Assembly: GCA_951406725.2 (NCBI GenBank)
Contig: OX597814.1
Span: 1,116,001 to 1,180,000, forward strand
Length of the DNA: 64,000 bases
Direction of reading: 5' to 3'
Origin: Octopus vulgaris
Lineage: Eukaryota
Shown here: positions 1 through 64,000 of the stretch, one piece after another
Layout of the letters: each line of letters opens with the position of its first letter
Position numbering within the stretch: the stretch's first letter is position 1
Program-made: the position numbers and the translations under genes
The notes under the pieces: generated by a model
Told to the model about the DNA's origin: nothing
Seen by the model: the letters and a program-made list of their open reading frames with translations, nothing else
The model's database searches: none

Positions 1-543
1 TCTCTTTTCATGGTAACACGTGCTGATGACGTTAAGGTGATTTTATTTATTTTGCCAGTACAGAAACCAGTCCACGTGAATCCTTATACTTAAATGTACA
101 TTAAGAGATTTTATTAACCTGATCTGCTTCGGTTGATTTCTGTGGTTATCATCAGTGTAAATTTTAGCGATTTAAATAAGAGTTTTGACTGTTATTTCCA
201 GCAGGTAGACATACTTAGTATGATACAGCTCTATATTTAGGAATGAGAACCCAGGTCTATATTAGGAATGAGTACCCAGGTATATATATATATATATATC
301 ACCGTGATCGACCAGGCTATCAGATACTGCTACACATCGCTGGTCACAATGCACTTTGCATTGTTTTTAGCCTTCATTCTATTTTCTCGCCCAGTTTATT
401 TTTGTGTTCCTTCCTGTTGAAGAGCATAGGCTCAAAACATAAAAGACTTTCTCACTTTCCGAGCATTAAACTAAATACATCTGTTTGTTATTTACACACC
501 TGTCTTCATCATTTGTTTTTTTGTAAATTCTCACTATATATTT

Positions 544-931
544 AGGCGTAGGAGTGGCTGTATGGTAAGTAGCTTGATTATGAACCACATGGTTCCGGGT
601 TCAGTCCCACTATGTGGCACCTTGGGCAAGTGTCTTCTACTATAGCTTCAGGCCGACCAAAGCCTTGTGAGTGGATTTGGTAGATGGAAACTGAAAGAAG
701 CCCATCGTATATATGTATATATATGTGTGTGTGTTTGTTCCCCCCAACATTACTTGACAACCGATGCTGGTGTGTTTATATCCCTGTAACTTAGCAGTTC
801 AGCAATAGAGTGTGATAGAATAAGTACTAGGCTTACAAAGAATAAGTCCTGAGGTGAATTTGCTCAACTAAAGGCGGTGCTCCAGCATTGCCACAGTCAA
901 ATGACTGAAACAAGTAAAAGAGTTAAAGAGT
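544..931 (+). mobile_element. tRNA-derived SINE family A (AAGAGT-type tail)
   Basis: A box tggctgtatgg, B box ggttcagtccc, internal (TA/TG)n and tail aaaagagt. Many copies across the window. Confidence 0.85.
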
Positions 932-1617
932 AGGTCCAAATATTCTACCTTGTTTCATTTCAAACTGGCTGCATTCAGCCCCTCACAAGTAGCCTACAGT
1001 ATCATTCTAGAAATAAACAATCACATCATTGGCGTTAGGAAGGGCATTCAGCTGTAGAAACATTGCCTGATCAGATTGGAGCATGGTGCAGTGTTCTGGT
1101 TGTCCAGACCTCAGTCAAACCGTCCGACCCATGCCAGCATGGAAAACAGATGTTAAACGATAATGATGATCATTATATTCTTAAAGCTACAGGATATCAT
1201 CATCATCATCGTTTAATGTCCGCTTTCCATGCTGGCATGGGTTGGACAGTTTGACTGAGGACTGTCGAGCCAGAAGGCTACACCAGGCTCCAATCTGATC
1301 TGCCAAAGGTTCTACAGCTGGATACCCTTCCTAACGCCAACCACTCCAAGAGTGTAGTGGGTGTTTTTACATGCCACCAGCACAAGGACCAGTCAGATGG
1401 TACTGGCAATGACCTCGCTCAAAAGGTATTTTTTACGTGCAACCTGCATGGGAGCCAGTCTGGCGGCACAGGCAACGACCACACTCAAATGCTGTTTTAC
1501 ACGTGCCACCGGCACATGTGCCGTTAAGGCAATTCTGGCAATGATCACGCTCGAATGGTGCTTTTTACATGCCACCGGCATGGGAGCCAATCCGTGGACC
1601 TGGCAACAATCACTCTC

Positions 1618-2020
1618 AGATGTGCTTTTAGTGTTCCACTGGCACAAGTGCTAATCAAGCAGTACTGCCATTGGCCACGTCAGCGATTTTGATTTGATTT
1701 GATTTCACTTGCCTCAATAGGTCTTAGCAAGCAAAGTTTATTGTCCAATGAATGAGGGGTACTCATAAGTGGGCTGATTACACCCCATGATTGGATGTGC
1801 TTTTAACGTTCCACTGGCACAAGTGCCAATCAGGCAGTACTGCCATTGGCCACGTCAGCGATTTTGATTTTGATTTGATTTCACTTGCCTCAATAGGTCT
1901 TAGCAAGCAAAGTTTATTGTCCAATGAACGAGGGGTACTCATAAGTGGGCTGATTACACCCCACAAATGCCAATCAAGCGGTACTGCCATCGGCCATGTC
2001 AGCAATTTGGATTTGATTAT
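1618..2020. repeat. About 177-bp tandem duplication (about 2.3 copies) within an RTE-UTR remnant
   Basis: gatgtgctttt...ataagtgggctgattacacccca is repeated. Confidence 0.85.
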
Positions 2021-2430
2021 GTATGATTAATTAAAAGCAGTGTGAATAAATATGCAATATATTTGATAGTAATCTGAATGCTAAAGGGTTAACAGGAGAA
2101 ATCCTTGCTGCTAATAAAACAAACCCCTTTTCAGAACTTCTCCCATCCCTCTGTTATTAAAGCTACTGTATTATCGCCTGTACATCTCCAACGTTAATTA
2201 GGTCACCTAGGTAACAGAAACTACCAACTACTTTTCTCATTGAACCAACAACTGAGCTGGTAATGTACTTTTGTCACTAGGTGTCCTTCATGCTGACTGC
2301 TTTAGTACATCTGCACCAGGTTATGTCCTGGTTCTCTCTCTCTCTCTCTCTCTGTTCTCCTGAAATCTCATTGCATCTTTTGTGTACTCATTGCATTGAG
2401 TTCACAATAAAATGAACAGCAGTGCCAAGT

Positions 2431-2830
2431 GGAGGTGCAATGACCCAGTGGTTAGGGCAGCGGACTCGCAGTCGGAGGATCACGGTTTCGATTCCCAGAC
2501 CGGGCATTGTGTGTGTTTATTGAGCGAAAACACCTAAAAGCTCCACAAGGCTCCGGCAGGGGGTGGTGGCGACCCCTGTTGTACTCTTTCACTCCAACTT
2601 TCTCTCACTCTTTCTTCCTGTTTCTTGTCCCCGACTTCCTACATAACCGCTGAGCCTGGATGCGAATTCATCCATTCGTCGATGCTCTCAGTGTCGGGGG
2701 TTGACCTGCTTTCTCTTCTGCAGGTCTTACGAATAGCAAAGGACCACGTTTTGGACTTCTACAGACAATCCTGAGGCGTGATCTTGCAAGCTCTGGGACA
2801 AAGACCGCTTCGCTCAATAAACAAACAAAA
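2431..2830 (+). mobile_element. tRNA-Arg-like SINE (family C, resembling octopus OR SINEs) with (CAAA)n tail
   Basis: Head ggaggtgcaatgacccagtggttagggcagcggactcgc...ggtttcgattccc. TSD-like aacagcagtgcca on both sides. Related copies at about 59745-60088 (+) and 19463-19755 (-). Confidence 0.8.
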
Positions 2831-3089
2831 CAGCAGTGCCATCCAGATGTCCACTGCTGTTTATTTTATTGATCTCAGATGGATGTAAAACAAAATTGAC
2901 CGTCACACGACTTGAACTCCGAGTGTTCTTTATTAGCATTTTTAGTCTTAACAAAATTGATCTTTACTTGTTTGGATTCTAGACTTCTCATCTAAACACA
3001 ACTGGAGCTAGAACAAATACAGCAAAGCACTTTCTCTGACGCACTAATGATTCTGTAATTCCTTCCAAGTTGATGTAGTTACGATGAAT

Positions 3090-3560
3090 CAGGTTGTTTG
3101 GTGGACAATGCCGAGCGGATTAAGGACAGACACCTTCTTCTTCGGTCCAGTCTCCATCAACCTTATTAAGCTCCACTTGGAAAGGAAAGTGAGAGCGTTG
3201 AGAGGGAAGTACTCACTCCTTGTGAATTTGTCAAAATTGGTTTGAGTAAATGGACCTGCTCTACACATGCACTTGTAGATTGGAGAGCAACAGTTGGCTG
3301 AGGGCTTGTACCCTTCGTGGTCAAGGCAATCCTGGATTTGTGGGGCTCCTTGATTGGCCCTAGCTGGAGGCTTTTTCTGTATCAGTAAGACTGAATCATC
3401 AATGTGTTTACACGTGTTGCATACTATGTATATTTTTTCTTCTTTCCTCCCCCTTCTCCATTTCTTTCCCACATCATATATTTTGACCCACAAACAAATT
3501 GTAAACTGTCCTTGTAATGTCCTCCTTACTTGATGCTCTTGTGGCAAATAAAAGGAGTTA
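3090..3560 (+). mobile_element. Probable L1/Tx1-type LINE 3' remnant
   Basis: The + strand gives a degenerate VVWWT...GLRTDTF...LIKLHLERKVR..EREVL segment, then a pyrimidine-rich UTR, AATAAA and a (TTA)n-like tail. Confidence 0.45.
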
Positions 3561-3968
3561 TTATTGTTATCATTATTGTCAGTGATCATCATCATCATCA
3601 TCGTTTAACGTCTGTTTTCCATGCTGGCATGAGTTGGACGGTTCAACTGGGGTCTGGAAAGCCAGCGGCTGCACCAGGCTCCAATCTGATCTGACAATGA
3701 TTCTACAGCTTGATGCCCTTCCTAACGCCAACGACTCCAAGAGTGTAATGGGTGCTTTTTACATGCCGCTGGCACAAGAGCAAGTCAGGGGCACTGGCAT
3801 CGATCATGTTATTATAATATTTATGTTCTGAGTTCAAATTCTGCCAAGGTCGACTTTGCCTTTCATCATTTCAGGGTCATAAATTAAGTACCAGTGAAAT
3901 ACTGGGTTTGATGTAATCAACTAGTTCTCTTCCCCCAAATTTCAGACCTTGTGTTTATAATAGAAAGG

Positions 3969-4015
<47 letters not shown>

Positions 4016-6470
4016 GGTGGTGAACTTCTAGAATTGTCAGAGCATCAGACAAAATTTTTAACAGCATCTTTTCAGGCTCTTTACTTTCTGAGATAAAATG
4101 CCGACATGCCCACCACCTTCAAAAATTGCTGGCCTTGTGCTTTTAGTAGAAAGGATTATTATTATTACTTTTACTGTTATTCTGCTGAGGTCGACTTTAC
4201 CTTTCATCCTTTCAGGATCAATAAAATAAGTACCAGTCATCAGTCTCTCTCTCTCTCTCACTCCCTCTATCTCCTCTCCCCCTCCCTCTATCTCTCACTA
4301 TCTCTCTCCCCCTCTCTTCTCTCCCTTTCTCTTGTTCTATCTCCTCTCCCCCTCTTCCTTCTCTCTCTCTCTCCACTACTTTCTCTCCCTCCCTCTCTCT
4401 TTCTCTTGCTCTTTCCCTCCCTCTATCTCCTCTCCCCTCTTCCCTCTCTCGCCATCTCTCTCCCCACCTATCTCTCCCTCCCCCTCTCTTCTCTCTCTCT
4501 TGCTTTCTCCTTCCCTCTATCTCCCCTCCCCCTGCCTCCCACTCCTCTTCTCCTCTCTACCTCTCTCTCTGGCTGGTTAACCTTCTACCTCCTCTACATC
4601 AAAGCACCTCTTTCTGTCTCTCTGTCTCACTATACCTCCAATGCCCCCTCCCCTCTCAAAAGATTTTTTTTTGTCTTGCAAGGTACTTGGTGACCCTGTC
4701 AGTGCTGGTGCCACATAAAAAGCACTCAGTCCACTCTGCTGGAAGGTTGGTGTTAGGAAGGGCATCCAGCTGTAAAAACCTTGCCAAAACTGCCCTCACC
4801 TGTGCTTGAGCCATGTAAAAAGCACTAAGTTCATTCTGCTGAGTGGTTGGCATTTGGAAAGGCATCCAGCTGTAAAAATCCTGCCAAAACAGTCACAGAA
4901 GCCCGATGCAGGCTTCTGCCTGGCCGGCTCCTGTCAACCTGTCCCACCCATGCCAGCGTGGAAGGCAGATGTTAAACGATCAAGATGATGATGATGATGA
5001 TAACACTGGGACTGATGTAGTCAACATACCCCCCCCCCTCTCCGCCGCCCCAGACTTGCTGGCCTGGCACCAAAATTTGTAACCATTTCCATCATCATCA
5101 TCATCATCATCATGTTTGTGAGTGTATAAATTAATTTATTTTCCTCCATTCCTGGCAACAATCTTTATTAATTTCCCCCAGGTCTTTTCTTAGATACACT
5201 TAGGCAGATAGTGTAAAATATAATTTTTTTTTTTTTTTTTTTACATTTTTACACTGTTTAAATCTAAAGAAGACAGTTTGAAAAAAAAATAGAAATGAAA
5301 CCGTGAAGAAAATTCGCAGCGTTTTAAGTGCCAACATTGTCACTTTAAAGACGATTGCATGTCTATTCAATTAAAGAGACAGCGAAATATTGTATTGATC
5401 AGATGCATCTAGGACTGGCTTAGAAATGTGAGTTTGGCTGAGTCTGACTGCTGAATTGTCATTTATTAGCATTTCTCCTCACATTACCAAAAGATGAGCA
5501 TCAAAAACTTCCTCTCAAGAACTGACACATCAATTGAAATCAAATAGAAAAAGCAACAACAGAAAAACAGAAAAAAAACAACAGAAGTCTATATATTTCA
5601 CACACATACACACTGTCTGTCTGTTTGTCTTTCTTCCTCTCACTCTTTCTTTTTCACTCTTTCTTTCTCTATTTCTTTCTTTCTCTTCCTTTCTCACTCT
5701 TCCTTCTTTCTTTCTTTCTGTCTCTTTCTCTATCTCTTTCTTTCTTTCTTTCATTCTTTCTTTTTCTTTCTTTTTCTCTCGCTTTCTCTCTCTTTCATTT
5801 TTTCTTTCTCTCTCTCTCCTTCTTTGTTTGTTTGTTTCTTTCTCTCTCTCTCCTTTCTTTCTTTCTCTCTTCCTTCCTTTCTTTCTTTCTTTTTTGTTTC
5901 TTCCTTCCTTCCTTCCTTCCTGTCATGAAAGGCAACCATAATTCTCTCCTACATTCACACTTTCTGTATCCAACACAAACATTAATACTTTAACTCTTGT
6001 TGTTTTTCATTTTTATTATTATTTTGGTGTCCCCTGTATTGTGAGGTTTCTATTGCTGTGCTTTCTTCATTGCAATAAGGTCCCTATTGTTGTTGAGTGC
6101 CCAGTGTTGATAAATCCCTAGTTTTGTGCCATCCACATTTATGGGAATTTTCTCCTGGGACTATTTCTGCAATGGAAGGTCTTGTCACGCTTGAATGCAC
6201 TTAATCATCCCCACCACCACCACCACAAAAAACACACCATTACCCCACATCTATCCTGAAATTATTATCAATCTTGTAAATATTACGTAAATCTGATTCT
6301 TTACTGAAAAAAAGAGTGAGTGGTCATTCAATTAAGTTGGCTGTTTTTATGTATAACACACACACGTGTATGTGTGATTCTCTTTTGAGAGAGAAGTACA
6401 ACATCTCATGATGGCCTTTTGCAATAGAGAACTGTTGCAGACCCTTCCCTCAGTATTTATTGAGAAACTA

Positions 6471-6930
6471 AGGCAGCAAGTTGGCAGAGTCATGAGCAAA
6501 CCAGAAAGAATGCTTAAAGGTATTTCATCTGTCTGGCGGTGAACTGGCAGAAATGTTAGCACACCGGGTGAAATGCTTAGTGGTATTTCATCTGCTGTTA
6601 CGTTCTGAGTTCAAATTCCACCAACGTCAACTTTGCCTTTTCATCCTTTCGGGGTCGATAAATTAAGTACCAGTTACGCGTTGGGGTCGATATAATCGAT
6701 TTAATCCCTTTGTCTGTCCTTGTTTGTCCTCTCTGTGTTTAGCCCCTTGTGGGTAGTAAAGAAATAGGTATTTCGTCCGTCTTTGTGTTCTGAGCTCAGA
6801 TTCCACCAAAGTCAACATTACCTTCCAACATTTTGGGGTTGATAAAATAGCACCAATCAAACACTTGGGGGTGAGGTAATCGGTTTTACCCAGGCCCCAA
6901 AATAGCTGACCTTGTGCCGAAAGTTGAGGC
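6471..6930 (+). mobile_element. Family B SINE, composite, with 20-bp TSD
   Basis: TSD cagtattt(a/g)ttgagaaacta at 6451 and 6931; two core copies and a duplicated head. Confidence 0.8.
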
Positions 6931-7666
6931 CAGTATTTGTTGAGAAACTACCAACTATTATTCATGCAAGGGATTTATCATAGCCTGAGAGATGGTCATA
7001 TACTAAAAGGAAAAAAAACAACAACCCAGCAAAAACAAAACCAACATTCAGCTATTCACGAGCAATAAAATTCATTATTAACAATAGCCATCTTTCTTGC
7101 TTTTGTGTATTTCACATGTAGGGAAGACATGAAAATGTCATGTGTTTTTACATGTGAATACATGAATACAATCAAACAATTGAACAGAAGGATGTATCAC
7201 ACATTTTCATGCGTTTTTTTTCTTTCTTTCTTTCCAAGCCAATAATCAAATGTCAGTGTTCTTTGACCCTTTTCATATCAACCCCACTGGAAACCGCTTT
7301 TGCTTCTCTGATACAAATTCCCTCTTTTAAAAGGATCTAAGTTAAAACCTACCACAAAATTTCATTTTAATTTATATTTTAAACACCAGTTTAAAAACGA
7401 CAAAGTCCTTTTGATAAATATCATTCTTTATTCATTAATTTTTAAACAAAGGCAGTTTTATTTAAGCAAAAAAAAAAAAAAATATAACAAAAGTGGTAAT
7501 ATCTAATATTTCAATGTTTTTACAAATATGTTTTCTTGTTTAATGTCATGCTGCTTCTCCGAAGAATTACAATTCAAAAATCTGCAGCTTCTAAAAATTA
7601 TATATGTAGGTGTGTGTATGTGTGTGCCTGCACAAGTGTGTGTAGATTTAATATATGTGTATATTA

Positions 7667-8061
7667 AAGCGGCAAGTTGGCAGAAACGTTAGCACGCCGG
7701 GCAAAATGCTGAGCAGTATTTCGTCTGCCACTACATTCTGAGTTCAAATTCTGATGAGGTCGACTTTGCCTTTCATCCTTTCAGGGTCGATAAATTAAGT
7801 ACCAGTTATGCACTGGGGTCGATATAATTGACTTAATCCATTTGTCTGTTCTTGTTTGTCCCCTCTGTTTGTAGCCCCTTGTGGGCAGTAAAGAAATAGG
7901 TTTTTCATCTGTCTTTATGTTCTGAGTTCAAATTCCGCCGAGGTTGACTTTGCCTTTTATCCTTTCAGGGTCGATAAATTAAGTAACACTTGTGCACTGG
8001 GGTCAATCCAATTGACTGCTCCCTCTCCCAAAATTTGGGCCATGTGCTTAGAGCAGAAAAG
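7667..8061 (+). mobile_element. Nin/Deu-core tRNA SINE (family B), dimeric, with 17-bp TSD
   Basis: The core gtcgactttgcctttcatcctttcagggtcgataaattaagtaccag occurs twice. TSD aatatatgtgtatatta at 7650 and 8062. Confidence 0.85.
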
Positions 8062-9126
8062 AATATATGTGTATATTATATTAGCTGTACAATTCATTAG
8101 ATTCTAGGCACAACAACACAAAAGATGCCAGAAATGTCCAGGCACAATAACATAGGGTTCTTGGTGAGGTAAAACAACCATGAAAGTATCATGCAGATAT
8201 GTAAGGACCAAATCCAATTTCAACTGCAGATCCAACACTAAACTGGTTCTAGGTGCAGAGACAAGTTTATCTTATTGGTATTTTAGTGCAAATATGACAT
8301 ATATCACTTTTAATAAGTTGCACAGATTCCGTGCTGTCAATGTTTTTGTTGTTTAGCTATTTCTTGTAGGCTAAAAAAACCACATAGAGGTTCTCTCGTT
8401 GGCTCGTGGTTTTGCCAATATATTGTTATTATGGAATTTGGTTTTTCCTTTTCGTTTCTCTCTTTTTTCTTTGATGATGTTTTTCAAATATTTCTTCATG
8501 ATTTCTTCTAAAAGCTTTCAGCTGAATGTTACATTTTCACAGACTTTCTAGAAAAACCTTGAAATATGTTTACCATGAAATTCCAGATTCCCAATAAAAT
8601 GGTATTTGTTCTTATTGTCATTACAGAAACTTTATTTTTAGTTCTGTCTGAAGAGCAAATTCTTGTAAAATATCACACGTAACAATATTTTTATCTTTTA
8701 CTGTCTCAAAATTGCTATTTTGTACAAAAAAGAATGTTTTTCTTTTTCCTTCTTCTCTGAAAAAAACCAACTTTTCCATATTCCAAGCTAAAATTTTGGG
8801 TAAAAATGTTTACCAAACTTTGGAAATGGTAAAATACTCTATAAACATGAAAGCATATGTACTATGCTTGTCTATAATATTGACTTCTGTATTTGGCACA
8901 AGGCCAGCAAGTTCAGGTGAGCAGATAAGCCGGTTCAGCTGATACTTACTGTATCGACCCCGAAAGGAAGAAAGGCAAAGTTGATCTTGACAGGATTTGA
9001 ACTCAAAATGTAAAGACAAAAGAATTGCTGCTTAGCACTTTGTCCGGCATGATAACGGTTCTGCCACCTCTCTGTCTTATGCTTGTCTTTGATATTAGTT
9101 TCAAATTTTGGCACAAGGCCAGCAAT

Positions 9127-9826
9127 TTAACGCTTTCGTTAGTGTATTTATTTTGAGATGCTCTGCGTTTCTTTCAATTAATTTTAAATATGACAAAGAA
9201 TTTAGTAAAACAACTTAGTTATCATTCAGCTAGTGTCAGGAACTTAAATTGTGACTAAGATTTGGTGGAAGATTTTTATTCAAAACTTATGAAAACAAGA
9301 CATTTGTACTACAGAGCCAGAGGTGGTTTCAGCTGGGTTGGTATCAAAAGGGTTAAATATATCATGGTGACTTTAACCCTTTTGTTACCATATTTCTATT
9401 GAGATGCTTTGTGTTTCTTTCAATCAATTTTAAATATAACAAAGAAATTAGTAAAATAAGTTCATTATCATTAAGCTAGTGTTAGGAACATAAATTGTGA
9501 CTAAAGTTTAGAGGAAGATTTTAATTCAAAACTTATGAAAACAAGACATTTGTACTACAGAACCAGAGGCGGTTTCAGCCTGGTTTGTATGAAAAGGGTT
9601 AAATTAGTTCTTTGTTAACTCTTTTGTTACGATATTTCTCTTGAGATGCTCTGTGTTTCTTTCAATTGATTTTAAATATAAACAAAGAATTTAGTAAAAC
9701 AACTTAGTCATCATTCAGCTGGTGTTAGGAACTTAAATTGTGACTAAGGTCTGGTGGAAGATTTTTATTCAAAACTTATGAAAACAAGGCATTTGTACTA
9801 CAGAGCGAGAGACAGTTTCAGCCGGG
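9127..9826. mobile_element. Three adjacent piggyBac-like MITEs (about 230 bp each, TTAA|CCC...GGG|TTAA)
   Basis: Units at about 9127-9356, 9373-9602 and 9616-9826 share sequence. Termini are ttaacccttt...aaagggttaa; the third unit lacks its right end. Confidence 0.8.
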
Positions 9827-9885
9827 TCAGTTGATTACATCAATTCTCAATACACAGCTGGTACTTATTTTACCGAACCCGAAAG

Positions 9886-12335
9886 AATGAAAGGTAAATT
9901 TGATGTTGGTGGAATTTGAACTCAGAATGTAAAAACGGCTGGAATGGCCCTAAGCATTTGGCGTGGCATGCCAATGATCCTGGGTCCCGCTGTCTCATGC
10001 CTGTCTTATAATGTTGCAAGTACTTCTAACCTGATGTATTCTCGTGGGCAGCATTTGATCCGTCCATTTTATGACAGCTAAATAATACACCTGGATTACA
10101 ACATCTAATTGGCGACGACATTTGTTCGTTTGTACATATTTCTATGGAAACGACTATAATTTATTTCCTTTCCAATGTTCTGTATAAATTGCTTTTATGT
10201 CAGTCATGCCTCAAGGGGGGGGGGGAGGGTCTGAAGCTGACCAATGAAACCAACTTTCAGTTTCCTTAGAATATGTCTTGTTATATTTATTTATTTTGTT
10301 ATCAGAGGTGTTTTGTTTTTTGTTTTCTTTTTTCATTCTTTCCCTTGTTTCAGTCATTTGACTGGGGCCATGCTGGGGCCATGCTGGGGCATTGCCTTGA
10401 AGGGTTTAGTCAAACAAATGAACCCCAGCGTTTAGTTTGAAATCTGGTGCTTATTCTCTTTTCACCAAACAGCTAAATTATGGGGATGCAAACAAACTAA
10501 CACTGGCTGTCAAGCAAGGGTGAGGAACACACACACAAACACACACACATGATAGCTTCCAAATTTGCCTGCAAGACCATAATTGGCTCAGGGATATAGT
10601 AAACACTTGTCCAAGGTTCTGCACCGTAGGACTGAACCTGGAACCACTTGGTTACAATGCAAACTTCTTAACCATACAGCCATTCCTGCACCTATCATAA
10701 TAAACATTTGTCAATTTTCTTTTATTGTTTTTTTTTTTCTTCTTTTTTCCCAGGATCTGTCAAATGGCCGGAACTTTACAAATTTATTACTCTCTTTAGT
10801 ATCATGGTGTCTGAAATTCAATTCTTCGAGCGAATCATTACTTACAGAAACTGGTAAGCATAACACTATTTGGTTACTTTTCTTATTAAAGCCACATCAT
10901 GGAATTTCACCATTTTTATGTGGTAGCCATAAAAACTGCGTGGATTAACACTTTGTCCAGGGCATCACGAGTGATAAAGGGGACAGGACCTATTTCCCTG
11001 GTGTCCATGCATTGTTTATGCTACACATTACTGATGTTTTCTAAATCACCAGAACAACTTGGGACTTATGAAAAGAAAGCTTTATATTACAGGGAATGTA
11101 TGAAACAGGATCTAACTAAATGTATGAAAACACGCTTGGACATTTAGGACAAACATATGGAAATACTCTGGACAGGCAAAGGGCTAATTTGAAGGTCAAT
11201 TTTGCGTAAATTTAATAAATGCCAAACACAACACTTGGATTATCATTTCATCATCATCATCATCATGATAAAATGCATTATTTGGATGGAGTTTATTGAA
11301 GCATATTTTCTATGGTTGGATGCCTTTCCTGTCTTCAACCTTATCTGTTTCCAAGTGAAGTAATGTTTCCTTGTGCTGTGTTTTTGCAGAATATCAGTTT
11401 CAAATTTTGGCACAAGGCCAGCAATTTCAGGGGAGTTGGGTAAGTCAGTTACATTGACCTCAGTGTTCAGCTGGTACTTATTTTATTGATCCCCACTCCC
11501 ACCCCCTGCCAAAAGGATGAATGGTAAATTTGATCTTGGTAGAATCTGAACTCAAAACTTAAGGGTGGATAAAAATGCCACTAAGCGTTTTGCCTGGTGG
11601 GCTAACAGTTCTGCCAGCTTGCCTCCTTCTTTTTGAAGAATATTGGAAATGAACGACTCTCATTTACAACACTGAAGCAATGTTCAGACAAGGGAACACA
11701 AACATATTCACCCACTCACATACAACACTCCACTCCGAGTGTGACTCCAGTCCATCACAGAGTTACTCCTTTACAGCTGAGTGGACTATAGCAATGTGAA
11801 ACGAATGAGGTGGTGGGTGGTGAAGCATGAACTTTGAACATTGGGCCTCACAGAGGCAATGATGAAAGACTGGGACCTCTGGAGATATGCTGTAATTGAG
11901 AAGACCTGGCAAGTAATGAAAGGTAAATTTGATGTTGGTGGAATTTGAACTCAGAATGTTAAAACGGCTGGAATGGCCCTAAGCGTTTGGCGTGGCATCC
12001 CAATGATCCTGGGTCCCGCTGTCTCATGCTTGTCTTATAATGTTGCAAGTACTTCTAATCTGATGTATTCTCGTGGGCAGCATTTGATCCGTCCATTTTA
12101 TGACAGCTAAATAATACACCTGGATTACAACATCTAATTGGCGACGACATTTGTTCGTTTGTACATATTTCTATGGAAACGACTATAATTTATTTCCTTT
12201 CCAATGTTCTGTATAAATTGCTTTTATGTCAGTCATGCCTCAAGGGGGGGGGGGGGAAGGGGTCTGAAGCTGACCAATGAAACCAACTTTCAGTTTCCTT
12301 AGAATATGTCTTGTTATATTTATTTAGTTTGTTAT
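9886..12335 (+). repeat. About 420-bp near-identical direct duplication (9886-10302 and 11915-12335)
   Basis: Direct reading shows only scattered mismatches, and both copies contain the poly-G tract. Confidence 0.92.
10754..10853 (+). CDS. LYST: LYST exon (phase 0 to 1): DLSNGRNFTNLLLSLVSWCLKFNSSSESLLTET
   Basis: Acceptor ttttttcccag and donor G|gtaagc. Resembles the N-terminal LYST segment ELLTLLLSLLPLVWK. Its phase matches the next exon. Confidence 0.8.
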
Positions 12336-15300
12336 ATTTACTCCAGTAATGTGAAACGAATGAGGCGGTGGTGGTGGTGAGGCATGACCTTCGAATGTTG
12401 GGCCTCACAGAGGCAATGACGAAAGACCAAGGCCTCTGGAGATATGTTGTGATTGAGAAGACCTGGCAAGTAAAGTGAGATCACAGCCGTAGCCTACACC
12501 AGTGTCGCATAACCAGACCATTTAAAAAGTACCTTTGAATCATCAGGTGACACACCGTGCTTAAGGAGACCTATTGAGTCAAGTAAAATCAAAAGTCAAA
12601 TCAAATCACAATCAAATGGAAATTGTAGTGCCACCTGACTGGCTCCCCGTGCTGGTGGCATGCAATAAGCACTATTCATGTGTGGGTCATTCCCAGTGCT
12701 GCTTGACTGACTCCCCATATCGGTGGCACGTAAAAAGCACCATCCAAATGTGGTCAATGACAGTGCACCCGACTGGCTCCTGTGCTGGTGGCACATAAAA
12801 GGCACCCACGATACTCTCAGAGTGGTTGGTGTTAGGGAGGGCATCCAGCTGTAGAAACTCTGCCAGATCAAGATTGAAGCCTGGTGCAGCCATCTGGTTC
12901 GCCAGCCCTCAGTCAAACCGTCCAACCCATGCCAGCATGGAAAACGGACGTTAAAAAATTATGATACTGATGAACTGGTCCTGGAATTAAAACTACAATC
13001 TTGTGATCGTGAGTGCAATACCCTTATCATTAGGCTACACATAAACCTCTTGTGTTCAACCCATCCTAGACTCCATCCCTTCCCAAAGGCCACCCACTGA
13101 TTTGTATGGAGTCCCTATCATCAACACACATCATTCCACAGATGTGTTGTCTTCTCCTCTTTCTACTCCTACACAGTACCACCTGATCCACTGAGCTTGG
13201 CTGGTCTTACGTCATCTCCACTCAGATAATATCCTCAACTCCCCCCTATTACATTCACCCTTCAGCTCCCTGATCTTCCCTGAATGTCAACCCCTGGAAC
13301 TCCATCACTTCCCCTGTAGTAGCTGACTTGCAAATGTTGAAAATGCACTTGAGCCATGCCAGTCTCAACAGGTCTTGGAGGGCCTTCAGAAGCACGTAGC
13401 ACAGCCAGTACCTCCTGATCAAACATTGGAAATCAAAGCAAAGTATTTCGTGCTAGTTTCTCAGAATGTGACACTTTGAAGAAATGGTTTTTCTTCTTTC
13501 ACCAATATTTCAAACATCACAGAGATGCACATACACAAACCAGCGTGTCGAAGGCTGGGGTTTTATTATTCTCAGCTTGAAGTCTTCTTTGGAAACTCAT
13601 AAATATAGTTTTAATGAGAACTATCAAAAATACATCAAATTTATCAGATATCTTTGAAAACTTCAGTCATCTTATTGGTGTTCAAAGAAATCATCATCAT
13701 CAGCATCATCATCGTTATTATCTGTAGACTTCATTATATACGTGTGTGTGTGTATAAACAAGTGGGGTGGGGGTTGGCAATTAGTTGTAGAAAACTCTGC
13801 TCCAGCATGATCTCATCTGAATTATGCAAACATGGGAAACTAGACATTAAAATGCTAATGATTTTATATATATCATCATCATCATCATCGTTTAACATCT
13901 GCTTTCCATGCTGGCATATGTTGGACGGTTTGACTGGGGACTGGCGAGCCAGGAGGCTGCACCAGGCTCCAATCTGATCTGGTTCCAGGTTTATTCCTAC
14001 TGTGTGGCACCTTGGGCAAGTGCCTTCTACTATATCCTCAGGCTGACTAAAGCCTTGTGAGTGGATTTGGTAGACGGAAACTGAAAGAAGCCCATCGTAT
14101 ATATTTATATATGTGTGTGTGTGTATGTTTGTGTCTGTGTTTGCCCCCCCCAGCATCGCTTGACAACCGATGCTGGTGTGTTTACGTCCCCGTAACTTAG
14201 TGGTTCGACAAAAAGAGACCGATAGAATAAGTACTAGGCTTACAAAGAATAAGTCCTGGGGTCGATTTGCTCAACTAAAAGGTGGTGCTCTAGCATGGCC
14301 GCAGTCAAATGACTGAAACCAGTAAAAGAATATATATACATACACCCACATGCACACACACCTTGTTTGCCCATGTTGTTAGTGTTGGTTAATAAATCTA
14401 TAGCCATGATCTGTAGTACTTTACAGCAATTATATATGTGTGTGCGTTTGTCATCCTAGATGTAATGGCTTACTTTCTAACAAAGAAACAAAGTCCCTTT
14501 GCTGGCAATTTAATAACAACAATGGCAATTGTTAAATCTAGGCTTTGTATGCTTAGAGTGAAACGAGGTAGGATGTTAGCTGCTCTGTTTGTTTGGCTGA
14601 AAATCCTTGCATTTGCAGGTTGTCATTTAGACATTTCCTAACATCACCATCCCTATAATTATTGGTATAAATATGAATTTATGATCAGGGTAGAGGAGCT
14701 GCTGGTTTTGAAGCAGTTGTTCGTAAATATTCTTGTTTTCACTGTGTTTGGAAGAAGTGTTTACATCCGTAGGTCTTCCATAATGGTTCAGCCTTTGTTT
14801 TCCATTCCAAACGATTGTAACTGACCTGTTGTTTTTGTGTTTAGTGGAAGTTATCTTTGGTATACAACAATCACTTGGTCTCTCTATTCTTAATACATTC
14901 CAGAAAATTCAAACATGAATATGGTAATCCCATTGTATTTTGTCTCCCCCAAATCTAAGCCACCAGATCATCACATCTTCTCCACCACTATACATCTCAC
15001 CCACTCCATACCCTATACCTACCTACCTCTCTTTCCTCCACACTCTCGCAGCCTACACAACATCTTCTCATCTCTCTCTTCCTCTCATCCCTCCCTTATC
15101 ATTGTTATTCTTTTACCCCTCACCCCTATACATTGTTAGTCACTCCCCACCCCCTTTTCACCATTCACTACTTCCACCCCTTTACCCTATCAAACCCCTA
15201 CAGTTGTCACCTACTCTTCCCTACATCCTCTCCACTTATGATCCACTCAACATTTTCTTCTTTATTCATTATATTCACCCCCTCTATCCATTCCCCATCC

Positions 15301-15784
15301 CTTATTCTTTTATACACTCTTGCAACTTCCATCACCCACATTCCCTGTTCATATTCCCCCACCCTACCCAACGCCTATTTACCTTGTACCTTGAGGGGCC
15401 CATACAGACACCTTTAAATAACTATTTTTACCTCTTCCCTACTCCACCCCTATCATTCTCTGCTCTCTCTTTGAAAATGTGAGTAGCCCTGTAGCTCCTC
15501 TACAGCAAGAAACCTGTTTTTCTCAAGCCCCTTCTCTCATACTTTAGCCCTTCATTTCCTAGCATAGAACCCACCTCTCTTGGGGGTTTGTAGTTTTACA
15601 AGTTGCGTGACAACCTAAGTAATGCTGGTGCCATGAAAAAAGAACCCAGTCCATGCTGTGAAGTGGTTGACATTAGGAAGGGCATCCAGCCATAGAAAAC
15701 CTACCAAAGTAGGCTGTGGAGTATGATGCAGTCTTGGGTCTGTTGGATCCCGTCAAACTGTCCAATCTCTACCAGCATGGAACG

Positions 15785-15957
15785 TCTCAATATATATAAA
15801 CGGCAAAATGTCTGTGTGTGTGTGTCCTTTATACAAATCCACAATTTTTCAGTTAGAGGGCTTGCACTTTCTATGGTCATTCAAAACCATCCAAGGGTGG
15901 TCGTGCACATCTTTACATTTCCCCAGTCACCCCACAAATCCATTAAAAAATCAATAG

Positions 15958-15988
<31 letters not shown>

Positions 15989-16197
15989 ACGTCCGTTTTC
16001 CGCGCTAGCACGTTTTTGTGAATTTTCTATCCAAAACCCAATCAAAATGCCCGAAACTTGATATGCCAATTGAATGCCAGCTAGCTGTATGTGATTGGTC
16101 AGAGATTTGGACAGTACTCGTGTGTATGTATGCACGCACGCAGCTGTATATGCATGCACTAGCACTATGACCCGGTGTTGCCAGGTCATAGTATTAG
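15785..16197 (+). mobile_element. Non-autonomous Helitron-like element nested in an RTE-tail repeat
   Basis: 5' TC...atatataaa...gtctgtgtgt. The 3' end gcactagcactatgacccgg...ccaggtcatagtattag is shared with the element at 24188-24906. Confidence 0.65.
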
Positions 16198-17928
16198 TGG
16201 GTATTAAATGGGGATGATGATGATGATGATAACAACTTCTCCTTTCAGACAATGTGTGTTCATGTCACACTTGATTTATTGAAATAAGGGGGTAAAACAC
16301 AACAGCAATGGCATACTCACTCTTGATTCTGCTAGAATGTATTCAGAATAATTATGGATGTCATCATTTTGATTTTCACTGTTCCCCCATGTACATTATT
16401 TATTATCAGTTTGGCAGACATTTGCATGCATCAGTCAATAATTCATTTGTTGAATTCTGTAAACAAGAGCTAGAATTTTTGTTTAGATTCATTGATTTGA
16501 GGGTACCATTGGCTGAAGGACTGCAATGTCTCAAAGCCCCTTTACTTCAATGAATTGTGTTACAGACACATTGTCTGAAAGAAAAATATCGTCTTCCAAT
16601 GATAAAATACAACAGCAATTAGCATATCCACCATTTGAATTAATAAAAGAATGCATTAACGATGAATATATTTGTCATTGTTTTAATTTTCACTGTTCCT
16701 TATACACATGCTGGTTTATTATTTTGGAGATGTGCTGTGCTTGAGAAGACCCAGCAAGCCAAGTGAGACCGTAACTGTGGCCTATGCCAGTGTAGCATAA
16801 CCAGCCCATTTAAGAGCACCCTTCAATCATTGGGCAATAAACTGTGCTTGCGAAGACCTATTGAGGCAAGTGAAGTCGTGGTCATGACCAATGACAGTAC
16901 CGCCTGATCAGTACTCGTTCCTATGGCATGTAAGAAGCACTATTTGAGCGTGGTTTACGCCAGTGCCGGCTGACTGGCCCTCATGCCGGTGGCACGTAAA
17001 AAGCACCCACTACACTCTCAGGGTGGTTGGCATTAGGAAAGGCATCCAGCTGCAGAAACATTGCCAGATTGGATTGGAGCCTGGTGTAGCCTTCTGGCTC
17101 ACCAGACCCCAGTCAAACCATCCAACCCATGCCAGCATGGAAAGTGGACATTAAATGATGATGACAATGATGATGATGATGATGATGATTGGAATGTTCT
17201 ACTAATATTTCTTATGCTGGAATCAAAGATAGAAAGCTGGTAGAATTGTTAGCCAAGGTAGACTTTACCTTTCATCCTTTTGGGATTGATGAAACAAGTA
17301 CCCATTGAATAGTGGGGGGGGGGTCAATGTAATTGCCTTAACCCCCCACCTCATGAAAAATTGCTGGCCTTGTCTCAAAATTTGAAATCCATATTTCTTC
17401 TGATGGAATCAACGGACAAACTAAACATGAGAAACGCAGACCTGGCTGTGTGGTCAAGGAGCTTGCTTTGCAACCGTGTGGTTTCAGGTTCAGTCTCACC
17501 ACACAGCATCTTGGGAAAGTGCCTTCCGCTATAGGTCTGGGGATGACCAATGCTTCGTGAGTGAATTTGGTGTGCAGAAACTGTATGGAAGCCGCCTGTT
17601 GTGTATATATGTGTGTGTGTCTCTTTGTATCTGTGTTTGATCTACCACTACTTGACAACCAGTGTTGGTTTGTTTGCATCCACTGCTACTTAGCAGTTCA
17701 GCAAAAAAGACCAAGAGAATACATATCAGACTTTATTCTTCTATTCTTTTACTTGTTTCAGTCATTTGACTGCAGCCATGCTGGAGCACTGCCTTTACTT
17801 GAGCCATTCAACACCAGCACTTATTCTTTGTAAGCCTAGTATGTATTCTATTGGTCCCTTTTGCTGAACTGCTAAGTTACAAGGGACATAAACACACCAA
17901 CATCGGTTATCAAGGGATGGTAGGGAGT

Positions 17929-17960
<32 letters not shown>

Positions 17961-20952
17961 TATAATGGGCGTCTTTCAGTTTCCATCTACCAAATCCACT
18001 CACAAGGCTTTGGTCAGCCCAAGGCTGTAGCAGAAGACACTTGCTCAAGGTGCCATGCGGTGGGACTGAACCTGGAACCATGTGGTTGGGAAGCAAACTT
18101 CAAAAGAAAAAATTTTTTAAATGAGCACTGGGGTCGATTTATTTGACCCAAATCTTTGAAGGTGGTGCTCCAGCATGACCACAGTCCAATGACTGAAGTA
18201 AATGGTAAAATAACAGGATTCATCACAGAGCAGTTCCTTCTGCAATGACGTAATCCTTTGTTTTAGCAACAACACCATGTTGTGTTGGAATGTAATAAAC
18301 TGATGACATGTCTGAGCAGCTGCTGATCATAGAATATTTTCTACATATTTGTGACATGACCAACATCTTTGGGGTCATATTTTCTGGGTTTAAAGGCTTT
18401 GCTCTGTCTTTTGTTGAAAAGTTATTTAAACCTGTCACAATCAAAATTTCTTACGTGGCCGATGACAGTACCGCCTAGTTTTTATATTTTCCAGTGGTGT
18501 TCTCTGTCTATTATTTTAACTTCATCCCACAGAGGAAGGTGGTCTCTATTTTTCCATACATTGTATGGTAGGTGTCAGAGGCTGACCCTGACCCATTTGA
18601 ACATGTTCTAGTGGAATATCTGGGCCTAATATGGCTGGTTTGAATGCTAAATGATCAATATTGGTCTCTCACTTTTGAGTACCTGGTCAATGCATTTGGT
18701 TTTCTGCTGGCTTTAACAAATGCTCTCTAAGTGATGCTATACAAAGCTCTAAAGCTGTTAGGATTAACTTAAGCTTCTTTCCTTGTCATTTCGTAGAAGA
18801 TAAAGCCTGTTGCTATCCTTATTTCCATGGAAATTTCTAGTAGATATCAGGATCTTTTAATATAAATATAGAATATTCCCTCAGTGATCCAGCTATTTAT
18901 CCCAAAGGTTGGCACCACAACTGCTGCAGTAAATGTGTTTTCTGTGATATTTTCTGGTTGTAAGAAGAATACTTTTTTTTTAAAGTCACATCTAACTACT
19001 CTTCTTACATTTATTTACCTGCGTTCTCTATTCTCCAATCTCCATTCACTTTTACTCCCCTTGTACCTGAAGGGTCCACTTGGCACCCTACCCTGTCACC
19101 ACTATTTTTGATCTCTTTTTTCTATCTCCACCCTGGTCGCTCCCACCCTTTCTTTTACATTGTGAGTAGCCATGTAACTGCTCTACATCAAGACCCTTTT
19201 TCTGTTCTGGCCCCTTCTCTTATATCTTAGCCCCTCACCTCCTAGCATGAAGCAGCCTTCCTATCTACTGGATCACTGTGGATCCAGTAGACAGAGAGTG
19301 TTTGAATCCACCACTGTGGATCCAGTACATTGACCACACTGGTCACTGGGGATCTTACTTTTGCAGTCTTCATGGCAACCTCACTAGTGCTGGTGCTATG
19401 AAAAAACAAAAAGCCCCAGTACATTCTGCAAAGAGCTTGGTGTTAAGAAGATCAGTGCAGTGTTTGTTGTTTGTTCCTTGTCGAGCTACGCCTGGCTCAT
19501 AAGGGCCGGTTTCCCGGTTTCCTTGGCGTATAGGTTCCCCACCTGGATGGGACGCTGGTCTGTTGCAGGAGGAAAGAGTGAGAGAAAGTTGTGGCGAAAG
19601 AGTCAGCAGAAGTTCGCCATTACCTTCTGCCGGAGCCGCGTGGAGCTTAGGTATTTCGCTCATAAACACACACACATCGCCCGGTCTGAGATTCGAACCT
19701 ATGATCCCTTGACCACAAGTCTGCTGCTCTAACCACTAGACCATGTGCCTCTGGTGCCGTGTTTGAACTTCTCAAATCCTGTTGAACCATCCTACCCATT
19801 CCAACATGGAAGGAGCTGGATGTTAAATGGTAATGAAGGAATGGTCTAATGCTTTTTTTGTAATTGAATCCTATAATCACAATATTTGTAAAGTGTCTGA
19901 ATCCACCACACCACACTACACCACACCCCTGTCCTATCTCTACTAAATCTAAACAGCTTCTGTAAAAGTTTATACAAATACCAGTGCTTAACCAGGCAAC
20001 GGGTCTTTAGTTTTTCTGCCAAATTCAATTTAATGTTTTCATTCTTGGCTATCAAACTTGTCTTTGCTTGTTGCAAGCCAATTTAGTAGGTCAGCTTGAC
20101 CGTCCATCATCGTCATCATCATCATCATTTAACGTCCATTTTCTATGCTAGCATGGGTTAGATGGTTTGACTGAGGACTGGCAAACCAGAAGGCCACACC
20201 AACCTCCAATCTGATCTGGCAAGGTTTCTACAGCTGGATGCCCTTCCTAACGCCAACCACTCCAAGAGTGTAGTGGCTGCTTTTTATGTGCCACCAGCAC
20301 AGGAGCCTGTCAGGTGGCACTGGCATTGGCCACGTTTGGATGGTGCTTTTTATATGCTGCAGGCACAGGAGCCAGTTGGGTTGCAAATTTTTGCCACAAG
20401 GGTAGCTTGTGGGAGGGGACTACATTGACCCCAATGCATAACTGGTATTTATTTAATCGACCCCAAAAGGACAAAAGCCAAAGTCAACCTTGATGGAATT
20501 TGAACTCAGAACAAAAAGATGGAGAAAATGCTGCTAGGCATTTTTCCCAGCATGCTAACGATTCTGCCAGCTCCACTGCCTTAATAAAAATAATAATAAT
20601 AATAATAATAATAATAATTATTATTATTATTATTATCATTATTATTATTATTATTATTACAGTAATAATAATAATAACAATGGTAATAATAGTCATTGTT
20701 TGTGAAAGTATTCACCACTTCATGCCGTGACATGAAGTGTTATGGGAGGGGAGTTATATAATGTATATACAAACACACACACATACACACACACACATAT
20801 ATATATATACATGTATATATATGTGTGTGTGTGTATATATATATAGGTATATACATTTATATATATACATTTATATATGTACATATATATATATATATAC
20901 ACACATGCATATACATATATATACATATATATACACACACACACATTTATTA

Positions 20953-20985
<33 letters not shown>

Positions 20986-21746
20986 TATACACACACACAC
21001 ACACACGCGCACACACATATCTGTTGAGCTATGTGTCTCATTCTTCTGCTTGCATCACATGCTGTTGGTAGGTGAGGATGGAGAGCAGGTGGGTGGGTGT
21101 AGGCGGGGTGGGGGGGCAGGTTGAACATCAGACAATGGCATGTTACATATGTGACTTGTCACTTACTTTTATTAGCCCCCCCCCACCGCTCCGGGGGGGG
21201 GGGGGTTCTGTTCAGGTGGGTGTTGGTGGGGGTGGTGGAATACCCTGAGGGTTGGGATTGCGTGGATGAATTTAGTCATGGGTTTCTGTGGCTGTGTGGG
21301 TTAAGAAGCTTGCTTCTGAGCCACATGGTTCTGGGTTCAATCTTACTGTGCGGCACCTTGGGTTAGTGACTTCTACTGTAACCCTGGGCTGACCAAAGCT
21401 TTATGAGTGGTTTGGTGCCTTGTAGTGCTCAGTCTCCAAACCTCCAGCAGATAACATCATCAGCATAGTCATCCCTCGACATGGTTCAGTAATCACAGTA
21501 CAGTTGGTTTCCACACCCAACCCTGCTTCTTGAGTTGGTCATTCTATTCATCCTTTCAATCAGGGCTGGATTAAGTCCCATTGAGGCCCTAAGTACTTAA
21601 AAGATTTTGGTGCCCCCATAAAAGATTATGGAATTCAAAATATAAACAATAACAAACCATAGAATAAATTTGTATTTCTCAAAACGAAACAAAACAGTAA
21701 GAGGGAAACTAATGTTTATTTTTGTCTACTTCCACTTTATTTAGAT

Positions 21747-22156
21747 AGGCGCAGGAGTGGCTGTGTGGTAAGTAGCTTGCTTAACAACCACATGGTTCCG
21801 GGTTCAGTTCCACTGCGTGGCATCTTGTGCAAGTGTCTTCTGCTATAGCCTCGGGCCGACCAATGCCTTGTGAGTAGATTTGGTAGATGGAAACTGAAAG
21901 AAGCCTATCGTATATATGTATATATATATGTATGTGTGTGTATGTTTGTGTGTCTGTGTTTGTACCCCTAGCATTGCTTGACAACCGATGCTGGTGTGTT
22001 TACGTCCCCGTAACTTAGCGGTTCGGCAAAAGAGACCGATAGAATAAGTACTGGGCTTCCAAAGAATAAGTCCCAGGGTCGATTTGCTCGACTAAAGGCG
22101 GTGCTCCAACATGGCCGCAGTCAAATAACTGAAACAAGTAAAAGAGTAAAAGAGTA
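21747..22156 (+). mobile_element. SINE family A, full copy
   Basis: aggcgcaggagtggctgtgtggtaag...aaaagagtaaaagagt. Confidence 0.88.
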
Positions 22157-22716
22157 AATGTTTCCTCCTACTTTTTTGAATTGCAAAGTCTTTGATCAGA
22201 TCCTCAAAAATAATCTTCAGGCACCCTGAATATTATTTTAGCAAGTTTAAAGTGATTTCTTTAGTGCCATAAACCATTTACCATGTCTGTGGTGCCTCTT
22301 CCTTCCCTTCACACCCTAAACACATGCTTATTTTGCTTAATCGTTAATCCAGTGCTGCTTTCAATCACTGAATACAAAAACATAACTCATGAGGCCCCTA
22401 TTCAGGTAATTTTCCCCCCGAGTCACCTTCTCACCCTTGTAACTTTCATTCTGTTAATCTTTCCGCATTTAAGGTAGCCATCTCCCTTTCTTCCCTTTTT
22501 GTTTCTTACATAATATTCTATGACTGTTGACCTTCTTGAGTTCTGCCCTTTGTCAGGTCTTGCTTCTTTTGGTCCTACAGGGTGTCTATTAATGACCCTC
22601 CTTAACGAGCAAGCTTGCTGGAGTTTCCTCTTCAGTCACCGATAGCCTGATCAAGTTGTACTGGTTTATATGTTACCAAGAGCACATAAGAGTGACTTGA
22701 CATAGCATATATATAC

Positions 22717-22767
<51 letters not shown>

Positions 22768-22854
22768 CATATATATATATGGGAAGTGGGTCAGGGGCAT
22801 TATTTATTGAACGCCCCTCATATATGTATATATATATATATATATATACATATA

Positions 22855-24142
22855 CGAGGGGCGTTCAATAAATAATGCCCCTGACCCACTTCCCATAGCA
22901 GTAGAGCAACGAAACTTGGCACAGTTAGTCTTTTTCTACATAGGAACCACCCAGAGTTACGCATTTCTCCCATCGTTTGATGCAGCTCTGAAGACCGTTT
23001 TTGTAGAAGACCCCAGCTTGGTCCTCCAACCACGAAGTGACGTCAGAAATCAAGGCTGCATCATCTGGGAAACGTTTTCCTTTCAAAAACAACTTCATGA
23101 CTGGGAAGAGGTGAAAATCAGAGGGTGCAAGGTCAAGAGAGTAGGGGCATGGGGGAGGAGTTCATAGCCGCACGCCTGTGCTTCTGATCTGGCGACCATC
23201 GAGTTGTGGACCGGAGCGTTGTCCTGCAGGAGGAGGATGCCTTTGCTGATCTTGCCCTGCCTCTTGATTTTGATAGCTTCTCTTAATTTCATCAAAAGTG
23301 AAGCATAATAAGCTCCTGTAATTGTGGTACCCTTTGCCAGGAAATCTGTCATCACTACTCCGTCCTGGTCCCAGAAGACTATGAGCATGACCTTGCTAGT
23401 GGAGGGCTGCACCCTTGCCTTCTTTGGAGGAGGTGAGTCACGGTGCTTCCACTGCATTGACTGGGCTTTGGTCTCTGGATCATAGTGATGGACCCAGGTT
23501 TCATCCTGTGTAATCAGTCTTTTGAAAAATGTTGACTCATCTTCTTGGCACATCTCCAAATTCATCCTCGAGCACTCGACGCATTCTTGCTTCTGGAAAG
23601 GTGTGAGCAACCTGGGAATCCATCTGGCAGACACCTTTTGCATATGCAAATAGTCATGAATGATTGGTTTCCACAGACCCGGTACTAATCTTGACCTCAT
23701 GGGCTATTTGCCGAATAGTTATGCGTCGATCTTCCAAAATGGCAGCCTCAACTTGATGGACAGATGCCTCATCAATAGCAGTAGGGGGCGACCAGATCTG
23801 GGAGCTGTTTCCACAGAGTTCCGACCATGTTTGAATTCACAATGCCAGCGTTTTACAAGGTCATATGATGGGGCATCATCACCATAAGTTACTTTCATTT
23901 CATCAAAAGTCTCCCGTGGTGTGCGTCCTTTCAAATATAAAAAGCGGATCACTGCCCGACACTCAACAGGCTCCATTTCACACTTGACTCAGTTCAAACA
24001 CCTGTAAATCAGAAACCACAATTAGTTCAGAGCTGTAATTTACCACTTAATCTATAGAGATATAGATAATTGCACATGCAAAATTTCAGCTAGATCAAAC
24101 AACTGCAAGTGGGTCAGAGGCATTACTTATTGAACACCCCTC

Positions 24143-24143
<1 letters not shown>
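22855..24143 (-). mobile_element. Full-length mariner (DD34D) DNA transposon, about 1.29 kb, inserted at TA in a (TA)n tract
   Basis: TIRs CGAGGGGCGTTCAATAAATAATGCCCCTGACCCACTT and AAGTGGGTCAGAGGCATTACTTATTGAACACCCCTCG, with TA on both sides. Confidence 0.95.
22950..23976 (-). pseudogene. Frameshifted mariner transposase
   Basis: Split ORFs 23976-23719 and 23700-23095 carry the HTH region, PRSGRP, WIPRLL, ITQDETW and LLQDNAP. A second frameshift precedes PYSLDLAPSDFHLF. The 3' end coordinate is approximate. Confidence 0.9.
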
Positions 24144-24187
<44 letters not shown>

Positions 24188-24190
<3 letters not shown>

Positions 24191-24906
24191 TTATATATAT
24201 ATAAAACTGAGAATGTCTGTCTGTGTGTGTGTGTGTGTCTGTGTGTTTCCCTAAAACTTGAGAACTATACAACCAATTTCATTCAAATTTTACACATGCC
24301 TTACTTAGAGTCCATGTAGTTTCATGGGGAAAAAAGGTTCAACTTCTTGCCTAGAGCGAGCCCATAGCAATATCATATCTTCTCCACTATTTCAGTATTA
24401 CGTGTTAAAAGTGAAACAAAAATATTTCTATATTTTATGTCAGATGCCTTCACTTTAACAATAAAAATAATAATAACAATTGAATTATATGTAGTAAGTA
24501 ATAATTAAAATCAAACTAAAGTATAATATAAGTAAAAATAGCAATTGGTATAAAATTGCCTCAATGACTTGAACTTGAATAAGTGGTTTCACATGAATAG
24601 GAATAAATTAAAAATAAAATTAGCGTGCAGAAATGGAATAGTCCAGATGGATAATAAAAAATTAAATTAAAGAAAAGACTATTGTCTATAAAGTATACAA
24701 TGTAGAGAAAAAGAAGAGCTAACAATTCCAGTCTGTTATATATTTTGAGTATTGTTATCACTAGCGATATCAAGATATAACTTTGTATTTTGCATTTTAT
24801 GTGTAGATGTATATATATAGATGTACATGTAATATGTACACATATATATACACATATATACATGCACTAGCACTATGACCTGGCAACGACAGGTCTTTAA
24901 TGCTAG
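24188..24906 (+). mobile_element. Non-autonomous Helitron-like element
   Basis: 5' A|TC with tatataaaa and (CTGT/GT)n. 3' hairpin gacctggcaacgacaggtc followed by CTAG|T. No TSD. Confidence 0.75.
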
Positions 24907-24921
24907 TATATATATATATAT

Positions 24922-25331
24922 ACTCTTTACTCTCTCTTTTTACTCTTTTACTTGTTTCAGTCATTTGACTGTGGCCATGCTGGAGCACCGCCTTTAGTCG
25001 AGCAACTCGACCCCGGGACTTATTCTTTTTGTAAGCCCAGTACTTATTCCATCGGTCTCTTTTGCTGAACCGCTAAGTGACGGGGACATAAACACACCAG
25101 CATCGGTTGTCAAGCAATGCTAGGGGGACAAACACACACACATACACATATATATATATATACATATATACGACAGGCTTCTTTCAGTTTCTGTCTACCA
25201 AATCCACTCACAAGTCATTGGTCGGCCCGGGGCTATAGCAGAAGACACTTGCCCAAGATGCCACGCAGTGGGACTGAACCCGGAACCATGTGGTTGGTTA
25301 GCAAGCTACTTACCACACAGCCACTCCTGCG

Positions 25332-25334
<3 letters not shown>
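24922..25334 (-). mobile_element. SINE family A, full copy
   Basis: Reverse complement of 21747-22156, inserted in (TA)n. Confidence 0.88.
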
Positions 25335-25401
<67 letters not shown>

Positions 25402-26663
25402 TATATATATACATATATATATATACATACATTTGTATATATATATATGTATATATACATATATATATGTATATATACATATATACATATATATAGTCTA
25501 GATTAGGTGGTGCAACAACTGCATAAACAGACAGAATTTGTGTTGTTCTAATTTGTCTTGGTGAATTTGGATAGTAATTAAGCAGCATGACACATGGTGT
25601 GGTGGTGGTGGTGGTGGTTGTAGATGTAGTATAGGTGGTAGTGATGGTACTAGTGTTAATAGTAGCATGATAGTGCTGTGGCAGAGCAGTCATTCTCTTT
25701 CACCGACACCTCCACAACTGCCTCACACCTCATAAAAAGAACAAAAAAAAAACATAGATTATCTCATACCCAGATATCATCAAACTTACATCTCCCTTCA
25801 GCCCCCACCCACAGCAACAACAGCAACAGCAACACCGAACCCATTTTAATTAGCAAGGTATGAACTAGGTGTCATACACTCCACTGGCTTTTTTCTTACT
25901 CCCAACACCCAAAGACATTAGATGTAATCAGCCACCCCACTCAGACAACATATGCATAACTTCCCATCAAAGCAAAGATAACGATATTAGAAAGACACAC
26001 AGGAGTGGCTGTGTGGTAAGAAGCTTGCTTACCAACCACATGGTTCCGGGTTCAGTCCCACTGCACGGCACCTTGGGCAAGTGTCTTCTACTATAGCCTC
26101 GGGCCGACCAAAGCCTTGTGAGTGGATTTGATTGATGGATGGAAACTGAAAGAAGCCCTTTGTGTATATACTTTATTAAAAAGCAGCAAAAATATCACGA
26201 AAACTGTTACTCAGAGTTTCACGTTCCTGTTCATTGGACAGTTTTGTTATATATATAAATTTCTTTACTACCCACAAGGGGCTAAACACAGAGGGGACGA
26301 ACAAAGACAGACGAATGGATTAAGTCGATTACATCGACCCCAGTGCGTAACTGGTACTTTATTTATCGACCCCGAAAGGATGAAAGGCAAAGTCGACCTC
26401 AGCGGAATTTGAACTCAGAACGTAATGGCAGACGAAATACAGCTACGCGTTTCGCCCGGTGTGCTAACGTTTCTGCCAGCTCACCGTTTTGTTATATATA
26501 TAGGCACAGGTATGGCTGTGTGGTAAGAAGCTTGCTTCCCAACCACATGGTTCTGGGTTCAGTCCCACTGCGCGGTACCTAGGGCAGCTGTCTTCTACTG
26601 TAGCCTCGGGCTGACCAAAGCCTTGTGAGTGGATTTGGTAGATGGAAACTGAAAGAAGCCCAT

Positions 26664-26729
<66 letters not shown>

Positions 26730-28070
26730 TACACATATATATGTATGTATATGCTGTCTGCAAACACTGTTGTTGAATACACACTACCATTAATAAGTGT
26801 AGAGAAACAACAGTAGTCATACTCTGACCAAGTCTACCTTTCTTACCTCTGCTGTGACCACTGCTGCTCATACCTGTAGAACTACAGGAATAAACTGGAC
26901 AGCAGCGGAGAGAGTGCCATGTGTCCAGACTGTTACACAGCACTCCTTAAGATGGATCTCTACCTGTTGGAATGTACCACATGGTCCTCAGATATATGGA
27001 CACCTGGTATAACAGGTGGCTGCAGTGAGCTGAATATGTGCGAACCATGGGACCACTTGATTTGAGCTGATCAAGGGGCTAAACAGTGACCTTCTCTAAT
27101 ATACCCTCTTCCCACCCTCCACCATCATCATCCTCATTACATTTCCATTTCCATGCTCACACGAGTCAGACAGATTTTCTACAACCTGGGATTTTTCCTG
27201 CCATCAATCTTTACCTGTTTTCAAATAAGGTAACTTTTTTTTCTCCATGGTTGGACATGGCTCCAGGGAAAATCAGAAATGAAGAACACAAAAAGCACCC
27301 GTGCTGATGCATTGCAAAAAGTGTGCCTTTGCTGGTGTCACGTAAAAGGCACCCAGTACGCTCTGTAAAGTGGTTGGTTTTAGGAAGGACATCCAGCCAT
27401 AGAGACCATGTCAACACAGACAATGGAGGCCAGTGTGATTCCCAGTCTTAGCAGCTCCTGTCAAACTGTCCGACTCATGCCAGCATGGAAAATGGACATC
27501 AAATGATGGTCATTGCTTGTGTGGTGGTGTCATTCATTTACAACAGACACACAAGGCCAAAACATGGAAACCCTAACTCTGTCTGTCTATCTCTCTCTCT
27601 GTCTGTCTCTGACTCTATCTTTCTCTCTGACTATTTCTCTCTCTGACTATCTCTCTCTCTCTCTGTCTATCTCTCTCTGTGTCTCTGTCTGTCTCTCTGT
27701 CTCACACACGACAGGCTTCTTTCAGTTTCTGTCAACCAAATCCACTCACAAGGCTTTGGTTGACTATAGCAGAAGACCTCCGAGTGCCATACAGTGGGGA
27801 TGAATTCAAAGCTGTAAGTTTGTTAAGCAAACTTCTTAACCATACAACCAGACCTGCCCCATCACTACTAAAATGGGTTGCCTTGGTTTGCAAAATGAAA
27901 TCCCTAACCTATAACTGGATAGTAATGTGATATATTTTATATTAAATCACAACTGGCGACCTCTGCTAGGTATTGAACTTCTGACCAATTCTACTGAATG
28001 TTTACTCCTTAACCATTGCATGATATATGAAATTCTAATCAGTTTTTCTCTTTCCATTTTTTTCTCACAG

Positions 28071-30652
28071 GTATTGAGAATTTATCATCAACACTCAAGA
28101 AATCTTTGCAGAACTTTGTCCCAACCAACAACAAGAAGCGGCAGCAAGTCTTCCCCAGTTGCCGCAAAGAACATCTCTTAGCAATAAGTCGGAAGCAGCT
28201 TCTGAATGAATACATGTCACTGGAAAGTAGCCGGGAGTTGCACAAAGCCATGAAACCAGCTCCTGTTATGGACCGCAGTACATCTGACTCGGAGGTTCAG
28301 GAACTCTCCGAGAGCAACCAGCCACCGACCAAGTGGAAACTAGATAAAAAACGCAAATATAAATTTGGTGAATCTCAGTTTCTGTCTTGGCAGAACCGTT
28401 ACCAAACGCTGAGTGAAGAAAATCTAAAAGGTATTCAACGTAGTAAAATCCAGGAGGTCTTCCATCCAGCCGAAACCTGTTTGCTTATGATTGATATCAT
28501 CCAGAACGTGTGTTTGCTGGACTTAAACCAAACGGTGCCCTCAAAGTTAGTGTCAGTCTCTTTGCTGCCTGAGTTGTTAGATGCTCTTTTTCGTTTCCAT
28601 GACATGTTCCAAAATCCAAATCCACAAGTATGGACCAAGGACATTCTAGCTTATATCCTAAAACACCTTTTGCAGTTGGTGTTCATGCTAAGCAATATAA
28701 CTGCTACACAACAAAATGGTTCCAGTATTTTGATCCGGAATCGGATATTCCCCAGTTTACTTTATTTAGCTCATGATCTTTTAGAAGATATTACCTACCC
28801 TGAGAACATAGTCTGGTCTGAAGTATCGGACCAGTGCCACGTTAAAATGGTATTGGTGTCCGACATCATATCAGGATTACTGCTCTGTGCTACTGAAGTC
28901 TTTCACAATATTCCACTGAATCCTGTTTTTATAAACTCAGCTTTAAAAGTTATGTGGATATTTAGAGAAGAACGAGGTTTTAGTATGTTGGAATTGATCC
29001 TTTCTTGGCTTGACTCTGAATGTTTCCCACATAAAGTTTGTAAAAAATTCTCCCCCAAAGACAATCTTTTAAAGTCAGTCAGCAGTCTTGTAATAGCCAT
29101 GAAGAAAGCCAAAGTTGGTTACATTCATTCTTCCACCTGTATGAAGAAGAAACACAGAAAATGTATTTATACTCATTGTTTTGATCATCACCATAATATT
29201 CTTGGCTTTGCTTTCACCAAAAATGTCAGCCGACAGAAACTGGATGTTTCTTCAGATATTTGTGTTGTTGGTTATTGGTCACAATTCTTACTTGATGTTT
29301 TACCGTTTCTCAAATCTAAGCAACAACAACTTCAAGTCTTCACCCTGTTTGTAACAGCTGGCATTTGTTGTTGTATCGGGATAGAGGTTATGCTGTCCAG
29401 CTTCCATTCGTCTTTCTATAATCTGTCTCCAGCTGTAAAGAACTATGCCTTAGACATCATGAACAATATGCTGCTGGAACAGTTGTCTGGTGCCAGACAC
29501 ATAGCACAGAAACCAAGTAAAATCGAAATTTGTAAGGTGTGTGAGGATGATTCCTTTGATACTTTTAGTGGTAAATTAAAACGTGGAATGGACCCAGACT
29601 GCAAAGTGAATCCAGAAGCACACGACAGTGGTGTGTCAAGTAGCGAAATATCATCAGAAGATTTCAAGTCTTCTATGAAGAAAGATTTGCTCAAGCGATG
29701 GGGATCCCTGGCCAAAATGTGTGATATCTTATATTCTGGGGACACAGTATCTGCTTCGTTACTCTCCAAACATTTGTTGATCTTAGCTGTCCATGGCAGA
29801 ACAGAAGTTAAACAAGAACTATTCCATTCCATTTATTTACCAATTCTTACAGACTACTGCAAGTGGAAATCCACAACACAACATATCATACCATCACCAC
29901 TCAGTAAATCTGTCATCATGAACTGTCTGTCTGCCTTTCCGTATCTCCTGCAAGCAGAGTCTGTCATGCCAACTTTCTTGGCTCGACATGGCATTGAAAA
30001 ATTATGGACGATTCTTGAGGACCCGTCTTTACAGGAACTTGTCTTGCATGTGTTCGAAGCTTTGATAATTGCTGACGAATATGTGTCATTAGAGAATATA
30101 TTAAAAGAGAACAAAGTATCGGAGAGGCTGATGGACGAGAACAGTCCTGTGTCCGACTTCTCCAGTGACGATGATCTGACCTACTGCAGTAACATGGTCA
30201 TTCGGTCGTTTTTGAAGATCTTATCTGAAAATATCAAATTACATGGTGTCTCTATTAACATACTTCCAAAGAACTTTCTAAAAGACTCTGAAATGAATGA
30301 TGGAGAAGAGGTGAACCAATTATCAGATTCTTCCATGCATCTAAAATGGTTCCTACTTTTAAGAAATCTATGGAGAACGTGTCAAGTTCTTTTGCTCAAT
30401 AGTCCCAGCTTTCTTCTCCAATTCAAAACCTCCGAATGTTTCATGCTTGCCAAACAGATTCTCTTCCACATCATACCGCAACTTGGGACTTACGCCAGTC
30501 CAACTCACCAATTCATGGAACCGGGTGTTTATAACAGCAATATCGGTGACCAACCCCTACAATCTGTACCAATCTTCCAACAAGCTCTCAGTCTTCTCGA
30601 GTCTGTACTTATGGCCTGTATCATCTGCTACATGCCAGCATTTGCAGCCAAG
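28071..30652 (+). CDS. LYST: LYST large exon (2582 bp, phase 1 to 0)
   Basis: Covers most of ORF 28106-30697. Acceptor tttctcacag|GT and donor AAG|gtaaca. Contains the Cys/His motif and GICCC motif of LYST. Confidence 0.95.
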
Positions 30653-31784
30653 GTAACAAAATATTTCCGGTTTTCTATTCCTTTGTTTCCTGTTTAATTC
30701 TGTTGTATTTGAAAAGTTCTGTTAGATTTCTTTAAAATCTGTTAATCTATGATTTATTGCGCTGGCGTTAATACAGAATCCTTGAGAAAGAGATAAACGA
30801 CAATGGCGCATTGTAAAATGGAAGCCGTTTAGCTTTTGGATAAATCTCTTTCTGTTCTTTCTCAGGTTGAGCGAAAGTCCAGGAAATTGAATTGTCAGAC
30901 ATTTTACAGAATGGCTGGCTTTGTTGACATCACACATTTGTGTATGCGTCTGTGTGTATGTGTATGTGTGTGTATGTCTGTATCTGTGTCAGTCTGCATG
31001 TGTGTTAGTGTGCGTATGTATTGCAATGTCTCTTTGTATGTGTCTTTCTTAGTCTGGGTCTGAGCTTCACAGTGTGTGTGTGTGTTTTAGTGTAGATATG
31101 TACTTCAGTGTGTGTTTGCACGTGTGTCTTTTACTCTGTGTCTGAGTCTCACTCTGTGTCTGTGTGTGTTACTCAGTGGTTCTCTGTGTGTAAGTTTCTC
31201 TCATCTTTTTGTATCTATATGTATGTCAATGTGTGTTTACATGTGTGTGTATGTCTCTCCCTCTTAATGTGTCTCTGTACTTCACTGTGTGTGTGTGTGT
31301 GTGTGTGTGTCTAGAAAGAGGAAATGGATGCCATGATGTTTTATAATTACTAGGATCAAAACAATGAGACTCTATTAGAAATAATGAAACTTCAACAGCG
31401 TTCTTTATATTTTGATATTATTTACAATGATTACAATATCCAGTGTTATCATCATTGTCCCCATTGTCCCCATTGTCACCACTGCCATCACCACTACCAC
31501 CACCACCCCACTGCTACCACCACCATTACCACTACCACCACCGTTACCACTGCCACCACTGGTTTCAAACCTTGACATGGGGCCAACAATTGTGAGGGAG
31601 GCCATTGTTTGGTTACACTGACTCCACTGCTTGACTCTTATTTATTTTCTAAATCCTGAAGGGACAAAAGCAAAAGCTGACCTCAGCTGCATTTGAACCC
31701 AGAACGTAAAAAAAACAAAAAACAAAAGAAAATGATGCTAAGTATTTTGTCTGGTGCCGTGATGATGATGCCAGCTCACTGCCT

Positions 31785-32020
31785 TAATAATAATAATAAT
31801 AATAACAATAATGATAATGATAATAATGATAATAATAATAATAGTAATAATAATGATAATAATAATAATAATGATGATAATAATAATAATAATAGTAATA
31901 ATGATAATAATAATAATAATAGTAATAATAATAATAATAATTATAATAATAATAATAATAATAATAATAGTAATAATAGTAATAATAATGATAATAATAA
32001 TAATAATAGTAATAATATTA
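31785..32020 (+). repeat. (TAA)n microsatellite, representative of many (TA)n, (CA)n, (CT)n, (TAA)n, (CAT)n and (ACT)n tracts
   Basis: Seen directly. Other large tracts at 4243-4635, 5630-5920, 20585-21020, 25335-25495, 33697-34020 and 52928-53030. Confidence 0.95.
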
Positions 32021-32690
32021 ACAAGTGCATTGGATCTCTGCAAAATGTGTGGGAAGAGGGTTGAAAGTGTGACTCACAAAGTCTTGTGAAGAAAGTGTAC
32101 AAGCGTAGACATGACAAAGTAGCCGAAAACCTTCACTGGTTACTATGCCGTAAGTATGGATATGAGGTTATGGGTGCTTGGTACCAACATACATAGGAAA
32201 AGGTAATGGGCGAAAAAGGGAAGGCAAAAATCCTCTGGGACTTTGACTTCCAGACAGACAAAGTATTAGAGCACCGAAGGCCGGATATAGTAACCTTTAG
32301 GAGGGACAAACAAGGGTGCTTAATAGTCGACGTAGTAGTGTCAGGAGATCAACACATTATGAAGGAAAGAGAAAATGTTGATAAATATGGAAACCTGAGA
32401 ATTGGGATTGCTAAGATGGGGCAGCTATGAGAGTTGAACATAAACTGTTATCCCTATTGTCATCGGAGAATTGGGTTCAGCACCACCCAATCTGGAAAAA
32501 CATCTGAAAACTTTAGAGATACCCTACAATCTAGATGTATTGCAAAAGACAGCATTATTTGGAACTGAAGGCATATTGCGTAAAGTACTGTCTGAGGTCC
32601 TTGTTGTGACTTGACAAACAGTACAAACCCCCTGGTAGACAAAATATCTTCAATCAACAACCTCACGATATTGTATACTGGGCGACATCT
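32020..32690 (+). mobile_element. 5'-truncated R4/Dong-clade non-LTR retrotransposon (restriction-like endonuclease C-terminus and 3' UTR)
   Basis: Translates to YKRRHDKVAENLHWLLCRKYG and KILWDFDFQTDKVLEHRRPDIV...IVDV...KY (PD..D RLE motif). Flanked on both sides by (TAA)n. Confidence 0.85.
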
Positions 32691-32877
32691 ATAATAATAA
32701 TAATAATAATGATAATAATAATATTAATAATAATAAATTGAAAATTATTTAAGAAAGATCCTTGGTTTACCGTCCCTGCAAAATGTGTAAAAGATTGCTG
32801 TGTCATATGCAATTGAGAAGAGCCTTGTTGCTATGGGAACGATTACCTCCGTGTAAATAATTTTTTTCTACATAACT

Positions 32878-33096
32878 TTTTACTCTTTTACTTATTTCAG
32901 TCATTTGACAGTGGCCATGCTGGTGCACTGCCTTTTAGTTGAATAAAGTGACCCCAGGACTTATTCTTTATAAGCCTAGTACTTATTCTATCGATCACTT
33001 TTGCTGAACTGCTAAGTTACAGGGATGTAAACACACCAACTTTGGTTGTCAGGCAATGGTGAGTAGACAAACACAGAAACAAAGACATGCACACAG

Positions 33097-33137
<41 letters not shown>

Positions 33138-33326
33138 CATATATATATATACATATATATATACACGACAGGCTTCTTTCAGTTTCCGTCTACCAAATCC
33201 ACTCACAAGGATTTGGTTGGCCCAAGGCTATAGTAGAAGACACTCGCCCAAGGTGCCATGCAGTGGGAATGAACCTGGAACCATGTGGTTGGGAAGCAAG
33301 CTTCTTACCACACCGCCACTCCTGTG
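32878..33326 (-). mobile_element. SINE family A, full copy
   Basis: Same family. Further copies at about 13980-14330, 17436-18215, 26000-26165, 26502-26665, 35250-35840, 41125-41370, 51311-51665 and 63864-64000. Confidence 0.85.
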
Positions 33327-33879
33327 TCTATTTGATTTTGTACATGAATAGTCTGTTGTGTTTATTTTAATGACCTTTCAATGTATGTAGTGAGTTTCTT
33401 TGCCCTAGGTGTCAGGAAGACACTCAGCAAGAAATGGAAACAAAACTGAAAGAAGAAAAACTAATAATAATAATAATAATAATAATAATCCTTTTTCATT
33501 GACCCCAGTATTTCACTGGTACTTATTTTATTGACCTCGAAATGCAAAGTCAACCTCAGTGACCTTTGAACTCAGGAATGCTGTTCAGTATTTTAACCAG
33601 TGCAGTAATGATTCTCCCAGCTTGACATTTATCAACTGTTATTGTTGTTGTCATGGCGATAGTTTGTTTACTTCAAAACTGCATCATGGGAAAGCCTCTC
33701 TCTCTTTCTCTCTCTGTCTGTCTCTCTCTCTTTCTCCCTCTCTCTCTCTCTCCCTCTCTCGCTCTCTTTCTCTGTCTGTCTCCCTCTCTCTCTCCCTCTC
33801 TCTCTCTTTCTCTGTCTGTCTCTCTCTCTTTTCTCTCTTTCTCTGTCTCTCTTTCTCCCTCTCTCTCTTGCTCTCTTTC

Positions 33880-33934
<55 letters not shown>

Positions 33935-34459
33935 GTCTCCCTCTCTCTCTCTCTCTCTCCCTTTCTCGGTCTGTCTCTCTCTCTTTTCTCTCTTTCTCTG
34001 TCTCTCTCTTTCTCCCTCTCCATACACATGATGAAATATAGAGATAAGAATATTGCCTCAAGGAGATTTTCAAGTCTTCTTTTTCTATTTTTCTCTTTTC
34101 ACTTGTTTCATTCATTGGAGTGAGGCCATGCTGGGGCACAACCTCCAAGGGTTTTTTTTGTCAACCAAATTGACTCCAGTAGTTAAATTCTCTTTAAAGT
34201 CTAGCACTTAAACTGGTGCTTTTAAACAGAAATACCACTCGTTCCCTCGTCACATCAGAAATGCTGTGTTTGGCCTTTCGGAAACCTGTAATTAACGAAG
34301 CTATTGTTCAGAAAATGTGGTTTAAAAATATTTTAAAATAAATAAATTGATGATGAATGTAGTTGACTTAACTGTCCCCTATTCCCACCCCGTATTTAAA
34401 TGGTATTTATTTTATTGATCCCTGGAAAGACGGAATGCAAACACTGCAGAATTGTTTTC

Positions 34460-34900
34460 GGATCTTTTCGCTTTGACCGTCAGTTTTTTAAAATAATTTC
34501 TAGGTAACTAAACACTTTTAAACTTTGTATACTGGTAGAATGTGTTTATAAAACATCTTTTTTCTCTTGGCTTTATTGAGAAAATTCTATAGTTTGTAAG
34601 ATATTTCCTCTTTAATTTCTTAATTTTCAGCAATTTCAACCAATCATATGACACTGCAAAAAAGTGTTGTTGACAGACTTCAGCAGATATTGTTTTCACA
34701 TCAATAGACGTCATTGATTGGTTGAAATTGCCGAAAATTAAGAAATTAAAGAGGAAATATCTTACAAACTACAGAATTTTCTCAAGAAAGCCAAGAGAAA
34801 AAGATGTTTTATAAACAAATTCTACTAGCATACAAAGTTTAAAAGTGTTTAGTTACAAAGAAATTATTTTAAAAATCTGCCGTTCAAACCGGAAAGATCC
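34460..34900. mobile_element. Foldback MITE with about 190-bp TIRs, GGATC...GATCC termini and a probable 8-bp TSD (Merlin-like)
   Basis: 34460-34646 is the reverse complement of about 34715-34900. Flanks are ttgttttc and ttgtttcc. Confidence 0.85.
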
Positions 34901-35466
34901 TTGTTTCCAGCTGAATGGGGGATACTAGATTCCCTTCTTTGAAAATATAAGGACACAGATCAAGTTGTATAGGCAGCTGGAGACGATGTCTCCTGGGGCT
35001 AAATTACAGTAACATTCGTCCTAAACCAGGACTGCCATGTTATGGTGGCAAATAATCTTTACTCCAAAGTACTGTTGCTGAATATCTCATGTTGTGAAAT
35101 TTACAATTAGTAATTTTCTAACTGCAGAATGAAGTGGTAGAAATAATAAAGCGCAGGTGTTAAAAATACCTGGTACTATTTACTGATGCCCTTTCACTTT
35201 CTAACTTCAAATCCCGAAATGATCAGCTTTGAATTTCATCTCTTCAGGTTGTTCTTTTATTCTTTTATTTGTTTCAGTCATTTGACTGTGGCCATGCTGG
35301 AGCGCCACCATTAGTTGAACAGATTGACCTCAGGATTTATTCTTTCTAAACCTATTATTTATGCTATTGGTCTCTTTTGCCGAACCACTAAGTTACAGGG
35401 GTATAAACAAAACCCACATTGGTTGTAAAGTGAAGGTGGGGGGGGGGTACAAACACAGAAACAAAC

Positions 35467-35514
<48 letters not shown>

Positions 35515-36337
35515 GATGGGCTTCTTTCAGTTTCCATCTACCAAATCCACTCACAAGGCTTTGATTAGCCTGAGGCTATAGTAGAAGATACTTACCTATG
35601 GTCCCCTGCAGTGGAACTGAACACAAAACCATGTGGTTGGCAAGCAAGCTACTTACCACACAGCCACACACACACACACACATATATAGAGGTTTTTTTA
35701 GTTTCCGCCTACCAAATCCACTCACAAGGCTTTGGTCGGCCCGAGGCTATAGTAGAAGACACTTGCCCAAGGTGCCATGCAGTGAGACTGAACCCAGAAC
35801 CATGTGGTTGATAAGCAAGCTTCTTACCACTCAGCCCATAATGTTTTTATTTAGTGACCAGGATGACAATGACGATGATTTCATTTGATGACGCCATTAA
35901 ATTAGCGTCTGTAACAAGAGTGTCTGTCTTTCAGGCACTAATTATAGGTCGGTGGGAGATCAAGAAGAGATTAAAATGGGGAACTGATTCACCCTGAGGC
36001 CTGGCTGTGCTACCAGATGTCATTCGGCTGCCATATCAGCTGTCAGCTTGTTATCAGAAAGATTACTGTTGCTCACTAAAACATCTTAATTGCATCAGTA
36101 CTAGTTGTAATAACGGTTGCTTCTGTCGGTTTCGGTGTTTGAGTGTTTGAAGGGAAAGATTTCAGCGAAAAGATAGGATTAAAAATAAAAGAAGCTGCAT
36201 CTGTTTGTGATGGATTTAATTTGAATCCAGGGATGGATTTTGCTGTGAGGTCACAATGGTGACACTGGTGGTTTTTCATTTTGCTTGAGATCGGACAAAT
36301 GTGTCTTTTGATTGCAGGACAGCATTCTTTTCTTCTT

Positions 36338-36742
36338 TATTGCCCACAAGGGGCTACACACAAAGGGGACAAACAAGGACAGACAAATGAATTAAGTCGA
36401 TTACATCGACCCCAGTGCGTAACTGGTACTTATTTAACCAACCCCGAAAGGATGAAAGGCAAAGTCGACCTCGGCGGAATTTGAACTCACAACGTAAAGA
36501 CAGACGAAATACCTATTTCTTTACTACCCACAAGGGGCTTAATACAGAGAGGACAAACAAGGACAGACAAACGGATTAAGTCGATTATATCGACCCCGGT
36601 GCGTAACTGGTACTTATTTAATCGACCCCGAAAAGATAAAAGGCAAAGTTGACCTCGGCGGAATTTGAACTCAGAACGTAAAGACAGACGAAATACTGCT
36701 AAGCATTTCGCCTGGCATGCTAACAGTTCTGCCAGCTCGCCG
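36338..36742 (-). mobile_element. Family B SINE dimer with about 17-bp TSD
   Basis: TSD agcattcttttcttctt at 36321 and 36743. Monomeric copies with TSDs at about 26258-26486 (-) and 44934-45161 (+). Confidence 0.82.
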
Positions 36743-39333
36743 AGCATTCTTTTCTTCTTCTGTTTCTTCAATTCAAACTGTTTTGAGGCACCATGGCACA
36801 TTTTACGCCACTCACATTGATCCCAGCAACAACTTTCCCAAAATGCTAAATTAACCCTTCGGCATTCACATTATTTTGTCTGTAAAGCTTATTTAATCAC
36901 ATTGTTTTGAATTAGTTATGGATCCTTTTGTAGCTTTGAGATTTTGAGGAGATAACTGCTAATTTTTAGAATGACATTGTCAGTTTAGTATGAGAGGCCA
37001 GATCTGTCCCGCCTGAACATACAACAGGTAAAATATTTTGACCAGATATCATCATCATCATTGTTTAATGTCCGCTTTCCATGCTAGCATGGGTTGGACG
37101 ATTTGACTGAGGACTGGTGAACCAGATGGCTGCACCAGGCTCCAATCTTGATTTGGCAGAGTTTCTTCAGCTGGATGCCCTTCCTAACGCCAACCACTCT
37201 GAGAGTGTAGTGGTTGCTTTTTATGTGCCACCGGCATGGGGGCCAGTCAGGCAGTACTCGCAATGACCTCATTCGAATCTTTTTACACATGCCACCAGCA
37301 CAGGTGCCAGTAAGGCGATGCTGGAAACGATCATGCTCAAATGGTGCCCTTTTATGTGCCACTGGCACGGAAGCCAGTTGGCTGCTCTGGTGACGATCAC
37401 ACTCAGATGGTGCTCACACTGGTAACAATCACACTCGAATGGTGCCTTTTATGTGCCGGCTGGTTTAAATGCTAAAGGAATAAGCTCTACGGATCTTAGT
37501 GATTGCTTCAATTTATCCTTCAGTAAAGGAAGACCTGACCTTAAAACCTAAAAACAGACCTTTCTTTACTGTGGAATCCCTCTACTTTTTAGCCATACAA
37601 GAGAATTCTTGGAACGCAGTACTCTTGCATTCTAACAGCATATCCTCTCCATCTGCTCTGAATTTTCAACAAAACACTTTCCAGACTGGAGTTGTGACAT
37701 TTTCCTAAAATTTTTGACATTTGATATCTTACTTTCTCATTTTATGCTACAGACACAGCACAGACAGTACGTGTGGAAGGTTTCAAGTTTATTTATATGT
37801 CTGTAGTAAGGAGCCTATGCTTCTTCCCACCTTCCCCCGTACAAAAGTGTACTCCAATTACAAGATTTGTATACACTTATTTTAGTTTTCAAACTGACAC
37901 CTTGTTCATCCCACAGAAGATGGGAAAGTTTTCCAAAAGTATTTGTAGCTTTAAATATGCTTTTCTACTCTGGGCACAAGGCCCAAAATTGACCTCAGTA
38001 CATAACTGGTACTTAATTTATCAATCCCCCAAAAGGATGAAAGGCAAAGTCGACCTCAGTGGAATTTGAACACCCATGTTTCCAGAGGTGAATTATTCAA
38101 ACCCCAAAGAATCCCTCTCAACACATGGCTATGATGCTCCCCCACTACTTCTGCTCGTGATCAGAGATGCACATATCGTCAGCCACTAAGGGACATGCTC
38201 AACTGGTTACGGTCAAACAACTGACAAGCAAATCTGTGGTATTGAGCAGAATATTTGCTGTAGCCCATCTTTTATACCTAGACAAAACAATGTACATGAT
38301 AACACTTCCAATCAGTTAAGATCAGAAGCCACGAGAGCCACTGTCTAGTACTGCATCAGGGCATTTATTATTATTATTATTATTATTATAAAAATATATA
38401 TTCTTATGTGGAAGCTGTCTTCTCCAGTTCAGCTATTCAGTTTTCACTGATTAAATATCATTATTAAAAAATGAAATAAAATTGAACATACACTTGTGTT
38501 GTTAAAACAGAGCCAAATTTTGATTCTGACGTCTGGCCATGATAAATACTTGTACAATGTTGGGGTTTTTTTTTTCAATTCTTTTTTGTTTTCAAATTTT
38601 TGTTTCTTATTTTGATGGTGTAGATGACAGTTCAACAAGTGATCAATAACTTGCACAAAATCAATGCAACTGTTAAAGAAGACAGCAAATCGGAAGCAGA
38701 AACATTTGCTCTGTAGACATTGTGCAAATATAAACTTAACTGATGAATGTCGCATCAATGAACTCCTGTCATGCTGTCAGCCCCCTCCTCCTCGTAGGCG
38801 GCGGCGGCTGCTGCCGAATGGAAACAAGTTATTGAATTTCAGAAAATGCTATTAGTTAAGGTGGTAGGGGTGGTTTCCATTAGCTCTTTTGAACTTGACC
38901 CAGTTTCTGTGGCTCTGTTTCACTTGTTCAATCAACCAAAAACGTTTCCTTTTTGAATTAAGAAACGTCAGCCGACTGTCAAATTGAGTTCTATTTATTA
39001 TTCATCAAATTTGCCATGAAATCAACCGAGCGTCACTTCAATTAAAAGAGTAGTTTTGGGAGTATGTCAGGGCCCAGTAGCATTGTCATCGTCATTTTGA
39101 TATCCACTTTTCTGTGCTTGCATGAGTTGAGTTGATTTGTTGTGACGGGTTTTCTACAGCTTGATGCCCTCCCTGTCACCAATTCTCTCCTGTTTCCAAG
39201 CAAGGTAATATTTCACCAAGGCCAGACTCGTTTTTGCAAGGAAGACCGGAAACAAAGGACACCAGCTGAATGAAAGGGATGCTTGTATATAATTCTCATG
39301 CAATGGGAAGATGAGGAGACATGTGCACACACA

Positions 39334-39388
<55 letters not shown>

Positions 39389-39966
39389 CTTTCTCCAGTC
39401 TATCATCATCATCGTTTGACGTCTACCTTCCATGTTGCCACAGGTGGGATGGTTTAACAGGAGCCGGCCAGGCTGAAGCCTTCCCCAGACTTCTGTGAGT
39501 GTTTTAGCAGGATTTTTACAGCTGGATGCCCTTCCTAACACCAACCATTCAGCAGAATGGACTTGGTGCTTTTTGTTAAGGTTATTTCTACAGAAATTAG
39601 TGCTTTTTACGTAGCACACACACCGGTGCGGCCAGGAGTGCTTTTTATGTGGCACAAGCACAGGTGGGGTCAGTTTTGGCAAGGTTTTTACAGCTGTATG
39701 CCCTTCCAAATTTGTATGTGCTAGTACATCAGTCGAAATCCGTCTTTTGCTGGTGTCTCAAATTTAGGTTAAATTGGTGTTTCTCAGAGGGGAGGCCATG
39801 GGACAAGTTGTTTTGAGAAAATTTGGTTCAAGTGTTTGACAACTCATCATCATCCATTGGATGGGGGACGTTTTGCTCGTATATATATATATATATATAT
39901 ATATCATCATCATCATCATCATTATTATTATCATTACACTATATAAGTTTTTTTTTCCTATTTCAG

Positions 39967-40137
39967 TCGGACACGAAGGATTTCCAGGCATTGCTGTCTG
40001 AAGTGAAGGATGGTTTGATGAAATACAAAACCCTTCAAGTGAACCAACTGCAGATGATTTTTGATACTTTACTGCGCTGTGCAAAACCTGATCGTAGTAC
40101 AATACTAGAACTGTCCTCTCTACACACCCTAATGATG
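39967..40137 (+). CDS. LYST: LYST exon (171 bp, phase 0 to 0): SDTKDFQALL...LHTLMM
   Basis: Acceptor ctatttcag and donor ATG|gtaagt; open frame. Confidence 0.85.
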
Positions 40138-40430
40138 GTAAGTATCAAGTCAATTTTTATCAGCAGGGCGATGAAGAATCTCGTTGATGGTTATTCAGTC
40201 TCCTAGAAATAGCTGTCAAATCTTCTTTGATTCATGCTCTGACAGCTTCAGATATAAAGGGAGAACACATTACATAATGCACTTATTGTTTGTAAGCCTA
40301 ATACTTATTCTATCAGTCTCTTTTGCCAAACTGCTAAGTTACAGGGATGTAAACACACCAACATTGGTTGTCAAGTGATAGTGGAGGGGACAAACACAGA
40401 CACACAGACATATGTATATATTTATATGAC

Positions 40431-40716
40431 CAGGCCTGGCCGACTGGAATTACATTGTGGGGCCACTTTAATCACAGAAATTTTTTTGAGGGCCGCTTGT
40501 AAACTGACAGAATTGAAAGCATTGTAATTTCTCATGCTATTAATTCCACATGAAATAATATTGTTGCAAAAACAGTAGTAGCTTTCTTTTTTTTACTTTT
40601 CATTAAAATCTTTAATTTTTGATAAAATTTTAAAAGTGTTTGTTTAAATGAACCCATTTCAAGATAGAATCAAGCAGGCTGCATGTGGCCCGCAGACCTC
40701 AGGTTGGCCAGCGCTG
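40431..40716. mobile_element. hAT-like MITE
   Basis: Termini CAGGCCTGGCCGAC...GTTGGCCAGCGCTG with subterminal gggcc(g/a)c motifs; the TSD is degenerate. Confidence 0.55.
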
Positions 40717-40857
40717 TTCTCGACCATCAATCTGGAAAGTTACAAAACAGGAGAGCTGGAATGTCTTTCATCATATTTGTATTCAATTAGAGTTGATCTG
40801 GAGCCAAACGACAATAATTGCTTCACATTATTTACATTTGAGAATATGACCCTAAAA

Positions 40858-41125
40858 CTGTGTGTACTCCATCCCATGCAGCTGTGGTAGGTTATACAAA
40901 GGTGAAACATGCCGCCCCCTCAAAATAAGGGTAGAGGAACATCGCAAAGCTGTGACATGAGGAGATATTGATAAATCGGGTATAACTGATCATGTATGGA
41001 AAAATAGAGACCGCATCCCCCCGTGGGATGAAGTTAAAATGATAAACAGAGAACACCACTGGAAAATACAAAAACTAAAAGAAGCAGCACATTTGCTAGG
41101 ACATAATAACCTCCTAAGCAGACCT
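40858..41125 (+). mobile_element. Penelope-like element GIY-YIG endonuclease fragment (degenerate)
   Basis: Translates to VYSIPCSCGRLYKGETCRPLKIRVEEHRKA...KSGITDHVW...WDEVK...LKEAAH, with a stop codon. A related short piece lies on the - strand at about 18478-18565. Confidence 0.75.
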
Positions 41126-42874
41126 GGTAGACAGAAACTGAAAGAAGCCTGTTGTATATGTTTGTGTGTCTGTGTTTGTCCCCCCACCATCGCTTGACAA
41201 CCGATGTTGGTGTGTTTATGTCCCCATAACTTAGTGATTTGGCAAAAGAGCTTTATAGAATAAGTACTAGGCTCATAAAGAGTAAGTCCTGGGGTCAGTT
41301 TGTTTGACTAAAGGTGATGCTCCAGCATGGCTGCAGTCAAATGACTGAAACAAATAAAAGAATAAGAGAATACTGCCCTTATAGCATACTTGACAAAAAA
41401 TTGCTGTGTATTAATATAAACTGTAACCAGCTTCTAATAATCCTCAAAAACCTTGTTAATAACACCAGAAAGTGCATCCTAAGCCTATCTTCAAATGAGA
41501 AATCTCTCAACTCTGCTTCTCATTACCACATTGATGTATTGAAAGTGATTGGCTTCAACAATAAAAACTATACATAGAGAATACCATTAATATTCACAAG
41601 GCCAAAAATAGGAAGTAAAATATGATATAGTATAATCCTGTCTCTGGTTTTAATGCTTGTTCTAATGTTGTTAAGATTTTCTTAAACATTACAAATAAGC
41701 ATTTCTCCATAGATCATAAGTATCATAAAATTTTTAATAGAAATAGCATAACTGAGAGTTAGAGTTGCAGCCAGAATTTCACTGCTTTCATAGCCTGTGT
41801 GAACTGAAAAATCTTTCTGCATAAAAACACAAAACTTCTTTATGTAATTTCAGAAACCCTGATAGCTGCCCTTTCAGTTATATTTTTAATGCAGTAGTTT
41901 ATCGAGCTAACGTTTTCCTTGCATATAACAATGGAACATAAAAACTATTTAGGGGCTTACTGAAAACCCTTTTAAAAATGACTTGTGCAATATATAGTAT
42001 GCATTCAAACATTGAGAAAGATACCTCTCCATCTAAATATATCTGGATTTTAAAAGGTTAAACAACAAACATAATGCATAACCTTTGAAACTAATTACCT
42101 TGATCTTAAAGTTCAAAAAGCTGTAGGCTCATTGCAGAATATCTAGATGTTCTCTTATTTTTAATAAAGATCTGTTGAGTGATTGCTGAAGTTGTTAATC
42201 ATATGACAAAGGAAGGGTGGGCACAAAAAGAACCATGTATTCCAGAGGTTATTGCTAAAGTAACTTTCTTGAATATTAGGAAAGAAGTTTTAGTATTTTT
42301 GTCAAGGTGTGATTTGATCCTGAGTTTCGAATGAAGCCTTGCAATATTTTCAGAAGATGTCTTAGAGACATTATGGAAGAAATCCAAAACAAACTCAAAA
42401 CTCTGGCAATCACCACATTCTTTCGTCATTGTCATTCTAATCTTTGTTCTCTCTCTCTCTCTCTGTTTCTATACCTGCCTAACTCTCTCTGTCTCTCTCT
42501 TTCTCTCTCTCTCAGTGTTTCTCCCCTGTTTCTTTATCTACCTAATTCTTACTCTCTGTCTACCTCCCTCCCTCTTCATTTCTTACCCACCTGATACCCT
42601 CCCTCTCTCCTCTCTACCTAATTCTCATGCAACCTTTCTTTTTCCCTCTCATCCTGCCTAATTCTCTCTCTCGTTCTCATGTTTCTTTCTCTCTCCACCC
42701 AATTCTGATGCCCCCCCTCTCTCTCTCTTTTTCATTGTCTTTCTCTCTCTCTCTCTCTACCTAATTCTCATGCCCCTCTCTTTCTCTGCTTAATTCTCTT
42801 GGCCTCTGTCTCTCTGTCTCTCTCTTTCTTTCTCTCATTCTCTCTTCTCTCTCTCTCTCTCTCTCTCTTTGCAG

Positions 42875-43016
42875 TATTCCAAAGACGATGACTTGGTAGA
42901 TGAAGAAGAAGTCCGCCAGTTATTACAGCAGGGTACCGACACCGAGATGGAATGTCTGCTGATCGAGTGTGGTTATGATGCTGACAGTGAATTCTCTTTA
43001 TCTGATGATCTGAAAG
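42875..43016 (+). CDS. LYST: LYST exon (142 bp, phase 0 to 1): YSKDDD...ECGYDADSEFSLSDDLK
   Basis: Long (CT)n tract plus ttgcag acceptor; donor AAAG|gtacag. GYDADSE resembles LYST GYEADSE. Confidence 0.87.
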
Positions 43017-43122
43017 GTACAGTTGTCATAGCAACATAATCGCATGATGGTTGCTTTAGATCTGTTGTAATGCTTCTTCTAATGACTCCAACAGAGTCCG
43101 GGCAGCATTGTTTCTGTTTATA

Positions 43123-43815
43123 TATATAAAATTAGTGTACATTTAAACACAAAAAGAAGTGACCCTTAACAGGCCACCTTACATGCTAGAAGGAGCAGTC
43201 AAAACGTCCAAAAACCACATTTAAGAGCAATTTCAAAGGGAATGAAAAATAAAAACTTTTACCATGTTTTTTACAGTCAGACCTAGGTTTCGAACTTTAA
43301 TTAGCAAATAAAATAATTTGCTAGGCAGCGTTCTCATCAGTGGGTACTCCAAACATTAACATATAATTTAGAGACAGAATAACACGTGTCTCATCATTAT
43401 ATATTGCAATTTTTTTCAAATTCACTGCACAAGCACAGATTTAGTCAGCAGCAAATAAAAAAATGCCAACTAACTTCAGAAATTACTAAAATCATATTCT
43501 TAAAATAATATAGGCTAGCAAAATTTTAGAAATTTTTTACCGGTGGTCCAGCATGTATAAAAAGTCAATAGACATATTTTCCATATAAAATTAGTGTACA
43601 TTTAAACATGGAAAGAGTGCTTATAAATGTGGTTTTTGGACGTTTTGACTGCTCTTTCTAGCATGTAAGGCGACCTGTTAAAGGTTAGCTTTTTTTGCGT
43701 TTAAATGTACACTAATTTTATATAAAAATATGTTGTCTATTGACTTTTTACACATGCTAGGCCACTGGTAGAAAAATTTCTAAAATTTTACTACCTTATA
43801 TTATTTTAAGAATAT
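43123..43815. repeat. Nested inverted-repeat (foldback) structure
   Basis: 43494-43608 pairs with 43700-43815, and 43123-43229 pairs with 43618-43724. Confidence 0.85.
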
Positions 43816-44352
43816 ATATATAAATATGTATGTGATTGTTACCTGCGTCGCCTTACTAGCACGTGAAAAAACATTCGAGCGAGGTCGTTGCCAGTGCCAC
43901 TGGACTGGCTCCTGTGCAGGTGGCACATAAAAAGCACCATTTGAGCGTGGACATTGCCAGTACCACCTGACTGGCCCTCGTGTCAGTGACACGTAAAAGC
44001 ACCCACTACACTCTCGGAGTGGTTGGCGTTAGGAAGGGCATCCATTTGTAGAAACTCTGCCAGATCAAGATTGGAACCTGGTGCAGCCATCTGGTTTGCC
44101 AGTCCTCAGTCAAATCGTTCAACCCATGCCAGCATGGAAGGCGGACATTAAACGATGATGATGATGATGAACTATATGATTAGGGAATCATCTTCACAAG
44201 TGTGTTTCCAGGTTCCATCCCATTGTGTGCTGCTTTGAACAGATGCCTTTTACCAGAGTTTTCAGCTGACCAATATGCTTTGACTTGAATTTGGGAAATG
44301 AAAACTGTATGGAATCTCTTATGTACACACACACACACACACGTACGTATGA

Positions 44353-44573
44353 GAGTAATCCCTCGACTATTGTGGGTGTAATGTTCTAAAAACCCACCAC
44401 AATAGGTGAAAATCTGCAAAGTAGAAACAGTCCTGTACCATATATTTTAAAATTTATTTTTATAATTTGTATATATTTATTTTATAAATGCAAAAGCACA
44501 CCACGGAGGAATCAATGTAGGCTTCAATTAATAAACCGTGATAGGTGAACTGCGATATGGCCAGGGATTACTG
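44353..44573. mobile_element. Tigger/pogo-like MITE
   Basis: Termini AGTAATCCCTCG...CAGGGATTACTG|TA. Confidence 0.55.
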
Positions 44574-45885
44574 TATATGCAGGCAGATATAGATATAGTC
44601 GTGGCTGTGTGGTTAACAAGTTTGCTTTGTAGCTAAGTGGTTTTGAGTTCAGGCTCACTATGCAGTACCTTGGGCAATTCTCTTCTACTATAGCCCTGGG
44701 ATAACTCAAAATCTCGTGAGTGGATTTAATGGATAACAACTGAAAGAAACCTGTCATATATATGTACTCAAGAAGACCTGTGCTCCATAGATGTGTTAAG
44801 TCTGCGTCCCCTGGTGAAGAAGTTTCCCCTGCAAGAGCCCTGTCTTGCTGCTACATAAGAAATACTCATGCTGGTGCCATGTGAGAGGCGCTTGTGCCAT
44901 GTGAGAGGCGCTTGTGCCAGTGGTATATTAAAAGGTGAGCTGGCAGAAACGGTAGCACGCCGGGCGAAATGCTTAGCAGTATTTCATCTGTCACTACGTT
45001 CTGAGTTCAAATTCCGCCGAGGTCGACTTTGCTTTTCATCCTTCTGGGGTCGATTAAAGAAGTACCAGTTACACACTGGAGTCAATGTAATTGACTTAAT
45101 CCCTTTGTCTGTCCTTGTTTGTCCCCTCTATGTTTAGCCCCTTGTGTGTAGTAAAGAAATAGGTATATTAAAAGCATCCAGCAAACACTGTAAAGTGGTT
45201 GGTGTTAAGAAGGGCGTCCAGCTGTAGAAACCAAACCACATCAGACTGGAACCTGTGCTGGATTTCACTTGCCTAACGATGCATATTTACATGATATCGA
45301 ACCAACAATATCATGATCACGTGTGCAACACCATTACCACTGAGCTACAAACCTTCACCATGCTGATACACCTGTATATATTCCACCCATCAGCCCACGT
45401 AAAAACCACTTGCTGGTTTTGCATAATAAAAGCACTGGTGCTGGTACCATTTGCAAAGCATGGGTGTCACGGGAAAAACAACACTTTGTAAAGTGGTTGG
45501 CATTAGGAAGGGCATCTATCTGTAGAAACCATGCCAAAACAACTGGAACCTGGTGTGGCTCCTTGCCTTGCCAGCTCCTGTCAAGTTATCCAAACCATGC
45601 CAGCATTGAAAACAGATGTTAAATAATGATGATGTACCCTGTAAGCATATGTGTATGCATATATGGGTATCACAGTGCTGTATCTCTATGTATCACTGTC
45701 CCTATGTCCTATGCCGTAAGTATGTGTGTATGTATCTTGCATATCACCTATTTGTGTTTTATTGCCATACTTTAAATATATCTATCCATGTGTATCAAAT
45801 GGATGTACCTGTATACATGTTACATGACTGTTTCAAATATGTGTTATCCTAAGATATCTATCTCTGTGTGTATATATATCAACAG

Positions 45886-46082
45886 GTAAACCATCTCGGA
45901 GCAAGGAATCAGATCTCTACCTCACCCAGATTCATTTTGCTTCCGTCTACCGCCTCATTATTGAATTGATGATTCACATGAACAGAGAAGGATATGGCCA
46001 AGGAATATTCCACCGCATTCTTTACCAGTTAGTACAGACATGCCGTGAAGATCAGGGTGCCATGCAAGCTATGAGTTCTGAG
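45886..46082 (+). CDS. LYST: LYST exon (197 bp, phase 1 to 0)
   Basis: Acceptor tatcaacag and donor GAG|gtaagg. Overlaps ORF 45966-46166; phase is consistent with neighbours. Confidence 0.85.
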
Positions 46083-46232
46083 GTAAGGATGGGTAATCTC
46101 CGGAGTATGGGGCATTCGAGGATGGCTAGTAAGGGTCTGAACAATAAAGAGAGGCTGTGTGTGTGAATCGAGGTTTAATCTATTCCTGCTAAAATAGGAC
46201 TACGACTTGACAGGGTTAATGGCGAGGTTGTA

Positions 46233-46558
46233 GGAGCGCTCCGTCGGTTACGACGATGAGGGTCCCAGCTGATACGATCAACGGAACAGCCTGCTCGTGA
46301 AATTAACGTGCAAGTGGCTGAGCACTCCACAGACACGTGTAACCTTAACGTAGTTCTCAGGGAGATTCAGCGTGACACGGAGTGTGACAAGGCTGGCCCC
46401 TTTGAATTACAGGTACCACTCATTTTTGCCAGCTGAGTGGACTGGAGCAACGTGAAATAAAGTGTCTCGCTCAAGGACACAACGCGACGCCGTGAATCGA
46501 ACTCACAACCTTACAATCGTGAGCCGAATGCCCTAACCACTAAGCCACGCGCCTTCAC
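46233..46558 (-). mobile_element. tRNA-derived SINE family D
   Basis: On the - strand: gtgaaggcgcgtggcttagtggttagggc...gagttcgattc...gttgtgtccttgagc. Approximate 12-bp TSD ggcgaggttgta / ggggaggtagta. A related head lies at about 53375-53520 (+). Confidence 0.75.
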
Positions 46559-47323
46559 GGGGAGGTAGTAATAGGAGAGTAAATGTAGATATTGAGAACT
46601 ATCACGGATCGATTTAGCCACGTCAGGTAATCACTCTCAAGGGAGATAACTCTCAAGTGTTAAAACGGTGATTCTTCACAACTACGTGACGTCATGCCTT
46701 TTGGGTCGGGCAAAGCTATTGAAGTACCCTTAATATTTAACTGGTATATATTTTAGTGACCCCAGAAAAACAAAAGACAAAGTAGATTGAGCTCAGTGAG
46801 ATTTGAACTTGGAATAAAAAAAGGATGCGGCTGAATATCACACGTTGCATTGATTGTGTGTTTATATAGTGGGAGGCATGGATGGTGAGCATATAATAAT
46901 AATACCTTGAATTATCCAGCCACACCTGGGAGCTGTGTGTGTTTGTGGGGTGTAGTACCTTCATTAACACACATCCACCTGGGTAAGCATTGACCATTCA
47001 ACATGGTTTCTATGGCTGGATGCCCTTCCGAATGCCAACCATTTTACAGTGTGTATTGAGTGCTCTTTTTGGTGCCACTGGCACTATTTAGGATGCTATG
47101 CGGCTCCCAAGGAGGGAGATGGGAATGTGCCCTTATGTTAGACAGGGGTGAAGGTATGAAGAAAGAGGTTGAACAGGTTGTTGCAGTGGAGCTACGTGGC
47201 TACCCACATTTAGGAGAGAGAGTGAGAATGAATCAGTAACACCACCAAAGACATAAATAGTGGTAATAAGGGTGTCTGGGTGGTACCTCAAGGTACTGGG
47301 TGAGTAGTAATGAATGGAAACTC

Positions 47324-47357
<34 letters not shown>

Positions 47358-47504
47358 ATTTAATAAACATTTTGTAGCATCAGAGCATGAAACTTATTGT
47401 AGCTCACATTTAATTCTGTCTTTATTAAATATTTCTCTCTCACTGAATGGTGTATGTTTCTTGTTGATCTTCCCAATAACAAACCAACACACACACACAC
47501 ACAT

Positions 47505-47535
<31 letters not shown>

Positions 47536-47859
47536 TTGTGTCTTCTTTATTTTGACTTTGTGTGAGTATTGTGAATGATTGTCTCTGTCATGAATTTCCA
47601 TGTCTGACTTTGAAATGTTTTCTTGTTTGGAAGCAAGCGAAGTTTAGCAACAGGAAAGGCATCCAGCCATCAAAAGTCTCCTTCAATATATCTACTTGAA
47701 TGCCTCCGTTTCCCTATGCTTGCATACACACACACACCCTTACAAATGTATGAGAGAGAGACACGGAGAGAGAAGGCATTGATATAAATTTGATTTTTAT
47801 TACAATCCATTCTGTTGCAAGAATCTGTATTAAATAAAATCGCATTGTTGTTTGGGCAG

Positions 47860-47926
47860 GGTATTGCTGGACTAATACTCAATGGGATGAAAGAAGATCT
47901 CCTAGGAAAGACCTCCATAAATAAAG
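47860..47926 (+). CDS. LYST: LYST exon (67 bp, phase 0 to 1): GIAGLILNGMKEDLLGKTSINK
   Basis: Acceptor tttgggcag and donor AAAG|gtaatt. Bridges the phase 0 and phase 1 neighbours exactly. Confidence 0.78.
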
Positions 47927-48009
47927 GTAATTCAATATTTTCTTTTGCTTTTTTATAGTTTTGTAACATTTGACTTGTTTAATTTGTGTGACGTCGGTGG
48001 TCATTCATG

Positions 48010-48430
48010 GCAGTGTACGAATGCCCTGAGAGAAAAGTTGGACATAAAAAGCATCAGATGTGGTGTGCAAGAGAGATGGCTGCATTGGTATGGTCATGTG
48101 TTACGTATGGATGAGGACAGCTGTGTGAGGAAGTGCCACACCCTAACTGTGGAAGGAACCTCTGGAAGAGATAGACCCAGGAAGACATGGGATGAGGTGG
48201 TGAAACATGACCTTCAAACATAGGGCCTCACAGAGGCAATGACAGGAGACTGAGACCTTTGGAGATATGCTGTGATTGAGAAGACCTGACAACGAAAGTG
48301 TGATTGCAGCCATGGCCGATGCCAGTGTTGCATGTCTGGTCCATTTAAGAGAACCCTTGATGCAGCCCTCAATCAAACCGTCCAACCCATGCCAGCTGTA
48401 AAGTGGACATTAAACGGTGATGGTGATGAT
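48010..48430 (+). mobile_element. RTE-clade LINE 3' fragment (ORF C-terminus and 3' UTR)
   Basis: LHWYGHVLRMDEDSCVRKC...GRDRPRKTWDEVVKHDL, followed by the same UTR and (GAT)n tail seen many times in the window. Confidence 0.85.
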
Positions 48431-48585
48431 TGTTTTGAATTAATCATGTATTATCTCATAACTTCAAGCTTTCAATGATGTGATTGTTTATTTTTAGAAT
48501 GACATTGCAAGGTAGGTGTGACAGGCCTGATCTGGTCAGTCTGAACATAAAACAGGTAGAATATTTAGGCTTGATGTGGCCATTT

Positions 48586-48814
48586 TAACCCTTTAGCATT
48601 TAAACCGGCCAAATCCGGCCAAAAGTATTCTGCCTGTTTTATGTTCAAACTAGCCAGATCTGGTCTCTCACACCAACCCTACAATATTGTTTTAAAAATT
48701 AACAGCTACCACATCAAAATCTCATCGCTACAAGATTAATGCCTGATTAGTTCAAAACAATGTGGATAAAAAAGCATTAGTTTTGGCAGAATAATGCAAA
48801 CACTAAAGGGTTAA
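48586..48814. mobile_element. Second piggyBac-like MITE family, nested in an older copy of the same family in opposite orientation
   Basis: Termini ttaaccctttagcatt...actaaagggttaa. A related copy at about 36851-37482 is interrupted by an RTE-tail repeat. Confidence 0.7.
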
Positions 48815-48898
48815 ACGCTAACGGCTGTGTGTGTTGCTGTGTGTAGACATTGTTTGATAATCACTGCATTAAGTGTAAATGTTGTTCTTCTGTTCCAG

Positions 48899-49008
48899 AA
48901 ACCCAGATCTTGCTGTTCACATACATTCAACAGTTAGCACAGAACCAGATAACTGCTGCTGAACTGAAGCTGCTTCTACGTCTGTTCATGGAAGATGGCT
49001 CTCCCTAT
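48899..49008 (+). CDS. LYST: LYST exon (110 bp, phase 1 to 0): ETQILLFTYIQQLAQNQITAAELKLLLRLFMEDGSPY
   Basis: Acceptor tgttccag and donor TAT|gtaagt. Resembles LYST EELTLLLRIFLE. Confidence 0.9.
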
Positions 49009-49789
49009 GTAAGTTACACCATCCACATTCTTCACATTTGTAATCTTCATGGGTTTTTATTATTATTATTTTTTTTGTATCACACGAGTGTCTGTGGCAG
49101 TTGTGCAATGGCACCCTTCTGTCTGTTAGTTCTGTCAGTCTTATTGTATTCTCTGCCCATTGTAATTCTATCCATCTCTCTTTTCTCATTTATTTCTGCA
49201 TTATAAATATTTCTTTATTACCCATAAGGGGCGAAACACAGAGGGGACAAACAAAGACAGACAAAGGGATTAAGTCGATTACATCGACCCCAGTGCTTAA
49301 CTGGTACTTTATTTATTGACCCCGAAAGGATGAAAGGTAAAGTCGACCTCGGCGGAATTTGAACTCAGAACGTAGCGGCAGACGAAATACGTGTAATTCA
49401 TCCTGCACTTTGAGTGGAGATGATGAAGTAGATAAGATGTCTGTCACTGGCATTTCATCATCATCATCTTCATCATCATTTAATGTCTGTCTTCCATACT
49501 GGCATTGGTTGATTGTAGGAGCTGGTAGGACTGCACCAAGCTCCACTGTCTGCTTTGGCATGGTTTCTTTACAGCTGGATGCACTTCCTAATGTCAACCA
49601 CTTCACAGGGAGTACTGGATACCTTTTTTTATTCATAATTCATGAGACACGATCCCTACGACTATGTGGGAGATCAGTATTGAAGGAGGAGCATTGCGTC
49701 AGGTATTGAGAGGCTAAAGTATGATAGAAGGATAGGAACAGATAGAAAAAGATAAGGGATGGTGGAGACAAGGTCTCTTGTACCTTTAT

Positions 49790-50476
49790 CCCTTTCGTTA
49801 CCAACCCAGCTGAAACCGGCAATGGTTCTGAGTACAAATGTCCTGTTTTCATAAGTTTTGAATTAAAATCTTCCACCAAACCTAAGTCACAATTTGTGTT
49901 CCTAACACCAGCTTAATGATAACTAAGTTATTTTACTAAATTCTTTGTTATATCTAAAATAATTGAGAGAAACACAGAGCATTTCAACAGACAAAAGGAT
50001 TAATAAATGATTAATTTAACCCTTTCGTTACCAGCCCGGCTAAAACCAGCTCTGGCTCTATAGCACAGATGTCTTGTTTTCATAAATTTTCAATTATGAA
50101 ACCTTAGTCACAATTTATGTTCCTAACTCTAACTTAATGATAACTGAGTTATTTTACTAAATTCTTTGTTATATTTAAAATTAATTGAAAGAAATACAGA
50201 ACATCTCAACAGAAATATGGTGACAAAAAAGTTAACAAATGATTAATTTAACCCTTTCGATACCAACCTGGCTAAAACCACCTCTGGCTCTGAGTACAAA
50301 TGTCTTGTCTTCAAAAGTTCTCAATTAAAATCTTCCACCAAACCTTTGTCACAATTTATGTTCCTGACACTAGCTTAATGATAACTAAGTTATTTTACTA
50401 AATTCTTTGTTATATTTAAAATTAATTGAAAGAAACACACAGCATCTCAACAGAAATATGGTAATAGAAGGGTTAA
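49790..50476. mobile_element. Three adjacent piggyBac-like MITEs of the same family, opposite orientation
   Basis: Units at about 49790-50003, 50016-50235 and 50248-50476; reverse complement of the 9.1-9.8 kb units. Confidence 0.8.
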
Positions 50477-52675
50477 GGTACCAGAAGGTGGATGTAAGAG
50501 AGAATATAGTGGATAGGTTTAAGACAGTGTGAGAGAAAAGTGACAGACAGTTGGAGATGGAGATAGAGGTGAATGCAGTGAATGGTGAACTGGGGTGGAA
50601 ATATGGTCAATGGTGAATCGCCAGTTGGGTTGGGTGAGGCATAAAAGAAAACATGAGTGAGGGAGGATGAGGTGATTGTAACAATTCACAAAATGGATGG
50701 GGAGGAGAAAGCAACAGTGTAATAAAACTGGAGATAAATAAGAAATAAGATGACATGAAGTGTTGGCTAGAGAGAAGATGCAGAGTGATAGAGATGGAGA
50801 TGAGAGCCATGTAGGGGTGGATGTAGTGATCAACAACAAAAACAAAATAGGGTAGAGGTGGTGGCTGTGAATGGTAGATATAAGAATGTATTCAGAGGAA
50901 AAGGGGAATTTACTGGAAAAAAAAGTGCTGAGGGATGACACCAAAACAGTGGCGGAATATGTGCAGTTCTGCTCTCGTTAGTCTTTTAGTCAGCATGAAT
51001 CCCTTATTCCATTTTCTTCCACTTCTCATATTCTTCGGAAAGGTATGAATGTCACAACATCTCAGTGAGTGCAGGCATAGCCATGGTGTTAAGAAGTTCA
51101 CTTTTAAATGAAGTTGTTCTATGTTCAACCCATCTCTGCTGTACCTTGGGCAAGTTCTTCTACTTCAGCCTTGGGTTAATCAAAGCTTTTTAGCTTTCTC
51201 AGTGAGACTGGGCTAACAGAAACTACGCAGGAGTCCCTCAGCTGGACTACACTTGTTTTAGTGTGGTAGACTTCATCTCTCGTCTGGTTTTGCACCACCA
51301 CCTTTGAGTGTCATTTGACTGCAGCCATGCTGGAACACCACCTTTGGTCAAACAAATCGACCCCAGCACTGATTCTTTGTAAGCCTAGTACTTATTCTAT
51401 CGGTCTCTTTTGCCAAACCGCTAAGTTACTGGGAGGTAAACACACCATCATCAGTTGTTAAGCAATGGTGGGAAGACAAACACAGACACACAAATACATA
51501 CATACAATGGGCTTCTTTCAGTATCTGTCTACCAAATCCACTCACAAGGCTTTGGTTGGCCTGAGGCTGTAGTAGAAGACACTTGCCCCTAAAGTGCCAC
51601 GCAGTGGGACTGAACCCGGAACCATGTGGTTGGGAAGTAAGCTTTTCACCACACAGCCACTCCTGTGTGTGTATATCATGATGGCATCACTACGACTCTT
51701 GAGGTCCCAAACAAAGAATGTAAAGAATTGGAAATGCAGTTAAGCATTTCATCCAAAGCAGTAATGGTTCTGCCATCTTTCTGCATTTAATAGTTTCAAA
51801 TTTTTGCGCAAGGCCTACAATTTTAGGGAAGGAATTAATTGATTACAGCATTTTGTCTGGTATGCTGATGCTTTTGCTTGCTTACTGCCTTAATCATCAT
51901 CATCATCATCATCATTGTCGTTTAACATCTGCTTTCTATGCTGGTATGGGTTGGATATTTTGACTGAGAGTTGGTAGGCCAGGAGGCTGCACCAGGCTCC
52001 AATCTGATCTGGCAAGGTTTCTACAGCTGGATGCCCTTCCTAATGCCAACCACTCAGAGAGTATAGCGGGTGCTTTTTACGTGCTACTGGCACAGGAGCC
52101 AGTCAGGTGGGACTGGCATCAACAAGGCTCGAATGGTGCTTTTTATGTGCCACCAGCACGGGTGCCAGTCAGGTGCCACTGGCATTGACCATGACCATGA
52201 TTTCACTCAGTTCAACAGGTCTTAGCAACATTAAACAACAACAACAATAATGGATTCAAGTTTAGACACAAGGCCATCAATTTCCCGGGAGTGAGGGTTG
52301 TCTGTGGCATTGGCCCCAGTTTTAACTTGTACTTATTTTGTTGACCCTGAGAGAATGAAAGGCAAAAATCAACCTCAGCAGAATTTGAGCTCAGAGTGCC
52401 CCCAGATTAGCTCCTGTGCTGGAGGCATGTATAAAGTATCCACTACACTCTCGGAGTGGTTGGCATGAGGAAGGGCATCCAGCTGTAGAAACATTGGCAG
52501 ATCAGATTGGAGCCTGGTGCAGCCTTTTGGCCTCCCAGTCCTCAGTCAGACTGTCCAACCCATGCCAGCATGGAAAGCAGATGTTAAACAATGATGATGA
52601 TGACTATAAAAATAGATGAAATGCCACTAAGCATTTTGCCTGGCATACGTACGACTCTGCCAGATTCACACCTTA

Positions 52676-52714
<39 letters not shown>

Positions 52715-52964
52715 CCTTGCTACTAAAGGCACAAGGCCTGAAATGTGTGGTCAGGGGATTGGGTGATTACATTGACTCCAGTGTTTCACTGGTACTTAAT
52801 TTATTGACCCTGAAAGGATGAAAGGTAAAGTTGACCTCGGCGGAATTTGAACTCACAATGTAGCAATGGGTGAAATACCGCTAAGCATTTTGAAAAACCT
52901 GCTAACAATTCTGCCATCTCGACACCTAATAATAATAATAATAATAATAATAGTAATAATAATA

Positions 52965-53007
<43 letters not shown>

Positions 53008-53074
53008 TAATAATAAAAATGATGATGATGATTTAAAAATGCTAATTAATGGTCTGTAATTGTCTCTCTGTCAG

Positions 53075-53243
53075 GATTTACTGCTGTCCACCCTAACAGG
53101 GATTGTTGAAAACTATAGAGTGTCACCAACTCATTATGTCCAGTTCCCGGTAACGAGACAGGATTCAAGCAACTCTAATTACAACGGCAGCAGCAGCATC
53201 AACAGCAGCAGCAAACACAAGATGGAGTCTGGCTGTGATAATG
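53075..53243 (+). CDS. LYST: LYST exon (169 bp, phase 0 to 1): DLLLSTLTGIVENYRVSPTHYVQFP...GCDN
   Basis: Acceptor ctctgtcag and donor ATG|gtattt; a phase-1 end is needed for exon 55706. A possible alternative donor CCG|gtaacg lies at 53149. Confidence 0.82.
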
Positions 53244-54685
53244 GTATTTTATCTCTCCTTTTTTTTCATTTTTTCATTATTTATTTTGTTAATTTATTTT
53301 TGTCTTCTTCACTTTTCCTCACAACAATATTTCAAGAAATCATGAAGGCAATATTTAGGTGGCATTTTCTCCAGTGTGAAAGCAATTGGCCTGGTGGTTA
53401 GGGTGTTGCACTCCTGATTGCTAGACCATGGGTTCAATCCCTGGACCGGATGGTGCATTGTGTTCTTGAGCAAAACCCTTCATGTCACATTGCTCCAGTC
53501 CATTCAGCTGTGAATGGATAACCACCCTGCGATGGAAAACTCTTCTAATCATGGGGAATGTTGGCCACCCCACCTAGCCAGTGGAGTGGCGTCATTCAAG
53601 AGCTAAAACAGTGTGAAGCACATTGTGCCCATACATGTGTCGGTCATTGCCTGTGCTGCCTGACTGGCTCCCCGTGCTAGTGGCATGTAAAAAGCACGAT
53701 CTGAACGTGGTCGATACCAGCTTGACTGGCTCCCGTGCCAGTGGTACATAAAAAATACCACCAAACATGGTCAGTACCTGACCCCCTCACCTAGACTGGC
53801 TCCTGTTGCCAGTGGAATGTAAAAAGCACCATCCAAACGTGACTGATGCTAGCTTGACTGGCTCCCATGCCACTAGCACGTAAAAAGCATCATCTGAATA
53901 TGGTCAATGCCATCCCCCTTGCCCTGTCTGTCTCCTGTGCCAGTAGCATGTAAAAAGCACCCACTACACTCTCGGAGTGGTTGGCGTTAGGAAGGGCATC
54001 CAGCAGTAGAAACACTGCCAGATCAGACTGGAACCTGGTGCAGCCTCCTGGCTTGCCAGTCCCCAGTCAAACCGTCCAACCCATGCCAGCATAGAAAACG
54101 GACGTTAAACGACGATGATGTATAACAACATCATAATAGTATGGCCAATACCATAACTTTCTCCAGTAATAGTTGTTGTAATGTTTCCCAATAGGGTATG
54201 TAGCTTGGAGATGAAGGATGCTCTCCCAGTTGAGCTGCTATTTTTCTGCATTGAAAGGTCACAACTCTGGTACTGCGGACATGGGAGTAGAATGCCATAG
54301 GGAAGAATTGCAAGACAAATTCTTCAAGCTGACCGAACCAGTTGAAAACCTAGGGGTAGACCAAGAACGCAGTGGTTGGACAATGTCCGCAGTCTGAGTT
54401 GCTTGGGAATCTGCTACGAAAATGCAATGACTTGCTTTGGTTAGAATCCTATGCAGGAGGGACCTGAAGACTCTACCCCTTCTCAGAACCCTCCACTAGA
54501 GTAAAATAGTAATAAAGGGGCTCCTTAGATAGAAAAATGGTTGAGAATCATTGATCTGTGGAGTTCATCTGTCTGCTAGAAATAGTAGCCAAATCTTCCT
54601 CAAATCGAATAGCACCTTACTGCTTTAAACAATGTTGGATAAATTGCATGATGTAGTCCAAGATATATTAAATCTTAAAAAAAAA

Positions 54686-55716
54686 ATGAGATGGTCATGG
54701 TTGGACTACTCTCCCTCTTAAGTCAGCTGGATCAGCACAGACCCTATCTCACCCCCTGCCCACACCTTGTTACCATTGTTCACCCTACAATTCTTTTCCA
54801 GATGTTCACCAAAGATGAGATGGTCATGGTTGGACTACTCTCCCTCTTAAGTCAGCTGGATCAGCACAGACCCTATCTCATCCCCTGCCCACACCTTGTT
54901 ACCATTGTTCACCCTACAATTCTTTTCCAGATGTTCACCAAAGATGAGAGGGTCGTGGTTGGACTACTCTCCCTCTTAAGTCAGCTGGATCAGCACAGAC
55001 CCTATCTCATCCCCTGCCCACACCTTGTTACCATTGTTCACCCTGCAATTCTTTTCCAGATGTTCACCAAAGATGAGAGGGTCGTGGTTGGACTACTCTC
55101 CCTCTTAAGTCAGCTGGATCAGCACAGACCCTATCTCATCCCCTGCCCACACCTTGTTACCATTGTTCACCCTGCAATTCTTTTCCAGATGTTCACCAAA
55201 GATGAGAGGGTCGTGGTTGGACTACTCTCCCTCTTAAGTCAGCTGGATCAGCACAGACCCTATCTCATCCCCTGCCCACACCTTGTTACCATTGTTCACC
55301 CTGCAATTCTTTTCCAGATGTTCACCAAAGATGAGAGGGTCGTGGTTGGACTACTCTCCCTCTTAAGTCAGCTGGATCAGCACAGACCCTATCTCATCCC
55401 CTGCCCACACCTTGTTACCATTGTTCACCCTGCAATTCTTTTCCAGATGTTCACCAAAGATGAGAGGGTCGTGGTTGGACTACTCTCCCTCTTAAGTCAG
55501 CTGGATCAGCACAGACCCTATCTCATCCCCTGCCCACACCTTGTTACCATTGTTCACCCTGCAATTCTTTTCCAGATGTTCACCAAAGATGAGAGGGTCG
55601 TGGTTGGACTACTCTCCCTCTTAAGTCAGCTGGATCAGCACAGACCCTATCTCATCCCCTGCCCACACCTTGTTAACCATTGTTCACCCTACAATTCTTT
55701 TCCAGATGTCCACCCT
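54686..55716 (+). repeat. 129-bp tandem array (about 8 units) duplicating the LYST 3' splice acceptor
   Basis: Near-identical units. AG acceptors end at 54801, 54930, 55059, 55188, 55317, 55446, 55575 and 55705. The array gives a 43-aa repeat in ORF 54691-56175. Confidence 0.97.
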
Positions 55717-55909
55717 GGCAGCAGTCCAAAGGTGATCAGTCTAGCACCAGTCACAATGCAAGTGTCCAATCTATTACCGTGGCCACCCTACCAGAATGGC
55801 TTCAGTGTGTCACTATGGTTACAGCTTGGCGACGAGGTTCTACCTGACCAATGGATTCCAGGAACCAGATCGAAGGAGAAGATGATGCAGGATTCGACGG
55901 ACATGTTTG
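55706..55909 (+). CDS. LYST: LYST exon (204 bp, phase 1 to 1): DVHPGSSPK...WPPYQNGFSVSLWLQL...DMF
   Basis: Last acceptor of the 129-bp array (ttcttttccag) and donor G|gtgagt. WPP..GFSVSLW marks the start of the ConA-like domain of BEACH proteins. Confidence 0.88.
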
Positions 55910-56341
55910 GTGAGTCAATAGAGCAACCTCATTCTCTTCTTCTGGTTTATCATCATTGTCATCATCACCATCATCGTCATCATAGTCATCATCATCACTG
56001 TCACTCTTTTCAGTTCTCTCCAAGAAAGGTTTTGCATTTCTGTTCGGTGGCACGTTCAAAGCACCAACCGATCGTGGCCGATGCCAGACTCCCCTGGCAC
56101 CTGTGCCGGTGGCACGTAAAAAGCACCCACTACACTCGTGGAGTGGTTGGCATTAGGAAGGGCATCCAGCTGTAGAAACACTGCCAGATCAGACTGGAGC
56201 CTGGTGCAGCCTTCTGGCTTCCCAGACCCCGGTCGAACCGTCCAACCCATGCTAGCATGGAAAACGGACGTTAAACGATGATGATGAATTTTCTTACATT
56301 TTACCAAAATTCAATTTCCAAATGTTTTCTTAATTCTTCAG

Positions 56342-56507
56342 ACAATGGTGACCACCACAAGACCTGGTTGAGGTCGAATCTATCTCATCAGACCCCTGAT
56401 GCAGCTTCTTACATTAGCAACGAATGTCTACACATTTTCTCTGTAGGCACAGAAGAAAAGATGTTTGAGATATGGGCTGACCCCTGCATTGGAACCCTTG
56501 TTGTCAG
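56342..56507 (+). CDS. LYST: LYST exon (166 bp, phase 1 to 2): DNGDHH...CLHIFSVGTEEKMFEIWADPCIGTLVV
   Basis: Acceptor aattcttcag and donor CAG|gtttgt; contains the WADP motif. Confidence 0.88.
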
Positions 56508-56609
56508 GTTTGTTTCTCACTTTCTGTTGTTTTTTTTCAGTTACTAAGTCTGGTTATTCATGATGCCTTCAATATAATGCCAGCATCATCATCGTTTTTG
56601 TTAGCCTTG

Positions 56610-56877
56610 GGCCTCATGGAGGCAAAGTGGCTGAGTTCCTTTCGAGTGTTGAGCCTCATGGAGGCAAAGTGGCTGAGTTCCTTTCGAGTGTTGAGCCTCA
56701 TGGAGGCAAAGTGCCTGAGTTCCTTTTGAGTGTTGAGCCTCATGGAGGCAAAGTGGCTGAGTTCCTTTTGAGTGTTGAGCCTCATGGAGGCAAAGTGCCT
56801 GAGTTCCTTTCGAGTGTTGGGCCTCACGGAAGCAAAGTGGCTGAGTTTCTTTCGAGTGTTGAGCCTCACGGAGGCAA
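56610..56877 (+). repeat. 42-bp minisatellite (about 6.5 units)
   Basis: Unit gttgagcctcatggaggcaaagtggctgagttcctttcgagt. Confidence 0.9.
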
Positions 56878-57964
56878 TGACCGAGACCTTTGGCATTATG
56901 TCATGCTTGAGAAGAAGACCCATCAAGCTGAGCAAAATCGCAGTCGTGGCAGATACTGGTGCCACTCAAATGGCACCTGTGCTGTGGCACGTAAAAGCAC
57001 CCATTACACTCTAGGGGTGATTGGCATTAAGAAGGGCATCCAGCTGTAGAAAACCATGCCAAATCAGAAGGAGTCTGGTGCAACCTTCCAGCTTGCCAGC
57101 CATGGTCAAACCATTCAACCCATGCCAGCATGGACAACAGATACTAAATGATGATGATGATGATTCATTTTCCATGTTTGCATGCATTGGGGGCAGAGTT
57201 CATCATAGAGGTGGATTTTCTACCCCTGGATGTCCTTCCTGTTGCCAAAGTAATGTTTTTCCCATGTCTAGACACATTTTTCAAAGAAAACTGGAAACAA
57301 CAAAGAAGACTGCAAATAAGATCGCTTGTATGACAAGGACGTTCATTTACAACCATCACATGATGTCAAGACAAGGACGGACACACACACACACACACAC
57401 ACTAATACTGAACTGTGAGAATGAGTGTTCAACACCACGTTGGTAGATAAATACTCACAAGGCTTTGGTCGGCTCGAGGCTATAGTAGAAGACACTTGCC
57501 CAAGGTGCCACGCAGTGGGACTGAACCAGGAACCATGTGGTTGGGAAGCAAGCTAATTACTAACAGCCACTCCTGCACCTGATGTCAACTTTGACATGGT
57601 TCCTACAGCTGGGAGACCTTCCTAATACCAACCGCTTTACACATTGTATTGGGTGCACTTTTTGTGACACCAGCACTGGGGAGGTCACCAATTAACTTGT
57701 AAGACAGAAAATAACCGGAAAGAGAAAAGCCTCTGTATCTAAGCAGGTGGGTGGGTATTTGAGAGTGGGCTGGGGAGGTGGTTTTTATGTCCGATGTTGA
57801 GAGGCTAAAGTATGACTGAAGGACAGGAATGGGTGTCTTGCTGCAGAGAAGATACCTGTCACTCATTCACTCCAGTTTTAATCACTGTTTGTCGAAATAT
57901 CAAAGACATAACAATTGACACTCCCTTCCCCCTCCACATATATATTTATATTTTATTTGAACAT

Positions 57965-58631
57965 TGGGCTTCATAGTGGCAATGACAGGAGACCGGGACC
58001 TTTGGAGATACGCTGTGATTGAGAAGACCCAGCAACTAAAGTGAGATCGCAACCAGGCATGTCCAGCCCTGTTAAGAATACCCCTGATGCATCAGGTGAT
58101 ATGATATACTTGAGAAGACCTGTTGAGTCGAGTAAAACCAATATTGTAGCTGTGGCCAGTGCCCCCTGACTGGCTACCGTGCCATTGGCATGTAAAAAGC
58201 ACCATCCAAATGTGGTCGATGCCAGGTCCACCTGACTTGCTCCTGTGCCAGTAGCAAGTAAAAAGTACCAACTGAACCATGGCCAATGCCAGTACCCCCA
58301 GACTGGCTCCTGTGTCGGTGGCCTGTAAAAAGCACCTTCCAAATGTTTGTTGATACCAGGTCTGCCTGCCTGGCTCTCGTACTAGTGGCACGTAAAAAGC
58401 ACCATCCGAACTTGATCAATGCCAGGTCCACCTGACTGGCTTTTGTGCCAGTGGCACATAAAAAGCACCTACTACACTCTTGGAGTGGTTGGTGTTAGGA
58501 AGGGCATCCAGCTGTACAAACCTTGCCAGATCAGATTGGAACCTGGTGCAGCCGCTGGCTCTTGAGACCTCAGTCAAACCATCCAACCCATGCCAGCATG
58601 GAAAACAGACGTTAAACGAGGATGCTGATGT
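57965..58631 (+). mobile_element. RTE-LINE 3'-UTR-derived repeat with internal ~60-bp minisatellite and (GAT)n tail (representative of many copies)
   Basis: Shares ggcaatgac...gagaagacc with the RTE fragment at 48010-48430 and ends ...catgccagcatggaaaacagacgttaaac(gat)n. Copies include 1198-1620(-), 12375-12965, 16725-17190, 43835-44170, 53640-54120 and 56590-57163. Confidence 0.8.
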
Positions 58632-58791
58632 CATGTTACATCTATGGAAGAACTTTTGATCACTTGGGACTGCTGGACAAATAAATGAATTAAGCTGACC
58701 TTTGGCAATGATTTATCCTGGAATTATGGGATTCCAACAGTTTGCTGCTGCTGCTACTTTTAATAGTATTTTTTTTTTTTTTTAATTTCAG

Positions 58792-58927
58792 GTTAACTAG
58801 TTTGGTGTCAGGTAGTACAGTCATCCTGAAAGAATGTTCTGCTCCAAGCTTACTCAACACGAATCGGTGGCACCACTTGATATTGCAGTATCGTGAAGTC
58901 CTTGATGAAAACATCCTGTCAGGAAAG
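58792..58927 (+). CDS. LYST: LYST exon (136 bp, phase 2 to 0): RLTSLV...NRWHHLILQY...SGK
   Basis: Poly-T acceptor aatttcag and donor AAG|gtaaga; WHHL lectin-domain motif. Confidence 0.9.
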
Positions 58928-59094
58928 GTAAGAACTGTCTGTCGGCACCTCTTTGAAAGTTTTACTCAAGACACTCGCCTCACCTGAAGGCATTCTTCCC
59001 ATCTGATGACAGTTACCTGGTCTGAAGACTCTTGCCTTGCCTGACTAAACACATTTGTTTTAACTGACTTACCTGTATGTTGTATCTGTTTCAG

Positions 59095-59269
59095 GTTTCC
59101 ATTGTGCTGGATGGCTGGTGGTCTCAGGAAATGGTATTGGATCATTCCAGAGACATTCGTATGACCCAGCTAGAACCGACTGTCTACTTGGGACACACAA
59201 GGAATTACAGGAACCATTTGCTTAATCGCAAGAAGTCTTGGTATCTTGGTCCACTCATGCTTTTTAAAG
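59095..59269 (+). CDS. LYST: LYST exon (175 bp, phase 0 to 1): VSIVLDG...WYLGPLMLFK
   Basis: Acceptor ctgtttcag and donor AAAG|gtactc. Confidence 0.9.
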
Positions 59270-59389
59270 GTACTCTTGTTGTTCTTGTCTTAAAAGATCT
59301 GCTTCCATCTCTGATCTCTTCACCTTAACTGCTCTCCTCTTCTCTAAAAATGTTGTCTGAATTCTTTTATTATTTCTCTCATTCTTCAG

Positions 59390-59583
59390 GTGCTAACTTA
59401 TCCCAAGAGATCTGCTTTCATCTCCATGCTCTTGGCCCCAACTGTTCCTCAATCAGCAAGTGTGACTGTTCTGAGCAGGCGGCATCTTATATTCCTCAAC
59501 TGTTCAAGAATGTTGTTTGTTTCTCTGGAGTTTCCACAGACACTTTGGTTGGCATCAATCAAGTAAATCTGGACACTGCTAGA
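59390..59583 (+). CDS. LYST: LYST exon (194 bp, phase 1 to 0): GANLSQEICFHLHALGPN...DTAR
   Basis: Acceptor attcttcag and donor AGA|gtaagt. Confidence 0.9.
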
Positions 59584-60408
59584 GTAAGTTCCTTTGATGA
59601 TTCTTGTGTTCAAAAAATTCCTATTTTCTTAAATCTACAAAGACTTCTTCCAAGATGCAGTCTCTCCCTTGTCACCACTTCCTTAAAGTTGCCTAGTTTC
59701 TCCATAACTTCAATATCTAATGTCTTAACAGCAGCAGCAGCAGTGCAGGCGCAGTTGGAGGATCGCGGTTTCGATTCCCAGACCGGGCGTTGTGTGTGTT
59801 TATTGAGCGAAAACACCCACAGCTCCACAAGGCTCCGGCAAGGGGGGGGGCGACCCCTGTTGTACTCTTTCACCACAACTTTCTCTCACTCTTTCTTCTT
59901 GCTTCTTATCCCCGACTTCCTATGCAACCGCTGAGCCTGGATGCGCATTCATCCATCCGTCGATGCTCTCGGTGTCGGGGGTTGACCTGCTTTCTCTTCT
60001 GTGGGTCTTACGAATAGCAAAGGACCACGTTTCGGACTTCTCCCACTACACTGGGACGAAGACCGCTTTGCCCAACAAACAAACAAGCAATAGCAGTTGT
60101 TACAAGATCTAAATCACAGCAACATACTTTGGAGGAGAAAAACAGGGTGTATTAAAGAGTGAGGTAAAACATGAACTTTGGTTTTGGAAGTATCATTGTT
60201 GTAATGTCTGCTTTTCCATGCTTGCAAGAGTCAAATGGAATTCATTGAGGCAGATTTTTTTGTGGCTGGGTGCCCTTCCTGTCACCAACCCTCGCCTGTT
60301 TCCAAGGAAGGTAAAATTTCCCTCCATGGCCAGACATGTGTTCATGGAAGATTGGAAATGGACACCACATGCATGACCTTGATGCTCATTTCCATCTATC
60401 ACACGTAC

Positions 60409-60446
<38 letters not shown>

Positions 60447-60938
60447 CATTATCATCGGTTAATGTCCATTTTCCATGCTGGCATGGGTTGGACAGTTTGA
60501 CTGAAGACTGGTAAGCCAGGAGGCTGCACAAGGCTCCAATCTGATCTGGCAAGCTTTCTACAGCTCGATGCCCTTCCTAATGCCAACCACTCCGAGAATA
60601 TAGTGGGTGCTTTTACATGCTACTGGCATGAGGGTCAGTCAAGTGGCACTGGCATCTACCATGCTTAAACTGTGCTTTTTATGTGCCACGGGTATGGGAA
60701 CCAGTCAGGCGGTACTAGCATCGACCACGCTCAAATGGTGCTTTTTACATGTCACCAGCACAGGAGCCAGTCAGGTGGCACTGAGATTGACCATGTATAT
60801 ATATATATAAAGCTTTGTTCAGGATAGCATTGAAGCAATACTGTTTAATGTCCCGGTAATTATTCTGTTCTACCATGTTGTTGCTGTCATTCCTTGCTTC
60901 TTTGATTCTAATTCTGGAATTTCTTTCCGTTTCCACAG

Positions 60939-61214
60939 AACAACCTAATTCTAATCTACAACCCACAACACCCGAAATTGTTTAGCCTTTACTGTGCTGG
61001 TGGATCATCCCAGCTTCCAAACTCCCTCGGGCTCACCCTTGGAATATTGCCACCTTCCATGATCCAGTCCAGGGATCTCCTTGAACAACATCCATTGGTT
61101 GTACCGGTCAAGGTGGCACCATCCCTGGAGATTTTGGCTTGCTTCAAGAACTGTCTGGAACAATCAGCTGAAGAAATGGGAGGAATAAACGTATTTATGT
61201 TCCTTGTTGCAAAG
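60939..61214 (+). CDS. LYST: LYST exon (276 bp, phase 0 to 0): NNLILIYNP...EEMGGINVFMFLVAK
   Basis: Acceptor tttccacag and donor AAG|gtgagt; conserved GG...F.FL.A motif. Confidence 0.9.
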
Positions 61215-61350
61215 GTGAGTATGCGGGGGAAAGTGGACTGGTCCATGTAGAGAGGTGGGGGTGTAGAAGAATGAACAAATGTGTTGAGTGGAGCAGTGGA
61301 AGAGAATGGACAAATTGATGTAGAGAGATATATAGGATGGTTGATGCGTA

Positions 61351-62128
61351 GCTCCCTATTTTAAAATACTTATAAATTATTTATTAATTAAAATTTTTTT
61401 CTCATTTTTTTTCTTTGTATTTGTTTTTTGAGGTATGAGAATTTATTCTTTAATTATCGAAATCGATCAAAAATCAATGGAATTTGTTGTTGTGATACCA
61501 GTGCTGGTGGCACGTAAAAGAACCATCCGAACGTGGCCGCTGCCAGCGCCGCCTTGACTGGCCTCCATGCTGGTGGCACGTAAAAAGCACCAACCGATTG
61601 TGGTCGTTACCAGCCTTGCCTGGCACATAAAAAGCACCCACTACACTCTCAGAGTGGTTGGCATTAGGAAGGGCATCCAGCTGTAGAAACACTGCCAGAT
61701 CAGACTGGGCCTGGTGCAGCCTCATGGAAAGCGGACGTTAAACGATGATGATGATGATGATGATGATATATTGCTCTTATCATTCACAAATGACCGAATG
61801 CCCGCTTACCCAGGAGATGGACGCGTCATTGTTGTCCGCATGAATGGTCAGCCAAAATGGTTAAAGAAACAAGTCTGCCGTACCAAACGAAAGACTTTGG
61901 AAGAACTTGAAGGGCGAATACGAGAAGTTATAAGTCTTTCCATCACATCGGAGTTCCTGGTGCAATCAGTTGATGCAATTCCTGGGAGACTCAAAAAGCT
62001 GGTGGCGACATCTGGAGCCCATATCGAATTTTAAATAAAACCCCATACTAAAAGCTTTCTTCTCATATCCATTTTCTCGTAAAAATTACAATTAATAAAT
62101 AATTTATAAGTATTTTAAAATAGGGAGT
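61351..62128 (+). mobile_element. Internally deleted Tc1/mariner-superfamily element with a nested RTE-tail repeat (about 61460-61768)
   Basis: TIRs of about 38 bp (CTCCCTATTTTAAAATACTTATAAATTATTTATTAATT) with TA flanks. C-terminal transposase remnant WLKKQVCRTKRKTLEELEGRI...RLKKLVATSGAHIEF. Confidence 0.8.
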
Positions 62129-62749
62129 TACTTTCCAGTTGCCCTGTAGAGAGAATGGACTGGTCCATATTGAGAGGTGTGGAGAGAATGAACTGGTTCT
62201 TGTGCAGAGTAGGTGTGAAGAAAATGGATTGGTCTATGTAGAGGGGTGCAAAGAGAGTGGATTAGTCCATATCGAGAGACCGTGTGAAGAGGATGAGCTG
62301 ATCCATTTAGAGAGGAATTGTGGAGAGAATGGTAAAAGAGAATGGATTTAGGATCGGACCAGTACATCATTGCAGCAGACTGTTCCAGTGATTGTTATGT
62401 ATTATTTGGATAATAGGCAGCAAAAACCTCCCACATTTTACAGGTTAACAAACGTTTTTAACTGCAAACTCTTGGTGTGCCCCAGTTCAAACCATGATGG
62501 TGACTGAAAAATAAATGGTAAAACATCAGCTACATGAAGACCCCGTTACATACCATTAACCTCTCTGGCATCAAAACAATGGCTGTGTAAAATAGGGGAG
62601 GTTTTTCTGCCGCACTCTCTCTCTTCTGCTATTCTTACCATTATCATGGCCCTTTCAACAAACCCCTCCACAGGTACTACTACCATCACCACCATCCCCA
62701 TCACAACTGCCTTGCCTACCATCCTCGCCACCAATCATCACTACCACCA

Positions 62750-62796
<47 letters not shown>

Positions 62797-62919
62797 TCAC
62801 CATCCCCATCACAACTGCCTCGCCTACCATCCTCACCACCAATCATCAGCACTACCACCACCACCACCACCACCACTGTATATGAACTACCACTGTGGCT
62901 TTATTTTATATAATTACAG

Positions 62920-63147
62920 GTATTTGAAAAGTGCCGGCTCCCTTCAGATGACAGCGATCAGGGATTGAACTTGTTACAGATGCGGCAAGACATGGAAAAA
63001 CTGCAGGCGTCAGCCCTAAACCTTCTGTTCCAAATGATCAAACAAGTACCGTCAATGTGTCTGCAGTATATGGAATCTCAAGGAGATCGGATGATTTCCA
63101 GAGTCTTGGAAACTTCAAGAAGTTTAATTTCTTTCCGTATTTTAAAG
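62920..63147 (+). CDS. LYST: LYST exon (228 bp, phase 0 to 0): VFEKCRL...LQASALNLLF...RILK
   Basis: Acceptor taattacag and donor AAG|gtaatt; in frame with ORF 62965. Confidence 0.88.
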
Positions 63148-63831
63148 GTAATTAGCTTAATGGGTTTTAATTAATTTGTTAATTAGTTCTTCTGGTGAAA
63201 GTGGTGCTTATTTAACCCTTGGTTAGGCCTCAATGAGCAGGCTTTGATCAGATACATTCCAGCAGTGACCATCATGTCCTTTGGATCAGACATTGTTTAT
63301 CTGGTACCAAGATATCTAATGTAACCTCCCTCTCATTAAGATGATAGAAAGTGATATAAAGGAAATTTGACTGCCATTTCTAGCAGGTTGGGTGGTTGCA
63401 TAATCTTGTGGGTTTTTTAGCCCCTGGTTAGCCTTTTATGACCGCCACAAGATCCAGTCCTTGTTGTGATATGATGACTGGCATGCTTCAGTGACCTAGA
63501 GAGCCATGCTATGGGAGTGCAGGTCTCTGGTAGGGGTCGCCCATGCTGGACAAGTCAAAGATTAGGGGCCAGACCAATATGGACCACATCTTCTGAGAGT
63601 TTTTGTATAGAGCCAATATCCCCTACCTAGACAATTCAAAGGCAGCAAGGCCTGGTAGATGAGGGGCTTCTCTAAGTGGGAGGCGAGGGTTCTGGGGCAG
63701 AACCGGAAAAGGCTGGATTCAGCTGGAAAGAAGCAGAAAAGATAGCTTAGAGTTGAAGACAGTGGAGAAAGTTGTTGATGGATTATGCTCCACAGGGATC
63801 GAAGGGCTTAAGTACCCCCTTTCAGAAGACC

Positions 63832-63867
<36 letters not shown>

Positions 63868-64000
63868 CGTGGCTGTGTGGTAAGAAGCTTGCTTCCCAAC
63901 CACATGGTTCCAGGTTCATTCCCACTGCATGGCACTTTGGGCAAGTGTCTTCTACTATAGCCTTGGGCTGACCAAAGCCTTGTGAGTAGATTTGGTAGAT

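Follow-up and report, generated by a model that had tools for sequence, protein, structure and literature searches.

An eight-copy tandem array of acceptor splice sites at the end of a predicted intron in Octopus vulgaris

INTRODUCTION

Duplicated splice sites that are tolerated by the genes carrying them are already known, as is evident from human CBS and F7. The CBS 844ins68 variant is a natural duplication of an intron end together with a few exon bases. According to the available passages of the reports on this variant, the distal of the two identical acceptors is used and the mRNA is normal (PMC1802585; PMC2630376). The same passages report that G runs between the sites drive the distal choice, and one passage calls the duplicated sites donors (PMC1802585; PMC2630376). 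Intron 7 of human F7 contains a 37-bp VNTR whose end unit spans the exon boundary. The accessible sections of the F7 report describe five to nine identical donors, only the exon-adjacent one of which is used (PMC1557585). The remaining pseudo-sites are presented there as functional but silent by position, which was tested with 50 constructs, and the length polymorphism of the array is known (PMC1557585).

Acceptor choice can also depend on the branch point. In the portion of the lariat survey by Gao (2008, PMC2367711) available to us, the region 21–34 nt from the intron end held 83% of human branch-point clones, the consensus is yUnAy, and branch points that are lost are often replaced by neighboring ones. 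Among the papers listed for the animal group that includes the octopus, none gave branch-point data, and no many-copy acceptor array was found in the open-licence literature searched.

Here we analyze 64,000 nt of Octopus vulgaris DNA (assembly GCA_951406725.2, contig OX597814.1, positions 1,116,001 to 1,180,000 of the forward strand), hereafter called the window. Near the end of one predicted intron, the window carries eight tandem copies of an acceptor that differ at the likely branch point. An eight-copy acceptor array with such a built-in difference is a ready-made experiment on 3′ splice site choice. It could separate the effects of branch-point strength, exon sequence and position, and it comes from an animal group in which splicing has been little studied.

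RESULTS

Exon model of the host gene

A nine-exon model extending from 48899 to 63147 encodes 552 aa and is free of stops. Five further exons upstream of this model are open, one of which is predicted as a single exon of 2582 nt (28071–30652; 860 aa) of the same gene. The part of the model that surrounds the array consists of the following features:

53075–53243, + strand: predicted upstream exon of the nine-exon model, with donor ATG/GTATTT at 53244, phase 1
53244–55705, + strand: predicted phase-1 intron (gene model), with the array at its 3′ end
55706–55909, + strand: predicted exon of 204 nt, phase 1-1, with donor TTG/GTGAGT (gene model and coding score)

The donor at 53244 scores 6.6 bits on a matrix made from the 14 other donors of the gene, and the T content across this boundary changes from 0.16 to 0.58. 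The coding score of the 204-nt exon is 0.085 bits/nt in frame versus −0.032 and −0.115 in the other frames. All comparisons with other acceptors use 13 acceptors from our own gene model; the exon near 47800–47926 was omitted, its acceptor not being resolved. The open exon-like stretch in that region (47794–47955) has a clear donor at 47927.

Several other features of the gene region were recorded. The upstream exon closes on a linker rich in Ser and Asn (53151–53243) in which short GCA repeats occur, and there is a donor-like site at 53150. A 42-bp array of 6.5 copies at 56607–56877 lies ∼100 nt past the donor of the next exon, with several frames open. A degenerate 36-bp array at 62150–62332 is similar to 61215–61260, which lies just past donor 61215 at the opposite end of the same intron. 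Direct repeats of 421 bp that are 97.4% identical (9886–10302 and 11915–12335) sit on both sides of predicted exon 10754–10853, and recombination between them would remove this exon. Ahead of the same exon is a 246-bp unit in 2.9 copies that are ∼85% alike (9127–9827). An ORF of 202 aa on the − strand at 23095–23703 resembles a fragment of a Tc1/mariner transposase.

LYST, the name given to the host gene in a sequence-only reading, is a candidate that is suggested by weak leads and by no sequence match. The peptide of this gene appears to resemble human LYST. Three homolog searches covering proteins up to 2000–2490 aa only came back empty, and human LYST is 3801 aa long according to the consulted part of its description (PMC11106369). 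Likewise, a representative protein search, Pfam and PDB gave nothing of relevance, and a paper search with a peptide motif of the gene was empty. For the 860-aa exon, the Atlas leads are armadillo/HEAT-like clusters, among them a WDFY4 fragment (0.93). For the exon after the array they are weak and ConA-like/laminin-G (0.76–0.77). The recognition values of the Atlas leads fell short of the threshold of the tool. A fold of the exon from its single sequence had a pLDDT of 51.6. LYST is described, in the same partial source, with the domain order ARM/HEAT, ConA-like, then PH-BEACH-WD40 (PMC11106369). The octopus gene resembles this BEACH family member in being large and multi-exon, and its weak Atlas leads would fit the first two parts of the LYST order; it differs in that BEACH and WD40 parts are not seen within the window. 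The splicing argument below is independent of the name.

The array and its units

The array of tandem repeats occupies 54682–55714 on the + strand and comprises 8.0 copies of a 129-bp unit (TRF, 99% matches; alignment). Each unit is composed of ∼120 nt of intron end followed by the first 9 nt of the exon, as judged by the same two methods. The acceptor AGs end at 54801, 54930, 55059, 55188, 55317, 55446, 55575 and 55705. Thus, the spacing is 129 six times and then 130. We refer to the first seven acceptors as decoys. The elements of the array are:

54799–55575, + strand: seven decoy acceptors (CAG), with an exon-frame TGA at +15 to +17 after each
55670–55689, + strand: local direct repeat of 10 nt, TTGTTAACCA/TTGTTCACCC, whose two copies are in register only when the A of unit 8 is present
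55671–55677, + strand: TGTTAAC, likely branch point with its A at 55676 (−30); unit 8 only; U2-pairing score 5.0
55681–55687, + strand: TGTTCAC, second branch-point candidate with its A at 55686 (−20); all eight units; U2-pairing score 4.0
55687–55705, + strand: pyrimidine tract and terminal acceptor CAG (sequence and acceptor scoring)

The branch region reads TTGTTACCAT in 7/7 upstream units and TTGTTAACCAT in unit 8, which is 130 bp long. Unit 8 has AA at 55675–55676, and which of the two is extra is indistinguishable. A sequence-only reading of this locus had described seven units without and a last unit with an extra A, 130 rather than 129 bp in length, and both the AG spacing and the unit reads bear this out. 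Its placement of a yUnAy adenosine at 55676, 29 nt before the acceptor, is reproduced (position −30 with the final G as −1, leaving 29 nt between the A and the exon). So is its TTCAC motif ∼19 nt upstream of every AG, whose A is at −20 in all eight units. That the A marks the last acceptor holds in part: the A occurs only in unit 8, but it is not the sole mark, as exon base +5 (55710) is also private to this unit, being C there versus T in all seven decoys.

The core of the acceptor (−14 to +2) is identical across all eight sites in the alignment, and units 3–7 are identical to one another throughout. Unit 1 alone differs at positions 13 and 80; variants at positions 20 and 25 are common to units 1 and 2, and an A at unit position 115 is common to units 1, 2 and 8 only. 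In all, the array contains four distinct unit types. One GGG is present in each of units 3–8 and none in units 1–2. A T-to-G change at unit position 20 makes this GGG just after decoys 2–7 (54949–54951, and the same place in units 4–8). No further copy of the 129-bp unit was found elsewhere in the 64-kb window, and the possibility that the repeat is a dispersed element was rejected on the finding that the window holds no other copy.

Position and exon context of the last acceptor

The acceptor core scores 7.0 bits in all units, within the range of the real acceptors of the gene (1.3–14.2). The context of the eight sites is different. With the donor at 55910, the exon would be 204 nt long from the last AG versus 334–1108 nt from the decoys, and 12 of the 13 other modeled exons are 276 nt or shorter. 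The best GT inside the unit scores 1.1 bits as a donor, whereas the real donors, each left out singly, score 0.6–11.2, with 13/14 above 2. From the normal donor at 53244, only the last AG keeps the frame. Splicing from it to any of the seven decoys gives four codons and then the stop at +15 to +17, which falls 317–1091 nt before the next junction. These comparisons point to the last acceptor as the one likely used, chiefly on account of the exon and donor that come after it.

Other explanations for the array were tried and rejected. Tandemly duplicated or mutually exclusive exons do not fit the weak internal GT and the stop after 7/7 decoys. Recursive-splicing ratchet points would require AG/GT, whereas all eight junctions are AG/AT. 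RNA structure does not hide the decoys, since the last acceptor is predicted to be no more accessible than they are, and mostly less so, at its AG and its two branch candidates. Two units fold no better than shuffles (z −0.20). A known RNA family within the array was also rejected: the two weak Rfam matches in 53244–56341 are both outside the array and below the gathering score.

Branch-point candidates

Pairing with U2 was scored over six positions (GUAGUA), with 1 for a pair and 0.5 for a wobble. TGTTAAC at −30 scores 5.0, the best of all sites scored, with all six positions paired and two of them wobbles. The same place in a decoy scores 3.0, and TGTTCAC at −20, scored in five of the eight units, reaches 4.0. 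At nine of the 13 other acceptors, even the best site does not exceed this −20 site of the decoys.

The −30 motif is also one that the gene appears to favor. Within −18 to −40, 5/13 other acceptors have a yTAAy, compared with a frequency of 7.6% among 224 pyrimidine-rich YAG sites taken as background (binomial p 0.002). All five are located at −28 to −33. A window of −26 to −35 (p 6e-5) was picked after the data had been seen, and we quote the −18 to −40 result instead. No yTCAy was found at −18 to −25 in any of the 13. However, yTAAy is absent from 8/13 other acceptors, and 4/13 lack any yUnAy in −18 to −40.

A human matrix of lariat-derived frequencies (Gao 2008, Table 4; PMC2367711) ranks the candidates differently. 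On this matrix, which is human and not that of the host, all five units scored have their best site at −20 (5.64 bits), a value above the best site of 11/13 other acceptors. The A raises the −30 site by just 0.14 bit, from 3.11 to 3.25. The human data of Gao (2008) thus agree with the octopus site in part: TTAAC fits yUnAy and −30 is inside the 21–34 nt range, but the matrix favors the common −20 TTCAC and makes little distinction between TTAAC and the GTTAC of the decoys. TTAAC at −30 is probably the true branch point of the last acceptor, because both its motif and its position match those favored by the gene (5/13 vs 7.6%). An earlier suggestion that the A completes a branch point therefore seems probable, given also the best U2 pairing (5.0).

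Gain or loss of the A

The −30 site is destroyed by 39 of the 861 distinct single changes to unit 8, whereas only 3/855 single changes to a decoy create a site scoring at least 5. Similarly, among distinct single insertions into a decoy unit, 1/382 yields a site that pairs this well with U2. Because destroying changes so outnumber creating ones, loss of an ancestral A in a duplicate is more likely than a gain. The initial description of this base as extra has its polarity probably wrong. The 10-nt direct repeat, in register with the A, is a weak hint in the same direction.

The history of the array may have been as follows. A first duplication would have made two copies, of which the upstream one lost one A (TGTTAAC to TTGTTAC) and picked up a few substitutions. 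The number could then have risen to eight through slippage or unequal crossing-over between upstream copies, with the deletion spreading to all seven decoys and no need for selection. The decoys count as one event rather than seven, since the deletion would have arisen once in the first upstream duplicate and then been copied. By arithmetic, a given change has a 4.5% chance of destroying the site, and 3–7 changes have a chance of 13–28%. These figures are a mild hint of selection for a disabled decoy, which may have occurred but need not be invoked. Each of the two end units has two differences of its own toward the outside of the array (positions 13 and 80 in unit 1; the A and +5 in unit 8). 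Private differences at outer ends are normal for edge copies of arrays.

Reading frame of the repeat

The repeat is open in a frame of its own. Two features are relevant:

54679–56175, + strand: repeat ORF, stop to stop, 498 aa with 43-aa repeats; the A links it to the exon frame
53147–53155, + strand: in-exon donor-like site CCG/GTAACG, intron start 53150, phase 0; 2.5 and 2.1 bits

The ORF does run through into the exon, so that the A shifts the repeat ORF into the exon frame as the sequence-only reading had noticed. That reading also took the shift as a mark of the functional acceptor, which does not stand: the shift has no bearing on normally spliced mRNA, because any decoy joined to the normal donor meets a stop 15–17 nt past its AG. 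Only a phase-0 entry would make use of the link that the A provides. The donor-like site at 53150 would supply such an entry; joined to decoy 1 or 7 (the two tested) it gives no stop, while with the last AG it gives five.

The repeat ORF and its link to the exon frame are probably incidental. The same open link occurs in 14% of 5000 shuffled units, and phase-0 donor-like sites are common (0.66 per 169 nt of exon). The coding score of the repeat ORF is −0.043, below 12/12 held-out exons, and 6/6 substitutions among the repeats are non-synonymous. The repeat ORF as a protein was rejected; the Pfam scores of its 498 aa are noise that adds up over the repeats, and no stretch of it passes. A representative search with one repeat plus the exon returned a single match, an unrelated repetitive protein. 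The 53151–53243 segment has an in-frame coding score of 0.064, which is reached by 1.2% of 3309 intron window-frames.

DISCUSSION

The explanation that we favor, with moderate confidence, is that the acceptor is chosen mainly by position and exon context, aided by an ancestral branch point lost from the decoys. Under exon definition, the donor at 55910 would be paired with the acceptor closest to it, giving the 204-nt exon. The decoys, which carry just 9 nt of exon, would be poor competitors. The stronger −30 branch point may add to the bias for the last acceptor without being required. Any RNA spliced to a decoy, in which the stop is seen 15–17 nt on, would presumably be removed by nonsense-mediated decay. 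Identical cores, a normal exon size at the last AG only and the lack of a good donor within the unit all agree with this explanation. So do the decoys' retained branch candidate, which is equal to or better than the best in 9/13 other acceptors, and the human matrix that barely sees the A. In the partial sources cited above, moreover, the distal CBS acceptor is used and identical F7 donors are silent by position. However, the A falls on the favored branch motif and position of the gene, and with yTCAy at 0/13 other acceptors the decoys may be weakened at −20. The 2582-nt exon indicates that long exons are possible in this organism, and exon length alone is not decisive. In addition, early globin experiments with duplicated sites, as recounted in the sections of the F7 report that were available, found proximal use, and another group the opposite (PMC1557585). 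A reading in which the −30 TGTTAAC itself is decisive makes more of this evidence. In such a scheme, which is the sequence-only idea with its polarity reversed, loss of the A would have silenced the first duplicate, only so could the decoys have expanded to seven, and a single A would pick one acceptor of eight. The site does have the best U2 pairing, its motif and spacing recur at 5/13 other acceptors as opposed to 7.6% of the 224 sites in the background, it is absent from all seven decoys, and only 39/861 single changes would strike it. Yet 8/13 other acceptors do without yTAAy and 4/13 without any yUnAy in the −18 to −40 interval, the −20 site is retained and ranks first on the human matrix, the deletion common to the decoys is one event, and CBS and F7, as far as the consulted passages describe them, need no branch-point difference. 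We consider this scheme unlikely. That the A at 55676 alone decides the acceptor is not supported, and the sequence-only inference that the choice would rest on one nucleotide is weakened by the identical cores, the kept −20 site, a matrix shift of 0.14 bit, the second private base of unit 8 at exon +5 and the differing exon context.

In a rival explanation, the decoys would be used appreciably, their stop-bearing RNA degraded and the output of the gene tuned by copy number. Their cores are of middle strength (7.0 bits; real 1.3–14.2) and are transcribed first, their AG and two branch candidates are predicted to be no less open than those of the last site, and every one gives a stop far upstream of the next junction. 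Since the extra sites in CBS and F7 are strongly disfavored or silent in the accounts available, we regard appreciable leakage as improbable, more so than a decisive branch point. It is very improbable that the decoys serve a coding route in which donor 53150 is spliced to a decoy, the 43-aa repeats are translated and the A restores the exon frame, inserting one to seven repeats. This route is stop-free with decoy 1 or 7 while the last AG brings five stops, and its donor scores inside the low tail of real donors; but the 93 nt that would be removed (53151–53243) score as coding, which argues that the later donor is the main one, and in-exon sites (0.66) and the open link (14% of shuffles) are common. 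The repeat ORF also scores as non-coding, 6/6 substitutions change the amino acid, and the only match is an unrelated repetitive protein. A difference of A versus AA is a typical long-read error. This being the kind of difference that long reads get wrong, and units 3–7 being identical and hence open to mis-assembly in number, the one-base difference or the copy number could in principle come from sequencing or assembly. However, unit 1 also lacks the A ∼90 nt from unique flank, the array has four distinct unit types, the open 2582-nt exon indicates that indel errors are rare here, and 1/382 random insertions would give such a site. An artefact is therefore hardly to be expected, and the A in particular is unlikely to be a random error, given the 1/382 insertions and a unit 1 without the A beside unique sequence.

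The array can be tested cheaply, with one base swap and with the GTTAAC restriction site at 55672, which is unique within 54600–56000. If the A proves to decide, it would show how a minor lesion permits a splice-site repeat to expand, and the locus would be a natural branch-point-gated array offering a direct test of branch point versus exon definition in an invertebrate. If the A does not decide, the position rule extends from donors to many-copy acceptors. Exon sequence would be a further variable. Classic globin work reportedly found that whether a duplicated acceptor is used is determined by the adjoining exon sequence.

Among known systems, F7 offers the multi-copy parallel: both are tandem arrays with the end unit over an exon boundary (8.0 copies at 54682–55714 in the octopus). 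The F7 VNTR is a donor array and thus the mirror image of the acceptor array described here, its unit is shorter, and its copy-number polymorphism is known, whereas the octopus array was read from one haplotype. There is likeness also to the CBS 844ins68 type, in which the duplicated segment also spans the pyrimidine tract, the AG and the first exon bases, and in which the cores are identical. CBS has two sites versus eight in the octopus, and its choice is reported to be driven by G runs, whereas the copies here differ at the likely branch point. Use of the distal site is shown for CBS in the passages cited and would be expected for the octopus array. The G runs reported to favor the distal CBS site could have a counterpart in the GGG of units 3–8, absent from units 1–2. 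In its sequence features, then, the octopus array belongs with the CBS type and is a real natural test case of a known kind.

Follow-up and report, generated by a model that had tools for sequence, protein, structure and literature searches.

Tandem repeats that span an intron-exon boundary have been described in amphioxus under the name of mirages. In BflGb6, an intron's 3' end and the 5' portion of an exon are copied in tandem, with 6 and 3 units on the two haplotypes and homogenised middle units, and regular splicing is unaffected according to the available portion of the report (PMC3087553). The same portion reports somatic length instability for the Adh3 mirage, and Adh3, troponin C and PGBD5 appear as further amphioxus mirages in the accessible text of PMC3902484. 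Human minisatellites provide a second point of comparison, as those of F7, 6-16, CBS, LAMIN B2 and PDGF likewise repeat an authentic splice site, here on the donor side; in the 37-bp polymorphic VNTR of F7 intron 7 the copies are functional but silent and the exon-adjacent site wins, as the accessible part of PMC1557585 describes it. With regard to the choice between competing sites, human data in the available text of PMC9225289 indicate that long flanking introns favour the sites nearest across the exon, with shorter exons preferred, while at 3' sites with long flanking introns the upstream preference is reduced and not abolished.

Here we analyse 64,000 nucleotides of Octopus vulgaris DNA (contig OX597814.1, positions 1,116,001 to 1,180,000; hereafter the window), in which eight tandem copies of a 3' splice site stand ahead of an exon of LYST. 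Duplicated acceptors have also been engineered in beta-globin, in experiments ascribed to Kuhne 1983 and to Reed and Maniatis 1986, where an acceptor followed by a short exon piece reportedly loses to the copy with the full exon. Those duplicates comprised two copies with short introns, studied in vitro or after transfection, whereas the octopus has eight natural copies in a long intron.

Results and discussion

A mirage in octopus LYST

The 15 LYST exons of the window were placed by an exact spliced match to a LYST-like Octopus vulgaris protein of 3,561 residues (P0001), to which exon 28071-30652 is 100% identical. The PH-BEACH, BEACH and WD40 domains at its C-terminus (Pfam PF14844, PF02138 and PF00400) all score above the cut-off, and this arrangement, together with a length of ~3,500 residues and LYST as its best named matches, identifies the protein as LYST of the BEACH family. 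The P0001 identity, the domains and the spliced protein match thus uphold both the gene identity and the local anatomy given in a preliminary description of the locus made from the DNA letters alone.

The array occupies a 2,462-nt intron on the forward strand. Upstream lies a 169-nt exon (53075-53243, +), which matches P0001 exactly, ends in a phase-1 donor at 53243, and is joined at its end to 55705/6 in the RNA-type sequencing run X9. Downstream lies a 204-nt exon (55706-55909, +), which begins with DVHPGSSPK, has a GTGAGT donor at its end, and is covered by the P0001 match and the X9 contig. A 432-nt intron separates it from the next exon, of 166 nt (56342-56507, +), also matched by P0001, whose first 30 nt form the downstream loose end of the X9 contig. 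ESGCDN-DVHPGSSPK stands at the junction in the protein models of O. vulgaris, O. sinensis and O. bimaculoides alike. Exon length is at most 276 nt in 14 of the 15 window exons, the exception being the internal coding exon 28071-30652 (+) of 2,582 nt, which is preceded by a 17-kb intron. Exon 55706-55909 also contains a variant at 55882, where the window and X9 have A (Met) and the runs X2, X5 and X17 have G; O. sinensis and O. bimaculoides have Val in their proteins.

Tandem Repeats Finder places the array at 54682-55714 (+), with a period of 129, 8.0 copies, 99% matches and a score of 1987, and its eight units are also supported by unit alignment and by junction-bridging contigs in X2, X5 and X9. 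Each unit consists of the intron's final 120 nt and the exon's initial 9 nt. The preliminary description had reported eight tandem 129-bp copies of the LYST 3' splice site, with acceptor Gs at 54801, 54930, 55059, 55188, 55317, 55446, 55575 and 55705; copies and positions are confirmed, and all eight acceptors are CAG. Its details need some amendment: the array begins at 54682, 4 nt ahead of the 54686 first given; units 1-7 have the length of 129 bp, but unit 8 has 130 nt, with one additional A at 55675/55676; and the ~9 exonic bases are indeed copied, but the seven upstream copies (hereafter decoys) match only 8 of the 9, with T for C at +5.

Numbering positions within the unit, unit 1 (54682-54810, +; AG ending at 54801) is of the flank type, with A4, T11, A16, C71 and A106, and unit 2 (54811-54939, +; AG ending at 54930) has G4, T11, A16, T71 and A106. 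Units 3-7 (54940-55584, +) are identical, with G4, G11, G16, T71 and G106 and AGs ending at 55059, 55188, 55317, 55446 and 55575. None of these seven has the extra A. Unit 8, whose intronic part (55585-55705, +) carries the acceptor in use according to the X9 contig and the spliced protein match, differs from units 3-7 by the extra A at 55675/6, by A106 and by the true exonic C at +5. Because the middle units are identical and the end units 1, 2 and 8 divergent, the array most plausibly goes back to one duplication, later extended by unequal exchange or slippage. Its left breakpoint, at an A-run (~54676-54686), lies within a decayed interspersed-repeat-like sequence (54560-54750, +) that aligns loosely to 63200-63400 (-) and 40185-40380 (+) of the window, with a mean column identity of 68%. 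A pre-existing DNA hairpin is a weak candidate for the trigger of the first duplication, as the folding of the flank-type unit does not surpass that of shuffled sequences (z of -0.81 and 0.38 as DNA, -0.33 as RNA).

The array belongs to the class of mirages, as these are characterised in the available portion of PMC3087553. It is a minisatellite-like tandem repeat of 8 x 129 bp lying over an intron-exon boundary, its splice signals are kept, with polypyrimidine tract and CAG in 7/7 decoys, its interior units 3-7 are homogenised between divergent boundary units, and the authentic boundary is the one used in regular mRNA, as represented by the main contig of one RNA-type run with NMD active. Within what that portion covers, BflGb6 shares the similar unit size (150-160 bp, against 129 in the octopus), the kept AG, the homogenised middle and divergent boundary units, and the undisturbed regular splicing. 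The octopus array differs in coming from a mollusc, in copying only 9 exonic bases, and in keeping the CAG in all seven decoys; it also has a branch motif that only the real copy carries and a stem predicted between units, neither of which is mentioned for BflGb6 in the accessible text of PMC3087553. The octopus thus extends to a cephalopod a class described in amphioxus, and as a mirage its array is ordinary. No mollusc mirage was found among the literature matches listed, in a search that leaves out most subscription papers.

Unit number in four sequencing runs

Of 24 sequencing runs listed, four were compared over 55545-55945, all as contigs: X2, X5 and X17, which are DNA from organisms A, B and E, respectively, and X9, whose RNA status is a guess, though its contig joins three exons. 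Contig depth is not copy number, and we treat depth ratios as hints and bridging contigs as evidence. The head-to-tail junction between units is bridged by contigs in three of the four runs, two of O. vulgaris and one of a relative. X2 has a 159-nt contig (129+30) across this junction, lacking the extra A, at a depth of 130 compared with 20.7 for its exon contig, which hints at many units, and its main unit differs from that of the window at position 106. In X5 the depths are 48 for the flank, 29 for the junction, 80 for the middle and 64 for the exon, a pattern that would be consistent with an allele of one unit beside an allele of two, if depth may be taken as a hint in this way; its 109-nt middle contig carries the extra A with no gap. 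In X17, from another species, a single 511-nt contig, lacking the extra A, leads from the 5' flank across one unit and on into the exon. A metagenome scan for further outgroups gave no matches.

These contigs show that the duplication is real and common to a close relative, that the more distant species of X17 has one unit, and that unit number differs between species; it probably differs between alleles as well. They also largely refute the notion that a single unit was expanded by the assembler or by read stutter, which we now regard as extremely unlikely. The identity of units 3-7 is what such an error would leave, and the exact count of eight is an assembly figure, but the four unit types occur in order, the bridging contigs of X2, X5 and X9 come from three separate studies, and the main unit of X2 is distinct from the window's at position 106.

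The acceptor used in the mRNA

Record 9 of X9 is a spliced contig of 8,726 nt, at a depth of 20.9 and with 0 mismatches over 55705-55909, that joins donor 53243 to 55706 and continues to exon 56342, unbroken at both junctions. The preliminary description had offered, as one of two outcomes, that the spliceosome bypasses the upstream copies, and in the assembled mRNA of X9 this is what happens. X9 also has a 159-nt junction-bridging contig of a decoy-type unit, without the extra A, at a depth of 8.5 and with 0 other letters; taken with the A at 55882, it suggests that the X9 animal carries the window's array. This unit contig most simply represents low-level unspliced RNA or DNA, summed over the copies, although unspliced RNA, DNA carry-over and decoy-spliced RNA are indistinguishable in it. 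The contigs of X9 include no decoy-spliced form and none over 55691-55704, a segment obligatory in any decoy-spliced mRNA; this negative pertains to one RNA-type run as contigs, from which rare forms are dropped, with NMD active.

The protein sequence agrees with this choice of acceptor. From donor 53243 each of the seven decoys gives D-V-H-Q-R-stop, the stop being the sixth codon, and the last acceptor alone gives DVHPGSSPK, both exactly as had been read from the genomic sequence.

Splice-site strength and probable exon definition

The splice matrices used here rest on 14-15 sites. Scored with a matrix of the other 14 LYST acceptors, acceptor 55705 reaches 1.0 bit, the lowest of the 15; the other 14 range from 1.6 to 17.9 in leave-one-out scoring. 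Tract and CAG of the decoys score 1.0-1.4 bits in the same matrix versus 1.0 for the real acceptor. The decoys had been called equally strong, which is right for tract and CAG, but not for the branch region and the downstream context. As the single-unit outgroup X17 has a decoy-type branch region before its exon, the decoys are probably competent in themselves. On the downstream side, no GT in units 3-8 exceeds 0.4 bits, versus 6.0 (leave-one-out) for donor 55909, and the exon would measure 204 nt from the real acceptor and 334-1,108 nt from the decoys.

We suggest that the boundary amplification in LYST is a mirage whose seven extra acceptors are skipped, quite probably through cross-exon definition, which would favour the nearest acceptor. 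The exon would be recognised across its body from the downstream donor 55909; the last acceptor would give a 204-nt exon, while a decoy would come with neither a good donor nor an exon body. Such recognition likely needs donor 55909, because the acceptor is weak and the flanking introns measure 2,462 and 432 nt. The extra A, which improves the branch motif in the last copy only, and a stem between neighbouring units are predicted helpers, and any leak through a decoy would carry an early stop, and NMD would probably remove it without much effect. We infer that cross-exon definition is the main cause of the acceptor choice. It accords with the proximity rule in the available text of PMC9225289, where long flanking introns likewise favour the nearest site across the exon, though those data are human and the minigene test concerned 5' sites, whereas the octopus case concerns 3' sites. 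Since the upstream preference at 3' sites is merely reduced in that text, exon definition alone may not give exclusive use of the last acceptor. Two further points weigh against it: LYST does splice an exon of 2,582 nt, so long exons are possible, and extra copies are used in two of the five human donor-side minisatellites, 6-16 and CBS, where, unlike in the octopus array, nearby copies are used as well according to the accessible part of PMC1557585. In F7 and the other human minisatellites the winner, on the donor side, is transcribed first, whereas the winning octopus acceptor is transcribed last, and first-come scanning from 5' to 3' therefore cannot explain the choice.

The locus is in effect a natural experiment, in which transcription passes seven near-identical acceptors, all ignored, before it reaches the real one, and a relative with one unit serves as the control; the array would let exon definition, branch-point strength and RNA structure be told apart.

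Decoys acting as separate poison exons were also considered and are ruled out by the lack of a good donor in units 3-8. A weak donor-like GT of 3.6 bits, lower than which three of the 15 real donors score (leave-one-out), follows decoy 1 only and could define a 21-nt stop-containing micro-exon at 54802-54822; the G11/G16 changes reduce the corresponding GT to -2.9 bits after the other six decoys. A further GT, at 55731, lies 26 nt into the real exon and equals the real donor with 8.3 bits in the small donor matrix; it is unused in the X9 contig.

Branch-point motif and predicted stem

The branch-point consensus is YTRAY. The extra A at 55675/6 creates the only such motif in the zone from -18 to -44, within a branch-point-like 7-mer (55671-55677, +) with a predicted branch A at 55676 (-30), which is found in the real copy alone and in 0/7 decoys. 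In U2-pairing score this motif shares first place among the 15 acceptors; YTRAY is present at 6 of the other 14 LYST acceptors and at 526 of the 2,492 AGs in introns, and would be created in a decoy by 11 of 792 single changes. The decoys retain a second motif at -20. The extra A occurs in unit 8 and in the middle contig of X5, and is absent from all decoys and from X17. As the outgroup lacks it, the shortest history is a gain, which either postdates the duplication or arose on the allele from which the last copy came, and the X17 acceptor further indicates that the extra A is dispensable when no competitor is present. The converse idea, that the decoys lost a branch A, is reversed by the single unit of X17.

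Each unit also has an imperfect inverted repeat with arms at ~4-18 and 54-72, and the second arm of one unit is predicted to pair with the first arm of the next. Such pairing would enclose the branch region, tract and AG of each decoy, whereas the real site has no downstream arm. In one predicted example (55122-55215, +), the pyrimidine arm of unit 4 (~55122-55140) pairs with the purine arm of unit 5 (~55201-55215) around the decoy at 55188, though the same arms can alternatively pair within one unit. The changes A4G, T11G and A16G take the predicted duplex from -14.1 to -21.6 kcal/mol and are three of the four most stabilising among 126 possible arm substitutions. With base-pair spans of 150-200, the expected number of enclosing pairs is 11.5-14.6 for the decoys and 0.3-0.9 for the real site; with spans of 70-90 the within-unit hairpin is predicted to win, both folds standing at -24.1. 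The stem has a z of -2.05 (7 of 200 shuffles). Its significance is post hoc, with p about 0.002-0.05. This range comes from stricter nulls that replaced a naive one of 1e-4, and in them the observed value is reached by 17 of the 364 triples of changes to G, by 177 of 6,000 clustered triples of this kind, and by 13 of 8,000 and 28 of 6,000 triples of any change; for the two later changes, taken by themselves on a G4 background, 7 of 78 pairs reach it.

Two further structural ideas were discarded. Masking of the decoy tracts by local structure is ruled out by an accessibility of tract and CAG that is equal or higher in the decoys, and templating of the three G changes by a single-tract quasi-palindrome fails on inspection, since a copy of the other arm would bring in the bulged bases too.

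Alternative readings

Exon definition might be insufficient, in which case selection would have silenced the decoys by means of the branch A and the three stem-tightening changes. We consider this rather unlikely, although it is compatible with an explanation by cross-exon definition. In the equally doubtful structural form considered here, each decoy would lie within the loop of a stem closed by the next unit, and the real acceptor would stay free. The restriction of the extra A to unit 8 and the X5 middle contig, where it makes the sole YTRAY in the zone, would fit such a history, as would the rank of the G changes among the four most stabilising of 126 and the predicted enclosure of decoys, with the real site nearly free, at spans of 150-200; T11 and A16 in a related copy of the repeat point to the G states as derived. 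All of this is post hoc, however, and is weakened by the stricter nulls, including the 7/78 pairs on the G4 background, and by a z of only -2.05. The within-unit hairpin is equal in energy and, in the course of transcription, would be the first to form, tract and CAG are at least as exposed in the decoys as in the real copy, the outgroup acceptor does without the extra A, the decoys keep the motif at -20, and the polarity rests on one outgroup. The stem pairs are moreover Watson-Crick, so that a DNA hairpin favouring expansion explains them equally well. We therefore take the branch-A and stem asymmetries as leads and not as results. If this reading were true, the array would silence itself at any copy number, which would explain more generally how boundary repeats come to be tolerated and to grow; if the branch-point gain and the stem were necessary, splicing would have been protected against its own repeat by compensatory evolution, in a rare instance that can be dated.

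The preliminary description had proposed that unit number acts as a dial on LYST dosage, with a sizeable share of transcripts sent through decoys to NMD, rising with unit number and tuning LYST level and pigment-granule size. This proposal, which would bear on pigment biology in cephalopods, is at present unsupported and seems to us quite improbable. In keeping with AS-NMD, 7/7 decoys lead to an early stop that is followed by many introns; the tract and CAG scores resemble those of the real site, unit number varies, array sequence occurs in the RNA-type run, and NMD would hide decoy transcripts. But X9 has no decoy junction and no cover of 55691-55704, its mRNA contig being unbroken at the junction, and the arrangement is not conserved across related species, X17 having a single unit between flank and exon. 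In humans, LYST disease is recessive according to the accessible portions of PMC12117754 and PMC5286514, so a small leak would probably do little, and the mirages described in the available text of PMC3087553 and PMC3902484 are silent. No paper on LYST in cephalopods was among the literature matches listed. Still less probable is an in-frame extension, in which an AAG 13 nt past each decoy CAG would be used and LYST would gain 39 + 43k residues in a variable linker. A stop-free frame of 498 codons (54679-56175, +) does run through the array into the exon's true frame, with which the extra A makes it continuous; no AG of the array other than these AAGs is both in frame and stop-free, and bivalve LYSTs are longer at the same place. 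The AAG scores -10.9 bits, however, with a CAG ahead of it, 50% of 20,000 shuffled units have an open frame, none of 36 proteins contains any of five array-derived peptides, and the form is not seen in X9. The open frame was rejected as a coding signal, being at chance level by shuffles, and we read its Pfam matches (five families, three above the whole-protein cut-off) as artefacts of summed repeats, no stretch passing alone.

Other features of the window

Within a LYST intron, a 202-aa frame at 23095-23703 (-) resembles, by its motifs, what we take to be a fragment of a mariner-type DDE transposase. A second minisatellite, of 42 bp x 6.5 with 94% matches, lies at 56607-56877, 100 nt 3' of donor 56507; its frames are open on both strands, and the splice site is outside the repeat. 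Arrays of an AT-rich element of ~246 bp occur at 9127-9827, as found by Tandem Repeats Finder, and at 49800-50480, as recognised by eye.
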